From Vulcanimicrobiota bacterium (lineage in GTDB: Bacteria; Vulcanimicrobiota; Vulcanimicrobiia; Vulcanimicrobiales; Vulcanimicrobiaceae), in the NCBI GenBank assembly GCA_963812155.1, contig CAWETW010000002.1, positions 1 to 64,000 of the forward strand: a DNA stretch of 64,000 nt, written 5' to 3'. How positions within the stretch are numbered: position 1 is the stretch's first letter; each line of letters starts with the position of its first letter. A program made the position numbers and the translations under genes. Positions 1 to 64,000 of the stretch are shown in pieces. Below the pieces are notes generated by a model. That model was given only the letters and a program-made list of their open reading frames with translations, searched no databases and was not told where the DNA came from.

Positions 1-709
1 CAATGCGAGCGAGGCTGTCGAGGACGAGCAGCACGTGCAGACCGCGTTCGCGCAACGCCGCAGCCTGCGCGCATGCCAGCGCCGCAGCGCGTACGCGTTC
101 GGTCGCCGGCCGGTCGCTGGTTGCGCAAACGATGGTCGCGTGGGCGATGCGCGCGTCGATCCATCGCCGGGCCTCGCGGCCGCGTTCGCCGATCAAACCG
201 ACGACGACCGCATCGCAGCGCGATCCACGGACGATCGCTTCCAGCAGCATACTCTTACCCGCGCCGGGCGCGCCGAAAATGCCGACGCGCGCACCGCGCC
301 CGAGTGCGAGCAGTGCGTCGATCGCGCGCACGCCGGTCCAAAACGGCACGGTGACCGCAACGCGCTCGTTTGGCGCCGGCGGCGTCTGCGCTAGGGCGAC
401 ACGCCGCCCCTGCGGGGCCGGACCGCCGTCGAGCGGCCTGCCGCGGGCGTCGAGCGCGCGCCCGAACGCGCAGGTTCCGAGCGCACACGTATCGGCAAAC
501 GGCTGGGCGCGCACGCGCGCACCGCGTGCGATCCCCGCGCCGGCGCCAAAGACGGCAACGACCGCACGAGCGCCGTCGACGGCGCAGATTCGGCCAGGAA
601 TCGCTTCGGCGGCAGTCGAGACTTCGACGAACTGCCCGATACGCGCGCCCGGAATGCTCGCGCTGACCAATCCGCCGCGTGCCGCGAGCACGCGGCCGTG
701 CGCAATCAC
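1..709 (-). CDS. fliI: FliI/SctN-family type III export ATPase (3' end runs off the window)
   Basis: Manual translation from GTG at 709, overlapping the fliH stop: MIAHGRVLAARGG...TGVRAIDALLALGRGARVGIFGAPGAGKS (Walker A)...GLIGERGRE...LLVLDSLAR (Walker B). Absent from the ORF track because it is truncated. Confidence 0.9.
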   Translation of the reverse strand, partial: MIAHGRVLAARGGLVSASIPGARIGQFVEVSTAAEAIPGRICAVDGARAVVAVFGAGAGIARGARVRAQPFADTCALGTCAFGRALDARGRPLDGGPAPQGRRVALAQTPPAPNERVAVTVPFWTGVRAIDALLALGRGARVGIFGAPGAGKSMLLEAIVRGSRCDAVVVGLIGERGREARRWIDARIAHATIVCATSDRPATERVRAAALACAQAAALRERGLHVLLVLDSLARI

Positions 710-1191
710 GGCGCGCGTTCGAGCGCGCACAGCAAACGGGCGCCCAAGCCGGCGTCGATCGTTCCGCATTGCAGGTCGATCGCGACGTCGCCGCGCCGCA
801 ATTCCGAGTCGGCCACGACTGGAACCTCCATGCCGTCCAGCCGAAAGATTTCGTCGGGATGCACGCGAATTCGCAGCGGCGACTCGCTTGCATATCGCGT
901 CACGGCGCGCGCCGCAATCGCCGCAACGTCGGCCGGCGCGAGTGAAAGTTCCCGCGCCAGCACGTCGCACGCGACGTCTCGAAGCAGTCCTTCCAGTGCG
1001 ACGTGGAGCGCGTCGGCGAGGGCCGCGTGAAAGCGGCGTACTTCGGAGAGCGCGCCCGCGCAGGGACACGGGTCTACGCGCACGGGCGGCGGTTCGTCTA
1101 GGGGATCGCCGGCGTCGGGAAGCGCGAGGGGTTGCAGCGGCGGTTGCGCTTGCCGCAGGAATGCGTCGAACGAAACGAAGCCGTCAGCCAT
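706..1191 (-). CDS. fliH: Short FliH/SctL-like protein (161 aa)
   Basis: C-terminal IRVHPDE...VVADSELRRGDVAIDLQCGTIDAGL matches the FliH/SctL C-domain; lies between fliF and fliI; ATG at 1191. Confidence 0.75.
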   Translation of the reverse strand: MADGFVSFDAFLRQAQPPLQPLALPDAGDPLDEPPPVRVDPCPCAGALSEVRRFHAALADALHVALEGLLRDVACDVLARELSLAPADVAAIAARAVTRYASESPLRIRVHPDEIFRLDGMEVPVVADSELRRGDVAIDLQCGTIDAGLGARLLCALERAP

Positions 1192-2653
1192 GGCGGCGCA
1201 GCAACTCCGTCGCATCGCCGATGAGCGGCGAATGCGGACGCGCCATGCGCTTGACGATCGCTTCGCGTTCGTGCTGTGGATACATATCGAGTACTGCCGC
1301 CGCCGTCGCTGCCGGAAGCGCACTTATGATCGCGGCGGCTGCGTGCGGCGGCTCCTGCGCAAGCACGCTGCGCACGCGCGCGGGCGCGAAGCCCGCGACC
1401 GCCTTCGCCGTACGATCGATGGCCGAGCGTTCGACGACGGCGCGCAGCAGCGACGTCAATCCGGGCAACGCCGCTCGAGCCGCAAACAGCGCCGCACCGG
1501 TGACGGCGAGAACCGGAAGCAACGGAACGACGGCGCCGTACAGCAGCCACCACGCATCTTTTCGCGCAACCCGGTCGTGACGGAAATCGACGGCCTGCAC
1601 GACCAGCGAATCGCCGCGTCCGGCGTCGTACCCGACCGTCGCGCCGGCAAGGTCGCGCACCTTAACCGCATCGAGTCCGCGTGCGACGTCGAGAAAAACG
1701 GCCGTTGAGAGGCGGCGGATCGTTGCGCCGCCCGACTCGGTGACGAGTTCGCGCGTTTCGCTTCCACGGTCTTCGCTCTCGTCGCGGCGCCGGTAGCGCT
1801 TGCCGCCGTCGTCGAGACTCTCGATGCGCGCCGCGCGTCCGATGCCGGCGCCCTCGAGCGGCGCCCGCCGCACGTCGCGTTCGGAGTTTCGATCGCGGTT
1901 ATACTCGGCGCGCACGCGCACGACCGTAGCGCCTTCGCCGAAGGCCGCGTCGAGCGCCGTTTGCAACGATCCCTGAAGATCGCCGGCCTCCGCGCCGGCG
2001 TTGTCGTCGCCGAGCGCGACGCCGCGATCGTCGAGTATCGTCACGCGTTCCGGCGTCAAGCCGGGAACGCCGGCTGCGACGAAGGCGCGAATACCCGCAA
2101 CCGCATCGCGGGCCAGACGCGATCCCGTTCGAAGGCGCACGCGAACGCTGGCGCTGGCGTCGCGCGACGACTCGTCGGCGAACTCCGCCGTCTTCGCCGG
2201 CGCGACGATGACGCGGGCGTCGTCGATGCCGTCGATTCCTCGCAGGCCGGCTTCGATGTCGCCCGCCAGACCGGTGCGCGTCTGCGCGTCGATCACGGCC
2301 TGCGGCGTCAGCACGCCGACGCCTGCGAGGGCTTCGGCGGTCGTTTGCACGTGGGCGTGCGGCACGCCGGCAAGCGAAAGCCGCAGCAGCAGATCGTTGC
2401 GCCGGCCGGCGGCGACGACGACGTTGTCGGCCAGCGGCGTAAAGGCGACGTTCCAACCGGCAAGGCGTTCCTCGACCTCGCCCAACTGCTCCGGATGCAA
2501 CGGCGTCGCGAAGAGCGGCGTGCGAGCGGGATGCGACGCGACGGCCCACACAACGGCCAAGACGGCGAAAAGGGCCGCAGCGGCACCGGCTCCGGCACGC
2601 GCCGGCTGCGATAGCGCGTTCCAGCGAGCGGCGAGTTGTGCGGCCTGCGTCAC
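1184..2653 (-). CDS. fliF: FliF M-ring protein with a C-terminal FliG-middle-like domain
   Basis: N-terminal TM, ring-building motifs (LAGDIEAGLRGIDGIDDARVIV, ASASVRVRL, FVAAGVPGLTPERVTILDDRG), second TM, then PARVRSVLAQEPPHAAAAIISALP...EREAIVKRMA resembling the FliG EHPQ region. GTG at 2653 overlaps the fliE stop. Confidence 0.8.
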   Translation of the reverse strand: MTQAAQLAARWNALSQPARAGAGAAAALFAVLAVVWAVASHPARTPLFATPLHPEQLGEVEERLAGWNVAFTPLADNVVVAAGRRNDLLLRLSLAGVPHAHVQTTAEALAGVGVLTPQAVIDAQTRTGLAGDIEAGLRGIDGIDDARVIVAPAKTAEFADESSRDASASVRVRLRTGSRLARDAVAGIRAFVAAGVPGLTPERVTILDDRGVALGDDNAGAEAGDLQGSLQTALDAAFGEGATVVRVRAEYNRDRNSERDVRRAPLEGAGIGRAARIESLDDGGKRYRRRDESEDRGSETRELVTESGGATIRRLSTAVFLDVARGLDAVKVRDLAGATVGYDAGRGDSLVVQAVDFRHDRVARKDAWWLLYGAVVPLLPVLAVTGAALFAARAALPGLTSLLRAVVERSAIDRTAKAVAGFAPARVRSVLAQEPPHAAAAIISALPAATAAAVLDMYPQHEREAIVKRMARPHSPLIGDATELLRRHG

Positions 2654-2919
2654 ACTTGCATGTTGAGGATCGACGAAATCGCTTGCGCGCAACGCTGTGC
2701 CGCCGCCGTGGCGGCCGAAAGTGCGACGTCGGCGCGCGCGCGCTCGTAGACGGCATCCTGCAGGGTGCCGCCACCGGAAGCGAATGCATCCTCGGCATTC
2801 TCCGCGTCGCGCAGCATCGCGCCGAGCGCGTCGAGCGACCGCGCGAATTCTCCGGCACCCGCGTCATGCGGAAGCGAACGTGCCACCGGCGCATCGGGAA
2901 TCAGCGGCTCGACCGTCAT
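2650..2919 (-). CDS. fliE: FliE hook-basal body protein
   Basis: 89 aa ending AISSILNMQV, the typical FliE terminus; positioned between flgC and fliF. Confidence 0.85.
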   Translation of the reverse strand: MTVEPLIPDAPVARSLPHDAGAGEFARSLDALGAMLRDAENAEDAFASGGGTLQDAVYERARADVALSAATAAAQRCAQAISSILNMQV

Positions 2920-3248
2920 AGACGTCCCAGTTCCATCGTCTGTTGCGCGATGGTCTTGCCGGCGTCGAAGAGCGCCGCGTCGGATTCATACGCGCGCGAC
3001 GCGTTCATCACCGCAATCATCTCGGTGAGAATGTCGACGTTCGTGCCGGCTTCGGTGCGAGCGCCCGAAAACTCGACGCGCGATTCGCCGTCGGCGCCGT
3101 CGACGACGCGGAACTGCGGTATCTGGCGCGCGTAGCGCGCGTCGGGACCGGCCGCTTCGGCGGCTGCAACGTTGCGGGCCGCAACGTCGAGTGCGGCGCG
3201 TTGCGCGTCCATCGCGGCAGCGGCCGCGTCGAGCAATGGAAGCGTCAC
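2916..3248 (-). CDS. flgC: Short FlgC-like basal-body rod protein
   Basis: AMDAQRAALDVAARNVAAAE N-terminus and NVDILTEMIAVMNASRAYE C-terminus; only 110 aa. Confidence 0.85.
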   Translation of the reverse strand: MTLPLLDAAAAAMDAQRAALDVAARNVAAAEAAGPDARYARQIPQFRVVDGADGESRVEFSGARTEAGTNVDILTEMIAVMNASRAYESDAALFDAGKTIAQQTMELGRL

Positions 3249-3463
3249 TTTAGCACCGCCTTTAGTTCCTGAAAACGCGAACGCTCGATCCCGAGCAGCG
3301 CCTCGGTGAAGATCGCCGCTTGCGCGGTCTGCGCCATCGCGGCGTCGGCGCTTCGCCCCGCATTGCCACCGGCGTTGGCGGCGGCAACCGCGCGTTGCGC
3401 GTGCTGCAAACGCGCGTTGGCCTCGTCGAACGCGCCGCGCAGAGAATCCCCGACGTCGAACAT
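3245..3463 (-). CDS. 72-aa helical protein in the flgB position
   Basis: First gene of the cluster, stop overlaps the flgC start; C-terminus RFQELKAVLK resembles FlgB termini, but the N-terminal ANNIAN-type motif is missing. Confidence 0.55.
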   Translation of the reverse strand: MFDVGDSLRGAFDEANARLQHAQRAVAAANAGGNAGRSADAAMAQTAQAAIFTEALLGIERSRFQELKAVLK

Positions 3464-3501
3464 GCGACGATTTTCGCGGGGAGCCGTATCCCGGGGCAGT
3501 C

Positions 3502-4580
3502 CTAAGGATGGCCGAAGTATGTCGCCGCGCGCACCGGCAGTCCCGCAGGGTCGAGCGGAACGCCCAAGATGAGACGCGTCACCTCGTTGTAGTTTGCAAT
3601 GCCCGACGCGATGCGGTTGCTCTTCAGGTACACGTTATACGTGCGCCACGTCCAGTGCGCGAGCAAGACGTTGACGTGATGCGCGTCGCGGCGCCGAATC
3701 GCCTGAAAATCCTGCCATACGAGCGGCACGAACTCGCGGCGGTTATAGTGCTGTTTCTGGGGCAGGTAGAGAAAGAGTTCGAACCAGCCCGAATAGCGCA
3801 TCGCGGGATCCGGCGAACGCAGACAGGCGATCACCGCCAAATAGTTGGCTTCGTCCTCGCGGGCGTAGGCCGCAACGTGACTCCATTCGTGCGCCTGATC
3901 GAACGGCCGCTCGAACCACAGGACGTCGCCCGCCAGTTGCGTGTTCAGCGTCAACGGATTGATGAACCCGCTGGTGCCGGTCGCCTCCATGAACGGATTG
4001 GCGATCGTCGGTTTGGCCGGTCCGGCTTGCGGCGACCAGTCGTCGCCGGCCGCTGCACGGCGGGAAGCCAGCCGTCAGCGAAGCACGCCGAGGTCGAGCG
4101 GCGGTCGCGGCGCGCGCGTGAGCGGGCGCTGCGAGCGCGTTCATTTCGGCCATCGCGCGCGTACGCAGTCGCGTGGCCGCGGCGGGCGTCACACGTGCCG
4201 CATCGAACGCGACGCGCGTTTCGATCGGCGCGCGCGCGTAGTTCCACCCCCACGACGCTTCGAACCAGATGGCGTAGAGACCGGCGATAGCGGCGACGTC
4301 GAAGACCAGTGTGCCGAACGAGTGCAGCGTGCGCCGCCGCCGCGAGCGAACGTAGACGACGATTCGCCAAACGATCGCGACGGCGCCCAGCAGCCCCGCG
4401 ACGTCGCCCAGCGACCACGGCAACGGATTGGTAACGATGAACGCGGCGTGCTCCCAGAGCGGGATAGATGCCGTTGGAATACGCGCGTTCGATCCACGAA
4501 GCGTTCGGCCGCCACGCCAGCGCCGCCGCCCCGAGGACGACGGCCGCCAGGCGGGCGGCGAACCAAAACGTCGCGCTCAG
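3502..4580 (-). CDS. DUF3810-like membrane zinc-metallopeptidase protein (frameshifted; start approximate)
   Basis: Pieces in different frames: WIERAYSNGIYP, PWSLGD, WGWNYARAP, GTSGFINPLTL, AHEWSH (HExxH), REDEANY. Confidence 0.7.
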
Positions 4581-4966
4581 CGCTTGCTGTACTGGAACCG
4601 TTTGCGCGCGCGCTTACGGCCGTACTTCTTCGATTCTTTTTCGCGCGGATCGCGGGTGAGGAACCCGTGTTGCCGCATGATCGCCTTGAAGCTTTCGTCC
4701 ATCGCAACGAGTGCGCGCGCGATGCCGTGCCGAACGGCGCCGGCTTGCCCGGTCACGCCGCCGCCTTCGGCCTTCACCGTTACGTCGAAGCGCGAGAGGC
4801 TTTGCGTCGCTTCGAGCGGCTGGCGCACGATCTGCAAAAGTTGCGGACGCGGGAAGTACGTTTCGACGGGCTTGTCGTTGACGCGGATGAGTCCTTGGCC
4901 CAGCGTCAGCGAAACGCGCGCAACGGCGCGCTTACGGCGGCCGGTGGTTTGAATGACGTCGCTCAA
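4577..4966 (-). CDS. rpsI: 30S ribosomal protein S9
   Basis: TGRRKRAVARV...GGGVTGQAGAVRHGIARAL...KRARKRFQYSKR. Confidence 0.98.
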   Translation of the reverse strand: MSDVIQTTGRRKRAVARVSLTLGQGLIRVNDKPVETYFPRPQLLQIVRQPLEATQSLSRFDVTVKAEGGGVTGQAGAVRHGIARALVAMDESFKAIMRQHGFLTRDPREKESKKYGRKRARKRFQYSKR

Positions 4967-4976
4967 AACGGACCTC

Positions 4977-5411
4977 CTACGAACGCTCGAAGAGCGGTTG
5001 GGGATTCTGGGCGCCGTGCGGATGGCTCTCGCCGGCGTATACGTTGAGACGGCGAAGCTGGTCGTTGCGGGTGCGGTTGCCCGCGAGCATTCCGCGAACC
5101 GCCATTTCGATCAAGCGCTCGGGATGTTTCGCCGCAATCTCGCGCGCCGTCTGGACGCGCAGTCCGCCGGGAAACCCGCTGTGGCGATAGTAGAGCTTTT
5201 GATCGAGCTTCTTACCGCCGAGCTCCACTTTCTCCGCGTTGACGACGACGACGAAATCGCCGTCATCGATGTGGGGCGTCCACGTCGGCTTATGTTTGCC
5301 GGAGAGGGCTCGCGCGATACGTACGGCAAGCGTCCCGAGACGCTGTCCGGCTGCATCGACGATGTACCAATCGTGCTTGGTTTCCGCCGTCTTCTGTTGG
5401 TAGGTTCGCAT
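4977..5411 (-). CDS. rplM: 50S ribosomal protein L13
   Basis: WYIVDAAGQRLG...GKHKPTWTPHIDDGDFVVVVNAEK...YYRHSGFPGG; ATG at 5411. Confidence 0.98.
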   Translation of the reverse strand: MRTYQQKTAETKHDWYIVDAAGQRLGTLAVRIARALSGKHKPTWTPHIDDGDFVVVVNAEKVELGGKKLDQKLYYRHSGFPGGLRVQTAREIAAKHPERLIEMAVRGMLAGNRTRNDQLRRLNVYAGESHPHGAQNPQPLFERS

Positions 5412-5451
5412 CGTGCGCGTCGTCCTGTCGGAGGGTGCTGAAAACCAACGC

Positions 5452-5481
5452 ATCTTACTTGGCGTGCGACCGCGCCGTCAA
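5452..5481 (-). promoter_or_regulatory. Putative housekeeping-sigma promoter of rplM-rpsI
   Basis: On the minus strand TTGACG (5481-5476), an 18-nt spacer, then TAAGAT (5457-5452). Confidence 0.55.
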
Positions 5482-5503
5482 GCGTTTTGGACTCCGCACA
5501 TCA

Positions 5504-5533
5504 TTGACACATACTTGATGTATCAAGTATAGT
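5504..5533 (+). promoter_or_regulatory. marR promoter with an overlapping palindromic operator
   Basis: TTGACA (5504-5509), 18 nt, TATAGT (5528-5533); inverted repeat ATACTTGAT-GT-ATCAAGTAT at 5511-5530. Confidence 0.8.
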
Positions 5534-5541
5534 AGCTCCCC

Positions 5542-5961
5542 ATGGACGAAGCACCGCTCGCCGCCGTTCTCCGGCTGGCAAAAACCTACGCATCGATGAC
5601 GCGCGCCCTCGATGCCGAGTTGGGCAGCCATCACGGCGTCGGTCTGGCCGAACTGCGGCTGCTCGAAGTGCTGGCCGCCCGCCCGCTCGCGCGATTGCGG
5701 CCGACCGACCTCGCGGCGGAGCTGGGCATCACCGCGTCGGGGGTCACGCGTGCCGTGCTCCCGCTGGTCAAGCGCGGCATTTTGAAGCGCGAGCCGGTAC
5801 CCGGCGACGCGCGATCGAGCCGCGTCGCATTGACCGCCGCCGGGCGAGCCCTCACCACCGATGCGTTGCGGACCGCGGGCGAAGGCGCGGCGCGCCTGCT
5901 GCGCCGGCTTAGCGTCGGACAGACGCGCCAACTAGAGCGCCTCCTCGGCGAAATAGTTTAG
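5542..5961 (+). CDS. MarR-family transcriptional regulator
   Basis: LRPTDLAAELGITASGVTRAVLPLVKRGILKRE...DARSSRVALTAAG winged helix. Confidence 0.9.
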   Translation: MDEAPLAAVLRLAKTYASMTRALDAELGSHHGVGLAELRLLEVLAARPLARLRPTDLAAELGITASGVTRAVLPLVKRGILKREPVPGDARSSRVALTAAGRALTTDALRTAGEGAARLLRRLSVGQTRQLERLLGEIV

Positions 5962-6749
5962 TCTCCGTCACCCCAGCGGAACACCGGCGGCTCCGCAAAC
6001 GAATCGTACTCCTCGCCGTAACGGACGCCCGCGAGATAGAGGCCGTGCGGCGGTGCCGTGTGTCCGGCGAGCCGGCGATTGCAGGCGGCGAGCACCGAGC
6101 GCATCTCGCCGGGCAACCGTTGCCCCGATCCGCATTCGACCAGCGTCCCGACGATCGTGCGCACCATGCGATGCAGGAAGCCGTCGGCCGCGATTTCGAC
6201 GCGCACCAGATCCCCGCGGCGTTCGATTTCCAGACGCCGCACGGTGCGGACCGTCACGCCGCCGTCCGGCAACGACGCGCAGAACGAGCGGAAATCGTGT
6301 TCGCCGCGCAGCGCCGCGGCGGCATCGCGCATCGCCGCGACGTCGACCGCGCGCCACACGCGATAGGCGCGCCGCGCTAGCAGCGGCGACGGCCGGCGAT
6401 CCGCGAGCAGCGCGTAGACGTACGTTCTTTCGGTCGCGCTGAAACGCGCCGAGAATGCGCCGGCGACGACGGCCGCATCGCGCACGGCGACGTCGCTGGG
6501 CAGCATCGCGTTGAGCGCCAGATCCAGGCGATCGAACGGAAACGCGCGCGCCGTCGTAAACGACACGACTTGCCCGCACGCGTGCACGCCCGCATCGGTT
6601 CGCCCGGCGGCGGCGACCTTCACCGGTTCTTCGAAGAGGCGCGTCAGCGTCGTCTCCAAGACGTCCGCCACGGTCCGAAGGCGCGGCTGCCACTGAAAGC
6701 CGCTGAACGCGCTGCCGTCGTACTCGACGGTAAGGCGCACCGTGGTCAC
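5958..6749 (-). CDS. truA: tRNA pseudouridine(38-40) synthase
   Basis: LTVEYDGSAFSGFQ, AGRTDAGVHA, GFLHRMVRTIVG, TAPPHGLYL; GTG at 6749. Confidence 0.97.
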   Translation of the reverse strand: MTTVRLTVEYDGSAFSGFQWQPRLRTVADVLETTLTRLFEEPVKVAAAGRTDAGVHACGQVVSFTTARAFPFDRLDLALNAMLPSDVAVRDAAVVAGAFSARFSATERTYVYALLADRRPSPLLARRAYRVWRAVDVAAMRDAAAALRGEHDFRSFCASLPDGGVTVRTVRRLEIERRGDLVRVEIAADGFLHRMVRTIVGTLVECGSGQRLPGEMRSVLAACNRRLAGHTAPPHGLYLAGVRYGEEYDSFAEPPVFRWGDGD

Positions 6750-6750
6750 G

Positions 6751-7449
6751 CTATGGCGCCGGTTTCTCCGGGAGTCCGAGCGCTGCGCGCAGTTCGACCG
6801 TCGCTGCGGCGAAATCCGATTGGAAGCGCGGCTGCCGCAATAGCGCCGCGGCAATGACGGTCCCGGAAATCCAGCCCGCTTCGACGTCGCTGGGATAGTG
6901 GACGCCCGCAATGATGCGGCTTTCCGCAAAGATACTCGCGCGGGCGAAGAGCGCGTCGCGCTTCTCCGGGACCATCTGCGAGAGTAACACGGCGCTGCAC
7001 GCTGCGAACGCTGCGTGGCCGCTGGGATACGATCCGTGCGTTTGCGGCGCGCCTGGAGGGCGCGGCCGCGCGAAGTGCGCCTTCGCCTGTTCGACGAGCG
7101 TTTCGGTGTCGGCGCCGGCGTGTCGAAAGAGTGCGGAGGTCAGCGGCAGACTCGCAGGAAGGAACTGCTTGCCGAGCACGCTCGAAAAGACGAAGATCGA
7201 ACGGTGTTTGTCGGTCGCGACCTGAACGAGATCGGCATTCGTTCGCTGCGCCAGCGCCTCGCCAATTTTCTTCTCGTCATACCGCTCCAACGGCGAGTCG
7301 AGATTCGGCGGCGGCGCCAGCAATTGCGTGAGATTGACCGTTCCCGCCGGAAGGTAGTACGGCGCGATTGCCGTGTCTTTGGCGAGTACCGGAATCGCCG
7401 TCGCCGCAAACGAGGCCAGCAGCCACGCAATCGCGGAACGGCGGCGCAT
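6751..7449 (-). CDS. Secreted PAP2/class A acid phosphatase
   Basis: Signal peptide; KAHFARPRP, SYPSGH, SRIIAGVHYPSD motifs. Confidence 0.9.
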   Translation of the reverse strand: MRRRSAIAWLLASFAATAIPVLAKDTAIAPYYLPAGTVNLTQLLAPPPNLDSPLERYDEKKIGEALAQRTNADLVQVATDKHRSIFVFSSVLGKQFLPASLPLTSALFRHAGADTETLVEQAKAHFARPRPPGAPQTHGSYPSGHAAFAACSAVLLSQMVPEKRDALFARASIFAESRIIAGVHYPSDVEAGWISGTVIAAALLRQPRFQSDFAAATVELRAALGLPEKPAP

Positions 7450-8961
7450 CAGCCGTGCTGCCGCTGCAGCGGAAATGCCAGCACTTCGCGCACGGAGTGC
7501 TGTCCCGTGAGCAGCATAATGAGGCGGTCGACGCCGATGCCGATGCCCGCGGTCGGCGGCATGCCGTATTCGAGCGCGCGCACGTAGTCCCAATCCGGCT
7601 CGGGAATCTCTTCATCGCCTTCGGCACGTTCGGCAATCTGCGCCTCAAACCGCACGCGCTGATCGTCGGGATCGTTGAGTTCGGTAAAGGCGTTGGAGAT
7701 TTCCATGTTCGCGCAGAAGAGTTCGTAGCGTTCGACGAGATCCGGATCGCCGGGTTTGCGCTTGGCGAGCGGGGAGATGACGACCGGATAGTCGGTGACG
7801 AACGTCGGCTGCACCAGATGCGGCTCGAGCACGCGTTCGAAGATCTTGTCGAGCGCGTGGCCGTGCGTCGGCGACGCGGGCAGCCCGAGTTCCTGGAGAA
7901 TCGCCGCGGCGCCGGCCGGATCGAGCAAACGATCGCGCGCGTACTTGCCGTCGCTGTAGCGCGCGATGCCGTCGAGATACGAAACGCGCGCGAACGGACG
8001 GTCGAACGATAGCGTGCGCTCCCCGTAGGTGAGCTCGCTCGCGGCGCCGGTGGCGACGGAGACGAGGTGCGCGATCAGCGCTTCGTTGAATTCCATCATG
8101 TCGCCCACGTCCCAGTACGCCGCGTAGAGTTCGAGCATCGTGAACTCCGGATTGTGGGTCGTGTCGATGCCTTCGTTGCGAAAGATCCGGCCGATTTCGT
8201 AGACGCGCTCGAGGCCGGCGACGATCAGCCGCTTGAGGTTGAGTTCGGTCGCGATGCGCAGCTGCATGATCCGGTCGAGCGCGTTGCAGTGCGTCGTGAA
8301 GGGCCGCGCCGCGGCACCGCCGGCGACGTGCAGCAGCGTCGGCGTCTCGATCTCGTAAAATCCTCGACCGTCGATGAATCTGCGCATCTCGGCAACGAGC
8401 CGGCTACGCGCCATAATCGTCTCGCGCACCCCGGGCGTGACGATCATGTCGACGTACCGCTGGCGATACCGTTTCTCGACGTCGACCAACCCGTGCCATT
8501 TGTCGGGCAACGGCATCAGCGCTTTCCCCAAGCACCGCGAACGTTGTAACGTGGAGCGTGATCTCGCCCATTTTCGAGCGAAACGCGTAGCCGCGCACGC
8601 CGACGAGGTCACCGCGGTCGAGGTGCTCCCACTGCCCGAACGCGTCGTCGCCGACTTCGTCTTTACGGACGTAGAGCTGCAGGCGACCGGTGCGGTCGGC
8701 AAGATCCGCAAAAACGGTCTTTCCCATGGTGCGCTTGGAAAGCACGCGTCCGGCGAGGCTCCAGCCTTCGGCCTCCGCACGCTGCCCGGGTTCGAGGAAT
8801 CCGTAGCGCGCGGTCAGTTCTGCGGCGGTTGCGTCCACGTCGTAACGCGTGCGCGCAAACGGATCGTTGCCCGCAGAACGCAAAGCGGCCAGGTGTTCGC
8901 GCCTGGCCGCTACGAGCGCAGCTTCGGTTTTTCCGAGGTCGCCGTGATCGCCCAGCGTCAA
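7449..8961 (-). CDS. lysS: Lysyl-tRNA synthetase, class II (one frameshift near 8525)
   Basis: N-terminal OB fold in ORF 8404-8961; PLPDKWHGL, RYRQRY, GGAAARPF, FRNEGID, YGMPPTAGIGIGVDRL in ORF 7449-8780. Confidence 0.95.
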
Positions 8962-9467
8962 CTCGCTTTTTTCGTCGCCTTCTTCGGCGTGCTGCGCTTG
9001 ATCGATTCGATCTTATATTTCGCCAAGCCGCGCGGGGTCGAGACGTCGACGGTCGCGCCCTTCTTGTGCCCGATCAGCGCGCTCCCCAGCGGCGATTCGT
9101 TCGAAATGCGCCGGTTGGATGGATCGGCTTCGGCCGAACCGACGATCGAAAATTCGTAGTTATCGTTCGTCTTGAGGTCTTTGACCTTAACGATCGCGCC
9201 CAGATGCACTTCGTCGGAGGCGTACTCCGACTCGTCGATGATGCGCGCATTGCGGATCATCGTCTCGAGCTTGAGGATGCGCCCTTCGATGAATGCCTGT
9301 TCCTGTTTCGCGTCCTCGTATTCCGCGTTTTCGCTCAGGTCGCCGTACTCTTTTGCCTGGCGGATGCGATCGTTCACTTCGCGCCGGTGCACCGTCTTGA
9401 GTTCGTCGAGCTCGAGCTCGAGCTTGGCCAAGCCCTCGGCGGTCAGGACGGTTTCTTTGTCGTTCAA
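8958..9467 (-). CDS. greA: Transcription elongation factor GreA
   Basis: AKEYGDLSENAEY, ISNESPLGSALIG. Confidence 0.97.
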   Translation of the reverse strand: MNDKETVLTAEGLAKLELELDELKTVHRREVNDRIRQAKEYGDLSENAEYEDAKQEQAFIEGRILKLETMIRNARIIDESEYASDEVHLGAIVKVKDLKTNDNYEFSIVGSAEADPSNRRISNESPLGSALIGHKKGATVDVSTPRGLAKYKIESIKRSTPKKATKKAS

Positions 9468-9614
9468 ATACAGCCCCTTACGACGGGATTCGCAAGCGAA
9501 AGCCGTCCGGATCCCTTGGAAGCGATAGCGCGCCCGCGGGCGCTGGCGCGGTGTGTTCGGGAGGTAAAATCCTTCCCCTTCCGCGCCGCCCGAGCGTCTT
9601 CTTCACGGGTTCCC

Positions 9615-10520
9615 TCACCCGAAACGGACGACGCGCGGCCGCAGTTGCAACTCGTGCAGCACGCGCTCGTAGTCGGCCGGCGTCACCTCGGCCCACGTTT
9701 TCCCGAGGAGCGCCAGCAGCGCGGCCTCGACCACGTTGGTACCGAACGAGCGCCCGCCGAACTCCGGCGTGGTCGTGACGAGCGTGCGAACGCCGCGCGA
9801 TTTCAACTCGTCGAGATTCGCCGGCGTCACCGTGTTGGTCAGGACGAGTTTTCCGTCGAGGCGATCGGGCATGAATTGACGCATGAAATGGAAGTCGCCG
9901 GCGATGACGTCGGCTTCCTCGTAGTACTGCGGATACTTCGGGTCGGGCGCCTTCTCTTGTTTCTTACCGGTCGGGTAGAAGAACTGAAACGGCAGCTTGC
10001 AGGCGTCGGGCAGATACTTCTCCGCCATTTCTTCGAAGGTCTTGAGATCGCGCACCGGCATGTCTTTGTCGAGCGCGAAGATGAAGTCGCCGAAGAGCAC
10101 GTCGGCGCCGGCGTCGACGAGCGCCTGCGCCATGCCGAAGCGATCGAGCGCGCTGACCATGAGCACGCGCTTGCCGCGCAGGTCGATGCGCAGGTCGTCT
10201 TGCAGAAACCGAACCGCCGCGCGCTCGAGCGTGTTCTTCAAGCCGCTGCCGTCGACGACCGGCGTCGTTTTCGCCGCCTCGAGCAGGCGCAGGCCGTCGC
10301 GCAGCGCGTAGCGATGACGGCCGGCGTAGAGGTACACGTCGATTCCGCCCAAGCCGATCGCATCGACCTTCCCGTCGAGCTCGCGCACCATCGCGATCGC
10401 CTCGTCCAACTTGCCGTCGGTGCCTTTGCGCGAGATGTCGAAGGTCTCGCCTAAAAGTTGCGTCTGCGCGCGGTGATCGCGCGTCGACGAACCCAGCGAT
10501 ACCGAGACGATCGTTTTCAC
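9615..10520 (-). CDS. Conserved protein of unknown function (family often auto-labelled 'quinate 5-dehydrogenase')
   Basis: GTG at 10520: VKTIVSVSLGSSTRDH...DAIGLGGID...PVVDGSGLKNTLER...GRSFGTNVVEA; start overlaps the upstream stop. Confidence 0.7.
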   Translation of the reverse strand: MKTIVSVSLGSSTRDHRAQTQLLGETFDISRKGTDGKLDEAIAMVRELDGKVDAIGLGGIDVYLYAGRHRYALRDGLRLLEAAKTTPVVDGSGLKNTLERAAVRFLQDDLRIDLRGKRVLMVSALDRFGMAQALVDAGADVLFGDFIFALDKDMPVRDLKTFEEMAEKYLPDACKLPFQFFYPTGKKQEKAPDPKYPQYYEEADVIAGDFHFMRQFMPDRLDGKLVLTNTVTPANLDELKSRGVRTLVTTTPEFGGRSFGTNVVEAALLALLGKTWAEVTPADYERVLHELQLRPRVVRFG

Positions 10521-11631
10521 GCGACCGCTCCCGCCTGCCGGCGCGCCGCGGCCGCCGCGCGAATCGAGGCGATTCGTTCGGGCGTAATGGCCGCATCGAA
10601 CGCGCGCATGTCGGCCAACCTGAATCCGCAGCGCTCGGCCATCGACTGCATCTCCACAATCTTCGCGAGGTCGATCCCGCGGCCGAGCGTGTAGGGTTCG
10701 AAGCGGCCTTCGAGCGCAAGGACCATCGTCTCGCTCATGCACGCCAGCGCCGTTCGCGGCGGAAGATTCAAATCGAACTCGGTCCCGCGTTCGCGCACGC
10801 GTTCGAAACGCGGATTTCCCGGCACCAACATGTTGCCGCCCTCCGTGACGAGCACGTCCGGCCGCTCGGCGCGACGCGCCGGCTGACGTCGTGCGGAAGC
10901 GAGAGTTCGCACACGACGGCGCCGGTTTGCAAATCCTCAGGCTCGATTATGTCTTGCGTCGACGACGTCGCGGTCAGCACGAGTTGCGCCCGTCGCACCG
11001 CGTCGGAGATATTCGTCGTGATCGACGTTTCGCACGCAAGTTCGCCGGCGTTCGCGGCGTGAAACTTGCGCAACCGCGTTTCGTTGCGCGCAACCAGAAT
11101 CAGGTGCTTGACGTGCGGCGCGATCAGACGCACGCAGGCGCCGCCGATCGAGCCCGTCGCTCCGACGACGACCGCCGTCGCTTGCGCGGGATCGATATCC
11201 ATCTCGCTCGCCCCGCGGAAAAAGCTCTCCACGCCGGCAGCGATCGTCAGCGAGTTGCCGGTCGTCACGGGAATCGGCGAACGCTCGTTGATCGTTACGC
11301 CGCCGTCGCCGACGACGGCGGTGAACGCGCCCAGCCCCGCAACCTGCGCGCCGAGCTCCGCGCCGAGGTCGATCGCGGTGAGGATCCGGTCGTAGACCTC
11401 TTCGCGCGGAAGCGTCACCATCTGCTCGGGCAGCAGCGACGCCGAGACGAACCAGCCTTCGGTTTCGCGGCCGTCGGGCGCGCGCACGCCGGTCACGTGC
11501 ACCGCCGTCCACGGCGGCATCCACTCCATGATCTTGCGCATGATCGCGTCGCCCTTGCCCTTGGCACCGGGCTCGTAGCGCGCCACGTCTTCGAGCGAGA
11601 GCGGATGAATGACGAAGCAGAATTTATTCAT
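10517..11631 (-). CDS. Acyl-ACP reductase-like (COG5322-type) oxidoreductase (frameshift near 10870)
   Basis: MNKFCFVIHPL, AGLGAFTAVVGDGG, PVTTGNSLT, VVGATGSIG (Rossmann) and ALACMSETMVLALEGRFEPYTLGR match cyanobacterial AAR motifs, including the catalytic Cys. Confidence 0.75.
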
Positions 11632-12078
11632 GTTTGACGGCGCTTGCTTCGGCTTCTTTCTTTGAGGGCGGCGAGCATCATCTCGCTGTTCTCGCGGACT
11701 TTTCTTTCGAGCGTCGGGCCGATCAGTTCGGCGAGCGTCGGCACGCCGAAATCGAAGTCGACGCCGAGGTTGACGTGCGTCGCGCCGTCGCGTTCGACGA
11801 ACGTCCAGGCACCTTCGAACTTGTCGAGGTCGCCTTCGAGCAGTTTGTAGTCGATGCGCAAGCCATCGTCGTCGAAGCGATCCTCCTCGATCCATTCGAT
11901 CGGCGCCTCTTCGACCAGCGTCTTCCAGCGCGAAATGACGCCGCTCGGCGTGGCGCTCGAGCACGACGACGATCTCGACGTCGGGCATGAACTCCGGAAA
12001 ACGTTCCTGATCTTTGGCGAGTTCGTACACGATCCTAGCAGGTGCGGCGACCGTCGTCGCGGTTTCGACGTAAGGCAA
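11628..12078 (-). CDS. SRPBCC/START (cyclase/dehydrase-like) lipid-binding protein (frameshift near 11950)
   Basis: VYELAKDQERFPEFMPDV, then IEWIEED...LLEGDLDKFEGAWTF...DFDFGVP. Confidence 0.8.
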
Positions 12079-12091
12079 AGGTATGTGTTCC

Positions 12092-13342
12092 TTACAATAC
12101 GCCGAGCTTCTCGCGTGCAGTAGCCGCCCCTGCCCGCAACGCTTCGAGCGCCCGCTCGACTTCGGCTTCGGTGACGATCAACGGCGGCTCGAGCCGAATG
12201 ACGCGCTGCGCGTTGAGCGTCCACGCCGCCGTTACGCCCGACTTGAGCATCTCCGGAATGATCCAGCCGCCGTACCCTTCGTTTGCGAGCTCGACGCCGA
12301 CGACCAGACCCAGGCCGCGCACGTCGCGGACGACCGACGGAAACTCCGCCGCGATCGCCCGCGCGCCGGCGAGCAGCTGCTCGCCGCGCACGCGTGCGTT
12401 CTCCACCAGACCGTCTTCCTCGAGCACGTTCATCGCGGCGAGCGCCGCGGCGCACGCGAGTTCGTTGCCGCCGAACGTCGAGGTGTGGAGCAGCGGCGCC
12501 TTGCCGAAAGCGCGCGTCCACGCCTGCGGTCTTGCGATGAACGCACCGACCGGCATGACGCCGCCCGAGAGCCCTTTTGCGAGCGTCATCACGTCGGGAA
12601 CGACGCCTTCGCGATCGCACGCGAAGCGATACCCGCACCGGCCGAGTCCGGTCTGCACTTCGTCGGCAACGAAGAGCGCGCCGGTGCGGTCGCACGCCGC
12701 GCGCGCCGCCGCGAGATATCCTAGCGGCGGAACGTTCACGCCGCCCTCGCCTTGCACGGGCTCGACGATGAACGCGGCGGCATCCTGCAGCGCGTCGTCC
12801 AGTACGCCGGCATCGGCGTACGGAACGTGTGCGAAGCCTTCGAGCAGCGGGCGGAACGGCGTCTGGAACGTTTCGCGGCCGCTGACCGAGAGCGCACCCA
12901 TCGTCTTACCGTGAAACGCGTCGATCGTGCTGACGATTTTCGTGCGTCCGGTCGCGGCGCGCGCGAGTTTGATGGCGCCCTCGATCGCTTCGGTGCCGCT
13001 GTTGCACCAAAAGGAGATTTCGAGATCGCCGGGCGCGATTTCGGCCAAGCGTCGCGCCGCACGTCCGAGCATCACGTTGAACATCGTCTTACCCGAAAGC
13101 GACATTAACTCCATCTGCGCGCGCACCGCGTCGAGCACGCGCGGATGCGAATGGCCCAGCGTGAAGACGCCGTATCCGCCCGCGAAATCGAGGTACGCTT
13201 TCCCGTTTTGATCCCAGATCGTGCAGCCGCGTGCGCGCACCTCGACCGGCGACCCCGAGAGTTTCATCACCCGCGCCAGCGGCGGGTTGACGTATCGTTT
13301 GTAGTTTTCGTACGCCTCGGCGGCCAGTTCGGCAGGCGTCAC
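12092..13342 (-). CDS. Class-III PLP aminotransferase (putrescine/ornithine-like)
   Basis: NSGTEAIEGAIK, FHGKTMG, EPVQGEGG, DEVQTGLGR, TLAKGLSGG, HTSTFGGN. Confidence 0.93.
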   Translation of the reverse strand: MTPAELAAEAYENYKRYVNPPLARVMKLSGSPVEVRARGCTIWDQNGKAYLDFAGGYGVFTLGHSHPRVLDAVRAQMELMSLSGKTMFNVMLGRAARRLAEIAPGDLEISFWCNSGTEAIEGAIKLARAATGRTKIVSTIDAFHGKTMGALSVSGRETFQTPFRPLLEGFAHVPYADAGVLDDALQDAAAFIVEPVQGEGGVNVPPLGYLAAARAACDRTGALFVADEVQTGLGRCGYRFACDREGVVPDVMTLAKGLSGGVMPVGAFIARPQAWTRAFGKAPLLHTSTFGGNELACAAALAAMNVLEEDGLVENARVRGEQLLAGARAIAAEFPSVVRDVRGLGLVVGVELANEGYGGWIIPEMLKSGVTAAWTLNAQRVIRLEPPLIVTEAEVERALEALRAGAATAREKLGVL

Positions 13343-14337
13343 GCGGCCGCGGGCTCGGCTTCGAACGATGCGATCGCCGACTCGATCAACGCGATCGCGT
13401 CGTCAGCGCGGTCGAGGTGCATCAAGCGCTCGCGCAGCGCGGCCGCGCCGGGCATGCCCTTGAGATAGAGCGCGACGTGCTTGCGCATCTGCGGGACGGC
13501 CCGGGCCTCGCCGAGTTCGCGCAGCATCGCGCGGTAGTGAACGATCGCGAAAGCCAAGCGGTCGGGCGCGCAAGGCAGCGGTTGCGCCGGACGCCCTTCC
13601 ATGAGATCGCGAATCTGCGCGATGAGCCAGGGATTGCCGAGCGTCGCCCGCCCGAGCATGATGCCGTCGACGCCGCTGGTGCGCATGCGCTCGAGCGCGA
13701 CGTGAGCGTCGTCGAGATCGCCGTTTCCGATCACCGGAATGTCGACGCTGCGCTTGAGCGCAGCGATGTGCTCCCAGTCGGCTTCACCTTTATAGAATTG
13801 TTTGGCGGTGCGCGCGTGCAGCGTCACGGCCTGCACGCCGGCCGACTGCGCGCGGCGTGCAACGTCGGCGTAGACGAGACTGTCGGCGCTCCAGCCCAGA
13901 CGCATCTTCATCGTCACGGGACAGTCGACCGCGGCGACGACCGCGCGCATGATCGCTTCGCAACGGTCGGGATCGCGCAAGCACGCCGATCCGCCGTTCG
14001 TCTTGGTCACTTTGGGCGCGGGACAGCCGAAGTTGATGTCTACGATGTCGGCGCCGCATTCGCGCACGACTTTGGCGGCCTGCGCCATCACGGCGGGATC
14101 GTCGCCCCAGAGTTGCGTGGATACCGGCTTCTCCACGCCGTGCTGATCGATCATCTCCATCGTGCGGCGGCTGCCGAAACGCAGCGCGTTGGCCGAAACG
14201 AACTCGGTGACGGTAAGTCCCAACCCGAAGGGCTTATAGAGCGCTCGCATCGTCCGGTTGGTCACGCCGGACATCGGCGCGAGAACGAGCGGCGGCCAGA
14301 CTTCGATCGGACCGATTTTCAGCGCGGGAACGGCCAT
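13339..14337 (-). CDS. dusB: tRNA dihydrouridine synthase B
   Basis: LAPMSGVT, DINFGCPAPKV, TLHART, IGNGD, MLGRATLGNPW. Confidence 0.93.
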   Translation of the reverse strand: MAVPALKIGPIEVWPPLVLAPMSGVTNRTMRALYKPFGLGLTVTEFVSANALRFGSRRTMEMIDQHGVEKPVSTQLWGDDPAVMAQAAKVVRECGADIVDINFGCPAPKVTKTNGGSACLRDPDRCEAIMRAVVAAVDCPVTMKMRLGWSADSLVYADVARRAQSAGVQAVTLHARTAKQFYKGEADWEHIAALKRSVDIPVIGNGDLDDAHVALERMRTSGVDGIMLGRATLGNPWLIAQIRDLMEGRPAQPLPCAPDRLAFAIVHYRAMLRELGEARAVPQMRKHVALYLKGMPGAAALRERLMHLDRADDAIALIESAIASFEAEPAAA

Positions 14338-14346
14338 AAGCGGATA

Positions 14347-15003
14347 CTATACCACGGCCGTCAGCAGCGCCACCATGCCGGCCGGCACCCACAGCGCGCC
14401 TGCGCCCAACAGCCGCAGCCCAGCCGTTCCGGCGAACGCTCCCGCGAGGTATACCATCCAGACGCCGGCGTTGGCGCGCCCCTCGCTGCGCGCGACGGCG
14501 TCCGGCTCCGGGCGCCCGAGCAGCGTGTCGATCGCATGAACGATGGTTCCCGTCACGTAGGTCGTCGACACGCCTCCGACGCCGGAGCGAACCGCGAGCA
14601 GGCTCTGCAAACCCATCACGATGGAGAGCAACGCCACCGACAACGTGCGCGGAGCGTGCCCCCGTTGCAGCAACGCCGTCACCGCAAGCAACGCCGCGAC
14701 GGCCGAGAGCAGCCACAGCGCACGGCGCCGGAAGTTCGCGCGGCCACGCAGCAGCAGTGCGGCGGCAAGTGCGCCGCCGACGAATGCGACGACCGAGATG
14801 AGCGGCAGCGTAACGCCGATGTTGCCGGGAAGCGCTCCGAACACCCGGCCGGCGATCGCCCCGCCGAGCAAGACGGTATTGCCCGTCATGTTCGCGGTGA
14901 AGACGCCGAAACCGAAGAACGCGACCGCATCGCCGTAGCCGGCGACGAGCGTCAATGCGCCGAGTACGACGTACGTGCGTGCGCCTATCGGCGGCGCCGT
15001 CAC
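14347..15003 (-). CDS. YoaK/DUF1275 family membrane protein
   Basis: AGYGDA, FTANMTGN, MGLQS, TTYVTG motifs; GTG at 15003. Confidence 0.85.
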   Translation of the reverse strand: MTAPPIGARTYVVLGALTLVAGYGDAVAFFGFGVFTANMTGNTVLLGGAIAGRVFGALPGNIGVTLPLISVVAFVGGALAAALLLRGRANFRRRALWLLSAVAALLAVTALLQRGHAPRTLSVALLSIVMGLQSLLAVRSGVGGVSTTYVTGTIVHAIDTLLGRPEPDAVARSEGRANAGVWMVYLAGAFAGTAGLRLLGAGALWVPAGMVALLTAVV

Positions 15004-15772
15004 GCGCGGACCGATTCGTAAAACAGCCGCAGGCCGACCAAGCTGAGATGCGGGTCGACGGCGTCGACCACCGTCGTGTGGCGGGCGAACAGTTCTGCGA
15101 GACCCCCGGTCGCGACGACCCGCGCCGGCGCGGCGATTTCGCGCCGCATGCGCTCCACGATCGCTTCGGTCTGACCCGCGAAGCCGTAGACGATGCCGGA
15201 GCGCAGCGCGGCATCGGTCGTGCGTCCGATCGTGCGTTCCGGCGCGTCGAGCGCGACCTGCGGAAGTTTGGCGGTGCGCCCGACGAGCGCGTCGATCGAA
15301 ATGGTAATGCCGGGCGCGATTGCGACGCCGAGATACTCTCCCGCCGGCGAAATGGCGACGAACACCGTCGCCGTGCCGTAACTCACCACGATCAGCGGCG
15401 CACCGAAGCGCGCGCGTCCGCCGATGGCGGCGGCGATCAGGTCCGCACCGGACTCCGCCGGATATTCGGTGAGGACCGGAAGCAGCCGCTGCTCGTGCGC
15501 GCGCAAAAACAACGGCGCTACGCCAAAGAAATGCCGGCACACGGCGTCGAGCACGGGATCGAGTTTCGGCACGACGCTGGCGATCGCAACGGCGGCGACC
15601 GCGCTCGGGTCTACCCCGCTCGCCGGCAAAGAGCTGCATGAAAGAACACGCCGTACTCGTCGGGCGTGCGCTTGACGTCGGTCGTCACGCGCCAGGTGTG
15701 CGTCAAGTCGCCCGCCTGCGTGAAGCAGCCGAGTTTCGTCTCGGTATTTCCGACGTCGATTGCCAGCAGCAC
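15000..15772 (-). CDS. coaX: Type III pantothenate kinase (frameshift near 15635)
   Basis: VLLAIDVGNTETKLG; ASVVP; GADLI; YGTAT; IAPG; VATGGLA. Confidence 0.92.
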
Positions 15773-15776
15773 GCCT

Positions 15777-16970
15777 TTACGAGGCTCCGTTTCGGAGTGA
15801 CTCGATCGCATCGAGCAGTCTCACCGCAAGCGCATCCTTGCCCGCACGACCGAGTTCGCGACGCCCTTGCGCGCCCCAAAGCAGCGTCAACGCGTTCTCT
15901 CCCGTGCCGAATCCGCGTTCTTCGCGCACGTCGTTAACGGCAATCGCGTCGAGATGTTTGCGCACCAGCTTTTCGCGCGCGTTGCGTTCGTGATCGTCGG
16001 TTTCGGCCGCAAAACCGACGAGGAAACTCTTTCCCTTGCGTTCGCCGAGCGCGGCCAGGACATCGGGATTGCGCACCATGCGCACGACCACATCTTCAGG
16101 TGTCTTCTTCGTCTTCGATTCCGCGCGCCGTTCCGGCCGCCAGTCGGAGACGGCGGCGGCGGCGATGATGAGGTCGGCACCGGCGGCGCGCTCCATTGCG
16201 GCGTCGTAGAGTTCTTGCGCGGTCGTGACGCGCACGACGGTCACGCCGGGCGGAGATTCGAGCAACGTCGGGCCGAGCAGCAGCGTCACGTCGGCGCCGC
16301 GCAGCGCCGCTTCGCGCGCGAGCGCGATGCCCGTCGCGCCGGTCGACGCATTGCTGACGAAGCGCACCGGATCGAAGGCCTCGCGCGTGGGACCGGCCGT
16401 GATTGCGACGCGCAATCCGCTCAATGACGCGCGCCGCGCGAGCACCGCTTCGATGGCGTCGAGAATGCGTTCCTCGGCGGCCAAGCGGCCGACGCCGCTC
16501 TCACCCTCGGCCAAGTATCCGCGCTCCGGTTCGACGACTTCGTACCCGCGCGCGCGCAGCGCGGCGAGATTCGCACGCGTCGCCGGGTGTTCGTACATCG
16601 CATCGTTCATCGCCGGCGCCACAATCACCGGAATGCGCGCCGCCAGCAGTGCCGTCGTGAGCAGATCGTCGGCGATGCCGGCGGCGAGTTTGGCGATGAC
16701 GTTCGCGGTCGCGGGTGCGACGACCGCGACCCGGGCTTCGCGCACGAGCCGGATGTGCGGAATGCGTTCGGGTGCGTCCCACAGCGACGAATACACCGGA
16801 CGCGACGTCAGCGACGAAAACGTCAATGCGCCGACGAAGCGTTCGGCTTCTTCCGTGAGCACGACGTCGACGGCCGCACCGCGCTGCACGAGCGTGCTCG
16901 TGAGCGCCGCCGCCTTGTACGCCGCGATGCCTCCGGTGACGCCGAGAAAGATGCGCGCGCCCGCGATCAC
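15777..16970 (-). CDS. coaBC: Bifunctional phosphopantothenoylcysteine decarboxylase/ligase
   Basis: LGVTGGIAAYK, APATAN, APAMN, TAGPTREAFDPVRFVSNASTG, VGFAAET. Confidence 0.95.
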   Translation of the reverse strand: MIAGARIFLGVTGGIAAYKAAALTSTLVQRGAAVDVVLTEEAERFVGALTFSSLTSRPVYSSLWDAPERIPHIRLVREARVAVVAPATANVIAKLAAGIADDLLTTALLAARIPVIVAPAMNDAMYEHPATRANLAALRARGYEVVEPERGYLAEGESGVGRLAAEERILDAIEAVLARRASLSGLRVAITAGPTREAFDPVRFVSNASTGATGIALAREAALRGADVTLLLGPTLLESPPGVTVVRVTTAQELYDAAMERAAGADLIIAAAAVSDWRPERRAESKTKKTPEDVVVRMVRNPDVLAALGERKGKSFLVGFAAETDDHERNAREKLVRKHLDAIAVNDVREERGFGTGENALTLLWGAQGRRELGRAGKDALAVRLLDAIESLRNGAS

Positions 16971-17813
16971 GCCGGAATCTTTCCATCCGGCGCGACGTAG
17001 AGGTTGTCGATCAGGCGCGTCGTTCCGAAATGCGCCGCGCCGATGACGAACGCCGGCGCTTCGAGCCGTTCGAGCGGCTCGAACGTCGTCGCCGAAACGA
17101 CGTCGAAGTAGTCGGGAACGGCACGCGGCGTGAGCGTGGCGCGCGCTACGGCGTTCGCGTCTTCGCGGGAACGTCCACGCTCGAGCGCGTCGCGCATGGC
17201 GGTCAGCGCGCGGTAGAGCGTCGGTGCGTCGGCGCGCTGGCGTGCGTCGAGATATGCGTTGCGGCTCGACATCGCCAGTCCGTCGGACTCGCGAATCGTC
17301 GGGACGATCTCGACGCCGACGCCGAATGCGAGATCCGAAATCATCTTTTGCAAGCACGCACGTTTGCTGCGCGTCTTTCTGTCCGAGGTAGAGGACGTCG
17401 GGCCGGACGACGTGCAGCAGTTTTGCGACGACCGTCGCGACGCCGCTGAAGTGATGCGGCCGCACCACGCCTTCGTAGGTCTCCGCAACCGGTCCGACGT
17501 CGATGGACGTCGAGAAGCCGGCTGGATACATCTCGGCGTCGCCGGGCGCGAAAAGCGCATCGACGCCGGCCGCCGCGAGTATAGCGCGGTCGCCTTCGAG
17601 ATCGCGCGGATAACGCGCGTAATCTTCGCTCGGACCGAACTGCAGCGGATTGACGAAGATCGAAACGGCGACCGACGCGCTGCGTTCGCGCGCGTATCGC
17701 AATAACTGCACGTGACCGTCGTGCAGCGCGCCCATCGTGGGAACGAAGCCGAGCGGTCGCGACAGCGCGTCGAAGAGCGCGCGGGCGCGCGCGACCGAAG
17801 TGACGATTTGCAT
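16967..17813 (-). CDS. panC: Pantoate-beta-alanine ligase (frameshift near 17350)
   Basis: GFVPTMGALHDGH, FVNPLQF, GQKDAQQ, RESDGLAMSSRN, TRLIDN. Confidence 0.95.
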
Positions 17814-17824
17814 GCGGCGATGGC

Positions 17825-18127
17825 CTACGCGCGCGTGACGCGCAGCACGGTGCGTCCGACGATGAATGGAGCGCCGACCGCAAGCGCGACGTCGCCGCAG
17901 ACCACGCGCCCGTCGACCTTCGTGCCGTTGCGGCTGTCGAGATCGGTGAGTTTGAGCGCGCCGTCGTCTACCCGCAGCAGCGCGTGGCGGCGCGAAACGT
18001 AGCGGTCGAGCGCGATGCAGGCCCCGGCCACCGCGTCGTCTCGCCCGATCGTGATCTCGCGCTCGAACCCCCACGTCTTGCCGTCGAGGGGACCGCTGAG
18101 CACCTCGAGCAGATACATCGAGGTCAC
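17825..18127 (-). CDS. Stand-alone FHA-domain protein
   Basis: ITIGR, VSRRHA, DLDSRNGT. Confidence 0.9.
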   Translation of the reverse strand: MTSMYLLEVLSGPLDGKTWGFEREITIGRDDAVAGACIALDRYVSRRHALLRVDDGALKLTDLDSRNGTKVDGRVVCGDVALAVGAPFIVGRTVLRVTRA

Positions 18128-18151
18128 GCTTTCGTTAGCCGGGCCCGGAGG

Positions 18152-19408
18152 TCATGGCGAGGCAAAGCCGACGGCTCGTGCCGCCAAAAGCGCGCCGAGG
18201 CACGCGTGCGCGTACGTCACGCCGCCCTGAAGGTAGACCTCGTACGGCGGCCGCAGCGGCGCGTCGCACGAGAGTTCGATCGTCGCGCCCGCCACGAAGG
18301 CGCCGCTCGACATGACGACCGGCTCGGCATAGCCCGGCACCGCTCCCGGTTCGGGACGAAAGCGCGCGTTGACCGGCAACGATTCTTGCAGCCCGGCGGC
18401 AAAGCGCATGAGGCGTTCGGCAGAACCGAGGGCAATCGCCTGAACGATGTCGGTGCGGACCGTACCCGGTTTGGGCTCGACGCGATAGCCGAGTTCGGCG
18501 AACAATGCTGCGGCGAAATCGAGGCCGCGCAAACAGTGCTCGACGATCGACGGAGCCAGGAACAGACCCTGCACGAGCGCGCGACCGAACCCGAGGGTCG
18601 GGCCCAGCGCACCGCCGATGCCCGGCGCGTAGAGACGCGCGGCGACGCGTTCGACGAGATCGCCCCGCCCGACGACGTAGCCGCCCGCGGGTGCGATGGA
18701 GCCGCCGAGGTTCTTGATCAGCGAACCCATGGCGAGATCCGCGCCGACGTGCGTCGGCTCTCGCGCTTCGACCAGCTCGCCGTAACAGTTGTCGACGAGA
18801 ATCGGCACGTCCGGGGCCTGCGCCTTCATCGCTTGGAACGCACGCGCGCACTCGCGCACGTGAAGCGACTTACGCGGTGCGTACCCGCGCGAGCGTTGTA
18901 CGAAGATCGCAGACGGTTTTTCCGCGTCGATCGCGTGCAAGACCGCGGGCAGATCCACGCGTCCGTCCGGCAGCAACGCGATCTCGCGATACGCTACGCC
19001 CTGCGTGACCAGCGCGTGGGGTGCGTCGCAGATGGCGCTGCGCAGCGTGTCGTACGGCCGTCCGGTAACCGACAGCAGCGTGGTGCCTGCAGGCGCGCAC
19101 GCCGCGAGGGCCGTCACGATCGCATGGGTCCCGCTTACGATCGAGAGACGCGCCAGCGCGCGCTCGGCCCCGAAGATCCGCGCGAGGAGCGATTCGTAAC
19201 GCGCGCGCGCCGGATCGTCGTAGCCGTATCCGGTCGAGCCGTAGAGGTCGCTCTCGGCGAGGCCTTCGCGTGCAAACGCTTCGAGCACGTTGGCGGCAAC
19301 CTCTCGTTGCGGTGCGTAGGCGATCGCCGCGGTCTCTTGCGCTGCGCGCAGCGCAGCGTCGCGCAGCCGCGCGTCGATACCGAAGCGCGCGCACAGCGTT
19401 TCGATCAC
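18152..19408 (-). CDS. YnbB-type methionine gamma-lyase family PLP enzyme
   Basis: STGYGYDD, VSGTHAI, QRSRGY, VDNCYGE, GSLIKNLGG, GATIELSCD; GTG at 19408. Confidence 0.9.
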   Translation of the reverse strand: MIETLCARFGIDARLRDAALRAAQETAAIAYAPQREVAANVLEAFAREGLAESDLYGSTGYGYDDPARARYESLLARIFGAERALARLSIVSGTHAIVTALAACAPAGTTLLSVTGRPYDTLRSAICDAPHALVTQGVAYREIALLPDGRVDLPAVLHAIDAEKPSAIFVQRSRGYAPRKSLHVRECARAFQAMKAQAPDVPILVDNCYGELVEAREPTHVGADLAMGSLIKNLGGSIAPAGGYVVGRGDLVERVAARLYAPGIGGALGPTLGFGRALVQGLFLAPSIVEHCLRGLDFAAALFAELGYRVEPKPGTVRTDIVQAIALGSAERLMRFAAGLQESLPVNARFRPEPGAVPGYAEPVVMSSGAFVAGATIELSCDAPLRPPYEVYLQGGVTYAHACLGALLAARAVGFASP

Positions 19409-20585
19409 GTTGCGGCTGCGTGACGCTCGTAGGCGCGGACGAACGGATAGTACATCAGCGCGGCCAGCACCACGTTCACCGCGGCCAGGACGATCGCGCG
19501 CACGTCCTGCGTCGCCAAATACGTCGACACGAACGTCGGGACCGACGACGGAACGTAAAAGGCCGCGCGCGAGACGAAGCCCGCCGCGACCGCGCCGTAC
19601 GTAATCGTCGCCAAGACCAGCGGAACCGCGACGAACGGAATGACGAGATACGGATTGAAGACGATCGGCGCTCCGAAGATCAGCGGATCGTTGATATTGA
19701 ACAGCGCCGGCAGGAGCGTCACGCGGCCGACGCGGCGCAGCCGCGGAACGCGCGAAACGCTCAGGAGCGCCGCCAGCGGAAGCGTCGCACCGGCACCGCC
19801 CGGGAAGACGAACAGGAACAGCGAGACGACGACGATGTACGGAAGCGGTGCGTGCACTGCGTACGCGTGGGTGTTTTGCATCTGCATCGTGAGATAGACC
19901 GGCGTGACGACCGTGGCGAGCATGGCCGGTCCGTGCACGCCGGCGGTCCATAGCAGCGTCTGCGCTAAAACGATCGCAATCAGCGCACCGTAGGTGTCGC
20001 CGAGTTGCGATATCGGGCGCATCGCCTCGGCGATGCCGGCCGCGATCGAGACGTTTGCGAGCGCGAGCGCCGCAAAGACGGCAAGCGCGGCCGCAGCTGC
20101 CAACCACGGTGCGCCCGCGCCGGCGCGGGCAAAGGCGGCCGCCAACGCGGCCGTAACGGCGCATGCCAGCATCGCGAGAAAAAGGCCGGATGCGCCGAGC
20201 GCGTGGAGATACGCAATCGGGTCCGGTCCGAACGGACGCGGAAGCGCGAGCGCGAAGCATCCGACGCCGGCGAGCAGCATGGGAAGCATCGCGTAACCCG
20301 TCGCGCGCGCGAGCCGGATGGGCAGCAAGATTGCCAAGACCGCCGCCATCGCGCCGAACGCCGGAAGCAGCGCCGCGGCGACGCGCAGACCGAGCGCCTC
20401 ATGCGTCGAGAGTTGCGACGCGAAGATCGCGGCGAATGCCGCCAGCAACCCGATGAAACTCCACGGAAGCGCCTCCCGGACGGCCACGAAAAACGGCACG
20501 TCGCCGAGACGTCGCATCACCGGTACGGCGTGACGTTCGAACCAGAGGAAGAGCGGGGAAGTGTCCGAGCTGCTCGAGCCGTCAG
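19405..20585 (-). CDS. PTS EIIC permease, lactose/cellobiose family (start uncertain)
   Basis: LLWTAGVHG, GGAGATL, PALFNINDPLIFGAPIVFNP, YYPFVRAYE. Confidence 0.85.
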
Positions 20586-21211
20586 AGCCGGCGGACGACG
20601 GCTTCGACGCGGCCGATGATCTCGACATCGTTCGCGTAGATTGGCGCCATCTCACGATTCTCCGGCTGAAGACGAATCCGGTTGCGCTCGCGATAGAAAC
20701 GCTTGACGGTCGCCTCGCCCTCGATCATTGCGACGACGACCTCGCCGTTGTCGGCGGTGCGCTGAGGACGCACCACGATCAAATCGCCGTCGAGTATTGC
20801 GGCCTCCACCATGGAATCGCCCTGGACGCGCAGCATGAACGCGTGGGAGCCGCGCGGCACGAAACCGGCCGGCAGCACGAACTCGCCTTCGATGTTCTCG
20901 GCCGCGGTGATCGGAACGCCGGCGGCGACCTTGCCGAGAACCGGCATCACCACCGTCTCAGGCGGCGCCATTTCGGAAGCCTGCGGCACGGCTCGCAGCG
21001 CTCGCGGCTTGGTGGGGTCGCGCGAGATAAGCCCTCGCCGCTCGAGCGCCTTGAGGTGGGCGTGGATCGTTGAGGAAGATGAAAGCCCGACCTTCTCGCC
21101 GATCTCGCGGACCGATGGCGGGTATCCGCGCTCCGCTTTAAAGTCGGCGATGGCCTGAAGGATACGGCGCTGCCGCTCGGTTGCAGGCTTTTCGATGGTA
21201 TTGACGCCCAT
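20582..21211 (-). CDS. lexA: SOS repressor LexA
   Basis: GYPPSVREIG, VAAGVP cleavage site, GDSM (Ser), ATVKR (Lys). Confidence 0.97.
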   Translation of the reverse strand: MGVNTIEKPATERQRRILQAIADFKAERGYPPSVREIGEKVGLSSSSTIHAHLKALERRGLISRDPTKPRALRAVPQASEMAPPETVVMPVLGKVAAGVPITAAENIEGEFVLPAGFVPRGSHAFMLRVQGDSMVEAAILDGDLIVVRPQRTADNGEVVVAMIEGEATVKRFYRERNRIRLQPENREMAPIYANDVEIIGRVEAVVRRL

Positions 21212-21308
21212 GAAGGATCCCCCAAAAAATCCGGACGCTCTCTGCGAGAGTGCCTGGCGTATGGCACTAGGGCCGGGTATAACTCTACCACAAAGCCGCC
21301 CGCTGAGG

Positions 21309-21322
21309 CAAACATACGTTCG
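21309..21322. promoter_or_regulatory. SOS box 1 (Gram-positive type)
   Basis: CAAACATACGTTCG, close to CGAAC-N4-GTTCG, between lexA and the yneA-like gene. Confidence 0.8.
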
Positions 21323-21331
21323 AGAAATCCC

Positions 21332-21362
21332 TTGACAGCCGAAGGCGACGATATGGTAAAAT
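21332..21362 (+). promoter_or_regulatory. Putative promoter of the yneA-like gene
   Basis: TTGACA (21332-37) and extended -10 TGnTAAAAT (21354-62); the 19-nt spacer is long. Confidence 0.5.
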
Positions 21363-21370
21363 CTAGTGGA

Positions 21371-21384
21371 CGAACAGGCGTTTG
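21371..21384. promoter_or_regulatory. SOS box 2
   Basis: CGAACAGGCGTTTG. Confidence 0.8.
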
Positions 21385-21420
21385 CCACAAAATATGGGAT
21401 ACGAGAGGAGAGAAACGACG

Positions 21421-21708
21421 ATGACCAGGCGTAAACGGTTGACCCTCATGCCGGTAATCGTGCTCGCCGCGTTGAGCCTCATGGTGGCACTCCCGACCCT
21501 TTCGGGCATGCGGCTCTATGCCGCAACGGCCGAGCGCTATACAACGGTTACGGTCCATCCAGGCGACACGCTTTGGTCGATCGCCTCAGACCATGGCGGC
21601 AGCGGCGACATTCAAGATGCCATCGATCGCATCAGCGCCGTCAACCACCTCCGCGGCGCGAGCCTTCAACCCGGCCAACACCTGCGTATCCCGCTGACGT
21701 CATCCTAA
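21421..21708 (+). CDS. YneA-like membrane-anchored LysM protein (probable SOS division inhibitor)
   Basis: N-terminal TM followed by LysM (VTVHPGDTLWSIA...NHL...LQPGQHLRIP); divergent from lexA. Confidence 0.85.
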   Translation: MTRRKRLTLMPVIVLAALSLMVALPTLSGMRLYAATAERYTTVTVHPGDTLWSIASDHGGSGDIQDAIDRISAVNHLRGASLQPGQHLRIPLTSS

Positions 21709-21824
21709 GCGGAGCTGCTCTTGCGTCATCCCTGAGCCGCGGGAGCTCCTCTCGTGTCATCCTGAGCGAAGCGCCCAACTATGTCATCCTGAGCGAAGCA
21801 CCGCAGGCGCGCAGTCGAAGGACG
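21699..21824 (+). repeat. Cluster of four GTCATCCTGAGCGAAGC-type REP-like repeats
   Basis: Copies start at 21699, 21725, 21756 and 21783; the last is closed by GTCGAAGGAC. Confidence 0.75.
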
Positions 21825-21851
21825 AGGACGCCTCAGGCGGCCTCTTTTTTT
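21824..21851 (+). terminator. Rho-independent terminator after the LysM gene
   Basis: GAGGACGCC-TCA-GGCGGCCTC followed by T7. Confidence 0.75.
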
Positions 21852-21874
21852 CGTCGGCCCTAGTTCGTCCCAAA

Positions 21875-22090
21875 CTACGCCTGACGGCGGGAGACGAGCA
21901 TGATGCCGTGACCGCTATGTTCGTCGAGAAATGCGAACCCTTCCATCATCCACGAATCGAGGCCGCCGGCGGAATGCTTGGCGACCTCGCGTACGACGTG
22001 GATACGATCGCGCAGCCACTGCAGCTCGGATCGGGTCGTCACCGGAAAGACCGCGACCTCACAGTCTTCGCACTTGTATCCGTACTGCAT
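21875..22090 (-). CDS. Small hypothetical protein with a CxxC motif (71 aa)
   Basis: MQYGYKCEDC...FLDEHSGH; possible CxxC...HxxH metal site. Confidence 0.65.
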   Translation of the reverse strand: MQYGYKCEDCEVAVFPVTTRSELQWLRDRIHVVREVAKHSAGGLDSWMMEGFAFLDEHSGHGIMLVSRRQA

Positions 22091-22145
22091 CGCGGCTCGC
22101 GCTTCGATGCAGGAGGCAAAGCCCCCGCTCACGCGCTTATGGCAG

Positions 22146-22178
22146 AAAAAAGCCCCCGCTCTTGCGAGCGGGGGCTTC
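22146..22178 (-). terminator. Rho-independent terminator of the TonB-like gene
   Basis: 12-bp stem AAGCCCCCGCTC/GAGCGGGGGCTT with a GCAA loop and a T-run on the minus strand. Confidence 0.85.
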
Positions 22179-22198
22179 GGGTCAGACTCGGATTCGGC

Positions 22199-25100
22199 TC
22201 AGAGCTTGACCTGAGCCTGGAAGTAGACCTGGAACGGAATCGAGTTATACAGCGGCTGATACGATTGGTTGAAGACCGCTGGATAGCCGGCCGTTCCGTT
22301 TTGCGGAGCGTGCGGGTTGTTTCCGTAGAAGAAACCCGCGCCCGGTGATTGCCTAGGTAGTAGAAGCCGTTGGGAGCGTACGCACACACGATGTTGTTCG
22401 GCTTGTATGCGGCCGTCCACGGCATCGGCGTTCCGCCGAAGCACTCGTTGAGGATGTTCGCCAGCGTGGCGACCACGTGCACCCGGGGCGTCACGTCGTA
22501 GCCGAACTGCATGCCCATGTTGAGCTGCCACGGTTCGCGATAGTTCGCAAGACCGTCGAACGTACCGGTTTGCGGATTCGGGATTGACAAGATAACCCGA
22601 AGGCGCGAACGTCGACGCGGTGCAGTACTGGTAGTTCGCGAAAGCGCCGGTCGGCGACCCCTTCAGTCCGGGAACCGTATGGCCTTGGTTGCCGAAGCAG
22701 TCGCGCGGATCGAGCCCCGTCACCGCCAGCGGCGAGCCGTAGGTGTTGCCCTCGTTGAGGAGCATGTTGATCGACGCCGTGAACTTGTCGTGTTTGTAGT
22801 TGAGGAACCCGGCGAAGACATTGGGATTGATCGCCGTCTGCGTCACCGTGTCCGGCGCACTCTGCGGCGGGTTGTTCGCGTACGCGTCGTACCAGCCGTT
22901 GCGATCGAGCAGCGCTTGCTCCGCGTAGTGGTAGTAGGGATTCGCGATCGTCGCCCTACGGCCGCATTGGTTTGTGGTTTGCACCGGAGCGTTGCGTTCC
23001 ATTCGGACCCCCGCCGTTGATGCAGTAAAACGGCGCGCCGCCGCCCTTCTTGGTCAGAGCGTTGAACACCGAGATGTAGCTGTTGATGACGTCGATGGCG
23101 TTCGACCCGTTGGCCAGCGTGCTGTATTTGATTTTCGCGCTGGTGAACGTGTACGACAGCTGCCCCGAGAGACCGTTACGCGTCGGATCGCCCTTCTGCA
23201 CGGCCAGTTCGACGCCGGCGGTCTGCTGCGTTGCAGCGTTGATGCCGGATGCGAAGTTGCCGCCGAGCGAGACGGTCACGAGTTGATTGGTCGTCCAGCG
23301 GAAGAACGGAGAGACTTTGAACGTCCAATCGGTGCCCTTGAGGTGCTTTTCGTACGAGAGGTCGTAGTTGTTCGACGTTTGCACCGGGTTGTCGTGGCCG
23401 GGATTGGTGAAGCCGAGCCCCCAGAAGTGCTGGAAGTCGAACTTCGCCATGCCTAAACCCGATACGTTCTGGTACTGCTCGAACGCAGTTTCCGTCGGTT
23501 GCGTGTAGCGGCCGTAGCTGAACCGCAGCACGTCGTCCGGGTCGAACGTATAGGTGCCGCCGACGCGCGGCGACCACAGCGGATGCGAGAACCCGGTCGG
23601 GCTCGTGCTGCTGAAGAGGCCGCTGCCGTTTTGACCGTTGGGATGGCGTGCCTGCTGGCCCGACGGCGAGATGAACGGATGTCCCGGCGACGAGTAGCAG
23701 AGGCCCGGCATCTCCCCGCTGCCCGGCGTATTGGGAATGACCTGCGGTCCCGCGTTACCCGGCGGGGTGCCGGGCGCGACGGGAACGAGGATCGGCTGGC
23801 CGGTTTTCGGATCGTAGCAATAGCCGTTCTGCGCTTGCGCGAACCAGAAGTTCGACTCCGGGTTCGACGTTTGCGGAAGCTGGTAGACGTAGCTTTCGAA
23901 GCGGACGCCGGCGTTGATGTCCCAGCGATCCGTCGGGCGCCATTCGTCTTGCAGCGCAACCGACGCGAACTGTGGCACCACGTTGTTGATCGTGCCGTAT
24001 CCGTCGGGAACGGTGACGATCGTCGTGGCTCCGGCTTTACACGCGGCGCTTCCGACTAAGCCCGGGTTTCCGGTCGATCCGGAAGTCTGAGCGCACGGGT
24101 TGTTCGACGTGTAGGCGATTGGACTGCCGCTTGCGTTGAAGAACGAGCCCGTCGGCGTGCCGTACGTGCCGCCGGTGCTCGAGAGCAGGCAGTTCGACGA
24201 CGAGCCGGTCTGGAGGCTGTAACAGTTGCCGTGCGAGTCGACGAAGTTCGTCGGATGCGACGGCGCGCCGTACCACTGGTTGTTCCAGCGCACGACGCTC
24301 GCGGTCGTGTAGTTGGCGGTCAACTGCAACAGGTTTTCCGCGTTGATTTGATCCGCCCCCATCAACTGGAGGCCGCGGGTGTGGGTGCTGAGCTCGTAAT
24401 CCGGCGACGGATAGCCGAAACCGGCGTCGTTGTAGCCGTACGCGGTCACCGCTTCGTTGCCGAAGTTAAAGTTGCTCATCAGCCAGTTGGAGTAGAACGA
24501 GTAGCCCATCAACCGCACGTACGCCGTCGAACCGAAGTTCTTCTGATACTGCAGTTTAATGACCGATCCGTTGTTCCACGTCGTGTCGCGCCCGTCGATC
24601 GGGACGCCGCCATGGAACGGATGGGCCGGCTGGCTCGGCGCCGAGTAGTTGATGACGTTTGCCGTCGACGACGACTGCCCGAACGTCGTACCCGGACCGA
24701 ACACGTGCGTGTCGACGTACGGAAGCGTTGACGTTCCCGTGGTCGCGCAGCCTACGAAGAAGATCGCTTCGTATCCGCATAGGTCTTTGTACGGACCGTT
24801 CGAGCCCGGATAGGTGGTGATGCCGAAGTCGGCAGCGATGTTCTGCCACCCCGGGAAGCCCTGGTTGATGTACGCCTCGCCGCCTTGGTCGGCTACGCTG
24901 GAGCCGAAGAACTGATGGTAGGCGAAGTTGTAGTACAGGAGCTGCACGTCGTCTTTGCCCGCGTCGTTGTGATGCGGGATGCCGAAGTGGAAGTTGGCGA
25001 CGTTTTCGCGGTCCGACGTGTTGACGGGCAATCCCAAGAAGCCCGAACCCGACCACGGCGTGTAGAGATTACACGTCGGCTGGCTCGGGAACTTCTGCGT

Positions 25101-26196
25101 CTTCTCGCCGCCAAGAAGCCCGAACGTCGGGTCGTATCCGAGCGATCCGGACGGCGCGCCGTTCGGACCGCACGTCGAGAACGTGCCCTGCGGGATAGAA
25201 CGACAGCGTGCTCGCGTAGGCGTTAAAGACCGACGAGAAGATGCCGTTCGGGCCGCTTCCGTCGATCGGCTGATTGGCGCCGTTGGTGTCGTCCAGCGTG
25301 TTGTACATTTGGTTGCTGCCCTGAATACCGACGTACCAGGAGAACAGCCGGTCGGGGGTCGCGCCGCCGGCTTCGACGGCGGCCTTGTGATAGAACGCGG
25401 GCGTCCCAATACCGAGCGTGGCTTGGGCGTAACCCGGGAAGGTGCCGGTCTTGATGACTTGGTTGATGTAGCCGGCAAGCGTGGCCGACGTACCGCCGGC
25501 CGGCGATCCGCCGGTGTAGATTTCGGTCTCTTGCGATCCAAGGCTCGACAGCGAGTTGGCGTTGTAGTTGTCGAACGCTCGGTTCACGGGAACGCCGTCG
25601 TACTCGTAGCCGACTTGGCTGTACGACGATCCGCGAATGTAGTAGACCTGGCCGAAGCCGTAGTTACCGATTTGTGAGACGACGCCCGGCTGCGAATAAA
25701 TCGCAGAATAGGCGCTGTCGAGGTTACCGCCGCCGCCGATGCCCTGGACGGTGGCTTGTGTTGCGGCGTTTACCGAGTAAACGTCCGCGGTCGTACCCGA
25801 TTTTACGAGGTTTCCGGCCGCGCGGGCGCTCACGTTGGCAATCGTCTTCAGTCCCTTTTCCATCTTGATCGTGATGGTCTGAGACTGGTCGGCGAAGACC
25901 GTGACGCCCGGAGTAGCCGAGGGGTTGAAGCCTTCCTTCGTCACCGACACGGTGTACGTGTCCGGAGACAACGAAAGGAAGGTGAAGTGCCCACTGGAGT
26001 CAGTGGTGGCGGTTATGGTTTGCGATGCCGAGGCCGCTTTCACGGCCGCGCCGGCAATCGGAGCTCCGTTTGTGTCTGTTATCTGGCCGCTCAGCCTTCC
26101 AGTCGTTCCCGCCAGTACCCATGTTGCCTGGCAAAGGAAAGCGACAAGAAGGGCGAGCGCCACGCAGACCTGACGGAGGGTGCGCGATCTGCTCAT
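22199..26196 (-). CDS. Large TonB-dependent-receptor-like outer-membrane protein with N-terminal carboxypeptidase-regulatory-like domain (several frameshifts)
   Basis: Signal peptide, GTTGRLSGQITD...PDTYTVSVTKEGF, plug-like YIRG...YEYDGVPVN, beta-strand motifs (LQDEWRPTDRWDINAGVRFE, WSPRVGGTY), C-terminal FQVYFQAQVKL. Spread over ORFs 25069-26196, 22956-25541, 22199-23002 and others. Confidence 0.8.
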
Positions 26197-26353
26197 GTTT
26201 TGCCCTCGATCAGCAGTGTATGGCTTGACGCCACTCGAGGACGAGCCGGGGCCAAATTTCGGCCTCAGCGGAATCCCAGGTGACGCAATCGAGGCACTTT
26301 CCTGGCCTCGGCGTCCGTTCCTTTAGAATCTTTTAAGATGAAAGCGGGCTCGT

Positions 26354-27233
26354 TTAGACCGCGGAAGCCAACCGTTGTGCCAGCAAGGCGGGTATCTGCG
26401 ACGGCCGCTCCGCGACCGGGAACGCCGGCCGCCCGGAAGGCATCGATTTTGCTCTGCGCCGTACCAAAGCCGCCCGAGATGATCGCGCCCGCATGTCCGA
26501 GCGACTTGCCGGGCGGGGCATTGCGGCCGCCGACAAACGCGACGACCGGCGTCTGCGGCAGGTGCTCGCGCACGTACGCCGCCGCGTCCTCTTCGTCGGA
26601 GCCGCCGATTTCACCGCAGATCACAATCGCTTTGGTCTGCGAGTCGTTCTGGAACTCCCGAAGGCAATCGACGAAGGTCGTGCCGATGATCGGGTCGCCG
26701 CCGATGCCGACGCACGTCGACTGTCCGAATCCGGCGCGCGTGAGGCCGTCGACCACCTCGTAGGTCAATGTCCCGGAGCGCGAGATCAAGCCGACGTCGC
26801 CTTCGGCAAAGACGTGCCCCGGCATGATGCCCACCGACGCCTTTCCCGGAGAGATCAGCCCGGGACAGTTGGGGCCGATGATGCGCATGCCGGGAGTCGA
26901 ACCGACGACCTTCAGCACGTCGTGCACCGGCACGCCTTCGGTGATGCAGACGGCCACGCCGATACCGGCATCGTAGGCCTCATAGAGTGCGTCGGCTGCA
27001 AAGGGCGGCGGAACGAAGATGCAGGTGTGGGTTGCGCCGGTCGCGGCGACCGCCTCCCGGACCGTGTCGAAGACCGGCAGTCCGTGCGGCGTCTTTTGAC
27101 CGCCTTTGCCGGGCGTCACGCCGCCGACGACGTTCGTGCCGTATCGGACCATCCGATCGGTGTGGTACGAACCTTCCGCGCCGGTGATGCCCTGGACGAT
27201 CACCTTGCTGTTCTTGTCTAAGAAAATGCTCAT
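26354..27233 (-). CDS. sucD: Succinyl-CoA synthetase alpha subunit (frameshift near the 3' end)
   Basis: [42 protein letters not shown]. Confidence 0.95.
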
Positions 27234-28417
27234 TGGGCGGCCGTCTCTCTCGCGCGACCGGCTATCTCGACGGCGCGGGCCGCGCCTTCGTCCATGGTTT
27301 CGACCGGCGTCATTCCCGCGTCGGCCAGAATGCGGCGCCCCTCTTTTTCGTTCGTTCCCGTCAGGCGAATGACGAGCGGGATCTTTCGCGACTTCGTCGT
27401 CGCAAGCGCCTCGACGATGCCGCGCGCCACTTCGTCGCCGCGCGTGATTCCGCCGAAGATGTTGATGAAGAACGCCGTCGCCGGCGTGTGATTCACGACG
27501 AGTTCGTAGCAGTTTCGCACGCGCTCCGCGTTGGCGCCGCCGCCGACGTCCAGAAAGTTCGCGACCTTGCCGCCGGCAAAGTTCACGGCGTCCATCGTGG
27601 CCATCGCAAGGCCCGCGCCGTTGGCCATCGTGCCGACGTTCCCGTCGAAGCGGCGGAAGTTCCGAATCCCCAGCCCCGATTCCGCGGCCAGCTTTTCGTC
27701 TTCGTCGAGCGGCAGCGACTTCTGCCACTCGGCGAACTCGGGATGCCGGAAGAGCGCATCGTCGTCGAGTTCGACCTTCGCATCGGATGCGATGACGCGG
27801 CCGTCCGCCGTCAGCGCCAGCGGATTGATTTCGACGAGTTTCGCGCCGTAGCGAAAGAACACGTCGTACAGCGATGCCAGAATCGCTGGAAACTGTTTGC
27901 GATAACCAGGATCCAGCTCCGCGTCGAACGCGAGTTCGCGTCCGATGAACGGCGAGTATCCGATCGCCGTGTCGACGAAAAACTTCGCAATCGACTCGGG
28001 ATGCTGCTCGGAGACTTCTTCGATGTCCATGCCGCCGAAGCGGCTCACCATGATGACGGGTTTTTTCGTCGCGCGGTCGATCGCGATCGCGCAATACGCC
28101 TCTTTCGCAATCGGCAGCTTTGCTTCGACGAGCAGCGAGTTGATCGGTTCGCCGTCGGGATTCTGCCGGTTCGGCGGCATCGGCGTTGCAAGAATATCTT
28201 CGGCGACCGCGCGCCCCTGCTCGGCCCCCTGCGCGAACTTGATCTTGCCGGCTTTACCGCGTCCACCCATGAGGACTTGCGCTTTGACGACCCACTCGCC
28301 GGCGACGTGTTCGAGGAACTCCGCGACTTCGCGCGGCGTGACGGCGTGACGGCTCTCCGGCACGGGAATGCCGGCACGGCGAAATAGTTCCTTTCCTTGG
28401 TACTCCATCAGGTTCAC
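27230..28417 (-). CDS. sucC: Succinyl-CoA synthetase beta subunit
   Basis: [45 protein letters not shown]. Confidence 0.97.
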
Positions 28418-28453
28418 GGTACGGGATGTGCTCCTTATGCAGGTGTGGGCGCG

Positions 28454-29608
28454 TTATTTTCCCATCAGCGCGCGCGCGATGATGAGTTGTTGGATCTCCG
28501 AGGTGCCTTCGTAGATTTCGGTGATCTTCGCGTCGCGATAGTGGCGTTCGACCGGAAACTCGGTCGTGTACCCGTATCCACCGTGTATTTGCAACGCTTC
28601 CGACGCATGCTTGCGCGCCGCGGTCGATGCGAAGAGTTTCGCTTTGCTCGCTTCGATCGTGAACGGCCGTCCCGCATCGGCGAGCGCCGCAGCGCGGTAG
28701 ATCAGCAGACGCGCCGCGTCCAGATCGGTCGCCATCTGCGCGATCTTGAACGAAACGCCCTCGAATGCTCCGATCGCGCGGCCGAACGCATGGCGCTCCT
28801 TCGCGAATGCAACCGATTCGTCGAGACACGCGGCGAGAATGCCGGCCGCCTGCGCCGCGATGCCGATTCGTCCCGACGTCAGCGCGGTCATCGCGCTGCC
28901 GAAGCCTTCGCCCTCCTCACCCAGAAGCGCGTCGGAAACGACGGGAACGTCGTCGAATGCGACGTCGCACGTATTGCTCGTGTGAATGCCGAGTTTCTCG
29001 GTCACGCGTTCGACGGCGATGCCCGGCAACGCGGAGTCGATCAGAAACGCGCTGACGCCGCGCGCTCCCGGACCGCCGGTGCGGAACATCCCCATCATCA
29101 CGCCGCAATAACTGCCGTTCGTGCACCACTGCTTGCGTCCGTTCAAACGGTAGCCGTTGCCGTCACGCCCCGCGCTCGCGCGAATCGCGGCGGCATCCGA
29201 TCCGGCGTCCGGTTCGGTCAGAGCGAATCCCGCCAGCACGTCTTCGGCGGCAAGACGCGGAAGCCACGCGCGCTTCTGCGCTTCGGTACCGAGCTTGAGA
29301 ATCGCGGCGCAGATCATCGAGTGCACCGACACCGTCACCGCGGCGCCCGCGTCGACGCGCGCCAACTCCTCGATCGCGAGCGCGTACGACACATAGTCGG
29401 CGCCGCCTCCGCCGTATTCCTCCGGAACGAGGATACCCATGATGCCGGCGTCGGTAAGTTTCGTGTAGAGTTCGCGCGGGAAGGCGTGCTCGCGGTCCCA
29501 GCGAGCGACGTGGGGCGCGATTTCGCGCTGCGCGACTTCGGCCGTCAGCGCTGCGATCTCGCGCTGCTCGTCGCTCAAACCGAACTGTTCGCGGGCCGGC
29601 GTGATCAT
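28454..29608 (-). CDS. Acyl-CoA dehydrogenase (butyryl-CoA type)
   Basis: [39 protein letters not shown]. Confidence 0.95.
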
Positions 29609-30444
29609 GCGTACGTGTAGAAACCGCGGCCGCTCTTTTTCCCGAGCCAGCCCGCAGCGACGTACTGACGCAGCAGCGGACACGCGCGGTACTTCGAATC
29701 GGCGAAACCCGTATACAAGACGTCCATGATCGCCAAGCAGGTGTCCAAACCAATGAAATCGGCCAGCGTCAGCGGCCCCATCGGATGGTTCATGCCGAGC
29801 TTCATCACCGTGTCGACCGCTTCCGGAGTCGCAACGCCCTCGTACACGGCGTAGATCGCCTCGTTGATCATCGGCATCAGCACGCGATTCGATACGAAGC
29901 CCGGGAAGTCGCGCACTTCGACCGGCGTCTTCCCCATCTGCTCGGCCAGCGCGCGCGTAAAGTCGTACGTCTCTTGCGACGTCGCGACGCCGCGAATGAT
30001 CTCGACCAGTTGCATCACCGGCACGGGGTTCATGAAATGCATGCCGATGACGCGCTCGGGCCGGCGCGTCGCGGCACCTAGTACGGTGATCGAAATCGAC
30101 GACGTGTTGCTGGCGAGGATCGCTTGCGGCCCGCACGCGTCGTCGAGCGCGCGGAAGATCGCCAGCTTCGTGTCGAGATGCTCGGTCGCCGCTTCGATCG
30201 CGAGGTCGACGTCGAACGACGAGATCGCGGGCGCCGAAACGATGCGTCCGAGGATTTCCGTGCGGCCGGTTTCGGTCAGCCGTCCCTTCTCGACGCTGCG
30301 CGCAAGGTTCTTTCCAATCCCTGCGATGCCGCGTTCGACGAGGTCGGCGCAACGATCGTTGAGCAGCACGCTATGTCCGGCGGCCGCCGCGACTTGCGCG
30401 ATACCCGAGCCCATCTGCCCCGCACCGATGACGGCAATTTTCAA
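29605..30444 (-). CDS. hbd: 3-hydroxybutyryl-CoA dehydrogenase
   Basis: [39 protein letters not shown]. Confidence 0.93.
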
Positions 30445-30470
30445 TTCAAGCGCGTTTCGAAGCCGTGCGG

Positions 30471-31813
30471 TTATCCGACCCGCACCAGCAGCGCGTCGCC
30501 CTGGCCGCCGCCCGAACAGATCGAGGCGATGCCGTAGCCGCCGCCGCGCTTGCGCAGTTGGTTGATCAAGGTGCCGACGAACCGCGCTCCGGATGCGCCG
30601 ATCGGATGACCCATTGCGACCGCGCCGCCAAACTGATTGATCTCGCCTTCGTCCAGGCCGAGATTGCGCGCCGACGAAATCGCCACGGCGGAGAAGGCTT
30701 CGTTGATCTCCCACACGGCGATGTCGCTGCGCGAGAGCCCGTGCGATCGAGCAGTTTCTGCGCCGCCATCGCCGGCGTCAAGCAGATGTACGGCGAATCC
30801 CATGCGACCGTGGCGTGCTCTTCAATCGTGGCGAGCGCCTCGTATCCGTGTTGCGCCGCATAGTCGGCGTCGGCGAGAATGAGCGCCGCCGCACCGTCGT
30901 TCACGCCCGGCGCGTTGCCCGCCGTGATCGTGCCGTCGCGCTCGAGCGGCTGCAGTTTCGCCATCGATTCCAAACTTGCGTCGCCGCGAACCGCTTCGTC
31001 GCGATCGACGAGCGCCGACGGTTCGTTCCCGGTCACGAACGGCGCCATACGCTTCGTAGTCGAGCGTAAACTGTTGCGAGGGTTCGTGCTCCCAGACGCG
31101 GCTGCGCGCACCGCCGGCGGCCGCCGGAACGCGCGCTTGTCCGCGCCGCGGCAGCGCGTCGACGACGACTTTGCCTTTGGCTTTCGTCGCCACTTTTACC
31201 GGCACGATCTCGTCGGCGAAACGTCCGGCATCATGCGTCGCCGCCGTGCGCTGATGGCTCGCGAACGCGAACCGGTCTTGCTCTTCGCGCGTCAATCCCA
31301 ATTCGTTGGCGACCTTACTGCCTTGCGATGCCATCGTCATCGGGAAATACTGATCCCACAGTCCGTCGTAGATCATCGCGTCGATCAGCGTTCCGTCGCC
31401 GAAGCGGTAGCCGCAGCGCGCGTCGCGCAGCAGATAGGGCGCGTTCGACATCGACTCCATGCCGCCGGCGGCAATCACCGCGTTCGCGCCGGCATTGATC
31501 GCGCGCATCGCGTGCACGACCGCAACGAGTCCCGACGCGCAAACCTTGTTGACCGTCTCGGCCGTCATGGTCTTGGCGAGCCCGGCTTTGAAGACGACTT
31601 GGCGCGCCGGATTCTGACCGACGCCCGCCTGCAGAACTTCGCCGAACATCACGTGCTCGACTTCGGTCGGATCGATTTCGCGCGTTCGATCGCGCCGGAC
31701 AGCGCAACCGCTCCGAGCGTCGTCGCAGTGAGCGGGGCCAGACCGCCGCCGAGTTTGCCGAACGGCGTACGAGCCGTCGAGAGCACGACGGCTTTGGAAC
31801 GGGTATTCATCAT
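30471..31813 (-). CDS. Acetyl-CoA C-acyltransferase (thiolase; several frameshifts)
   Basis: [54 protein letters not shown]. Confidence 0.92.
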
Positions 31814-31923
31814 AGCCCGCGACCCTTCGCGCGCGCTCCCGGCCTCACCTAGGCTCCGTTCCGCATTGAAAAGGTTGCCGGCGGCGGCTCGTGCGCGTTC
31901 GGGACGCTCGGGCAGCCCCTATT

Positions 31924-32787
31924 TCAGTGCCTCACGACGATGGGGCAATTGTCGCATTCGAATTGAATGGTCGCATGCGTGATGCCGAAATCGGATTCAA
32001 GGCAGCGATTGATGTCGCGTAAGACGTCGGTCGCTTCGCTCAGGCGGCGGTCGTCGAGCAGCACGTGCGCGGAGAGCGCGTGCGAGCCGCTGGCGATCGA
32101 CCAGACGTGCAGGTCGTGAACGCCGGTGACGCCGCCGATGCGCTCGAGGCGCGCGACCAGATCCGGCGCGTCGACGTCGCCGGGCACGCTCTCGAGCAAC
32201 ACGTTGGTCGCGTCGCGCATCAAGCGAACGACGCCCGTGACGATGATCGCCGCGACGAAGAGCGAGAGCGCCGGATCGATCCAGGCCGCGTGCGTGAAGG
32301 CGATGACGATGCCGCCCGCGATGACGGCGGCGGCGCCGAGAACGTCGCCCAACACGTGGAACAGCGCCGCACGCACGTTGAGATCGCTGCCACCCTGCCG
32401 GTGCAGCACCACGCCGACGCAGACGTTGAGCGAGAGACCGATTGCGGCGACCACCGTCATCGTGAGCGCGTGCGGCTCGACCGGCGTGCCGAAACGGCGA
32501 ATCGCCTCATACGCGATGACCAGGGTGGCGACGAGCAGCAGCGTTCCGTTGACGAGCGCGCCCAGCACTTCGATGCGTCCGTAACCGTACGTGCGGCGCG
32601 GGTCGGCGGGGCGCGCAGCGCCGAATGCGGCGATCAACGCGATCGTCAACGCGAAGAGATCCATGCAGACGTGGACCGCGTCGCTCGTCAGCGCGAGGCT
32701 GCGCGAGCGTATGCCGCCCCAGAACTCGAGCGCCGCGACCAACGCCGTCACGCATAATGCGAAAACGAGGCCGGCGCGGGGCTTCAT
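31924..32787 (-). CDS. CDF family (CzcD/ZitB-like) metal efflux transporter
   Basis: SLALTSDAVH, TYGYGRIE, HVLGD, VHDLHVW, HATIQFE. Confidence 0.93.
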   Translation of the reverse strand: MKPRAGLVFALCVTALVAALEFWGGIRSRSLALTSDAVHVCMDLFALTIALIAAFGAARPADPRRTYGYGRIEVLGALVNGTLLLVATLVIAYEAIRRFGTPVEPHALTMTVVAAIGLSLNVCVGVVLHRQGGSDLNVRAALFHVLGDVLGAAAVIAGGIVIAFTHAAWIDPALSLFVAAIIVTGVVRLMRDATNVLLESVPGDVDAPDLVARLERIGGVTGVHDLHVWSIASGSHALSAHVLLDDRRLSEATDVLRDINRCLESDFGITHATIQFECDNCPIVVRH

Positions 32788-32792
32788 CGCCT

Positions 32793-33380
32793 TTACGCTT
32801 TCAATGCCTTCAACGCCAGCGCCGCGAGCATCGCGCCGAACGTCGCGAACGTGCGGCTTTCGGCTTCTTTGATGACGGAAGGCCGCCACGTGCCTCTTCC
32901 GCCGCCGGCCGGTTCGAGTCGCGGAATCACCGGAGGAACCTCGGCGCAATACGCATCGAACGCTTCGCCGAACTGCGATCTGAGAAAACCTTCTTCGTGC
33001 GGCACGATCGTCGCATAGACGCCGGCCATTGCGGCGAGCGAACCCGCGACCAGCGCCAAACGCGCCAACGGTGAATTACGGCCCGTGAACGCGATCGCGA
33101 AGCCGGCCGCCGTGACGAAGTTGCCGACGTACAGCGGGTTGCGCACGTACGCGTACGGCCCGGCGGTGACCAGTTCCGGCGCCGTCACTTCGTCGCCGCG
33201 CGTGGTGACGCCGGAGTATCCGACCGCCCAGCAGCGCACGAGTTCGCCTGCGATTGCCAGCGGAAGTCCGAGCGTGACGCTCAGCGCGCTCGGCTTTCCG
33301 AACGCCGTCAACGCGACGGCCGGCACGGCCAGCAGCGCGCCGCGATTTTTGAAGACGAAGGCTTGCACCGAGCCGGTCAT
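32793..33380 (-). CDS. Isoprenylcysteine carboxylmethyltransferase/PEMT family membrane protein
   Basis: LVTAGPYAYVRNPLYVGN, EEGFLRSQFG. Confidence 0.88.
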   Translation of the reverse strand: MTGSVQAFVFKNRGALLAVPAVALTAFGKPSALSVTLGLPLAIAGELVRCWAVGYSGVTTRGDEVTAPELVTAGPYAYVRNPLYVGNFVTAAGFAIAFTGRNSPLARLALVAGSLAAMAGVYATIVPHEEGFLRSQFGEAFDAYCAEVPPVIPRLEPAGGGRGTWRPSVIKEAESRTFATFGAMLAALALKALKA

Positions 33381-34340
33381 GCGGTCCAAGGGTTACCCGC
33401 GGGAGCGCGGATTCCCCATGCGTGAGCGTACACTTCGCGCAGCGAACGTTCGAGCGGGATCGCGGGCGCCCAGCCGCAGCGCGAGCGCAACTTTTCCGCG
33501 CTGCCGAAGAACACCGGCACGTCGAGCGGACGAAACCGCTGCGGATCCTCACGGACCTCCACGGCCACGCCGGCGATGTGAATCAAATCGCGCAGAAGGT
33601 CGCGCACTTTGACCGGCGTTCCGCTGCACACGTTATACGTTTCGCCGCCGACGCCGTCGCGGGCGAGGGCGCAATACGCATCAACGACGTCGCGCACGTC
33701 GAGAAAATCGCGCGCGGCGTTCGAGATTGCCGACCATGAGCAGCGGCTCGCCGCCGGCGGCGATCGCAGCGAGTTGCGCTGCCAGCGACGGCACGACGAA
33801 ACGTTCGCTCTGCCCCGGCCCGATATGATTGAACGCACGCGCGACGACTACGTCCATTCCGAACGCGCGCGACTCCGCCATGAGAATCGCTTCGGCGGCA
33901 CACTTACTCGCAGCGTACGGCGTTGCCGGACGCGGTTCGAGCGTTTCGCGCAGCGGAAAATCGGCGGCGTCGCGCGCGCCGTAGACTTCCGCCGAACTCG
34001 TAAACAGAATGCGCGGCATCGGCGCGCCGGCGGCCGCGTACTCGCGCACCGCCTGCGTCAGCCGCGCGGTACCGATCGCATTCGTTTCATAGGTCGCGGC
34101 CGGCGACGAAAACGAATCCGGCACGAACGTCTGCGCCGCCAAGTGGAAGACGACGTCGGGACGCCCGATATCGAGCGCCGCGCGAAGCGAAGCAACGTCT
34201 GCCAAGTCGAGTGGAACGAAGCCCCCGATGTCGTTTTCGTGCGGGCCGCCGCACTCCAGCGTCTCGTAACCCTCACGGCGCAGCGCGCCCACCAAATAGC
34301 GCCCGACGAAGCCGCTCGCCCCCGTGACCAGCGCGCGCAC
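33377..34340 (-). CDS. GDP-4-keto-6-deoxymannose reductase-like SDR (Rmd-like; frameshift near 33720)
   Basis: VTGASGFVG, HLAAQ, YAASK, RAFNHIGPGQ, RDFLDVRDVV; directly downstream of gmd. Confidence 0.8.
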
Positions 34341-34346
34341 GCGTCG

Positions 34347-36084
<1,738 letters not shown>

Positions 36085-36088
<4 letters not shown>

Positions 36089-37640
36089 GCCGTCACCGGT
36101 TCGCCGCGCAGCGCGCGCACAAATGGATTGACGTAGCCGGCGGCGCGTTCGAAGACGCCGTCGAAGCCGCGGCCGCCGTCCGGCGAGCGCTTCACGTCGG
36201 CGAACGTCGCGGCGTCGATCGCCTCCATCAATCCGAGATCGGCGACGCGTTCGAGCAGCGCTTCGCAACCGGCCAGCACGTCGTCGGCGCGCCGCTCGAT
36301 GCGGCCGCCCGGGCGCACGCTGATTTCGTCGCCGAAATGGCGCGCGGTGTTCATGATGTAGCGCGCGTTCTCCAGCGACAGCGCGCGGTCGGCAAGGTAC
36401 GGCGTGTGAATCGCCTCGGTGAGCATGCCGCAGAGATGAATCGTTTGTCCGGTCATCACCGACGTCAAGTTGAAGAGCGCGTCGATGAGATGACCTTTGA
36501 AGACGTCGCCGGTCATGTGTTTGGTGGGCGGCATGTACTTGAGCGGTGCGTCGGGGAAGATCTGCCGTTCGAGCTGCGCCTGTGCGACTTGGTAGAGGAA
36601 GCCGTCCTGGAGATCCGGATCGATTTCGTATGCGTCGCCCAGGCCGATCTGCTCGTCGGGCAGTCCGGCGCGGTGCGCGAACTCCTCGTTGATGAACTGC
36701 GAAGCCAGCACCGCGGGCGCTTGCTCGACGGCGTCGGCGGTCGTGAGGTAGTTGTCTTCGCCGGTGTTGATGATGATGCCCGAATACGCGTTGAGCGCGC
36801 GGCTGAAGTGCTGGTCGATGAACGTGCGCTTCATGTTGATGTCGCGGAAGAGAATGCCGTACATCGAGTCGTTGAGCAGCATGTCGAGCCGCTCGATCGC
36901 AGCCATCGCCGCGATCTCGGGCATGCAGAGGCCGCTCGCGTAGTTGGTGAGCATCACGTAGCGCCCGAGTTTTTCCGAGACCTCGTCGAGCGCCGCGCGC
37001 ATGATGCGGAAGTTCGCCTGCGTCGCGTAGGTGCCGCCGAAGCCTTCGGTCGTCGGCCCGTACGGCACGAAGTCGAGCAGCGATTGTCCGGTCGAGCGGA
37101 TGACCGCGATGACTTGGGCGCCGGCTTCGGCGGCGGCCACCGCCGCAGTGCGGTCTTCGTAGATGTTGCCGCTGGCGACGATCACGTACAGCAGCGGCGC
37201 GGGCTCCTGCGGAAGACGTTCGAGCAACGCACTGCGCTCGGCGCGGCGCGAACGCAGGTGTGAGAGCGCCGCCTCGACGTGCGGCCGCAACGCGCCGGCG
37301 TCGCGGCCCCGTCGGGGACGTCGTCGAAATCGGCCAGCGCGCGGCTTCCGCCCGCAATCGCCTCGCCGAGGGTCGCCGGCGTGAGACCCGTTTCGGCGAT
37401 CGCCCGGCCGAAGGCCAGCGCAACGCCGCGGCTGCGCTGGGCGGCGGTCAGCGAGTCGACGATCAGATTCGGGGCGGGAACGTCGTCGCGACCGACCCCG
37501 TCGACGCCCAGCAAGCGCAGCACCGCCCGCTCGACCGAGACCGTCGAATGGCCGTCGATGAACTCCTCGACGGGCGCGACGATAGCGGCCGCCAGCGTGC
37601 GGCAGCGGTCGACGGCGGCGCGGTCGATGCGGATCTCCAC
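36085..37640 (-). CDS. kamD: Lysine 5,6-aminomutase alpha subunit (frameshift near 37300)
   Basis: STVSVERAVLRLLG, YVIVASGNIYED, IRSTGQSLLD, NYASGLCMPE, NTGEDNY, KYMPPTK, TEAIHTP. Confidence 0.93.
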
Positions 37641-37655
37641 GGGAGAGTCTTTGGC

Positions 37656-38533
37656 TTACGGGGCTGAAGGCGCCTTGCCGCGCGCGGAGAGCGCGAGGTA
37701 GGCCGCGATGACCTTCTTGCCACGAGGGCATGTCGAAGCCCAGATCGGCGAGTTTGCGGCTCTCCAATGCGGAGAAGGCCGGACGCCGGGCGGGCATCTT
37801 CCACTGGTCCGCCGAGATGCGCTCGACGCTCGCCGCCACGCCCGCCTGCGCGAGCGCCTCGCGCGCAAAGTCGTACCAGCTGACCGGTCCGACGTTGGCG
37901 GCGTGATAGAGGCCGGCTGCGCCCGCCTCCACCAAGCGCCCGCAGCGCCGCCGCCAGATGGCCGGCGAAGGTCGGCGACGCGAAGACGTCATCCACGATC
38001 CGCAGCGGTTCTCCCGACCGGCCCTGCGCGATGACGCGATCGACGAACGTATAGCCTTTGCTCGCCGAAGGGCGGACGCCGTAGACGCCGCACGTCCGCA
38101 CCACCAGGGCGTCCGAGCCGAGCGCTTCGGTCAGCAGCTCGCCGGCGAGCTTCGAGACGCCGTACGCGGAAATCGGGTGCACCGGGTCCTCCTCCCGGTA
38201 CGGCCGCGCCGATGTACCGTCAAAGACGTAGTCGCTGCTGACGGTGACGAAGCGAACGCCCCGCCCGCCGCACAGCCGCGCGGCTCGTCCGACCGCAAGC
38301 GCGTTCACGGCGAGCGCGCGTTCCGGCTCCAGCTCGCACTGGTCGACGTTGTGAAAGGCCGAGCAGTTTACGACGGCTTCAGGCTGATGGCGTTCGAGCG
38401 CGGCCGCAAGCGCGCCGGTATCTTCCAGGTCGAGATCCGCGTGCGGCGGCGCAATCAACGTCCAGTCGGTCCAGTGGCGCCGAATCTCGGTTCCGAGCTG
38501 TCCCGAGCCGCCGACGACCAGCGCCCGCCTCAC
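37656..38533 (-). CDS. rfbD: dTDP-4-dehydrorhamnose reductase (frameshifts in the 3' third)
   Basis: GGSGQLG, SSDYVFDG, YGVSKLAGE, ARRPAFSAL. Confidence 0.9.
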
Positions 38534-39834
38534 GGCCGGGTCGCCGCCGTTGCGCGTTGTCCGTGCAGCGACTGCCAACCCAACGCGCACGCTACCGCGA
38601 TCGCGGTCAGCGCGTTTCCGATGGCGACGATGTGCACGACCTGTTCCAACGACGCATGCATCGCCGCAATAGCGAGCAGCGTTCCCGCAACGCCGACGAG
38701 CAGCGGGGCCGCAAACGCGATGCGGTGCGTCGCGATGCCGTAGGCACCGAGCACGCTGCTAAGCGCAAGGAACGTCATCGCCGCGCTATAGGGCAGCAAC
38801 AGCGGCGCGGCCGCATCGAAAGCGTGACCGACGAGCGCGTGCAGCAGCACGATGCCGAAGAGCCGAACCGCAATCAGCCCGGCCACCGAGATGCCCAGGA
38901 GCAAGGCGACGCACATCGCCAACGCGTCGCGCGTGCGTTCGCCGCGGACGTGACGCTCGGTGGCTTGCGGCAGCAGCACGGTCGGAACGAAACCGACGAA
39001 GTACAGCAGGATCTTTCCGGCCAGCGATGCTGCCGAATAGATGCCGGCTTGCTCGGGATCGAAGAAATGTTTGACGAGGATCACGTCCGCCGATCCGATC
39101 AAGGCGCCGGCCAGCGTAATCGCGGCCGCGCCGATGCCGCTGATCGCGATGCGCCGCCAATCGTAGTGAATGATGCAGCCTTCGACCGCACGGAAACGAG
39201 CCGTCAGGTTGAACGCAATCGCGGTCGCGCCGCCGATCGCCCCGCACAAAAAGCCGAGCATGCCGCCCAGCAAGGTCAGGCCGACGGCCGTGAAGAGCAC
39301 GACGCCGGCGACTTTGGCAACGCCGTCGGCGACACAGGATCGCGCGAATCCGGCGAAGTCTTGCGTCCCTTGCGCGACCGCGCGCAGTACCAAACTCAGC
39401 AGCAGCGTGCCGCCGAGAACGGCCACGAGCGGAACGATCCACGGCGGCGCGTGGAGGAACGCCGCTGCCGCCCGCATGGTCACCAGGGAGACGGCCACGT
39501 AGATCGCACCGAGAATTCCGAAAGCGCGCGCGACGTCAACGACCAGCCGGCGCACGTGCCGGTCGTCGTGCAGCACGCGAAACTCGGCGGCAAATCGTGC
39601 AATGACGGGCGCCGCCAGATTCGCCGGGACGGCCAGAATCGTGCTCGTTGAAATTAAGGCGTAGAGAATGCCGTAGTCGTCAACGCCGATACGCCGGCTG
39701 GCGACCGCGTGGAAGGCGAATCCGCCCAGATTGAGCACCATCGTGGCGGCAAAAACCAGCACTCCCTGGCGCACCATAATGCTGCCTTGAAGCCGGGCAA
39801 TGCCGCGATCGATCAAGCCCGAAACTGACGCCAT
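38530..39834 (-). CDS. Wzx/MOP-family oligosaccharide flippase
   Basis: About 12 hydrophobic segments; DYGILYAL, DVILVKHFF...AGIYSAA. Confidence 0.8.
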   Translation of the reverse strand: MASVSGLIDRGIARLQGSIMVRQGVLVFAATMVLNLGGFAFHAVASRRIGVDDYGILYALISTSTILAVPANLAAPVIARFAAEFRVLHDDRHVRRLVVDVARAFGILGAIYVAVSLVTMRAAAAFLHAPPWIVPLVAVLGGTLLLSLVLRAVAQGTQDFAGFARSCVADGVAKVAGVVLFTAVGLTLLGGMLGFLCGAIGGATAIAFNLTARFRAVEGCIIHYDWRRIAISGIGAAAITLAGALIGSADVILVKHFFDPEQAGIYSAASLAGKILLYFVGFVPTVLLPQATERHVRGERTRDALAMCVALLLGISVAGLIAVRLFGIVLLHALVGHAFDAAAPLLLPYSAAMTFLALSSVLGAYGIATHRIAFAAPLLVGVAGTLLAIAAMHASLEQVVHIVAIGNALTAIAVACALGWQSLHGQRATAATRP

Positions 39835-39923
39835 GGCCTGTTGCCCCGTCTCCCAAGTGAGCGAATCCCTTCGTCCGGCCTACGAGGAAGGGTCTCCCGA
39901 ATCCCTTTTGAACGGGGCTGGCC

Positions 39924-40469
39924 ATGCACGTCGAGCAGCTCCCGGTCGCGGGCGCGTTGGCGCTCACGCTGCCGGCGTATTCCGACGAACGCGGCTTTTT
40001 CAAAGAAACGTACTCCTCGACGCGCTATAGCGATGCCGGGGTTCCCGACCAGTTCGTGCAGGACAACGTCTCGTTCTCGCACCGCAACGTGCTGCGCGGC
40101 CTTCACGGCGCGCGCGGCATGAGCAAGCTGGTCGGCGTGCTCGCCGGAGAGGCGTATGACGTGATGGTCGACGTGCGGCCCGAAAGCCCGACGCGCGGTC
40201 GCTGGCACGGCGAGACGCTGCGCGCCGGCGAACACCGTCAACTCTACGTTCCGGCCGGCTGCCTGCACGGCTTCGTGGCGTTGACCGACGGCGTCATCTT
40301 CCTTTACAAGCAGAGCGCCCTGTACGACCCGGCTGCGGAGTTCGGCGTTCGCTTCGACGACCCGGACCTCGGCGTTGCGTGGCCGGTCGACGCGTCGCAG
40401 GCCATCGTGTCGGCCAAGGACGCAGCGAACCCGAGCGCTCGCTCCCTGGGCCTGCTCGCAAACCGCTGA
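39924..40469 (+). CDS. rfbC: dTDP-4-dehydrorhamnose 3,5-epimerase
   Basis: DERGFFKE, QDNVSFS, VLRGLH, VPAGCLHGF. Confidence 0.95.
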   Translation: MHVEQLPVAGALALTLPAYSDERGFFKETYSSTRYSDAGVPDQFVQDNVSFSHRNVLRGLHGARGMSKLVGVLAGEAYDVMVDVRPESPTRGRWHGETLRAGEHRQLYVPAGCLHGFVALTDGVIFLYKQSALYDPAAEFGVRFDDPDLGVAWPVDASQAIVSAKDAANPSARSLGLLANR

Positions 40470-40472
40470 AGC

Positions 40473-40498
40473 GTAACAAACGCGGCTGCATGCGGGTA
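40473..40498 (+). promoter_or_regulatory. Possible autoregulatory ECF promoter
   Basis: GTAAC-N17-GGTA just upstream of the ECF gene; resembles AAC...GT ECF promoters. Confidence 0.35.
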
Positions 40499-40522
40499 GA
40501 CCTCCGCTAGAGACACCCACCG

Positions 40523-41131
40523 GTGACGGATGAAGAGTTAGTCTCACGAGTTCGCGAGGGAGAAAGGGAGCTTTTCGCGGTGCTGGTCGAGCGCTACAAG
40601 CGCGGAATTGCAAACTTCGTCGGCGCGAGCCTCCGCGACGCTGCCGACGTGGCCGACCTCTCGCAAGAGACGTTCCTGCGCGCGTACGCGCATTTGGGAA
40701 CGTTCAATCCGCAACTCGGAAAGTTCTCGACCTGGATCTATCAAATCGCGCGCAACGTCGTTCGCACGCATCTGGGCCGATCGCTGCGCCGTCCCGTCGC
40801 GCAACCGCTTTCCGAGGATCAAACGCTCGAGAACTCGCTTCCCGATCCGTCGCGCGAGGCCGATCCGGCCGGCGGCGTGTTGCGCGAGGAAGCCGAGCGC
40901 CAACTCCGCGCGGCGCTGGCGGAGCTCCCCGAACGAACGCGCACGGTGCTCGCCTTGCGGTATTTCGACAGCATGGAGTATCACACGATCGCCAGTACGC
41001 TCGGGCTTTCGCTGGGCAACGTCAAGACGCTGATCCACCGCGGTAAGATCGCGCTGGCCAAGAAGCTGCGCGAGATCGAAGAGCGCGCCGTGCCGGGCAG
41101 AGGAGGGCCGCGTGCGCTGCTCCTGGTGTGA
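40523..41131 (+). CDS. ECF sigma factor (SigW/RpoE-like)
   Basis: DLSQETFLRAY, FSTWIYQIARN, LGNVKTLIHRG. Confidence 0.93.
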   Translation: MTDEELVSRVREGERELFAVLVERYKRGIANFVGASLRDAADVADLSQETFLRAYAHLGTFNPQLGKFSTWIYQIARNVVRTHLGRSLRRPVAQPLSEDQTLENSLPDPSREADPAGGVLREEAERQLRAALAELPERTRTVLALRYFDSMEYHTIASTLGLSLGNVKTLIHRGKIALAKKLREIEERAVPGRGGPRALLLV

Positions 41132-41654
41132 GCCGCTGCTCGATGCGTACGTCGAGGGAACGCTCGACGCGGCGCAGACCGGCGCGATGGCGGCGCACTT
41201 GCGCACGTGTACGGCGTGCGATGCCGCGCATCGCCGGCTGCGCGTCGTCGACGCGCTGCTCATGACGGCGCGCGCGCCCGAGCTTGCGCGCGGACTTCAC
41301 CGGACACGTGATGACGGCGGTGCGCTTGCTGCCCGCTCCCGCACCGCTGCGTAAGCCGCTGCTTCCGCTTGCGGCGTTCTATCTCGTTGCGGCGTGGATC
41401 GTGACGGGCGCGGCCCTGACATTCCTGCGGCCGCACCTGCCGCTCGGCGCGCGTCACCGGAGCTCTGCAAAGTGTCGGCGCGGGCGGTCGCACAAGGATC
41501 GCACGCGATTTGGCCGATCGCGCCGTTTGCGCTGCCGGCAGTCGTGAGCGTGCTCGTCGTCGACGTGCTGCTCTTCGCCGCGGTGTTCGTGTTCTATCGC
41601 CGCGTCCGGCCGCGGCTGCGCGCCTATCTCGCCGCGCCGGTGGAGGCCGCATGA
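41112..41654 (+). CDS. Zinc-binding (zf-HC2) membrane anti-sigma factor (frameshifted)
   Basis: MRC...LDAYVEG...HLRTCTAC (HxxxCxxC), followed by TM helices in other frames. Confidence 0.85.
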
Positions 41655-42497
41655 TCTTGCAAGTCCGCCGCCGTCGCGACCCTCTTTCTTGCACTTTTTG
41701 CGGCCTTCGCCGCGCCGGCGCGCGCCGGGTCGAGCGTCTATCACGGCGGCACGTACGTGGGTTCGGTGGTCGTCGAGCCCGGGCAAATGGTCAAGGGCGA
41801 TCTCACCGTCATCGCCGGCGATGCGACGATTGCCGGCATGGTCGACGGCAACGTCGTCGTCATTGGCGGCGACCTCTACGAGCGTCCCGGCGCGGTCATC
41901 ACCGGACAAGTCAACACCGTCGGCGGCGACGTCGTCAGCGCGGTGGTGCCGTGGTCCTCGCCGCCCGATCGGCGGCCGCCGTTCGCCGATTACCGCATGC
42001 TCTGGCACATCGCGTCGGATCTCGTCGTCGTGCTCTTCTTCCTGATTTTCCCGATGCGCACGCGCATCGCGCTCGACCGCCTCGAACGCCATCCGGGGCT
42101 TTGCGCCGCGGTTGGACTCTTCGGTTGGGTCGCCGTACTGCCGCTCGCGCTGTTGCTGCTCTGCACGATCGTGCTGATTCCGTTCATCGTCCTCGAAGGC
42201 GTCGCGATCGTCGGCGCGATCTTCCTCGGGAAAGCGGCGCTCGGGCTTCTCGTCGGCCGTCGGCTGTGCGAGCTGATCAAGCCGTCGAGCACGCCGGCGC
42301 CCCTCGTCGCGCTGATCGCCGGCTTGGTACTCGTCACCGCGGCCGAACTCGTCCCGGTCATCGGTATCCTCGTGACGGTCTTCGTCTTCCTCATCGGCAT
42401 GGGCGCGGCAATCCTGGCGTTCACCGGCGAGCCGCTCGTCGGGCCCAGCGCCGCGCCGCGGCCACCGCTGAGCGGACCCCCGGTGCCCACTGGCTAA
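41651..42497 (+). CDS. Membrane protein with N-terminal polymer-forming/bactofilin-like beta-repeat domain (frameshift near the start)
   Basis: VKGDLTVIAGDATIAGMVDGNVVVIGGD...ITGQVNTVGGD followed by about 5 TM helices; third gene of the ECF operon. Confidence 0.75.
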
Positions 42498-42507
42498 CTA
42501 GCCTCCC

Positions 42508-43716
42508 GTGACGACGGTCTCCCGGGCGGCCAAGTTCGCGGCACGCACCGCGCATCTTCGCGCATCGACGATTCGCGAGATGCTCAAGGTGACGCAGCAG
42601 CCCGACGTGATCTCGTTCGGCGGCGGACTTCCCGCGCCCGAACTCTTCCCCACGCAAGGCATCGCCGATGCGTCTGCGCGCGTCATGGAGCGACGCGGCG
42701 CGGCGGCGCTTCAGTACAGCGTTACCGAGGGCATTCCCGAAATGCGCCGCTGGGTAGCGGAGCGGCTCTCGCGCCGCACCAATCGCACCTTCGAAGCCGA
42801 CGACGTTACCATCGTCAACGGCTCTCAGCAGGGGCTCGACCTCGTCGGAAAAATTTTCCTCGATCCGGGCGATCACGTCGTCCTCGAACATCCGTCGTAT
42901 CTCGGCGCGATTCAAGCGTTCGACGCGTATCAGGCGCGTTATCTCACGGTCGAAACCGACGACGACGGCGCCATTCCGGAGTCGCTGGAGCGCGTGCTCG
43001 ATCGCGCCGATCCATTTCCGAAGTTCGTCTACCTCGTCCCGAACTTTCAAAATCCGACCGGACGGACGCTGGCGCGAGAGCGCCGCGAGCGTATCGTTCG
43101 CATCTGCGAGCGTTACGATCTGCCGATCGTCGAGGACGATCCGTACGGCGAACTGCGCTTCGAAGGCGAAGATCTTCCGCCGCTCGCTTCGTATCCCAGC
43201 GCCGCGCCGATTCTCTACTCGGGCACCGGCAGCAAGATTATGTCGCCCGGAATGCGCGTTGCGTGGCTGGTGGTGCCGGACGAAGAAATCCGCGAAAAGA
43301 TCGTGCTCGCCAAACAGGGTTCGGATCTGCACAGCGGCACCTTCGCGCAATACGTCTTCCACGAATACGTCAGCGACGAAGCGGAGTTCGCCAGACACGT
43401 TGCGACGATCGCGCGTACGTACCGTCAACGCCGTGACGTCATGGCCGAAGCACTCTCCGCTTTCGCCTCGACCGGACTGCATTTCGTGCCGCCGCACGGT
43501 GGAATGTTTCTCTGGGTTACGCTTCCCGGGAGCGATACCACCGATTTGCTCGCGGTTTGCGCCGAGCAAAAAGTCGTTTTCGTGCCGGGGGTGAGTTTCT
43601 ATCCGAGCCGCGACGTACACGACGGCATGCGCCTGAACTTTTCCAATGCCTCGGAAGAGATGATACGCGTGGGCATCGAACGTCTCGGTCACGCCATCGG
43701 CACGTCCAAGCGTTAG
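42508..43716 (+). CDS. Class I/II PLP aminotransferase (LysN/2-aminoadipate transaminase-like)
   Basis: STIREMLK, SFGGGLPAPELFP, PNFQNPTG, EDDPYGEL, SKIMSPGMR. Confidence 0.9.
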   Translation: MTTVSRAAKFAARTAHLRASTIREMLKVTQQPDVISFGGGLPAPELFPTQGIADASARVMERRGAAALQYSVTEGIPEMRRWVAERLSRRTNRTFEADDVTIVNGSQQGLDLVGKIFLDPGDHVVLEHPSYLGAIQAFDAYQARYLTVETDDDGAIPESLERVLDRADPFPKFVYLVPNFQNPTGRTLARERRERIVRICERYDLPIVEDDPYGELRFEGEDLPPLASYPSAAPILYSGTGSKIMSPGMRVAWLVVPDEEIREKIVLAKQGSDLHSGTFAQYVFHEYVSDEAEFARHVATIARTYRQRRDVMAEALSAFASTGLHFVPPHGGMFLWVTLPGSDTTDLLAVCAEQKVVFVPGVSFYPSRDVHDGMRLNFSNASEEMIRVGIERLGHAIGTSKR

Positions 43717-43745
43717 TGTCAGTGCTGTTGTAAGGAGGACTTCGC

Positions 43746-44213
43746 GTGTCACAAGGATTGGTCGTCGGCATCTTCCCCGGAAACGACTCCGCGGCTATCG
43801 AGAGCGCGCTGAGCGCGCAGCAGATCGACCTGAGCAAGGTGAAGGTCCTCCGCAGCGCTTCCGCCTCGACTCCCGAGGACGAATCGTCCGAACTCGACTT
43901 TGTCGACGTCGTCGAATCAATGGATTCCAACAGCCTTTCCGACGACATGACCAAGGGCATGGGCATCATGGGGGATTCGGGCGGCACCGGCGTTCCGATG
44001 GGCCGCAGCGCCTCGCTTTCGTCGTTCTCATCGCGGGGCGCGACCAAAAACTATCTCACCGGTTTATCCGTGCCCGACGACGAGGCTGAAAACTTCAACG
44101 AAGCCATCGAGGCCGGCCGCTCGGTCATCGCCTATCCCGATGCCGGCGCGGACTCCGACAAGATCGCGGCGGCGTTTCGGGCCGCGGGCCTGCGCAACGT
44201 TCGCTCGTATTAG
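43746..44213 (+). CDS. Hypothetical acidic protein (general-stress-protein-like)
   Basis: AAGGAGG RBS before GTG; LVVGIF N-terminus; LSVPDDEAENFNEAIEAGRSVI C-terminal motif. Confidence 0.7.
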   Translation: MSQGLVVGIFPGNDSAAIESALSAQQIDLSKVKVLRSASASTPEDESSELDFVDVVESMDSNSLSDDMTKGMGIMGDSGGTGVPMGRSASLSSFSSRGATKNYLTGLSVPDDEAENFNEAIEAGRSVIAYPDAGADSDKIAAAFRAAGLRNVRSY

Positions 44214-44246
44214 GGAACCTCAGGACCGCGCCCACTGGAAAGCGGC

Positions 44247-44675
44247 GTGACCGCCAACGAATTTTTTCTCCGGTTGGGTGCGGCGGCGCTCGCAGGCATC
44301 GTAATCGGTTTCGAGCGCCAGTGGCGGCAGCGTGCAGCCGGACTCCACACGAGCAGCCTTGTAGCAACCGGTGCCGCACTCTTCGCGTTACTCGACACGT
44401 CGTTGAACAGCGGCGATACGACGCGCATCGTCGCCGGCGTCGTCACCGGGGTAGGTTTCATCGCGGGCGGAGTCATTCTGCGTGCTGGGGCGGGCGTGAC
44501 GGGCCTCAACACCGCGGCGACGATTTGGGCCACTGCCGCGGTCGGTGCCGCCGCCGGCTTTGGGTTATGGACGCAGGCCGCCGCCGGTACTGCCGCCATC
44601 GTGTTTTTGAACCTGCTGCTTCAGCCGCTCGCCGACGCTATCGATGCGCGAGCGCAACGCTCCGGGAAAGAATGA
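44247..44675 (+). CDS. MgtC/SapB family protein
   Basis: IGFERQ, AGLHT, RIVAGVVTGVGFIAGG, GLNTAATIW. Confidence 0.92.
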   Translation: MTANEFFLRLGAAALAGIVIGFERQWRQRAAGLHTSSLVATGAALFALLDTSLNSGDTTRIVAGVVTGVGFIAGGVILRAGAGVTGLNTAATIWATAAVGAAAGFGLWTQAAAGTAAIVFLNLLLQPLADAIDARAQRSGKE

Positions 44676-45911
44676 ATGCGAGCGACGAAAGCGTCACGAT
44701 TGCCGTCACGGTCCAACCGGCCCATGCCACCGCCGCGCGGATCGGCCGGTCGCGCATCACCGTCCGATTGCGCGCGACGAGCATCGTAAAGACGAGCGTG
44801 ACGGCCGTCGCCAGTCCGGCAGCCACCGACGCCCAGTAGAGCAGCCACATCGTCGGAACGGGAATCATCGCAATCGCCGCAGCCACGGCCAGCGAAAGGA
44901 AGATGGCGCCGTAAAATTCGCGGGCTTCGCGGGGCCGGTTCGCAAGGCCGTAGTTCCACCCGAAGGTTTGCGCGACGACGTATCCGTTCGTCGCCGCGAT
45001 GACCGGCAGTGCGATCGCCGCCGATGCGAGCAGCCCGATCCCGAACAGTATCTCGGCGCCCGATCCGGCCAACGGCTTGAGCGCAGCTGCCGCATCGGCC
45101 GCAGTGCGAATCGGGGTGCCCTCGCTTCCCCACGACGCCGCCGTTGCCACGAGAATGAATAGAAAACTCGAGCCGGCGACGAGCATACCCAACACCGCGT
45201 CGGCATTGAACGCACCGAACTGCGCGGGTTCGGGACGGCGTTGCGCTACTTCGATCGACTCCCAATAGTAGACGTATCCGGTGAGCGTCGTTCCAAGCAA
45301 CGCGAGCGCGCCCGTGACGAACGCAGGCGACGCGCTCCAATGCGGAACGGCAATGTGGCGCAGTACGTCGAGCCAGTTCGGTCGCGCCAGCATCGCGCTG
45401 GCAATGTAACAGAGGAATATCAGCGTAAACGTTGCGAGCGTGCGCTCGATGCGCACGTACGATTTCGTCGCGAGCAGCCAGAAGGCAACGGCGGCCAGCG
45501 GAACGACGAAATACTCGAAGGGAATACGCGTAAGCAACGTCAACGCTTGCGCTCCGGCTTGCACGTCGGCCCCGAGCGTTACGATGCCGATGCCGGCGAT
45601 CGCCGCCGCGGCGATGGTCGCCGGAACGCGCCCGTATGACTGTACGATCGCCTGCTGCAGGCTCATTTGCGACGCGGACGCCACCGATGCCGCAACCCAC
45701 TGAATCACCGCAAGCATCGGGAGTAGCAGCACGACGAGCCATGCCAGACCGTAGCCCGTTGCGGCAGCGACGACGGCAATCGCGCCGACCGTGTCGGATC
45801 GTTGGCGGAAGCTCCCGCTACGAGTCCTGGGCCGAATCCTCGAACGAAACCGCGCGCCCGTGGCGTGCGGCGCACGTCGTCAGCCTTCGTCTCGGACGCA
45901 GCGGAATCCAA
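44638..45911 (-). CDS. NRAMP-like divalent metal transporter (frameshift near 45790)
   Basis: GPGLVAGASANDP, ALLGTTLTGY, multiple TM helices. Confidence 0.8.
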
Positions 45912-46785
45912 GGTGCGACATGCCGGTGTCGATCATTTGCGGCGAGCGCGCCGCAGGGCGGAAGCGCAAGCAGTATCCGGGCGAACACAAAAACGACCCG
46001 CCCTTGAGCACTCTGCGAGGAATACGAATCTGTGGTTGGCACGGATCGTAGCTTCGTTCGCGCGCGTCACCGCCACAGCACGGAGATGCGACGCCGCGAT
46101 CGGTCGTATACCAATCCGACGTCCACTCCCACACGTTGCCCGCCATGTCGAAGAGTCCGTATCCATTTGCTGCAAACGATCCGACCGGCACGGTTCCGGG
46201 ACCGCGGCGGGCGGTGCTCTTCCACGGAAACTCGCCCTGCCAGGTGTTCGCGGCCGGCTTTCCGTTCGGTTCCATCTCGTCGCCCCACACGAAGTCTTTG
46301 CCGTCGAGTCCCCCGCGCGCGGCGAATTCCCATTCCGTTTCGGTGGGTAGGCGCTTACCGGCCCATCGCGCGTAGGCGTCCACGTCTTCCCATGCTACAT
46401 GGACGACCGGATGATCGGGGCGGGACGCACTGGAACTGCCCGGGCCCTCGGGATGCTTCCAAAACGCGCCGGGCACCCACGACCACCACTGCGCGTAGTC
46501 GCGCAGATTCACCGGGCCCCCGGTCATGTGAAAAACCATCGAACCCGGGACGAGATTCTCGGCCGGCGCGCCCGGGAAATCGGCTGCGTCTGGAACGCGC
46601 TCGGCGACCGTCACGTATCCGGTCTTGCGCACGAACTTCGCAAAGTCGGCGTTCGTCACCGCGTACGCATCGATCCAGTACCCGTCGTCGATGCGTACCT
46701 CGCGCGCCGGCGCCTCCTCGGGATAGAACCGGTCCGACCCCATGCGGAACGCCGCGGGTTCGATCCAAATCATTCCGTCGCGCAC
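45880..46785 (-). CDS. Formylglycine-generating enzyme (sulfatase-modifying factor)
   Basis: FRMGSD..YPEE, HPVVHV, RLPTETEWE, NGYGLFDMAGNVWEW, KGGSFLCSPGYCLRFRPAAR with both catalytic Cys. Confidence 0.93.
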   Translation of the reverse strand: MRDGMIWIEPAAFRMGSDRFYPEEAPAREVRIDDGYWIDAYAVTNADFAKFVRKTGYVTVAERVPDAADFPGAPAENLVPGSMVFHMTGGPVNLRDYAQWWSWVPGAFWKHPEGPGSSSASRPDHPVVHVAWEDVDAYARWAGKRLPTETEWEFAARGGLDGKDFVWGDEMEPNGKPAANTWQGEFPWKSTARRGPGTVPVGSFAANGYGLFDMAGNVWEWTSDWYTTDRGVASPCCGGDARERSYDPCQPQIRIPRRVLKGGSFLCSPGYCLRFRPAARSPQMIDTGMSHLGFRCVRDEG

Positions 46786-46802
46786 GTTGCTACTCTAACG
46801 CG

Positions 46803-47546
46803 TTAGTCGTGGCGGTCGAACTCGGCCGCAAGGCCCTCGCCAAGCCGCTTGCGGTCTTTCTCGCCTACGGTCAGCGGGGCGGGTTCCCACGGCTCCCACT
46901 CTTCCCAGCCCAGCGCCTGCGACGTCAGCCGGAAGCCAAACCCGACGACGAACGCAATGGCCGTCGAAGATATCACCGACATGCCGAAAGTTTGATTGCA
47001 AAGCACGTATGCGGTGCCGGTCAAAATCGCCGCCAACACGAAGAACTCGCCGCGTACCAGCTGTTTTGGAACCACCAGGCAGGCGACGTCGATGATCCAG
47101 CGCCCAGCCGTCGTCGCGATGACGCCGATGACGACGGCCGCAATATACCCGAGATTCGCGTGAAGCGCGGCTTGCGCGCCGACGATCGCGTACCACGGAA
47201 GTGAGAACGCCGTCATGAACTGGAACAAACCGTCTTTGAATCGCTGGGCGCTGACGTAATCGATGAGCAGCGCCAGCGCGGCTGCGGTGAAGCAGAAGAT
47301 CAAATACCACGGATTCTCTAGCGGCGACGGGATCTTATTGACGAGCACGTCGCGCACGATGCCGCCGCCTATGCCGCCCGCATATGCGAGAATGATGATC
47401 CCGATAACCGTAAAATGCCTGTAGTGATCGGGCCTGCGGGCCAGCAACGCGCCGTTGAACGCATTCGTCGTAGCCGCAATAAGTGAGATGACGTCGACGG
47501 TCGTCAGCGTCCAGATGCCGAACTTCGAAACGATCAGCGGCGTCAT
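46803..47546 (-). CDS. TRIC cation channel/UPF0126 family protein
   Basis: GGIGGGIVRDVL and TAGRWIIDV duplicated motifs. Confidence 0.85.
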   Translation of the reverse strand: MTPLIVSKFGIWTLTTVDVISLIAATTNAFNGALLARRPDHYRHFTVIGIIILAYAGGIGGGIVRDVLVNKIPSPLENPWYLIFCFTAAALALLIDYVSAQRFKDGLFQFMTAFSLPWYAIVGAQAALHANLGYIAAVVIGVIATTAGRWIIDVACLVVPKQLVRGEFFVLAAILTGTAYVLCNQTFGMSVISSTAIAFVVGFGFRLTSQALGWEEWEPWEPAPLTVGEKDRKRLGEGLAAEFDRHD

Positions 47547-48385
47547 GCGACCACCTTCGCCGTTTTTGCATAGTACGCACCCAGAATCGTCACGAGAACG
47601 AACTGGATGATAAAGTAGACGAGCACCGTGGCGGCGACTTGGTCGCTTTGGAAGTTCGACGTCGCGACGAGTGCGCCGAGACCGACGTTACGAAGCGCCG
47701 TGCCGAGCGAGAGCACCCGCCGGTCCTGACGCGCCGGGCCGCCGAGCAGCCATCCGGCGCCCAGCGAAACGAGCACGGTGCAGAGCATCGCCCACATGCC
47801 GTTGGATCCGTACACCGATGCGATGGAGTGGACGAGCTTCGGCGCCAGGACCGCGATCAAGGCGATCGCCGCCGCGAAAAACACGATCTCCAACGGTCTT
47901 CCCAATCGTTGCGCCGCTGCCGGCGAGCGCTCGCCAACGAGCATTCCCAGCAGCAGGGGCAGAAACTGGAACAGCACGAGCGTCACCAGAAACTGTCCGA
48001 GCGGAACGTGCGCCGAAGCTCCCGGCGGAAGCACGAGGGCTGCGGTGATCGGGATGGTGAGAATCGACAGCAGCGGCAGCACGAAGGCCAGCTCCACCGC
48101 CAGCGCGAGACGGCCGCCGCGCTTTCGCACCTGCGCCAGCACGAAAGGCACGCCGGGCGCGATCGCCATGAGTAGAAAACCCGTCTCGACCTCGACGGGC
48201 AAGCGGAAGAGCCGCGCGAGACCGTACCCGGCCGCAGGAACGATGAGAAAGTTTGCAATCAACACACGAACGAGCAGACTGGCGTTCTTGAAAATCTCGA
48301 CGAGGTGCGCGCGATTGACCTGCAGGCCGGCGCCGAACGTCAGCGACGCCAGCATGATTGCCGCGAGGATTCGTTCGATGATCAC
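47543..48385 (-). CDS. Bile acid:sodium symporter family transporter
   Basis: LIANFLIVP, MAIAPG.P, ALRNVGL; about 9 TM helices. Confidence 0.8.
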   Translation of the reverse strand: MIIERILAAIMLASLTFGAGLQVNRAHLVEIFKNASLLVRVLIANFLIVPAAGYGLARLFRLPVEVETGFLLMAIAPGVPFVLAQVRKRGGRLALAVELAFVLPLLSILTIPITAALVLPPGASAHVPLGQFLVTLVLFQFLPLLLGMLVGERSPAAAQRLGRPLEIVFFAAAIALIAVLAPKLVHSIASVYGSNGMWAMLCTVLVSLGAGWLLGGPARQDRRVLSLGTALRNVGLGALVATSNFQSDQVAATVLVYFIIQFVLVTILGAYYAKTAKVVA

Positions 48386-48491
48386 AAGCTACTCCCGCAC
48401 GCGTTCGAGTGGTACGATCACATGGCAGCCTTTGCGCAGAGGTCGCCTGCTTCTCGCAACCGCGCATCGCTCCCTCCCCTTGCGGCAGCAC

Positions 48492-49724
48492 TTACGACGC
48501 ATTGAAAACGATCTGGTCCCATTCCCACAATTGCTTGAAAAAATCGCGCGCGAACGTCCGGTCTTCGGCGTCTCCGCAAATTTCTGCGATGGTTCGTTCG
48601 CCGTCCACAGCTGCAAGGAGGCGTTCTTGTCGCGCGCTCACGGGAAGATAGAGATCGGTATCGACGTGGTTCCGGTTAATGAGCACGGCCGCGGCACCGG
48701 CGGGAAGGCGTTCGCGCACGGCGATCGTTCCGGGCACCGCAATGGGAACGTATCCAAGCCAGTCGTCGCCGTCGAAACGGACCGCGCGCGGTGCGGACGC
48801 ATCGTCGCTGACGTATGCGATCGCGCTGTGACGCGCCATCGTCCCGCGAAATAATTCCATCGCCGCGTACTGCGCTTGGCGCGGAAGCCGCGCAAGCACG
48901 GCGGCGTGCGGCGTCGAGGCCGGCCCCCCGCACGCCGGAAGGTAGGGTGCTTGGCGGACCCATCGCGCGAATGTGAATCCACCACGATCGAGCAGCTCGA
49001 AGAACTGCGCGACGTCGTACGCACGATCGCGCGGATGCAGCAGCGCGTCGGCCAGCGCGTCCGGATTTAAAAAATCCGGCGAGGCACGCAGCAACGGTAC
49101 GAGCGGATGATCGGCGGGGAGCGCCTCGAGGGTCGCGGCGAGATCGCGAATCTCCGCGCTCGACCAGCCAATCCCGAGGCGGCGGCAGTACTCCTGCAGC
49201 ATGTAGACGCCCGCGCGCCCGTACGGCGCGTAGACCATGACGTTCAGTGCACCGCCGGAACGTACCGCCGCGCGAATCGCACGTAATCCCGCGACCGGAT
49301 CCGCCAGATGATGGAGCACGCCGGTACATACGGCAAAGTCGAAGCGTTCGCCGAGTTCGTTCACGCTTTCGACGGCGAGGCGGCGCAGTTCGAGATTGTC
49401 GAGGCGATGTTTTCGTTTCAGCGCGGCCGCAAGTTCGATGCTCGTGGCGCTGACGTCGATCCCCACGACGCGGGCGCGCGGCCAGCGTAAAGCGTGGTGC
49501 ACGGCCTGCATCGTGCCGCATCCGGCAACGAGAATGCTGCGGTCGTCGCGATACGCTTGCGAAGGGAATATGAGGGCGGACTCCGCTCCCCGGCGCCGCT
49601 CGTCCCAGCTCCGGCGATATGCCGCCACGTCGTCGAGCGGCGGCGGATACGGATGGTTTTCGTAAAACTCGCCCACGCGAGCGGCGATGGCGGCTTGCGC
49701 CGCCATCGCTTCGTCGTCGTCCAA
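48492..49724 (-). CDS. Class I SAM-dependent methyltransferase
   Basis: FYENHPYP, ILVAGCGT, GIDVS, CTGVLHHL, DALLHPRD. Confidence 0.88.
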   Translation of the reverse strand: MDDDEAMAAQAAIAARVGEFYENHPYPPPLDDVAAYRRSWDERRRGAESALIFPSQAYRDDRSILVAGCGTMQAVHHALRWPRARVVGIDVSATSIELAAALKRKHRLDNLELRRLAVESVNELGERFDFAVCTGVLHHLADPVAGLRAIRAAVRSGGALNVMVYAPYGRAGVYMLQEYCRRLGIGWSSAEIRDLAATLEALPADHPLVPLLRASPDFLNPDALADALLHPRDRAYDVAQFFELLDRGGFTFARWVRQAPYLPACGGPASTPHAAVLARLPRQAQYAAMELFRGTMARHSAIAYVSDDASAPRAVRFDGDDWLGYVPIAVPGTIAVRERLPAGAAAVLINRNHVDTDLYLPVSARQERLLAAVDGERTIAEICGDAEDRTFARDFFKQLWEWDQIVFNAS

Positions 49725-49730
49725 CGGGTG

Positions 49731-51245
49731 CTAACCGTGCGGCGTTTTCACCTGTTCCATCACCGAATCGAGGTTGAACGAAGCCGGTTTTTGGCGCGGC
49801 GGGAACTTCTCGAAGTCCGCAATTTGTCCCGCGATCACCGCTTGCATCATGTACAGCTGGGGCGCGTGGTCGACCATCCAGTCCCAGTAGGTGTTCGAGT
49901 TGAAGTCGGCTCGTTCGAAGGGGTCGCGCCGCAAGCTCATGATATGCGGCAAACGGAGTTTCACGAACGGCTCGGCCCACTGTTGCATCGTATTCGCCCG
50001 TTGAACCGACAGATTGAACTTCCAGTCGCCGACGCGGACCGCGATGACGTCGCCGTCGTCGCTGAAGTATACGATCGCGTTTCTCGGACTTTCCTTCACC
50101 GCACCGCTGAGGTACGGAATCATGTTGTAGCCGTCCAGATGGACGTTGAACTTCTTACCGCCTACCTTACAGCCGTCGAGCAGCTGCTGGGTGACGTCCG
50201 GATTGCCGGCAGCGGCCAGCAGCGTCGGGAACATGTCGATGTGCGAGACGATGCCGTTATAAACCGCCCCCGGCTTGATCGTGCCGGGCCAGCGCATGAA
50301 GCACGGCACGCGCCAGCCGCCTTCCCAGTTGGAGTCTTTTTGCCCGCGGAACGGCGTGTTGGCGCCGTCGGGCCAGGTATCGTTCTCGGGGCCGTTATCG
50401 GTCGAGTACATGACGATCGTATTGTCGGCGATGCCCAACTCGTCGAGCTTGTCGAGCATCATGCCGATTTGCTCGTCGTGCACGACCATTCGATCGCTGT
50501 ACGGATCTTGCCCGCTCTTACCGATGTTCTTTGGTGCGACGTGCGTGCGGAAATGCATGGCGGTGGAGTTGTACCACAGGAAAAACGGCTGATCTGCCTT
50601 GGCTTGTTTCTCCATCCACTCCAGCGCGGCGCTGGTGATCTCTTCGTCGATGGTTTCCATTCGCTTCTTGGTCAGGGGACCGGTGTCCACGACCGTCTGT
50701 TTGCCCACGCGGCCAAAGCGCGGATCGACCGTGGGGTCGTCCGTGTCGGTCGCCTTACAATGAAGCACGCCGCGCGGCCCAAACATTTCCTTGAACTTCG
50801 GATCCTTTGGATAATCGGGGAGTTCGGGCTCTTCCTCGGCGTTGAGATGGTAGAGGTTGCCGAAGAACTCATCGAAGCCGTGCACGGTCGGCAGAAACTC
50901 ATTGCGGTCGCCCAAATGATTCTTGCCGAACTGGCCGGTGACGTAGCCTTGCGGCTTGAGCAGCTCGGCGATGGTGGGGTCTTCCGGCTGCAGGCCGACC
51001 GTCGCTCCGGGCATGCCCACCTTGGTGAGGCCAGTGCGAATCGGGTTCTGACCCGTGATGAAGCAGGCGCGGCCGGCGGTGCAGCTCTGCTGCGAGTAAT
51101 AGTCGGTGAAGAGGCCGCCTTCATTGGCGACGCGGTCGATGTTTGGGGTGCGGTATCCCATCATGCCGTTGCTGAATTTACTGACATTCCAGATGCCGAT
51201 ATCATCTCCCCAAAGAATCAAAATATTGGGCTTTTTGTTAGCCAT
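49731..51245 (-). CDS. Cytoplasmic Cys-type arylsulfatase
   Basis: KPNILILWGDD, SCTAGR (CxxxR), GKNHLG, STDNG; no signal peptide. Confidence 0.93.
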   Translation of the reverse strand: MANKKPNILILWGDDIGIWNVSKFSNGMMGYRTPNIDRVANEGGLFTDYYSQQSCTAGRACFITGQNPIRTGLTKVGMPGATVGLQPEDPTIAELLKPQGYVTGQFGKNHLGDRNEFLPTVHGFDEFFGNLYHLNAEEEPELPDYPKDPKFKEMFGPRGVLHCKATDTDDPTVDPRFGRVGKQTVVDTGPLTKKRMETIDEEITSAALEWMEKQAKADQPFFLWYNSTAMHFRTHVAPKNIGKSGQDPYSDRMVVHDEQIGMMLDKLDELGIADNTIVMYSTDNGPENDTWPDGANTPFRGQKDSNWEGGWRVPCFMRWPGTIKPGAVYNGIVSHIDMFPTLLAAAGNPDVTQQLLDGCKVGGKKFNVHLDGYNMIPYLSGAVKESPRNAIVYFSDDGDVIAVRVGDWKFNLSVQRANTMQQWAEPFVKLRLPHIMSLRRDPFERADFNSNTYWDWMVDHAPQLYMMQAVIAGQIADFEKFPPRQKPASFNLDSVMEQVKTPHG

Positions 51246-51394
51246 ACTGTACTCCCGTAAAGAGGTCGCCCTACCGTCGCGACTATGGATGAGGAGGGCT
51301 GAAGGTTCGCGGGCCGGCAGCGCGCGCCTGCTCGCCTCGGGGCGCCGATTGACGCTGATTTACAAAGATGAAGAAATGTTAAAAGCGCTTTTCC

Positions 51395-51760
51395 TTACGA
51401 TACGGTGGACGTGATCACGGAATCGTTCGAAACGAATGCGACGGAGCCGCTCGACTCGAGAAAGGCGCCGCAAACCATGCCGTAAACGGCTATTGCCCCG
51501 CTAACGGTGACGTCGCCGGCCACGACTCCGTGGACGTAGGCGACCGCACCACTTTGCACCGCGACTTTGCCGGTCACCATCCCCCTAAGGATGAGCTGCG
51601 CGCCGTCGTGAACCGTTACGTCTCCGATCAGCATGCCGACCAGTTCGGTCGTCTTATAGCAGTCGATGCCGCCTTGGTCGTTCAAGCCCGTGATAGGCCA
51701 TTCGACCGACTTGGCGGGAAACGTCCTAAGGAACTGCTCCTCGCTCCATCGTGCAGGCAT
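51395..51760 (-). CDS. Hypothetical protein with bactofilin-like beta-helix repeats
   Basis: GMLIGDVTV...GMVTGKVAV...GVVAGDVTV...GMVCG repeats; start uncertain. Confidence 0.5.
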   Translation of the reverse strand: MPARWSEEQFLRTFPAKSVEWPITGLNDQGGIDCYKTTELVGMLIGDVTVHDGAQLILRGMVTGKVAVQSGAVAYVHGVVAGDVTVSGAIAVYGMVCGAFLESSGSVAFVSNDSVITSTVS

Positions 51761-51942
51761 AGCGAGATGCTGCGGCGTCGACGCAAGCGATCCTCCCGAG
51801 CCGGCGGCAGGCGCGCCCTCACCGGTGACGAGAACTCCGGCGGGTACTGTGAGGATTCGATATCGTGCCGACGTCGAGCGCCCGATCGTCGATCGCATCG
51901 CCGACGTTGCATCCTCTGGCGAAACGTAAACATCGTAAAGAA

Positions 51943-52452
51943 ATGTTAAGCATGTGGCTCTGGAGTGCGGCGCTCGTTTTTGTCACGATCAGCCTCCATG
52001 TCGCCGGCATAACGGCCATTACGCGCGGGCTGCGCACCTTTTGGTCCGATGACGTCGATCGGCGATTTACGTATTTGGCCAGCAGTCCGGGGGTCATCGG
52101 GATCATCGTCGCCGCCGCACTGACGCTCGCGGTGCTCCACGGCATCGAATGCATCGCGTGGGCGGGGGCGTATCTGAAGACCGGAGCCCTTGCAACGTCT
52201 TCGGATGCGATGCTCTACTCGGTCGGCTCGATGACGACGCGCGGAGCGTCGGATCTGACGCCGAAGCCGGAATGGCGATTAATGGGCGCAATCGAAGCCG
52301 GTGACGGGATGTTGCTCTTCGGAATCAGCACGGCGTTTCTCTTCAGCGTCATGCTGCGGTTGTGGCGCGTTACCTCGCCGCTTTCGCAACCGTTCCGGGC
52401 GGAGCCGCCGGAGGTGAATCGGGAACGAGCCCCGAGGAAGCGCGATGCTTGA
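51943..52452 (+). CDS. Small ion-channel-domain (Ion_trans_2-like) membrane protein
   Basis: LHGIECIAWA...AMLYSVGSMTTRGASD...WRLMGAIEAGDGMLLFG. Confidence 0.7.
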   Translation: MLSMWLWSAALVFVTISLHVAGITAITRGLRTFWSDDVDRRFTYLASSPGVIGIIVAAALTLAVLHGIECIAWAGAYLKTGALATSSDAMLYSVGSMTTRGASDLTPKPEWRLMGAIEAGDGMLLFGISTAFLFSVMLRLWRVTSPLSQPFRAEPPEVNRERAPRKRDA

Positions 52453-53068
52453 GCGGGGCGTGGTCGATCGCATCGTCGACGTTTTGTCGGTGACGCTTAT
52501 CTCGGCTGCGGCGGTGCTCTCGGCGGTCTGCGGGTATCAATCGGGGCGCTGGAGCGGCGAGCAAACGCGCCTCTACAACGTGGCAAACGCGGAGCGCGTG
52601 AGTTCCGCGGTGATCGCCAATCGCTCGATCGCGCTCACCGCCATTGACGTCAACATGTTTCTCCAGTACGTCGACGCGGTCGACGAGGGAAACGCTCGTC
52701 GTGCGGCCTTTTTCTTCCAGCGCTTTCGCGCGCCGATGCGGGACGCCACGCGCGCGTGGCTCGCAACGCATCCCCTGCGCAACGCGCACGCTCCCGCGTC
52801 GCCGTTTGAGATGCCGCAGTATGGCCGCGAAAACGCCGACGCGGCACCGCGGTACGAAACTCAGGCTCGCGAGGCCTTTGACGCGGCGCAAACCGCAAAC
52901 CGGCACGCCGACAATTTCACTCTTTTAACCGTCGTGTTTGCGAGCGTCTCGTTTCTGGCCGGCATGAGCACGAAGATGGCGTATCCGCGCCACGCGATCG
53001 TCGTTTTCGTCGGCATCGTGGCGCTGATCTACGGTATCGTCCGCCTGGCGGCGTTGCCGTTCTTGTAG
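52445..53068 (+). CDS. Hypothetical membrane protein (DUF4337-like)
   Basis: N-terminal TM, helical soluble region, two C-terminal TMs; overlaps the upstream stop. Confidence 0.65.
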   Translation: MLERGVVDRIVDVLSVTLISAAAVLSAVCGYQSGRWSGEQTRLYNVANAERVSSAVIANRSIALTAIDVNMFLQYVDAVDEGNARRAAFFFQRFRAPMRDATRAWLATHPLRNAHAPASPFEMPQYGRENADAAPRYETQAREAFDAAQTANRHADNFTLLTVVFASVSFLAGMSTKMAYPRHAIVVFVGIVALIYGIVRLAALPFL

Positions 53069-53074
53069 CCGGCT

Positions 53075-53953
53075 ATGGACGACGCGGTGCGAGAACCAGC
53101 CCCCCTCGACGAATCCGCCTTGCGCGACCCGCTCGAGCGGCCGGTCTTCATCGCGTCGGTCGTCGGGAACTTTTTGCTGATGGCGATCGCCATCGCGTTC
53201 ATCTTCTACCAGCCCGCTTGGATGAAGTCGCATCCGGTCATCGGAAAGGACATCTCGTTCCTTCGGGTGCTCGCCATCTCCGCGCTGATCGGCGTCCCGC
53301 TGCTCGTGCTGAACCGAAATCGCCGCGAAGCGTCAGTCCGAGGCAATTCGGTTCGCCTTTCGGAGCGCCAATTTCCCGAAGTCTATGCAGTCTTCCGCAG
53401 CCACTGTGAGCGCCTCGGCATGACGGAGATGCCCGAACTGTTCATCACGACCGGCACGATCGAGCCGTTCTCTCAAGCGTTCTCGTCCTGGCGCGAGAAC
53501 TACATCGTGCTCCATCAGGTATTGTTCGACATCGACGACCGCAAAACGATGGACGTCATATCGTTCGTTCTCGCCCACGAACTCGGGGCCGTGCGGCTCA
53601 ACCAAACCGCGGTCTGGAATGAAATGCTGCTGACCTACGTGTCGGCAATCAAGTGGCTACGCAATCCGCTCGAACGCGCGCGCACCTACTCGCGCGACCG
53701 TTACGGCGCCGCCCTCTCGCCGACCGGCTTTCGCGGTCTGCTCATCAACGCCATCGGCCGCCGGTTGATGGATCGCGTCGACATCGAAGACTACCTCAAC
53801 CAAGAGCGCCGGTACGGTGGTTTCTGGTCGGCGGTAAACGTATTTTTCGAGGCGAAGCCGCAAGTCTTCACGCGCCTGGCGCGACTGCACGAAGCCGGAT
53901 ACCGCTACGTGCCGCACGAGCAGCCCGCCGCGTTGCCGAAAGGGCCGGGCTAG
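53075..53953 (+). CDS. M48 peptidase-like membrane protein with a degenerate zinc motif
   Basis: RLSERQFPEVY, PELFI, FVLAHELGA (HExxA), RARTYSRDRYG. Confidence 0.75.
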   Translation: MDDAVREPAPLDESALRDPLERPVFIASVVGNFLLMAIAIAFIFYQPAWMKSHPVIGKDISFLRVLAISALIGVPLLVLNRNRREASVRGNSVRLSERQFPEVYAVFRSHCERLGMTEMPELFITTGTIEPFSQAFSSWRENYIVLHQVLFDIDDRKTMDVISFVLAHELGAVRLNQTAVWNEMLLTYVSAIKWLRNPLERARTYSRDRYGAALSPTGFRGLLINAIGRRLMDRVDIEDYLNQERRYGGFWSAVNVFFEAKPQVFTRLARLHEAGYRYVPHEQPAALPKGPG

Positions 53954-53956
53954 GCC

Positions 53957-54889
53957 TCAGTCCGTAACCAGCGGCGGGGGCGGCTCCGGCAGGCGCATCG
54001 TCGCGCCGGCGAACGCGCCGCGAAGAAACGCCCAGGACGTCCTCAGATGCGCGCGGCTTTCGAACGCGCAGATCGCAACGTACGCGGCGACGGTCAACGG
54101 GAAGAACACCGCAAAGAACGCCGCACGCTGCCCGGGGCTCGCGTGGCGGCGCGCCAGCAGAGCGCGCGAGCGCGCGTGAAAATACGCGCGCGCCGGATCG
54201 TCGATCGAGAAATCTCCGGAACCGATCAGCGGGCGCCGCTTCGGAGCCGGCGTCTTGTGCCATTCGCGCGCGTCGCGGGCGACGTAACTCTTGAAGCCGA
54301 TCGCCGCCGCTCGAAACGACCAATCGGCCTCCTCGTGGTGAAACGGAAAGACTGCAACGTCTTGGCCGCCGATCGAGCGTAACACGCTGCGCCGAACCAT
54401 GTAACAGTTAGGCGCGCAGGCGGTTTCGACCGACGCATCGTGCGGTATCTCGGTGAAGAACCGCGTCAATCCCGTGACCATGCCGACCTCGCATCCGGCA
54501 AACCAGACGCGCTCCGGTTCGTCGTAGAAATACATCACCGGAGCGACCAGGGCGGCGTCCGGAAGATTTTGCATTGCGTCGCGCAGCGCCCGCAGGCAAT
54601 GCCCGTCGACGACGTTGTCGTCGGCGGTCGCGTAGACGTACTCGCTGGTCGCGGTCGCAATTCCCTGATTTACGGCGTGCGAACCCATGTAGTTTTCGGC
54701 GTTGGCGATCGTGCGTACGCTGGGAAAGTCGCGTGCCAGCATCTCGACGGTGCCGTCGCGCGAGGCATTGTCGACGACGATGACCTCGTCCGGCAACAGA
54801 TCGCCGCGATAGATCGACTCGAGCAAGCTTTTCACTTGGTCGCGCCGGTTGTAGGACACGACGACCACGCTCACCGATGGTGCGCTCAT
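53957..54889 (-). CDS. GT2 family glycosyltransferase
   Basis: VSVVVVSYN, VIVVDNASRDGT, ADDN, HEEADW. Confidence 0.92.
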   Translation of the reverse strand: MSAPSVSVVVVSYNRRDQVKSLLESIYRGDLLPDEVIVVDNASRDGTVEMLARDFPSVRTIANAENYMGSHAVNQGIATATSEYVYATADDNVVDGHCLRALRDAMQNLPDAALVAPVMYFYDEPERVWFAGCEVGMVTGLTRFFTEIPHDASVETACAPNCYMVRRSVLRSIGGQDVAVFPFHHEEADWSFRAAAIGFKSYVARDAREWHKTPAPKRRPLIGSGDFSIDDPARAYFHARSRALLARRHASPGQRAAFFAVFFPLTVAAYVAICAFESRAHLRTSWAFLRGAFAGATMRLPEPPPPLVTD

Positions 54890-57800
54890 GCGATTCCGGC
54901 GCGCTCGGTGACGGAAGCGCGCGTGCCGCGCGGTTCGTAGAGCGTCGCTGCGATCACCACCAGGCACGCGACCGCCAAACCCAACGAAACGGCAATTCCG
55001 AATTCGAAGGAGCGTTGCGGCCAGAACGTGAGCACGACGTCCCCGGCCGCGGGGTCGGCGATGCGCCACACATTGGCATACCCATTGGCGATTGCGTGCG
55101 GCAGCACGACGCCGTTTTGCGTCGCCGTCCAGCGGTCGTCGAACGAGTCGGTAAAGATGAGATAGCGGCCGGTCGCGTTCAGACGTAACGTTCCCGGCCC
55201 CTCGCCGGCGATGCCGACCGCACCGCCGGCACGAAATGCCGGCGCCGCAAACGCTGCCGCGGCAACGATTAGCGACTGCACCCCGCTTCCGATCTTCCCT
55301 TGGACGGGAGCGTTACAGTACTGCAGCCCGATCACGTGCGCACCACGGCGCAAGGGCACGTGGGCCAGGCGAATGAGGCGAACGGTCTCGTCGACTCGGC
55401 CGCCGGCCGGCGAACAGCGGCCCATCGCGCCGTCGACCGAGGCGCGCAGCGAGAGTTGACGCCGGACGTCCTGCATGCGCGCGACGACGTCGTATGCGCC
55501 GCTCCGCGGGACGTTCACCCTCGCGAATACCGGCGCGCGGGAAGGGGTTGGCCTGAAGATCACGCGATCGCGGTTGCCTCCGAAGTAAAATCCGTCCCAA
55601 CGATTTCCCGACACGGTGAGATACTGCGGAACGGCGGTTTGCGCGTGCGCGTACAGCCATCTGACGGCGCCGACGTACATCCGAACGTCGCGGTTCTGCT
55701 TGTTGACCGAGGCGATGCGCACGTACCGGAACGTTCCGAGATCGGGCCGCCCGACACCCCCGAAGTCTGCGAAGTTCAGCGCAACGTCTTGCACCGGGCC
55801 GCTGAAATCGATGGTCGCCTGTAGAAAGTTGAGTTCGTCGGGCGCGTACAGCTGCACGTAGACGCGCCGCGGTGCGGTCGAATACATCCGCAGCGCAATG
55901 CCGGTGACACCGGCGGGTCTGGGCGGAAGCCCGAACATTTCGACGTCCTGGGCGCGCGCCGGAACGTTGGCGTAAAATCCGCGACCGCCGTCGAGCGACT
56001 CGAGGTCGACGTTCGACGGCTGGATATCCAGAACGAGCCCCGGCGCGCGATCGGTGCGGAACGTTTCCGACGTGACGATCTGTTCGGAGCTCGCGCTGGT
56101 AACGCCGGTCGCGACGGTGGCCGGGCGAGCGCACGATGCAGCCGCCGGGGCGAGCGCGAGCACGTCGTACGGATCGGCTTGCGACGGAACCCCGAAGACG
56201 CAATCGGCAGCGTAAGCGCGCGCGACCGGCGCGTCGAAGCGCCACGTCGAGCGATCGTCGTACGATCCGGCGAGCGTTTCCAGACCCGTCGCCCGCAATG
56301 CCGATTCGAGATACTTCCTGTCGCCGTTGGTCTTCAGGCGGATGCCGGCGGTCGGCGTGCCGATATGATGCACGACGACGCGTCCGACACCCGCCATCTT
56401 CAATAACATCGATTGCGTGGCCGGGTCCGCACCGTCGGGAACGAACTCGTCGAGCGCTTTGACCAACTCCTGGGTCCGGTCGTAGGGGGTCCATTTCTGT
56501 CCGGCGCCGAGCGACATGCCGGGAAGGAAGCGCACCTGTGGATCGTCGGATCCCTCGAAATAGTAGTCGAAGATGCCTGGATGAAAATAGAAGCTCGGCG
56601 AGTTTGGGACGAACAGCGTTCGGTACTCGTCGCCGTTTACGGCGGTCTGTGCGACTTCGGCACGCTCGCCTTGCGATTCGCCGAACGGACCGATGAGTCC
56701 GAAGAAATTACCGTGCACGAAAAATCCCTGCCCATACGCGGCCAGGACGAACACGCCCGCAACGATGGCCGCGCTCGAAAAACGCTCCGGCACGTTCCGC
56801 ACGGCGAGATAGACCAGGGCCGGCAGCACGAGCGCCATGACGAACATCAGATGTTGAGGCGTTCGCAGAAACAGGCTGTACGGCAACAGCGCGCGGAAAA
56901 CCGCGATGATCGCCGGACCCAAGAACCGGTTTCCGCCGAGCGGCACGATTGCGGTCAATGCAAACAAGATGCCGAGAACGATCAGTAGCGGCGTCCGGCG
57001 GCGCGCATACGCCGTGGCGACGGTCGCCAGCAGCACGGCGCACGCCGCGAAAAACAGCGCCGCGCCGCGATCGAGCGCATGCAAATAGAACTCGCCCGGG
57101 AAGGCGAGCATCGTCACGGTCAGCAGCGGGTTGGAGAACTGACCGAAGGTGGCGATCGCGGTATCGATCGGCGACGTCTGCACGACGGTGTGCACGGCCC
57201 CGCCTGCCAGCAGCGCGGGTAACAACCAAAACGCACACAGTGCGACCGAGACCGCGGTCAGAACGCCTAAGCGGATTGCGGTCACCTTCGACCACGACGT
57301 CGCCAAGCAGATCGCCCACATAACGCCCAACGTAAAGACGAAGACTTGGACCGACGCGACGATGATGCCCATCAGCAGCGCCGCGCCCAACGCTTGGGCG
57401 AGCCAGCGGCGTTCGTGCTCGGCTATGCAACGCAACGCCAGCGCGATGACGATCGGACTGAGTGCGTCGGAGATGAGCGCACTCTGATCGCCGGCAACGA
57501 TTTGATTGTACGCGTAGGGCGCGAGGGCATAGAGTAGCCCGCCGAGCGTGGCGAACGCGCCGTCGCGCGGATGCGGATCCTCGCGCGTCAGCGTGAGCAG
57601 CAAGTAACGCATCCCGATCGCCGAGAGAAAGACGCTCGCGACGACGAGGCCTTTGGTCACGAAGCCGCCGCTCAATCCGAGGTATCCCGGTACGCCGAAG
57701 AGCAGACTCGTCAGCACCGTCGCATAGCGATATGTGACGTACGATCCGAAATCGTAATCTTGCCACGCCGATCCGTCGGTCAGGGCGAAGCGTCGCAATT

Positions 57801-57951
57801 CGGACGGGTCGCCGGGAATCATCCAGTCCCAGTGGTGTCCGATCGTGCCCGGCGCAAGCAAAACCGGCGCCACTGCGGCGAGCGCTACGATCGCATAAAT
57901 GCCGACGGCGACGTTCCAGCGCGAAAGACGGGAAGTGACCGCCGCGAACAT
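54886..57951 (-). CDS. Large GT-C-like (AftD/YfhO-like) membrane protein with extracytoplasmic domains, 1021 aa
   Basis: About 12 N-terminal TMs (GHHWDW loop, GLLYALAPY), large soluble beta-rich region, FTDSFDDRW...ANGYANVW and a C-terminal TM. Confidence 0.65.
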   Translation of the reverse strand: MFAAVTSRLSRWNVAVGIYAIVALAAVAPVLLAPGTIGHHWDWMIPGDPSELRRFALTDGSAWQDYDFGSYVTYRYATVLTSLLFGVPGYLGLSGGFVTKGLVVASVFLSAIGMRYLLLTLTREDPHPRDGAFATLGGLLYALAPYAYNQIVAGDQSALISDALSPIVIALALRCIAEHERRWLAQALGAALLMGIIVASVQVFVFTLGVMWAICLATSWSKVTAIRLGVLTAVSVALCAFWLLPALLAGGAVHTVVQTSPIDTAIATFGQFSNPLLTVTMLAFPGEFYLHALDRGAALFFAACAVLLATVATAYARRRTPLLIVLGILFALTAIVPLGGNRFLGPAIIAVFRALLPYSLFLRTPQHLMFVMALVLPALVYLAVRNVPERFSSAAIVAGVFVLAAYGQGFFVHGNFFGLIGPFGESQGERAEVAQTAVNGDEYRTLFVPNSPSFYFHPGIFDYYFEGSDDPQVRFLPGMSLGAGQKWTPYDRTQELVKALDEFVPDGADPATQSMLLKMAGVGRVVVHHIGTPTAGIRLKTNGDRKYLESALRATGLETLAGSYDDRSTWRFDAPVARAYAADCVFGVPSQADPYDVLALAPAAASCARPATVATGVTSASSEQIVTSETFRTDRAPGLVLDIQPSNVDLESLDGGRGFYANVPARAQDVEMFGLPPRPAGVTGIALRMYSTAPRRVYVQLYAPDELNFLQATIDFSGPVQDVALNFADFGGVGRPDLGTFRYVRIASVNKQNRDVRMYVGAVRWLYAHAQTAVPQYLTVSGNRWDGFYFGGNRDRVIFRPTPSRAPVFARVNVPRSGAYDVVARMQDVRRQLSLRASVDGAMGRCSPAGGRVDETVRLIRLAHVPLRRGAHVIGLQYCNAPVQGKIGSGVQSLIVAAAAFAAPAFRAGGAVGIAGEGPGTLRLNATGRYLIFTDSFDDRWTATQNGVVLPHAIANGYANVWRIADPAAGDVVLTFWPQRSFEFGIAVSLGLAVACLVVIAATLYEPRGTRASVTERAGIA

Positions 57952-58013
57952 CCGCCCGCAGGTTGGCCAGCCGCGGAGGCCTTCCCTCCCACGCTTACAA
58001 TAAGGCGAAATTG

Positions 58014-58556
58014 ATGACGATTGTCCTCTGCAGGCACGGCGCTACCGACGGCAATGCCGCGGGCGCGATACTCTCGCGAAACGATCCGTCGCTCAACCGC
58101 CTCGGCCGCGAACAAAGCGAGCGCGCGCACGCCGCACTCGCAGGCTTTTCGTTCGATCGCGCGTTGAGCAGCCCGATGCGGCGCTGCATCGAAACGCTCG
58201 AAATCGTGGCACCGCGGCTTGCCCACCGCTGCGACGAACGCCTGCGCGAAGTCGACTTCGGAACGTGGGAGGGACGTACGGCCGAGTGGCTCGAGATCAA
58301 CGATTCCGCCGGACTTGCCCGCCGCCGGCACGATCCGGTACGCTTCCGTCCGCCCGGCGGCGAGAGCTTCGCCGACAAATCGGTGCATCTGCGGCCGTTT
58401 GCCGCCGAACTGCTGCAACTCGACGTTGCTCACGTGCTGGTCGTCGCGCATCGCGGTACGCTCGGCGTGCTCGAACGCATCCTGCGCGATCTTCCGCTCG
58501 AGTCGCAGGACGTTACGCCGCTCGAACCCGGCGAATTCCACATCCTTCGTCTTTAG
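58014..58556 (+). CDS. Histidine phosphatase family protein
   Basis: LCRHGAT, SSPMRRCIET, LREVDFGTWEG, PGGES, VVAH. Confidence 0.92.
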   Translation: MTIVLCRHGATDGNAAGAILSRNDPSLNRLGREQSERAHAALAGFSFDRALSSPMRRCIETLEIVAPRLAHRCDERLREVDFGTWEGRTAEWLEINDSAGLARRRHDPVRFRPPGGESFADKSVHLRPFAAELLQLDVAHVLVVAHRGTLGVLERILRDLPLESQDVTPLEPGEFHILRL

Positions 58557-58622
58557 CCACTGTCGGCATCGACACACCCATTATTTGTTTAGCTTTTCGC
58601 CGATGCGGGCAAGGCATTCGGT

Positions 58623-58765
58623 TTAGCGGGGTTCTTTGAGAAGTCTCCGACTTTTTCGCAATGCGGCCTGGAGGGCCGCAACTTCCTTTGAACGTTGCGA
58701 AAAAGCGGTGAAGCAGGAGCGGCCTGGATGGCCGCGACGAGCGTCTTCGAAAGGAACCCCGCTAA
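58623..58765. mobile_element. MITE-like element with 12-bp terminal inverted repeats and nested hairpins
   Basis: TTAGCGGGGTTC...GAACCCCGCTAA ends; internal CTTTTTCGCAA/TTGCGAAAAAG stem; two GCGGCCTGGA(G/T)GGCCGC hairpins. Confidence 0.65.
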
Positions 58766-59760
58766 GACGAATGCTTCGCAAGCATCGTCGTTCCCAGGCG
58801 GCGCTCCCCGTCGGGATACTCGAAGGCTTCGCTCCAGTAACGCATCATCGTCACGCCGGCGCGATGCTTTCCCCGCAAGTCGGGAAGCGGTTTGCCCTCG
58901 TAACGGTCGAGCAGCAGCGTCGCGAAGTTGATGCCGGCGGCGGTCGTAAGAGCGAGAGTTCCCGAGAAGCGCGGATTCATTTCGATGATGGAAAACGTGC
59001 CGTCGTCGCGCAGCATGCCTTGAACGTTCGCCGGTCCGGCGATTCCCGATTTCGCCACGACGTCGCTCGCGATCGATTCGATGCGCGGATGATGGTACGT
59101 GCGGCCTTTCACGGAAACCCCGGCTTTGATCGCGATGCGCTCGCGCGGTACGGCCGCGACGACGCGCCCCGGCTCGGCGGCGAAGCAATCGACGGTAAAC
59201 TCCTTACCGTCGACCGCCTCCTGAACGATCAGGCCGGTGCGGCCGCGCGCCGCGTCGCGCAGGACGTCGAGGTTCGAAACGCGCTGTGTGCCGACCGAAC
59301 CCGAGCCGAGGCGCGGCTTCAGGTACGCCGGAAACCGGAGGTCCCTCAGATCGCTCTCGTACGCGAGGGTCTTGGGCGTTTCGATGCCGAGGCCGTCGAG
59401 GAACGCGGCGAACGCGAGCTTATCGCCGGCGGTCAGCACGATGTCGGGGGGCGGCGCGGCGAGCGTGCATCCTAACTCGGAAAGAGCGTCGCGCGCGCCG
59501 TCGAGCGGGAGAAATTCGCGCTCGACGATGATCGGCACGAACAGATCGATCCGCAGACGCTCTACGGCGGCGAGGCAGGCGTCGACGAAGCCGGGATCGG
59601 CGGCAAGCGGCACGCGCACGAATTCGTCCGCGAAGAACTTCGTCGCATTGAGATCGTCGACGTCAACAATGGCGACGAACGATGCGCGACCGTCTTCGCG
59701 CAGCGCTTTGATGAGGGATTGAGCCGTGACCGTTCCGCCGGCAGAAATTAGAATCCTCAT
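58762..59760 (-). CDS. ATP-grasp protein (CarB-like, polysaccharide-locus type)
   Basis: DKLAF, YLKPRLGSGS, IVQE, EFTVD, IEMNPRFSG. Confidence 0.88.
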   Translation of the reverse strand: MRILISAGGTVTAQSLIKALREDGRASFVAIVDVDDLNATKFFADEFVRVPLAADPGFVDACLAAVERLRIDLFVPIIVEREFLPLDGARDALSELGCTLAAPPPDIVLTAGDKLAFAAFLDGLGIETPKTLAYESDLRDLRFPAYLKPRLGSGSVGTQRVSNLDVLRDAARGRTGLIVQEAVDGKEFTVDCFAAEPGRVVAAVPRERIAIKAGVSVKGRTYHHPRIESIASDVVAKSGIAGPANVQGMLRDDGTFSIIEMNPRFSGTLALTTAAGINFATLLLDRYEGKPLPDLRGKHRAGVTMMRYWSEAFEYPDGERRLGTTMLAKHSS

Positions 59761-59769
59761 CGCGTCGAA

Positions 59770-60762
59770 TCAGTAGTGCATGACGTCCCAGCGCTGGGGA
59801 TGTTCGCGCAACCAGCTCCACTCGCGCGCCATCCCGTCGCGCAGCGTCGTCTGGAGACGAACGCCGAGGAGCCGTCCGGTCTTGGCGGGCGAGAGATGCA
59901 TCACGCCGAGTTCGGCCGGCAGACGCATGCGTCCGTCGACGAGTTCCGAACGTTCGCCGGGCGCGACGTTTTCACGCAGGGGTTTCGCGTCGATCCCGGT
60001 GACGTCGCAGACGAGATCGGCCAAGTCCGCAATCGACGTCGCGACTCCGGTTCCGGCGTTGAACGAGTGGGCTCCCGTCAAGGCCGTCTCCATGCATGCC
60101 CGATGGACCGCCACGACGTCGTCGACGTAGACGAAGTCGCGCAGTTGATCGCCGGCGCCGAATACCACCGGCGGGCGCCCCTCCAGCGCACGCTTCAGAA
60201 AGATCGTCAGCACTCGTCCGTACCATTCGCGCGGGCCGTAGACGATGCCGTAGCGCAGCGAGAACACCGGAAATCCGTAATCGTTCGAAAAGACTTGCGC
60301 GTACTTTTCGGCGGCCAGTTTGCTGACGCCGTACGACCAGTTGGGATCGTGCGGTCCTTCTTCGAGGCTCGGCGGAGCGACGGCTTGACCGTAGATGCAC
60401 GCCGACGATGCATTGATCGTTCGCTCGACTCCGGCCAGCCGCGCGGCTTCCAAGACGTTGAGCGTGCCGATGAGATTCGTGCGAAGATCGCCGATCGGAT
60501 CTTCCAAGCACTTGGTAATCTCGAGTTGCGCCGCCTGATGTGAAACGACGTCCTTACCGCGCGCGGCAGCGACGATCGCATCGCGATCGAGCACGTCGCC
60601 GGTCACGATCTCGACGTCGTCCGCGCGAAGATTTTCACGCAGACCGCTGGAAAAGTTATCGTACACCGTCACGCGGTGTCCGGCAGCGAGAAGATCGTCG
60701 ACGAGATGCGAGCCGATGAAGCCCGCGCCGCCGGTGATCAAAACCGACTTAGGGGACGCCAC
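59770..60762 (-). CDS. NAD-dependent nucleotide-sugar epimerase/dehydratase
   Basis: ITGGAGFIGSH, YGVSK, YGPR, RDFVYVDD. Confidence 0.93.
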   Translation of the reverse strand: MASPKSVLITGGAGFIGSHLVDDLLAAGHRVTVYDNFSSGLRENLRADDVEIVTGDVLDRDAIVAAARGKDVVSHQAAQLEITKCLEDPIGDLRTNLIGTLNVLEAARLAGVERTINASSACIYGQAVAPPSLEEGPHDPNWSYGVSKLAAEKYAQVFSNDYGFPVFSLRYGIVYGPREWYGRVLTIFLKRALEGRPPVVFGAGDQLRDFVYVDDVVAVHRACMETALTGAHSFNAGTGVATSIADLADLVCDVTGIDAKPLRENVAPGERSELVDGRMRLPAELGVMHLSPAKTGRLLGVRLQTTLRDGMAREWSWLREHPQRWDVMHY

Positions 60763-60902
60763 ACTCTCCTCCGTGATGACTGAAGATTAGCGCGCGGGGA
60801 GTTCGCGCTGCGAAGCCCGGAGCCTGTAGCGGAACGTCGCACGCGACGTTAGTAGCAGGTCCGGCGCATGGTTGCGCCCTGCAGTTCCCGAAAGGGGCGA
60901 GC

Positions 60903-62015
60903 ATGAACGTTCCTTTCGTAGACCTCAAAGCGCAATACGCCTCGATCAAGCCCGAGATCGTTCCGGCAATCGACGACGTGTTGGAGAGCGCGCGCTTCAT
61001 CATGGGACCGCAGGTGGATCGCTTCGAGCGCGAGTTCGCGCGATTTAACGGCACGCGGCACTGCATCGGCGTCGAATCCGGGACGGCCGCGTTGAAGATT
61101 GCGCTCGAAGCGCTCGGGATCGGTACGGGCGACGAAGTCATCGTCCCCGCCAACACCTATATCGCGTCCGCGCTTGCCGTATCGGCGACCGGCGCAGCGC
61201 CGGTGCTGGTCGACATGGGCGAGGACTATCTCATCGACGCCGACGCCATCGAAGCCGCGATCACGCCGCGCACCAAGGCGCTGATGCCCGTGCATCTCTA
61301 CGGACAAGTCGTTCCGATGCAGCCGATTCTCGACGTCGCTCGCCGGCACGGGTTGCGCGTCGTCGAAGACGCATGTCAGTCGCACGGAGCGCGTTGGAAC
61401 GGACGGCGCGCCGGAAGCATCGGCGACATCGGGTGCTTTAGTTTCTACCCGGGCAAGAACTTAGGCTGCTACGGTGACGGCGGCGCGGTCGTGACGAACG
61501 ACGCCGCGATCGACGAGCGCATTCGCCTGCTGCGTGACTTCGGTCAAATGAAAAAGTACGAACACGCGATCAAAGGCGATAACAATCGTCTCGACTCGAT
61601 TCAGGCTGCGGTGCTCAACGTCAAACTCGCGCATCTCGATGCGTGGAACGAAGCGCGGCTCGCGAACGCGCGCCTGTACGACGAGGCGCTCGCTGCGGCC
61701 GGATTTCCGATACCAAAACGCATCGCCGACGAAGGTCACGTCTATCACTTGTACGTGACCGAGGTTTCCGACCGCGACGGCGTGCGCACGCGGCTGGCGC
61801 AGCACGGCGTGGAGAGCGGCATCCACTATCCGATTCCCATCCACTTGCAGCCGGCGTACGGCGAGTTGGCCTCGCAGAAGGGGCGCTTTCCGAAAACCGA
61901 GGCCGCCGCGCATCGCGTCTTGTCCTTGCCGATGTTTCCGGAAATGACCGCGGAGCAAGTCGAGTACGTGGTCGACTCGCTGCGCGCGGCCGTGCGTCCG
62001 ATGCAGCACGCGTGA
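60903..62015 (+). CDS. DegT/DnrJ/EryC1/StrS sugar aminotransferase
   Basis: VPFVDL, SGTAAL, PVHLYGQ, EDACQSHG, SFYPGKNLG. Confidence 0.95.
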   Translation: MNVPFVDLKAQYASIKPEIVPAIDDVLESARFIMGPQVDRFEREFARFNGTRHCIGVESGTAALKIALEALGIGTGDEVIVPANTYIASALAVSATGAAPVLVDMGEDYLIDADAIEAAITPRTKALMPVHLYGQVVPMQPILDVARRHGLRVVEDACQSHGARWNGRRAGSIGDIGCFSFYPGKNLGCYGDGGAVVTNDAAIDERIRLLRDFGQMKKYEHAIKGDNNRLDSIQAAVLNVKLAHLDAWNEARLANARLYDEALAAAGFPIPKRIADEGHVYHLYVTEVSDRDGVRTRLAQHGVESGIHYPIPIHLQPAYGELASQKGRFPKTEAAAHRVLSLPMFPEMTAEQVEYVVDSLRAAVRPMQHA

Positions 62016-63034
62016 GTGAACTCAACGTAGCAATTGCGGGCCTCGGATACTGGGGCCCGAACCTCGTCCGCAACTTCGCCACCTCCACGAACTGGAGCGT
62101 CACCTGGATCGTCGATCTCGACGAACGCCGGCGCGGGCACGTGCAGCGGCTGTTTCCGAATTGCCGGCCGACCGCCGATTTCGACGATGCCCTGAAGGAT
62201 CCGAACGTGGATTTGGTCGCGATTGCGACGCCGCCGCGGCTGCACTACGCCATGACGATGCAAGCGATCGATGCCGGAAAGCACGTGCTCGTAGAAAAAC
62301 CGCTCGCCGAAGAGGCCTCGCAGGCCAGGGAGCTGCTGGAAGCGGCGGCGCGGCGCGGCGTGCGGCTGTTCACCGATCATACGTTTCTCTACGCCGGCGC
62401 CGTCGAGGCGATGCGTCAAGCCTTCGTGGACGGCGACTTGGGCGAGATTTACTACGCGGAGTCGTCGCGCGTCAATCTCGGGCTGTTTCAGCAAACCAAC
62501 GTGATCTGGGACCTAGCGCCCCACGACGTCTCGATTCTCAATCACGTCTTCGGCGAGTTGCCCGAGGCGGTTGCGTGCTCGGCGACGGCCTACATCCATC
62601 CGCCGGTGTGGGACGTTGCATTCCTGCTCATGCGCTACGGCAGCGGACGGCTGGCGCACGTGCACTTGAGTTGGCTCTCGCCTGTCAAGGTGCGCCGCAT
62701 GATGCTCTCGGCCAGCAGCCGCATGACGGTGTGGGACGACGTCGATCCGTCCGAAAAGTTGCGCATCTATGACAAGGGCGTCGTGCGTAACCCGACCCAC
62801 GAGACGCTTTCGCAGCAGATGGTGAGTTATCGGCTCGGCGACGTGCGGATTCCGATTCTGGACGGGCGCGAACCCCTCGCCAAACTGGTCGACGACGTGC
62901 ACGCCGGCATCCGGGAGGGCGCCACGACGCGCGTCGGCGAGCGCGTCGGCTACGACGTCGTACGCTGCATTGAAGCCGCCTGCGCCTCGGTGGAAAAAGG
63001 CGGCGGCTGGGTCACCCTTCCGGCGGCGGAGTAG
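62012..63034 (+). CDS. Gfo/Idh/MocA oxidoreductase
   Basis: GTG overlapping the degT stop; GLGYWGPN, HVLVEKP, WDLAPHD. Confidence 0.92.
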   Translation: MSELNVAIAGLGYWGPNLVRNFATSTNWSVTWIVDLDERRRGHVQRLFPNCRPTADFDDALKDPNVDLVAIATPPRLHYAMTMQAIDAGKHVLVEKPLAEEASQARELLEAAARRGVRLFTDHTFLYAGAVEAMRQAFVDGDLGEIYYAESSRVNLGLFQQTNVIWDLAPHDVSILNHVFGELPEAVACSATAYIHPPVWDVAFLLMRYGSGRLAHVHLSWLSPVKVRRMMLSASSRMTVWDDVDPSEKLRIYDKGVVRNPTHETLSQQMVSYRLGDVRIPILDGREPLAKLVDDVHAGIREGATTRVGERVGYDVVRCIEAACASVEKGGGWVTLPAAE

Positions 63035-64000
63035 GGGCGCGCGACGCGTCGGTTCTACGGGCGAGCGCGATACTCGCGCCGAGAACCGCGAGCATTGTGA
63101 GAATGCCGGCGACCTGTAACAACGCCGGAACGTAGACGAGGCGGCGCGCCCCGCTCCCCGCGTCCCACGCCATCATCCAGCCGTTCGCGAGCCGCGGCGA
63201 AACCCAGCGCGTCCCGTCGACCGCGCGCCATCCCGCATCGTAGCCGGCGGCGAAGACGAACACCGGCTGCGGCGGCGCGTGCGCCTTCCGATCGCAGGCG
63301 CGGCCGGCGATTGCCGAAACGTCGCCCGCGTGCGGCAGAAAAGCGACGACCGGCGCGCGCCCGTCGAGCGCATATCGGTTCCACGAACCTCGCACCGCAA
63401 CGGTCGCATCGTCTTGGCGCAGACGACCGCCGCGCGGCTGTGCACCGGCCAGTACGCAACTGCCGGGCGGCGTGCGAAAAGCGAGCGGAACGTGCGACGT
63501 CGTCCACACGAACGGATAGATGCTGTCGGGAAGCCACGCGGCGTAACGCCATCCGAGTTTTCCCGAAACCCAGCCGCGTCGAGGATCGGGACTCTCGCGT
63601 GACGCGCGCAGTTGAATTTGCGGCTGCGGCGATGCGATTGCGACCTCGAAGGGACGCAGTTCGGAGTAGCGCAACGGGCTTTCGCCGGCGCCGGCCGCGT
63701 AAGTAAACCCGTTATTGCGCGGGAGTTCGTAGACGCTGGAGAGAGCCGTCCGGCGCAAGGGCCGCAACACGCGCGCGCGCGCCGCAACGCGCTCGAGCCG
63801 TTCGTCGCCGAGCCCAACGAACGCCATCGGCACATTGATGCCGAAGCTTCCCCAGCCGCGCGACCGCACGTACCGTCGAAAAACGAAATACCGGACGTTC
63901 AGCTGGGCAAACGCGTTCCAATCCGGGGCACCCATACGCAGCATCGCGAGCGCATAGGCAAGTTGCGGATTCTGATAGTCGTCGCTAACCGACGGATTCG
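63012..64000 (-). CDS. C-terminal part of a large membrane protein, probably paralogous to 54886-57951 (5' end outside the window)
   Basis: LNVRYFV, FAAGYDAGW...ANGWMMAW and a C-terminal TM echo the ending of the 1021-aa protein. Confidence 0.65.
   Translation of the reverse strand, partial: NPSVSDDYQNPQLAYALAMLRMGAPDWNAFAQLNVRYFVFRRYVRSRGWGSFGINVPMAFVGLGDERLERVAARARVLRPLRRTALSSVYELPRNNGFTYAAGAGESPLRYSELRPFEVAIASPQPQIQLRASRESPDPRRGWVSGKLGWRYAAWLPDSIYPFVWTTSHVPLAFRTPPGSCVLAGAQPRGGRLRQDDATVAVRGSWNRYALDGRAPVVAFLPHAGDVSAIAGRACDRKAHAPPQPVFVFAAGYDAGWRAVDGTRWVSPRLANGWMMAWDAGSGARRLVYVPALLQVAGILTMLAVLGASIALARRTDASRAPTPPPEG

Follow-up and report, generated by a model that had tools for sequence, protein, structure and literature searches.

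The hook-basal bodies of Buchnera are flagellar basal bodies without filament or stators that are thought to export proteins, and this reduced set is the endosymbiont's sole flagellar system. A second relative of the flagellum, the NF-T3SS of the Myxococcales, is motor-less, has neither secretin nor needle and is conserved in free-living bacteria, which it appears to share with the locus described here; a role in protein translocation or as a periplasmic structure has been proposed (PMC3459982, as far as the available part goes). The Myxococcales system is devoid of FlgBCDEK, FliE, FliG and FlgH and falls on the SctV side. Closest in one respect are the Chlamydiaceae, which have no flagella and in which the cytosolic end of FliF is homologous to the middle domain of FliG (PMC4768692). 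According to the accessible sections of that paper, their FliF has about 330 aa, with the SpoIIIAG-like RBM3 and a portion of the SctJ region missing, and the few flagellar genes interact with a separate injectisome. The FliF-FliG_M fusion as such is thus already known from Chlamydia. The change from a flagellum to a pure secretion machine has so far been inferred from end points, and the Myxococcales intermediate is already without rod genes. Here, we describe a cluster that retains the rod and a C-ring remnant without a motor, occurs phylum-wide and comes in two stages of FliG reduction. Judged by its sequence, it is probably a basal body for type III export that is assembled from flagellar parts, does not rotate and forms a second system, and for which we propose cargo export. 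We found no description of this system in the literature searched, where subscription coverage was limited; the TXSScan tables of PMC9259500 may list such clusters as flagellar.

Gene content of the cluster

The window is a stretch of 64,000 nucleotides at the start of contig C2 of genome G000, a member of the Eremiobacterota (Vulcanimicrobiota) with a completeness of 83.85%. On its minus strand, ORFs and Pfam give the order flgB'-flgC-fliE-fliF-fliH-fliI, with fliG absent:

3464..3520 (-): putative promoter, read by eye: -10-like hexamer preceded by imperfect 11-bp repeats
3245..3463 (-): flgB', 72 aa, putative proximal rod protein, a shortened FlgB-like form, assigned from position and transitive similarity
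2916..3248 (-): flgC, proximal rod protein, 110 aa, Pfam Flg_bbr_C E 1.3e-5
2650..2919 (-): fliE, 89 aa, junction of rod and MS ring, over the cut-off of Pfam FliE (E 1.1e-5)
1184..2653 (-): fliF, 489 aa, fusion with the middle (ARM) domain of FliG, Pfam, AlphaFold2 and Foldseek
1238..1396 (-): FliF residues 420-472, the FliG_M tail with its EPPH motif; predicted docking site for FliM
706..1191 (-): fliH, shortened, 161 aa, Pfam FliH E 8e-8
about 1..709 (-): fliI, the first 236 aa of the export ATPase, truncated by the start of contig C2

All six genes lie where the sequence-only reading had placed them, with overlapping starts and stops: by 4 nt at four junctions and by 8 nt at fliF/fliH. The GTG at which fliF begins overlaps the stop of fliE. 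Because all junctions overlap there is no room for fliG among these genes, which bears out its claimed absence between fliF and fliH. The term "miniaturised" does not hold for the number of genes, as no more than the cluster's first third is seen in the window. In relatives, fliI is followed by genes for a FliK-like protein, a short hook-like protein, FliM, FliN and the complete FliPQR-FlhBA gate (14 opened loci; Pfam names). In G000, flhA, flhB, fliR, fliQ and half of fliP lie at C4:172490-177869, the assembly misses 5 kb from the middle of the cluster, and a satellite flgF-flgG-61aa-fliA lies at C2:98484-100975; flhA and fliI are single. Taken together, the gene content comprises the MS ring protein FliF, the gate proteins FliP, FliQ, FliR, FlhB and FlhA, the ATPase proteins FliH and FliI, FliM and FliN, the rod proteins FliE, FlgB', FlgC, FlgF and FlgG, and hook-family, FliK-like and FliA-type sigma factor genes. 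All five rod genes and the hook-family gene are present in each opened cluster or satellite. A lytic transglycosylase is usual, but the closest relative has none in its cluster.

The divergent FliF occurs in 30/30 genomes of our panel, which was drawn from the host's class and chosen for few contigs, and an FlhA-family match was obtained in 146/151 genomes of the phylum. The cluster is kept by a group of soil bacteria, with or without a true flagellum in the same genome. It contains what the rule of Abby and Rocha asks of a flagellum (T3SS core plus flgB, flgC and fliE, FlgB via transitive similarity only), and an automatic classifier using this rule would likely call it one.

The 72 aa flgB' ORF had no match in a Pfam scan, and its direct HH match to FlgB is weak (E 0.044). 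However, a profile of 30 flgB' ORFs matches a 104-108 aa protein at the equivalent position in family f3 (E 5e-6 to 7e-4), which in turn matches the FlgB of the phylum's other class (HH E 2e-10), and the Atlas match is to a FlgB cluster (0.86). In aligned upstream regions read by eye, the putative hexamer lies about 6-7 nt ahead of the flgB' start, which would give a leaderless message. For flgC the best TIGRFAM match is TIGR01395 (E 3.8e-12, below cut-off). FliI matches ATP-synt_ab (E 1e-26) and also SctN/FliI models; the entire gene at locus L006 of a relative encodes 410 aa with Walker A, GERGRE and DSLAR motifs. FliI lacks the first ~20 profile positions, and because these are missing and FliH is short, the FliH-FliI link may be weak. 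The ATPase motifs are intact and the cluster genes are under purifying selection.

In flagella, the change to late substrates involves FliK, the cleavage motif of FlhB and FliA. In the cluster, FlhB carries NP(T/S/E/Q)H in 29/31 rows, and the hook-family product has only about 240-275 aa. The 183 aa FliK-like protein is weakly identified (Pfam match in 1/5 copies scanned; HH E 0.075). Sigma-28 promoters were sought in G000: a strict pattern gave two matches, neither ahead of a gene, and a loose pattern gave four intergenic matches with no common theme. The 102 aa gene after fliA is a FlgM candidate by position alone, with no Pfam match and a best Atlas match of 0.88 to clusters without names and with low recognition. 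FliJ is matched (E<=0.01) in 14/16 unflagellated family genomes and, below cut-off, in G000, its gene adjoining purA in 12/12 opened loci; there was no match in the other 2/16 family genomes or in 3/3 family f3 genomes.

The FliG middle domain and its predicted partner

A FliG middle domain at the end of FliF had been claimed from the sequence alone, and profiles and structure prediction agree. In the 488 aa piece scanned, Pfam places YscJ_FliF at 39-213, YscJ_FliF_C at 282-356 and FliG_M at 423-472, the latter with E 1.1e-7 and 32.5 bits (cut-off 25), so that the lack of a FliG_M match, which would have spoken against the claim, did not materialise. The tail covers only profile positions 113-168 of 338 of the fliG model TIGR00207 and matches residues 119-186 of the other class's FliG (HH E 3.5e-4); the EPPH motif is at FliF residues 434-437. 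The AlphaFold2 model (pLDDT 71.9) ends in a four-helix tail, preceded by TM1, RBM1-2, RBM3 with a short collar, TM2 and a helix, and its top Foldseek matches are exclusively FliF/SctJ. The FliG_M tail is the most conserved segment of FliF (0.80), with a dN/dS of 0.03-0.09 compared to 0.02-0.32 over all segments against four relatives. It terminates FliF in 39/39 aligned loci (duplicate loci of one genome included). Among the best 120 of 621 proteins retrieved with the tail, all have FliF domains and 118 also carry the FliG_M mark. A sequencing indel, which the sequence-only reading had conceded could fake the fusion, is ruled out as its cause by this recurrence and conservation. An assignment of the tail to MgtE_N is also ruled out, by its E of 0.012 (below that family's cut-off), by score and position, and by the HH match to FliG.

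The FliM of the cluster is identified by its fold (Foldseek E 9e-9 to FliM of the Salmonella C ring), and the LSQ..ID stretch is absent from its N-terminus. In flagellar FliM, the N-terminal stretch binds CheY. A complex model of the FliF tail with the FliM middle domain (L006 copies) scored 0.73, the best of three controls 0.00; the mark is passed by 116/157 solved pairs and 2/215 mismatched pairs. Contact agreement between runs was at least 98%, the partner pLDDT at least 84, and the predicted contacts fall on EPPH and invariant FliM columns. Since similar complexes have already been solved, the pass may reflect memory. The FliF tail is thus predicted to dock the cluster's own FliM. Even on a cautious reading, the minimum FliG for building a C ring would be about 55 residues.

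The other class has the same gene order with a whole fliG and fliJ (12 opened loci) and an extra FliK-like and FlhB-like pair. In its FliG both torque-helix arginines are replaced (12/12), and MotB and flagellin are missing in 7/12 opened-locus genomes. The contact of MotA Glu98 with FliG Arg281 is described as critical for torque in the part of PMC7564593 that deals with it. Because FliF and FliG are unfused in this orthologous cluster, an origin separate from the chlamydial fusion is suggested. A scan with the unfused FliG returned at least 21 close loci, followed by 33-38% identity among the matches listed; several of the close loci bear depositor labels of other phyla, and the in-clade FlhA P0122 is labelled 'Ca. 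Binatus' by its depositor.

Missing motor and rival explanations

FliG_C, MotB_plug, FlgD and flagellin exceed their cut-offs in an identical set of 11/30 panel genomes, and these carry a separate true flagellum beside the cluster. In the 19/30 genomes with a single system each of the four is over cut-off in 0/19, and the same holds for 5/5 single-contig relatives with one flhA. MotA_N was found in 0/4 genomes, the flagellated control itself matching only below cut-off, and FlgI in 4/23. Weak flagellin matches are three, in genus g4, and the two opened are efflux-adaptor-like ORFs. In G000, fliG, flagellin and MotA_N are absent and the export gate genes present; our own profiles of FliG, FliC, FlgK, FlgL, FlgD, FlgH, FlgI and FlgA, those of FlgK and FlgL built from three sequences apiece, have no match in its six frames. 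A full fliG with motAB, hook and flagellin genes serving the cluster from elsewhere, which would have contradicted the sequence-only reading, was not found in G000. As tblastn with canonical FlgC missed the derived FlgC, a very divergent filament could escape these absence tests. No secretin was seen in opened clusters, the sole secretin of G000 lies within a type IV pilus operon, and the single-contig genome G087 has none, yet keeps the cluster. The phylum's cultured member has a diderm envelope (PMC9758169, in the part available), and no outer-membrane exit route is evident from the gene content of the cluster. Absence of stator, torque domain and filament supports a non-rotating system; that it secretes or builds an appendage we infer.

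FlhA trees, from one gene and built quickly without bootstrap, place the cluster outside canonical flagella and outside SctV: four trees put it on the flagellar side and closest to SctV, with SctV (Myxo included) split off by a 100* branch. With flgB, flgC and fliE kept and no linked secretin, this upholds the earlier separation from injectisomes. The nearest FlhA neighbours in these trees come from clusters of Sericytochromatia and Margulisbacteria, and a single clade of these with the Eremiobacterota is not supported. A sister placement to the host's own flagellar FlhA is disfavoured (AU p 0.028, group defined after earlier trees), and with the trees this disfavours a recent duplicate of the host flagellum.

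Several other readings have to be weighed. The rod and stub as such might be what the system makes, to act as a static strut, sensor or platform across the envelope, with little or no cargo export. Export-gate proteins reportedly serve as platform for Bacillus nanotubes, the rod and hook-family genes are universal in opened clusters and satellites, no cargo, chaperone or conserved sigma-28 regulon was found, and the near-universal FlhA-family match (146/151) is as for a housekeeping structure. We nevertheless consider it unlikely, as the FliK-like protein, FlhB cleavage motif and FliA are kept and the other class even adds a second FliK-like/FlhB-like pair. Less probable still is a weapon or exchange organelle that resembles an injectisome, depends on contact and has a needle and an outer-membrane channel that escaped recognition: no secretin lies in or near the cluster, and inspection of opened loci gave no SctF-, SctD- or translocon-like conserved gene. 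It would agree with the position of FlhA nearest SctV and with the predation proposed for some members of the phylum (PMC9259500, in the available part).

That the cluster is the decaying relic of a lost flagellum is already largely refuted and very improbable, in spite of the long branches and shortened proteins in the host's class and the stepwise loss of fliG, fliJ and fliO relative to the other class. Purifying selection, the cluster's presence beside an intact flagellum in 11/11 flagellated panel genomes and the disfavoured sister placement of FlhA all speak against decay. We give equally little credence to a second rotating flagellum with borrowed or unrecognised stators and filament. 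Such parts could come from the ExbB/TolQ-type and OmpA-type MotA/MotB relatives elsewhere in G000, or from MotAB and flagellin in trans in 11/30 panel genomes, but the domain that stators push is missing in the host's class (FliG_C 0/19) and charge-reversed in the other, and 19/30 panel genomes are without flagellin over cut-off.

Relationship to known systems

In the favoured export basal body, the FliG_M tail of FliF would hold a short FliM-FliN ring, the sole purpose of which might be a platform for FliH-FliI. FliJ may be borrowed from the gene that remained beside purA after deletion of the true flagellar operon. The gate would build the rod and a short hook-like stub across the cell wall, FliK' would then switch FlhB, and the machine would export proteins past inner membrane and wall. 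The end-point is most likely the periplasm or outer membrane, because no ring or secretin is linked to the cluster. Against this reading count the search for cargo, which gave none, the absence of strict sigma-28 matches ahead of G000 genes and the lack of an evident route across the outer membrane. More tentatively, and doubtful on present trees, the clusters of Eremiobacterota, Sericytochromatia and Margulisbacteria may form a third, ancient T3SS branch, a motor-less basal body with rod and short hook that split from ordinary flagella on the line to injectisomes. If true, this branch would be a surviving relative of the intermediate that Abby and Rocha predicted, periplasmic and without secretin, and the phylum would show the steps, a whole FliG with a dead torque helix and then a FliG reduced to a FliM-binding tail on FliF. 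Since cluster and true flagellum share the same cells, the two systems can be compared. Function could become testable in the cultured, unflagellated Vulcanimicrobium alpinus, for which the accessible part of PMC9758169 names a fliN locus but gives no flagellin. Calls of flagellar genes in genomes of this kind are not evidence of swimming.

The second cluster of the Sericytochromatia (loci L289-L317) resembles ours in that FliF ends in FliG_M (6/6 scanned) and a separate canonical cluster exists in the same genomes. Unlike ours, it retains flgA/H/I, and some genomes have flagellin-family genes. In Margulisbacteria/WOR-1 (L318-L397) the order fliK-short hook-fliM-fliN-fliPQR-flhBA is alike and there are no mot genes at the loci. 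In contrast to the Chlamydiaceae, the host cluster has RBM1-3 in FliF and comes with a complete gate, FliM/N, a rod and a sigma factor of its own. It differs from the Myxococcales system in its rod genes, FliE, FliM/FliG_M and FliA, and in an FlhA off the SctV side, and from Buchnera in being a separate paralogous system of free-living bacteria, beside a working flagellum. With the flagellum it shares homologous parts and the order flgB-flgC-fliE-fliF-(fliG)-fliH-fliI ... fliK-(flgE)-fliM-fliN-fliP-Q-R-flhB-flhA. It departs from it by lacking MotAB, FliG_N/C, FlgD, FlgA/H/I, FlgK/L and FliC, by a shortened hook gene and a FliM without the N-terminal stretch, and by its presence alongside a complete flagellum encoded by separate copies.

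The FliF-FliG_M fusion and its neighbourhood

The start of the window, which opens contig C2 of the Vulcanimicrobiota assembly G000 (2.96 Mb, 5 contigs, 83.85% complete), is filled as follows.

1-3463, minus strand: six overlapping genes, 72 aa ORF-flgC-fliE-fliF-fliH-fliI, with fliI truncated by the contig end

This is the order without fliG given by the sequence-only reading; the fliH start falls 8 nt inside fliF and the junctions overlap, and therefore there is no space for fliG. The 489 aa FliF has both FliF Pfam domains, and its proposed FliG-like end was confirmed by a Pfam FliG_M match downstream of the second membrane helix (E 1.1e-7, above the curated cut-off). In the AlphaFold2 model (32 rows, pLDDT 71.9, pTM 0.28) residues 424-471 fold into four short helices, and the rest includes a long helix and three ring-building domains; Foldseek matches of the model are FliF and SctJ chains and are uninformative for the tail. 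With the FliF protein as query 30 loci were recovered, all labelled Eremiobacterota/Vulcanimicrobiota. The tail ends all 39 aligned FliF rows, 36 of them clearly and three, those of family f3, in more divergent form (Pfam E 0.15 for FliG_M in the single f3 copy scanned). It is the most conserved FliF segment (0.80 vs 0.75 and 0.62 in the ring domains). Its presence in every row and a dN/dS of 0.03-0.09 (four pairs) show that no indel fakes it, and the FliF-FliG_M fusion is genuine.

Elsewhere in the window, lysS and genes near 10.5-12 kb are frame-split (7449-8961 and 10517-12078) and intact in L006, a locus of a relative that carries the whole cluster, which suggests indel errors of the assembly. 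A conserved operon at 9615-13342 includes a 301 aa unknown; from reading the sequence we take its products to be class III aminotransferase-like, cyclase/START-like and resembling an acyl-ACP reductase.

Remaining parts of the cluster

In relatives the cluster continues with fliI, usually a lytic transglycosylase, an aspartyl-protease-domain gene, genes for proteins of 183, 240 and 258 aa, and then fliN, fliP, metF, fliQ, fliR, flhB and flhA. In the family's clusters the aspartyl-protease-domain gene lies downstream of fliI or of the transglycosylase, and in most of them metF (MTHFR) lies between fliP and fliQ (L006:18163-19071; G000 C4:176549-177457). The 258 aa protein has a FliM fold (pLDDT 80; best Foldseek matches FliM), and the 183 aa protein occupies the fliK slot with a weak FliK sequence match. 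The 240 aa protein, of the FlgE/F/G family, occupies the flgE slot and lies on the hook side of a branch from FlgF/FlgG (support 98, starred); it is a predicted short hook protein. The gate genes of G000 are located on contig C4, and the assembly lacks about 5 kb of sequence separating fliI from fliP. Two further features lie elsewhere in this genome.

C2:98484-100975: satellite flgF-flgG-61 aa-fliA-102 aa, found also in 5/5 relatives opened
C1:436650-437120, minus strand: lone fliJ-like gene after purA, a profile match

The counterpart of the satellite's small gene in the other class of the phylum (Xenobia as labelled) is a clear FlgJ rod-binding protein. The fliJ-like gene stands beside purA, where flagellated relatives carry their flagellar operon. 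At E<=0.01 it was matched in G000 and in 14 of the 16 family genomes that lack a flagellum (nine over the cut-off), and in none of three f3 genomes; purA adjoins it in 12/12 opened loci. It presumably serves the derived cluster.

Beyond the window, at C4:177870-202304, similarity to the relative's cluster ends mid-fliP; the 24 kb after the break stand apart in tetranucleotide composition (distance 0.392, where none of the 121 genome windows exceeds 0.299) and are a candidate chimeric join or foreign insertion. Upstream of flgB in loci L096-L110 are runs of TGTTAACA-like repeats with 11-bp spacing, resembling a response-regulator site.

A second system retained with or without a flagellum

The proposed genome-wide search found no fliG, flagellin or MotA_N in the 83.85% complete G000, and our own profiles for FliG, FliC, FlgK, FlgL, FlgD, FlgH, FlgI and FlgA had 0 matches among its 39,358 six-frame ORFs, from which those for FlgC, FlgE and FlgB did recover the derived rod genes. 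Because G000 is incomplete, a panel of 30 of 151 genomes was examined, picked for few contigs and hence non-random, with kin that are not independent (a single FlhA match in 19 of them, several in the other 11). The divergent FliF is present in 30/30. FliG_C, MotB_plug, FlgD and flagellin exceed the cut-off in the same 11, which also possess a second, canonical FliF (derived cluster opened in five of these, canonical one in three). The counter-evidence named beforehand includes a full-length fliG with motAB and flagellin; in the panel the marks of these are confined to the 11 genomes with the separate canonical FliF. Since the derived FliF is universal in the panel and the flagellar marks are not, the derived cluster is a second system, retained with or without a flagellum. 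FlgI is present in 4/23 genomes, all four flagellated. The sole G000 secretin sits in a pilus operon, and a secretin is absent from G087, a single-contig relative.

In the other class FliF is found in 18/18 genomes, MotB and flagellin in 6/18. The order in 12 opened loci is flgB flgC fliE fliF fliG fliH fliI fliJ slt fliK short-hook fliM fliN fliO fliP fliQ fliR flhB flhA, and flgD, motA and motB are absent within them. FliG is whole-length here. Aligned to T. maritima FliG, the first torque-helix arginine, which we take to be Salmonella Arg281, is kept in 5/5 canonical rows and is Asp or Glu in 12/12 other-class FliG; the second is kept in 4/5 and 0/12, respectively. The role of Salmonella FliG Arg281 in torque is covered in the available part of PMC7564593. 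The other-class FliM is without the N-terminal stretch present in canonical FliM. Compared with this class, FliG in the window's class is reduced to its middle domain and fused, and fliJ and fliO are gone; the other class is an earlier stage within the same phylum and the window's class is further along. Many other-class genomes have 5-9 FHIPEP matches, and the loci L107, L108, L111 and L112 hold extra lone FliF-like genes without flagellar neighbours. L099 (genome G053) is a third flagellar cluster of different order, with an FlhA outside the phylum's canonical group.

Mechanism, origin and known systems

Modelled together, the L006 tail and the middle domain of L006 FliM are predicted to form a complex at 0.73 versus 0.00 for the best control (the mark is reached by 116/157 solved and 2/215 mismatched pairs), with at least 98% of contacts agreeing between runs and a partner pLDDT of at least 84. 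The predicted contacts set EPPH against FliM residues 100 and 115-118, which are near-invariant columns. FliG-FliM middle-domain complexes have already been solved, and therefore the model shows likeness, not binding. The second system retains the FlhB cleavage motif, the motifs of its ATPase and the methionine loop of FliP, which points to a putative working gate. We consider it somewhat probable from these sequences that such a gate is combined with a short C ring, which would be a platform for the ATPase, and with a rod and stub, which would cross the cell wall, so that proteins would be exported to the periplasm or outer membrane. No cargo was found for the second system.

With a profile of 19 second-system FlhA, three 50%-clusters (1061, 921 and 885 bits) and no others scored above a gap, the next reaching 790 bits. 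In quick IQ-TREE trees of this one gene (C20, SH-aLRT only, unrooted, no bootstrap), second-system FlhA of both classes form one group (99-100, starred). It lies outside SctV (100, starred; including Myxococcota and Chlamydiales) and outside the canonical group containing the phylum's own flagellum (99, starred, of 18 rows; 94 of 16; 98, starred, of 11). A sister relationship to the host's flagellar FlhA was rejected at p 0.028, for a group named after the trees were seen and with long branches that attract. The nearest neighbours are Sericytochromatia and Margulisbacteria/WOR-1 (4/10 looked-up proteins so named), whose FlhA join at 95 (starred); the clade of all three is unsupported. Support for grouping the short hook proteins is 92. 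A link to injectisome origins is a possibility, less likely than not, on these sequences. At a distance from flagellar clusters, the Sericytochromatia loci L402 (at 9644) and L403 (at 9487) hold FliG-like genes of 691 and 355 aa, and their genomes have additional MotB copies.

A FliF-FliG_M fusion has been described in Chlamydiaceae (Bergeron 2016, PMC4768692, available part), and therefore the fusion by itself is not new. The FliF of Sericytochromatia likewise ends in FliG_M (6/6), its cluster lying beside a canonical one in three genomes opened, and Margulisbacteria loci have the same fliK-short hook-fliM layout. For the cultured member of the phylum, the available part of Yabe et al. (PMC9758169) reports a diderm cell lacking both flagella and flagellin, and lists only fliN (Table S8 part 2); TXSScan was run on one family in PMC9259500, the available part of which describes no such system. 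No description was found in the literature searched, most subscription papers being outside the search. In the available part of Abby and Rocha (2012, PMC3459982), injectisomes are recognised by a secretin and the absence of flgB/flgC/fliE, and Myxo systems are without any rod gene. By that test the window's cluster does not qualify as an injectisome, and it also fails the motor and filament tests of a flagellum. The proposal of a non-rotating system distinct from injectisomes is supported and extended; the second system is a flagellum-derived type III system.
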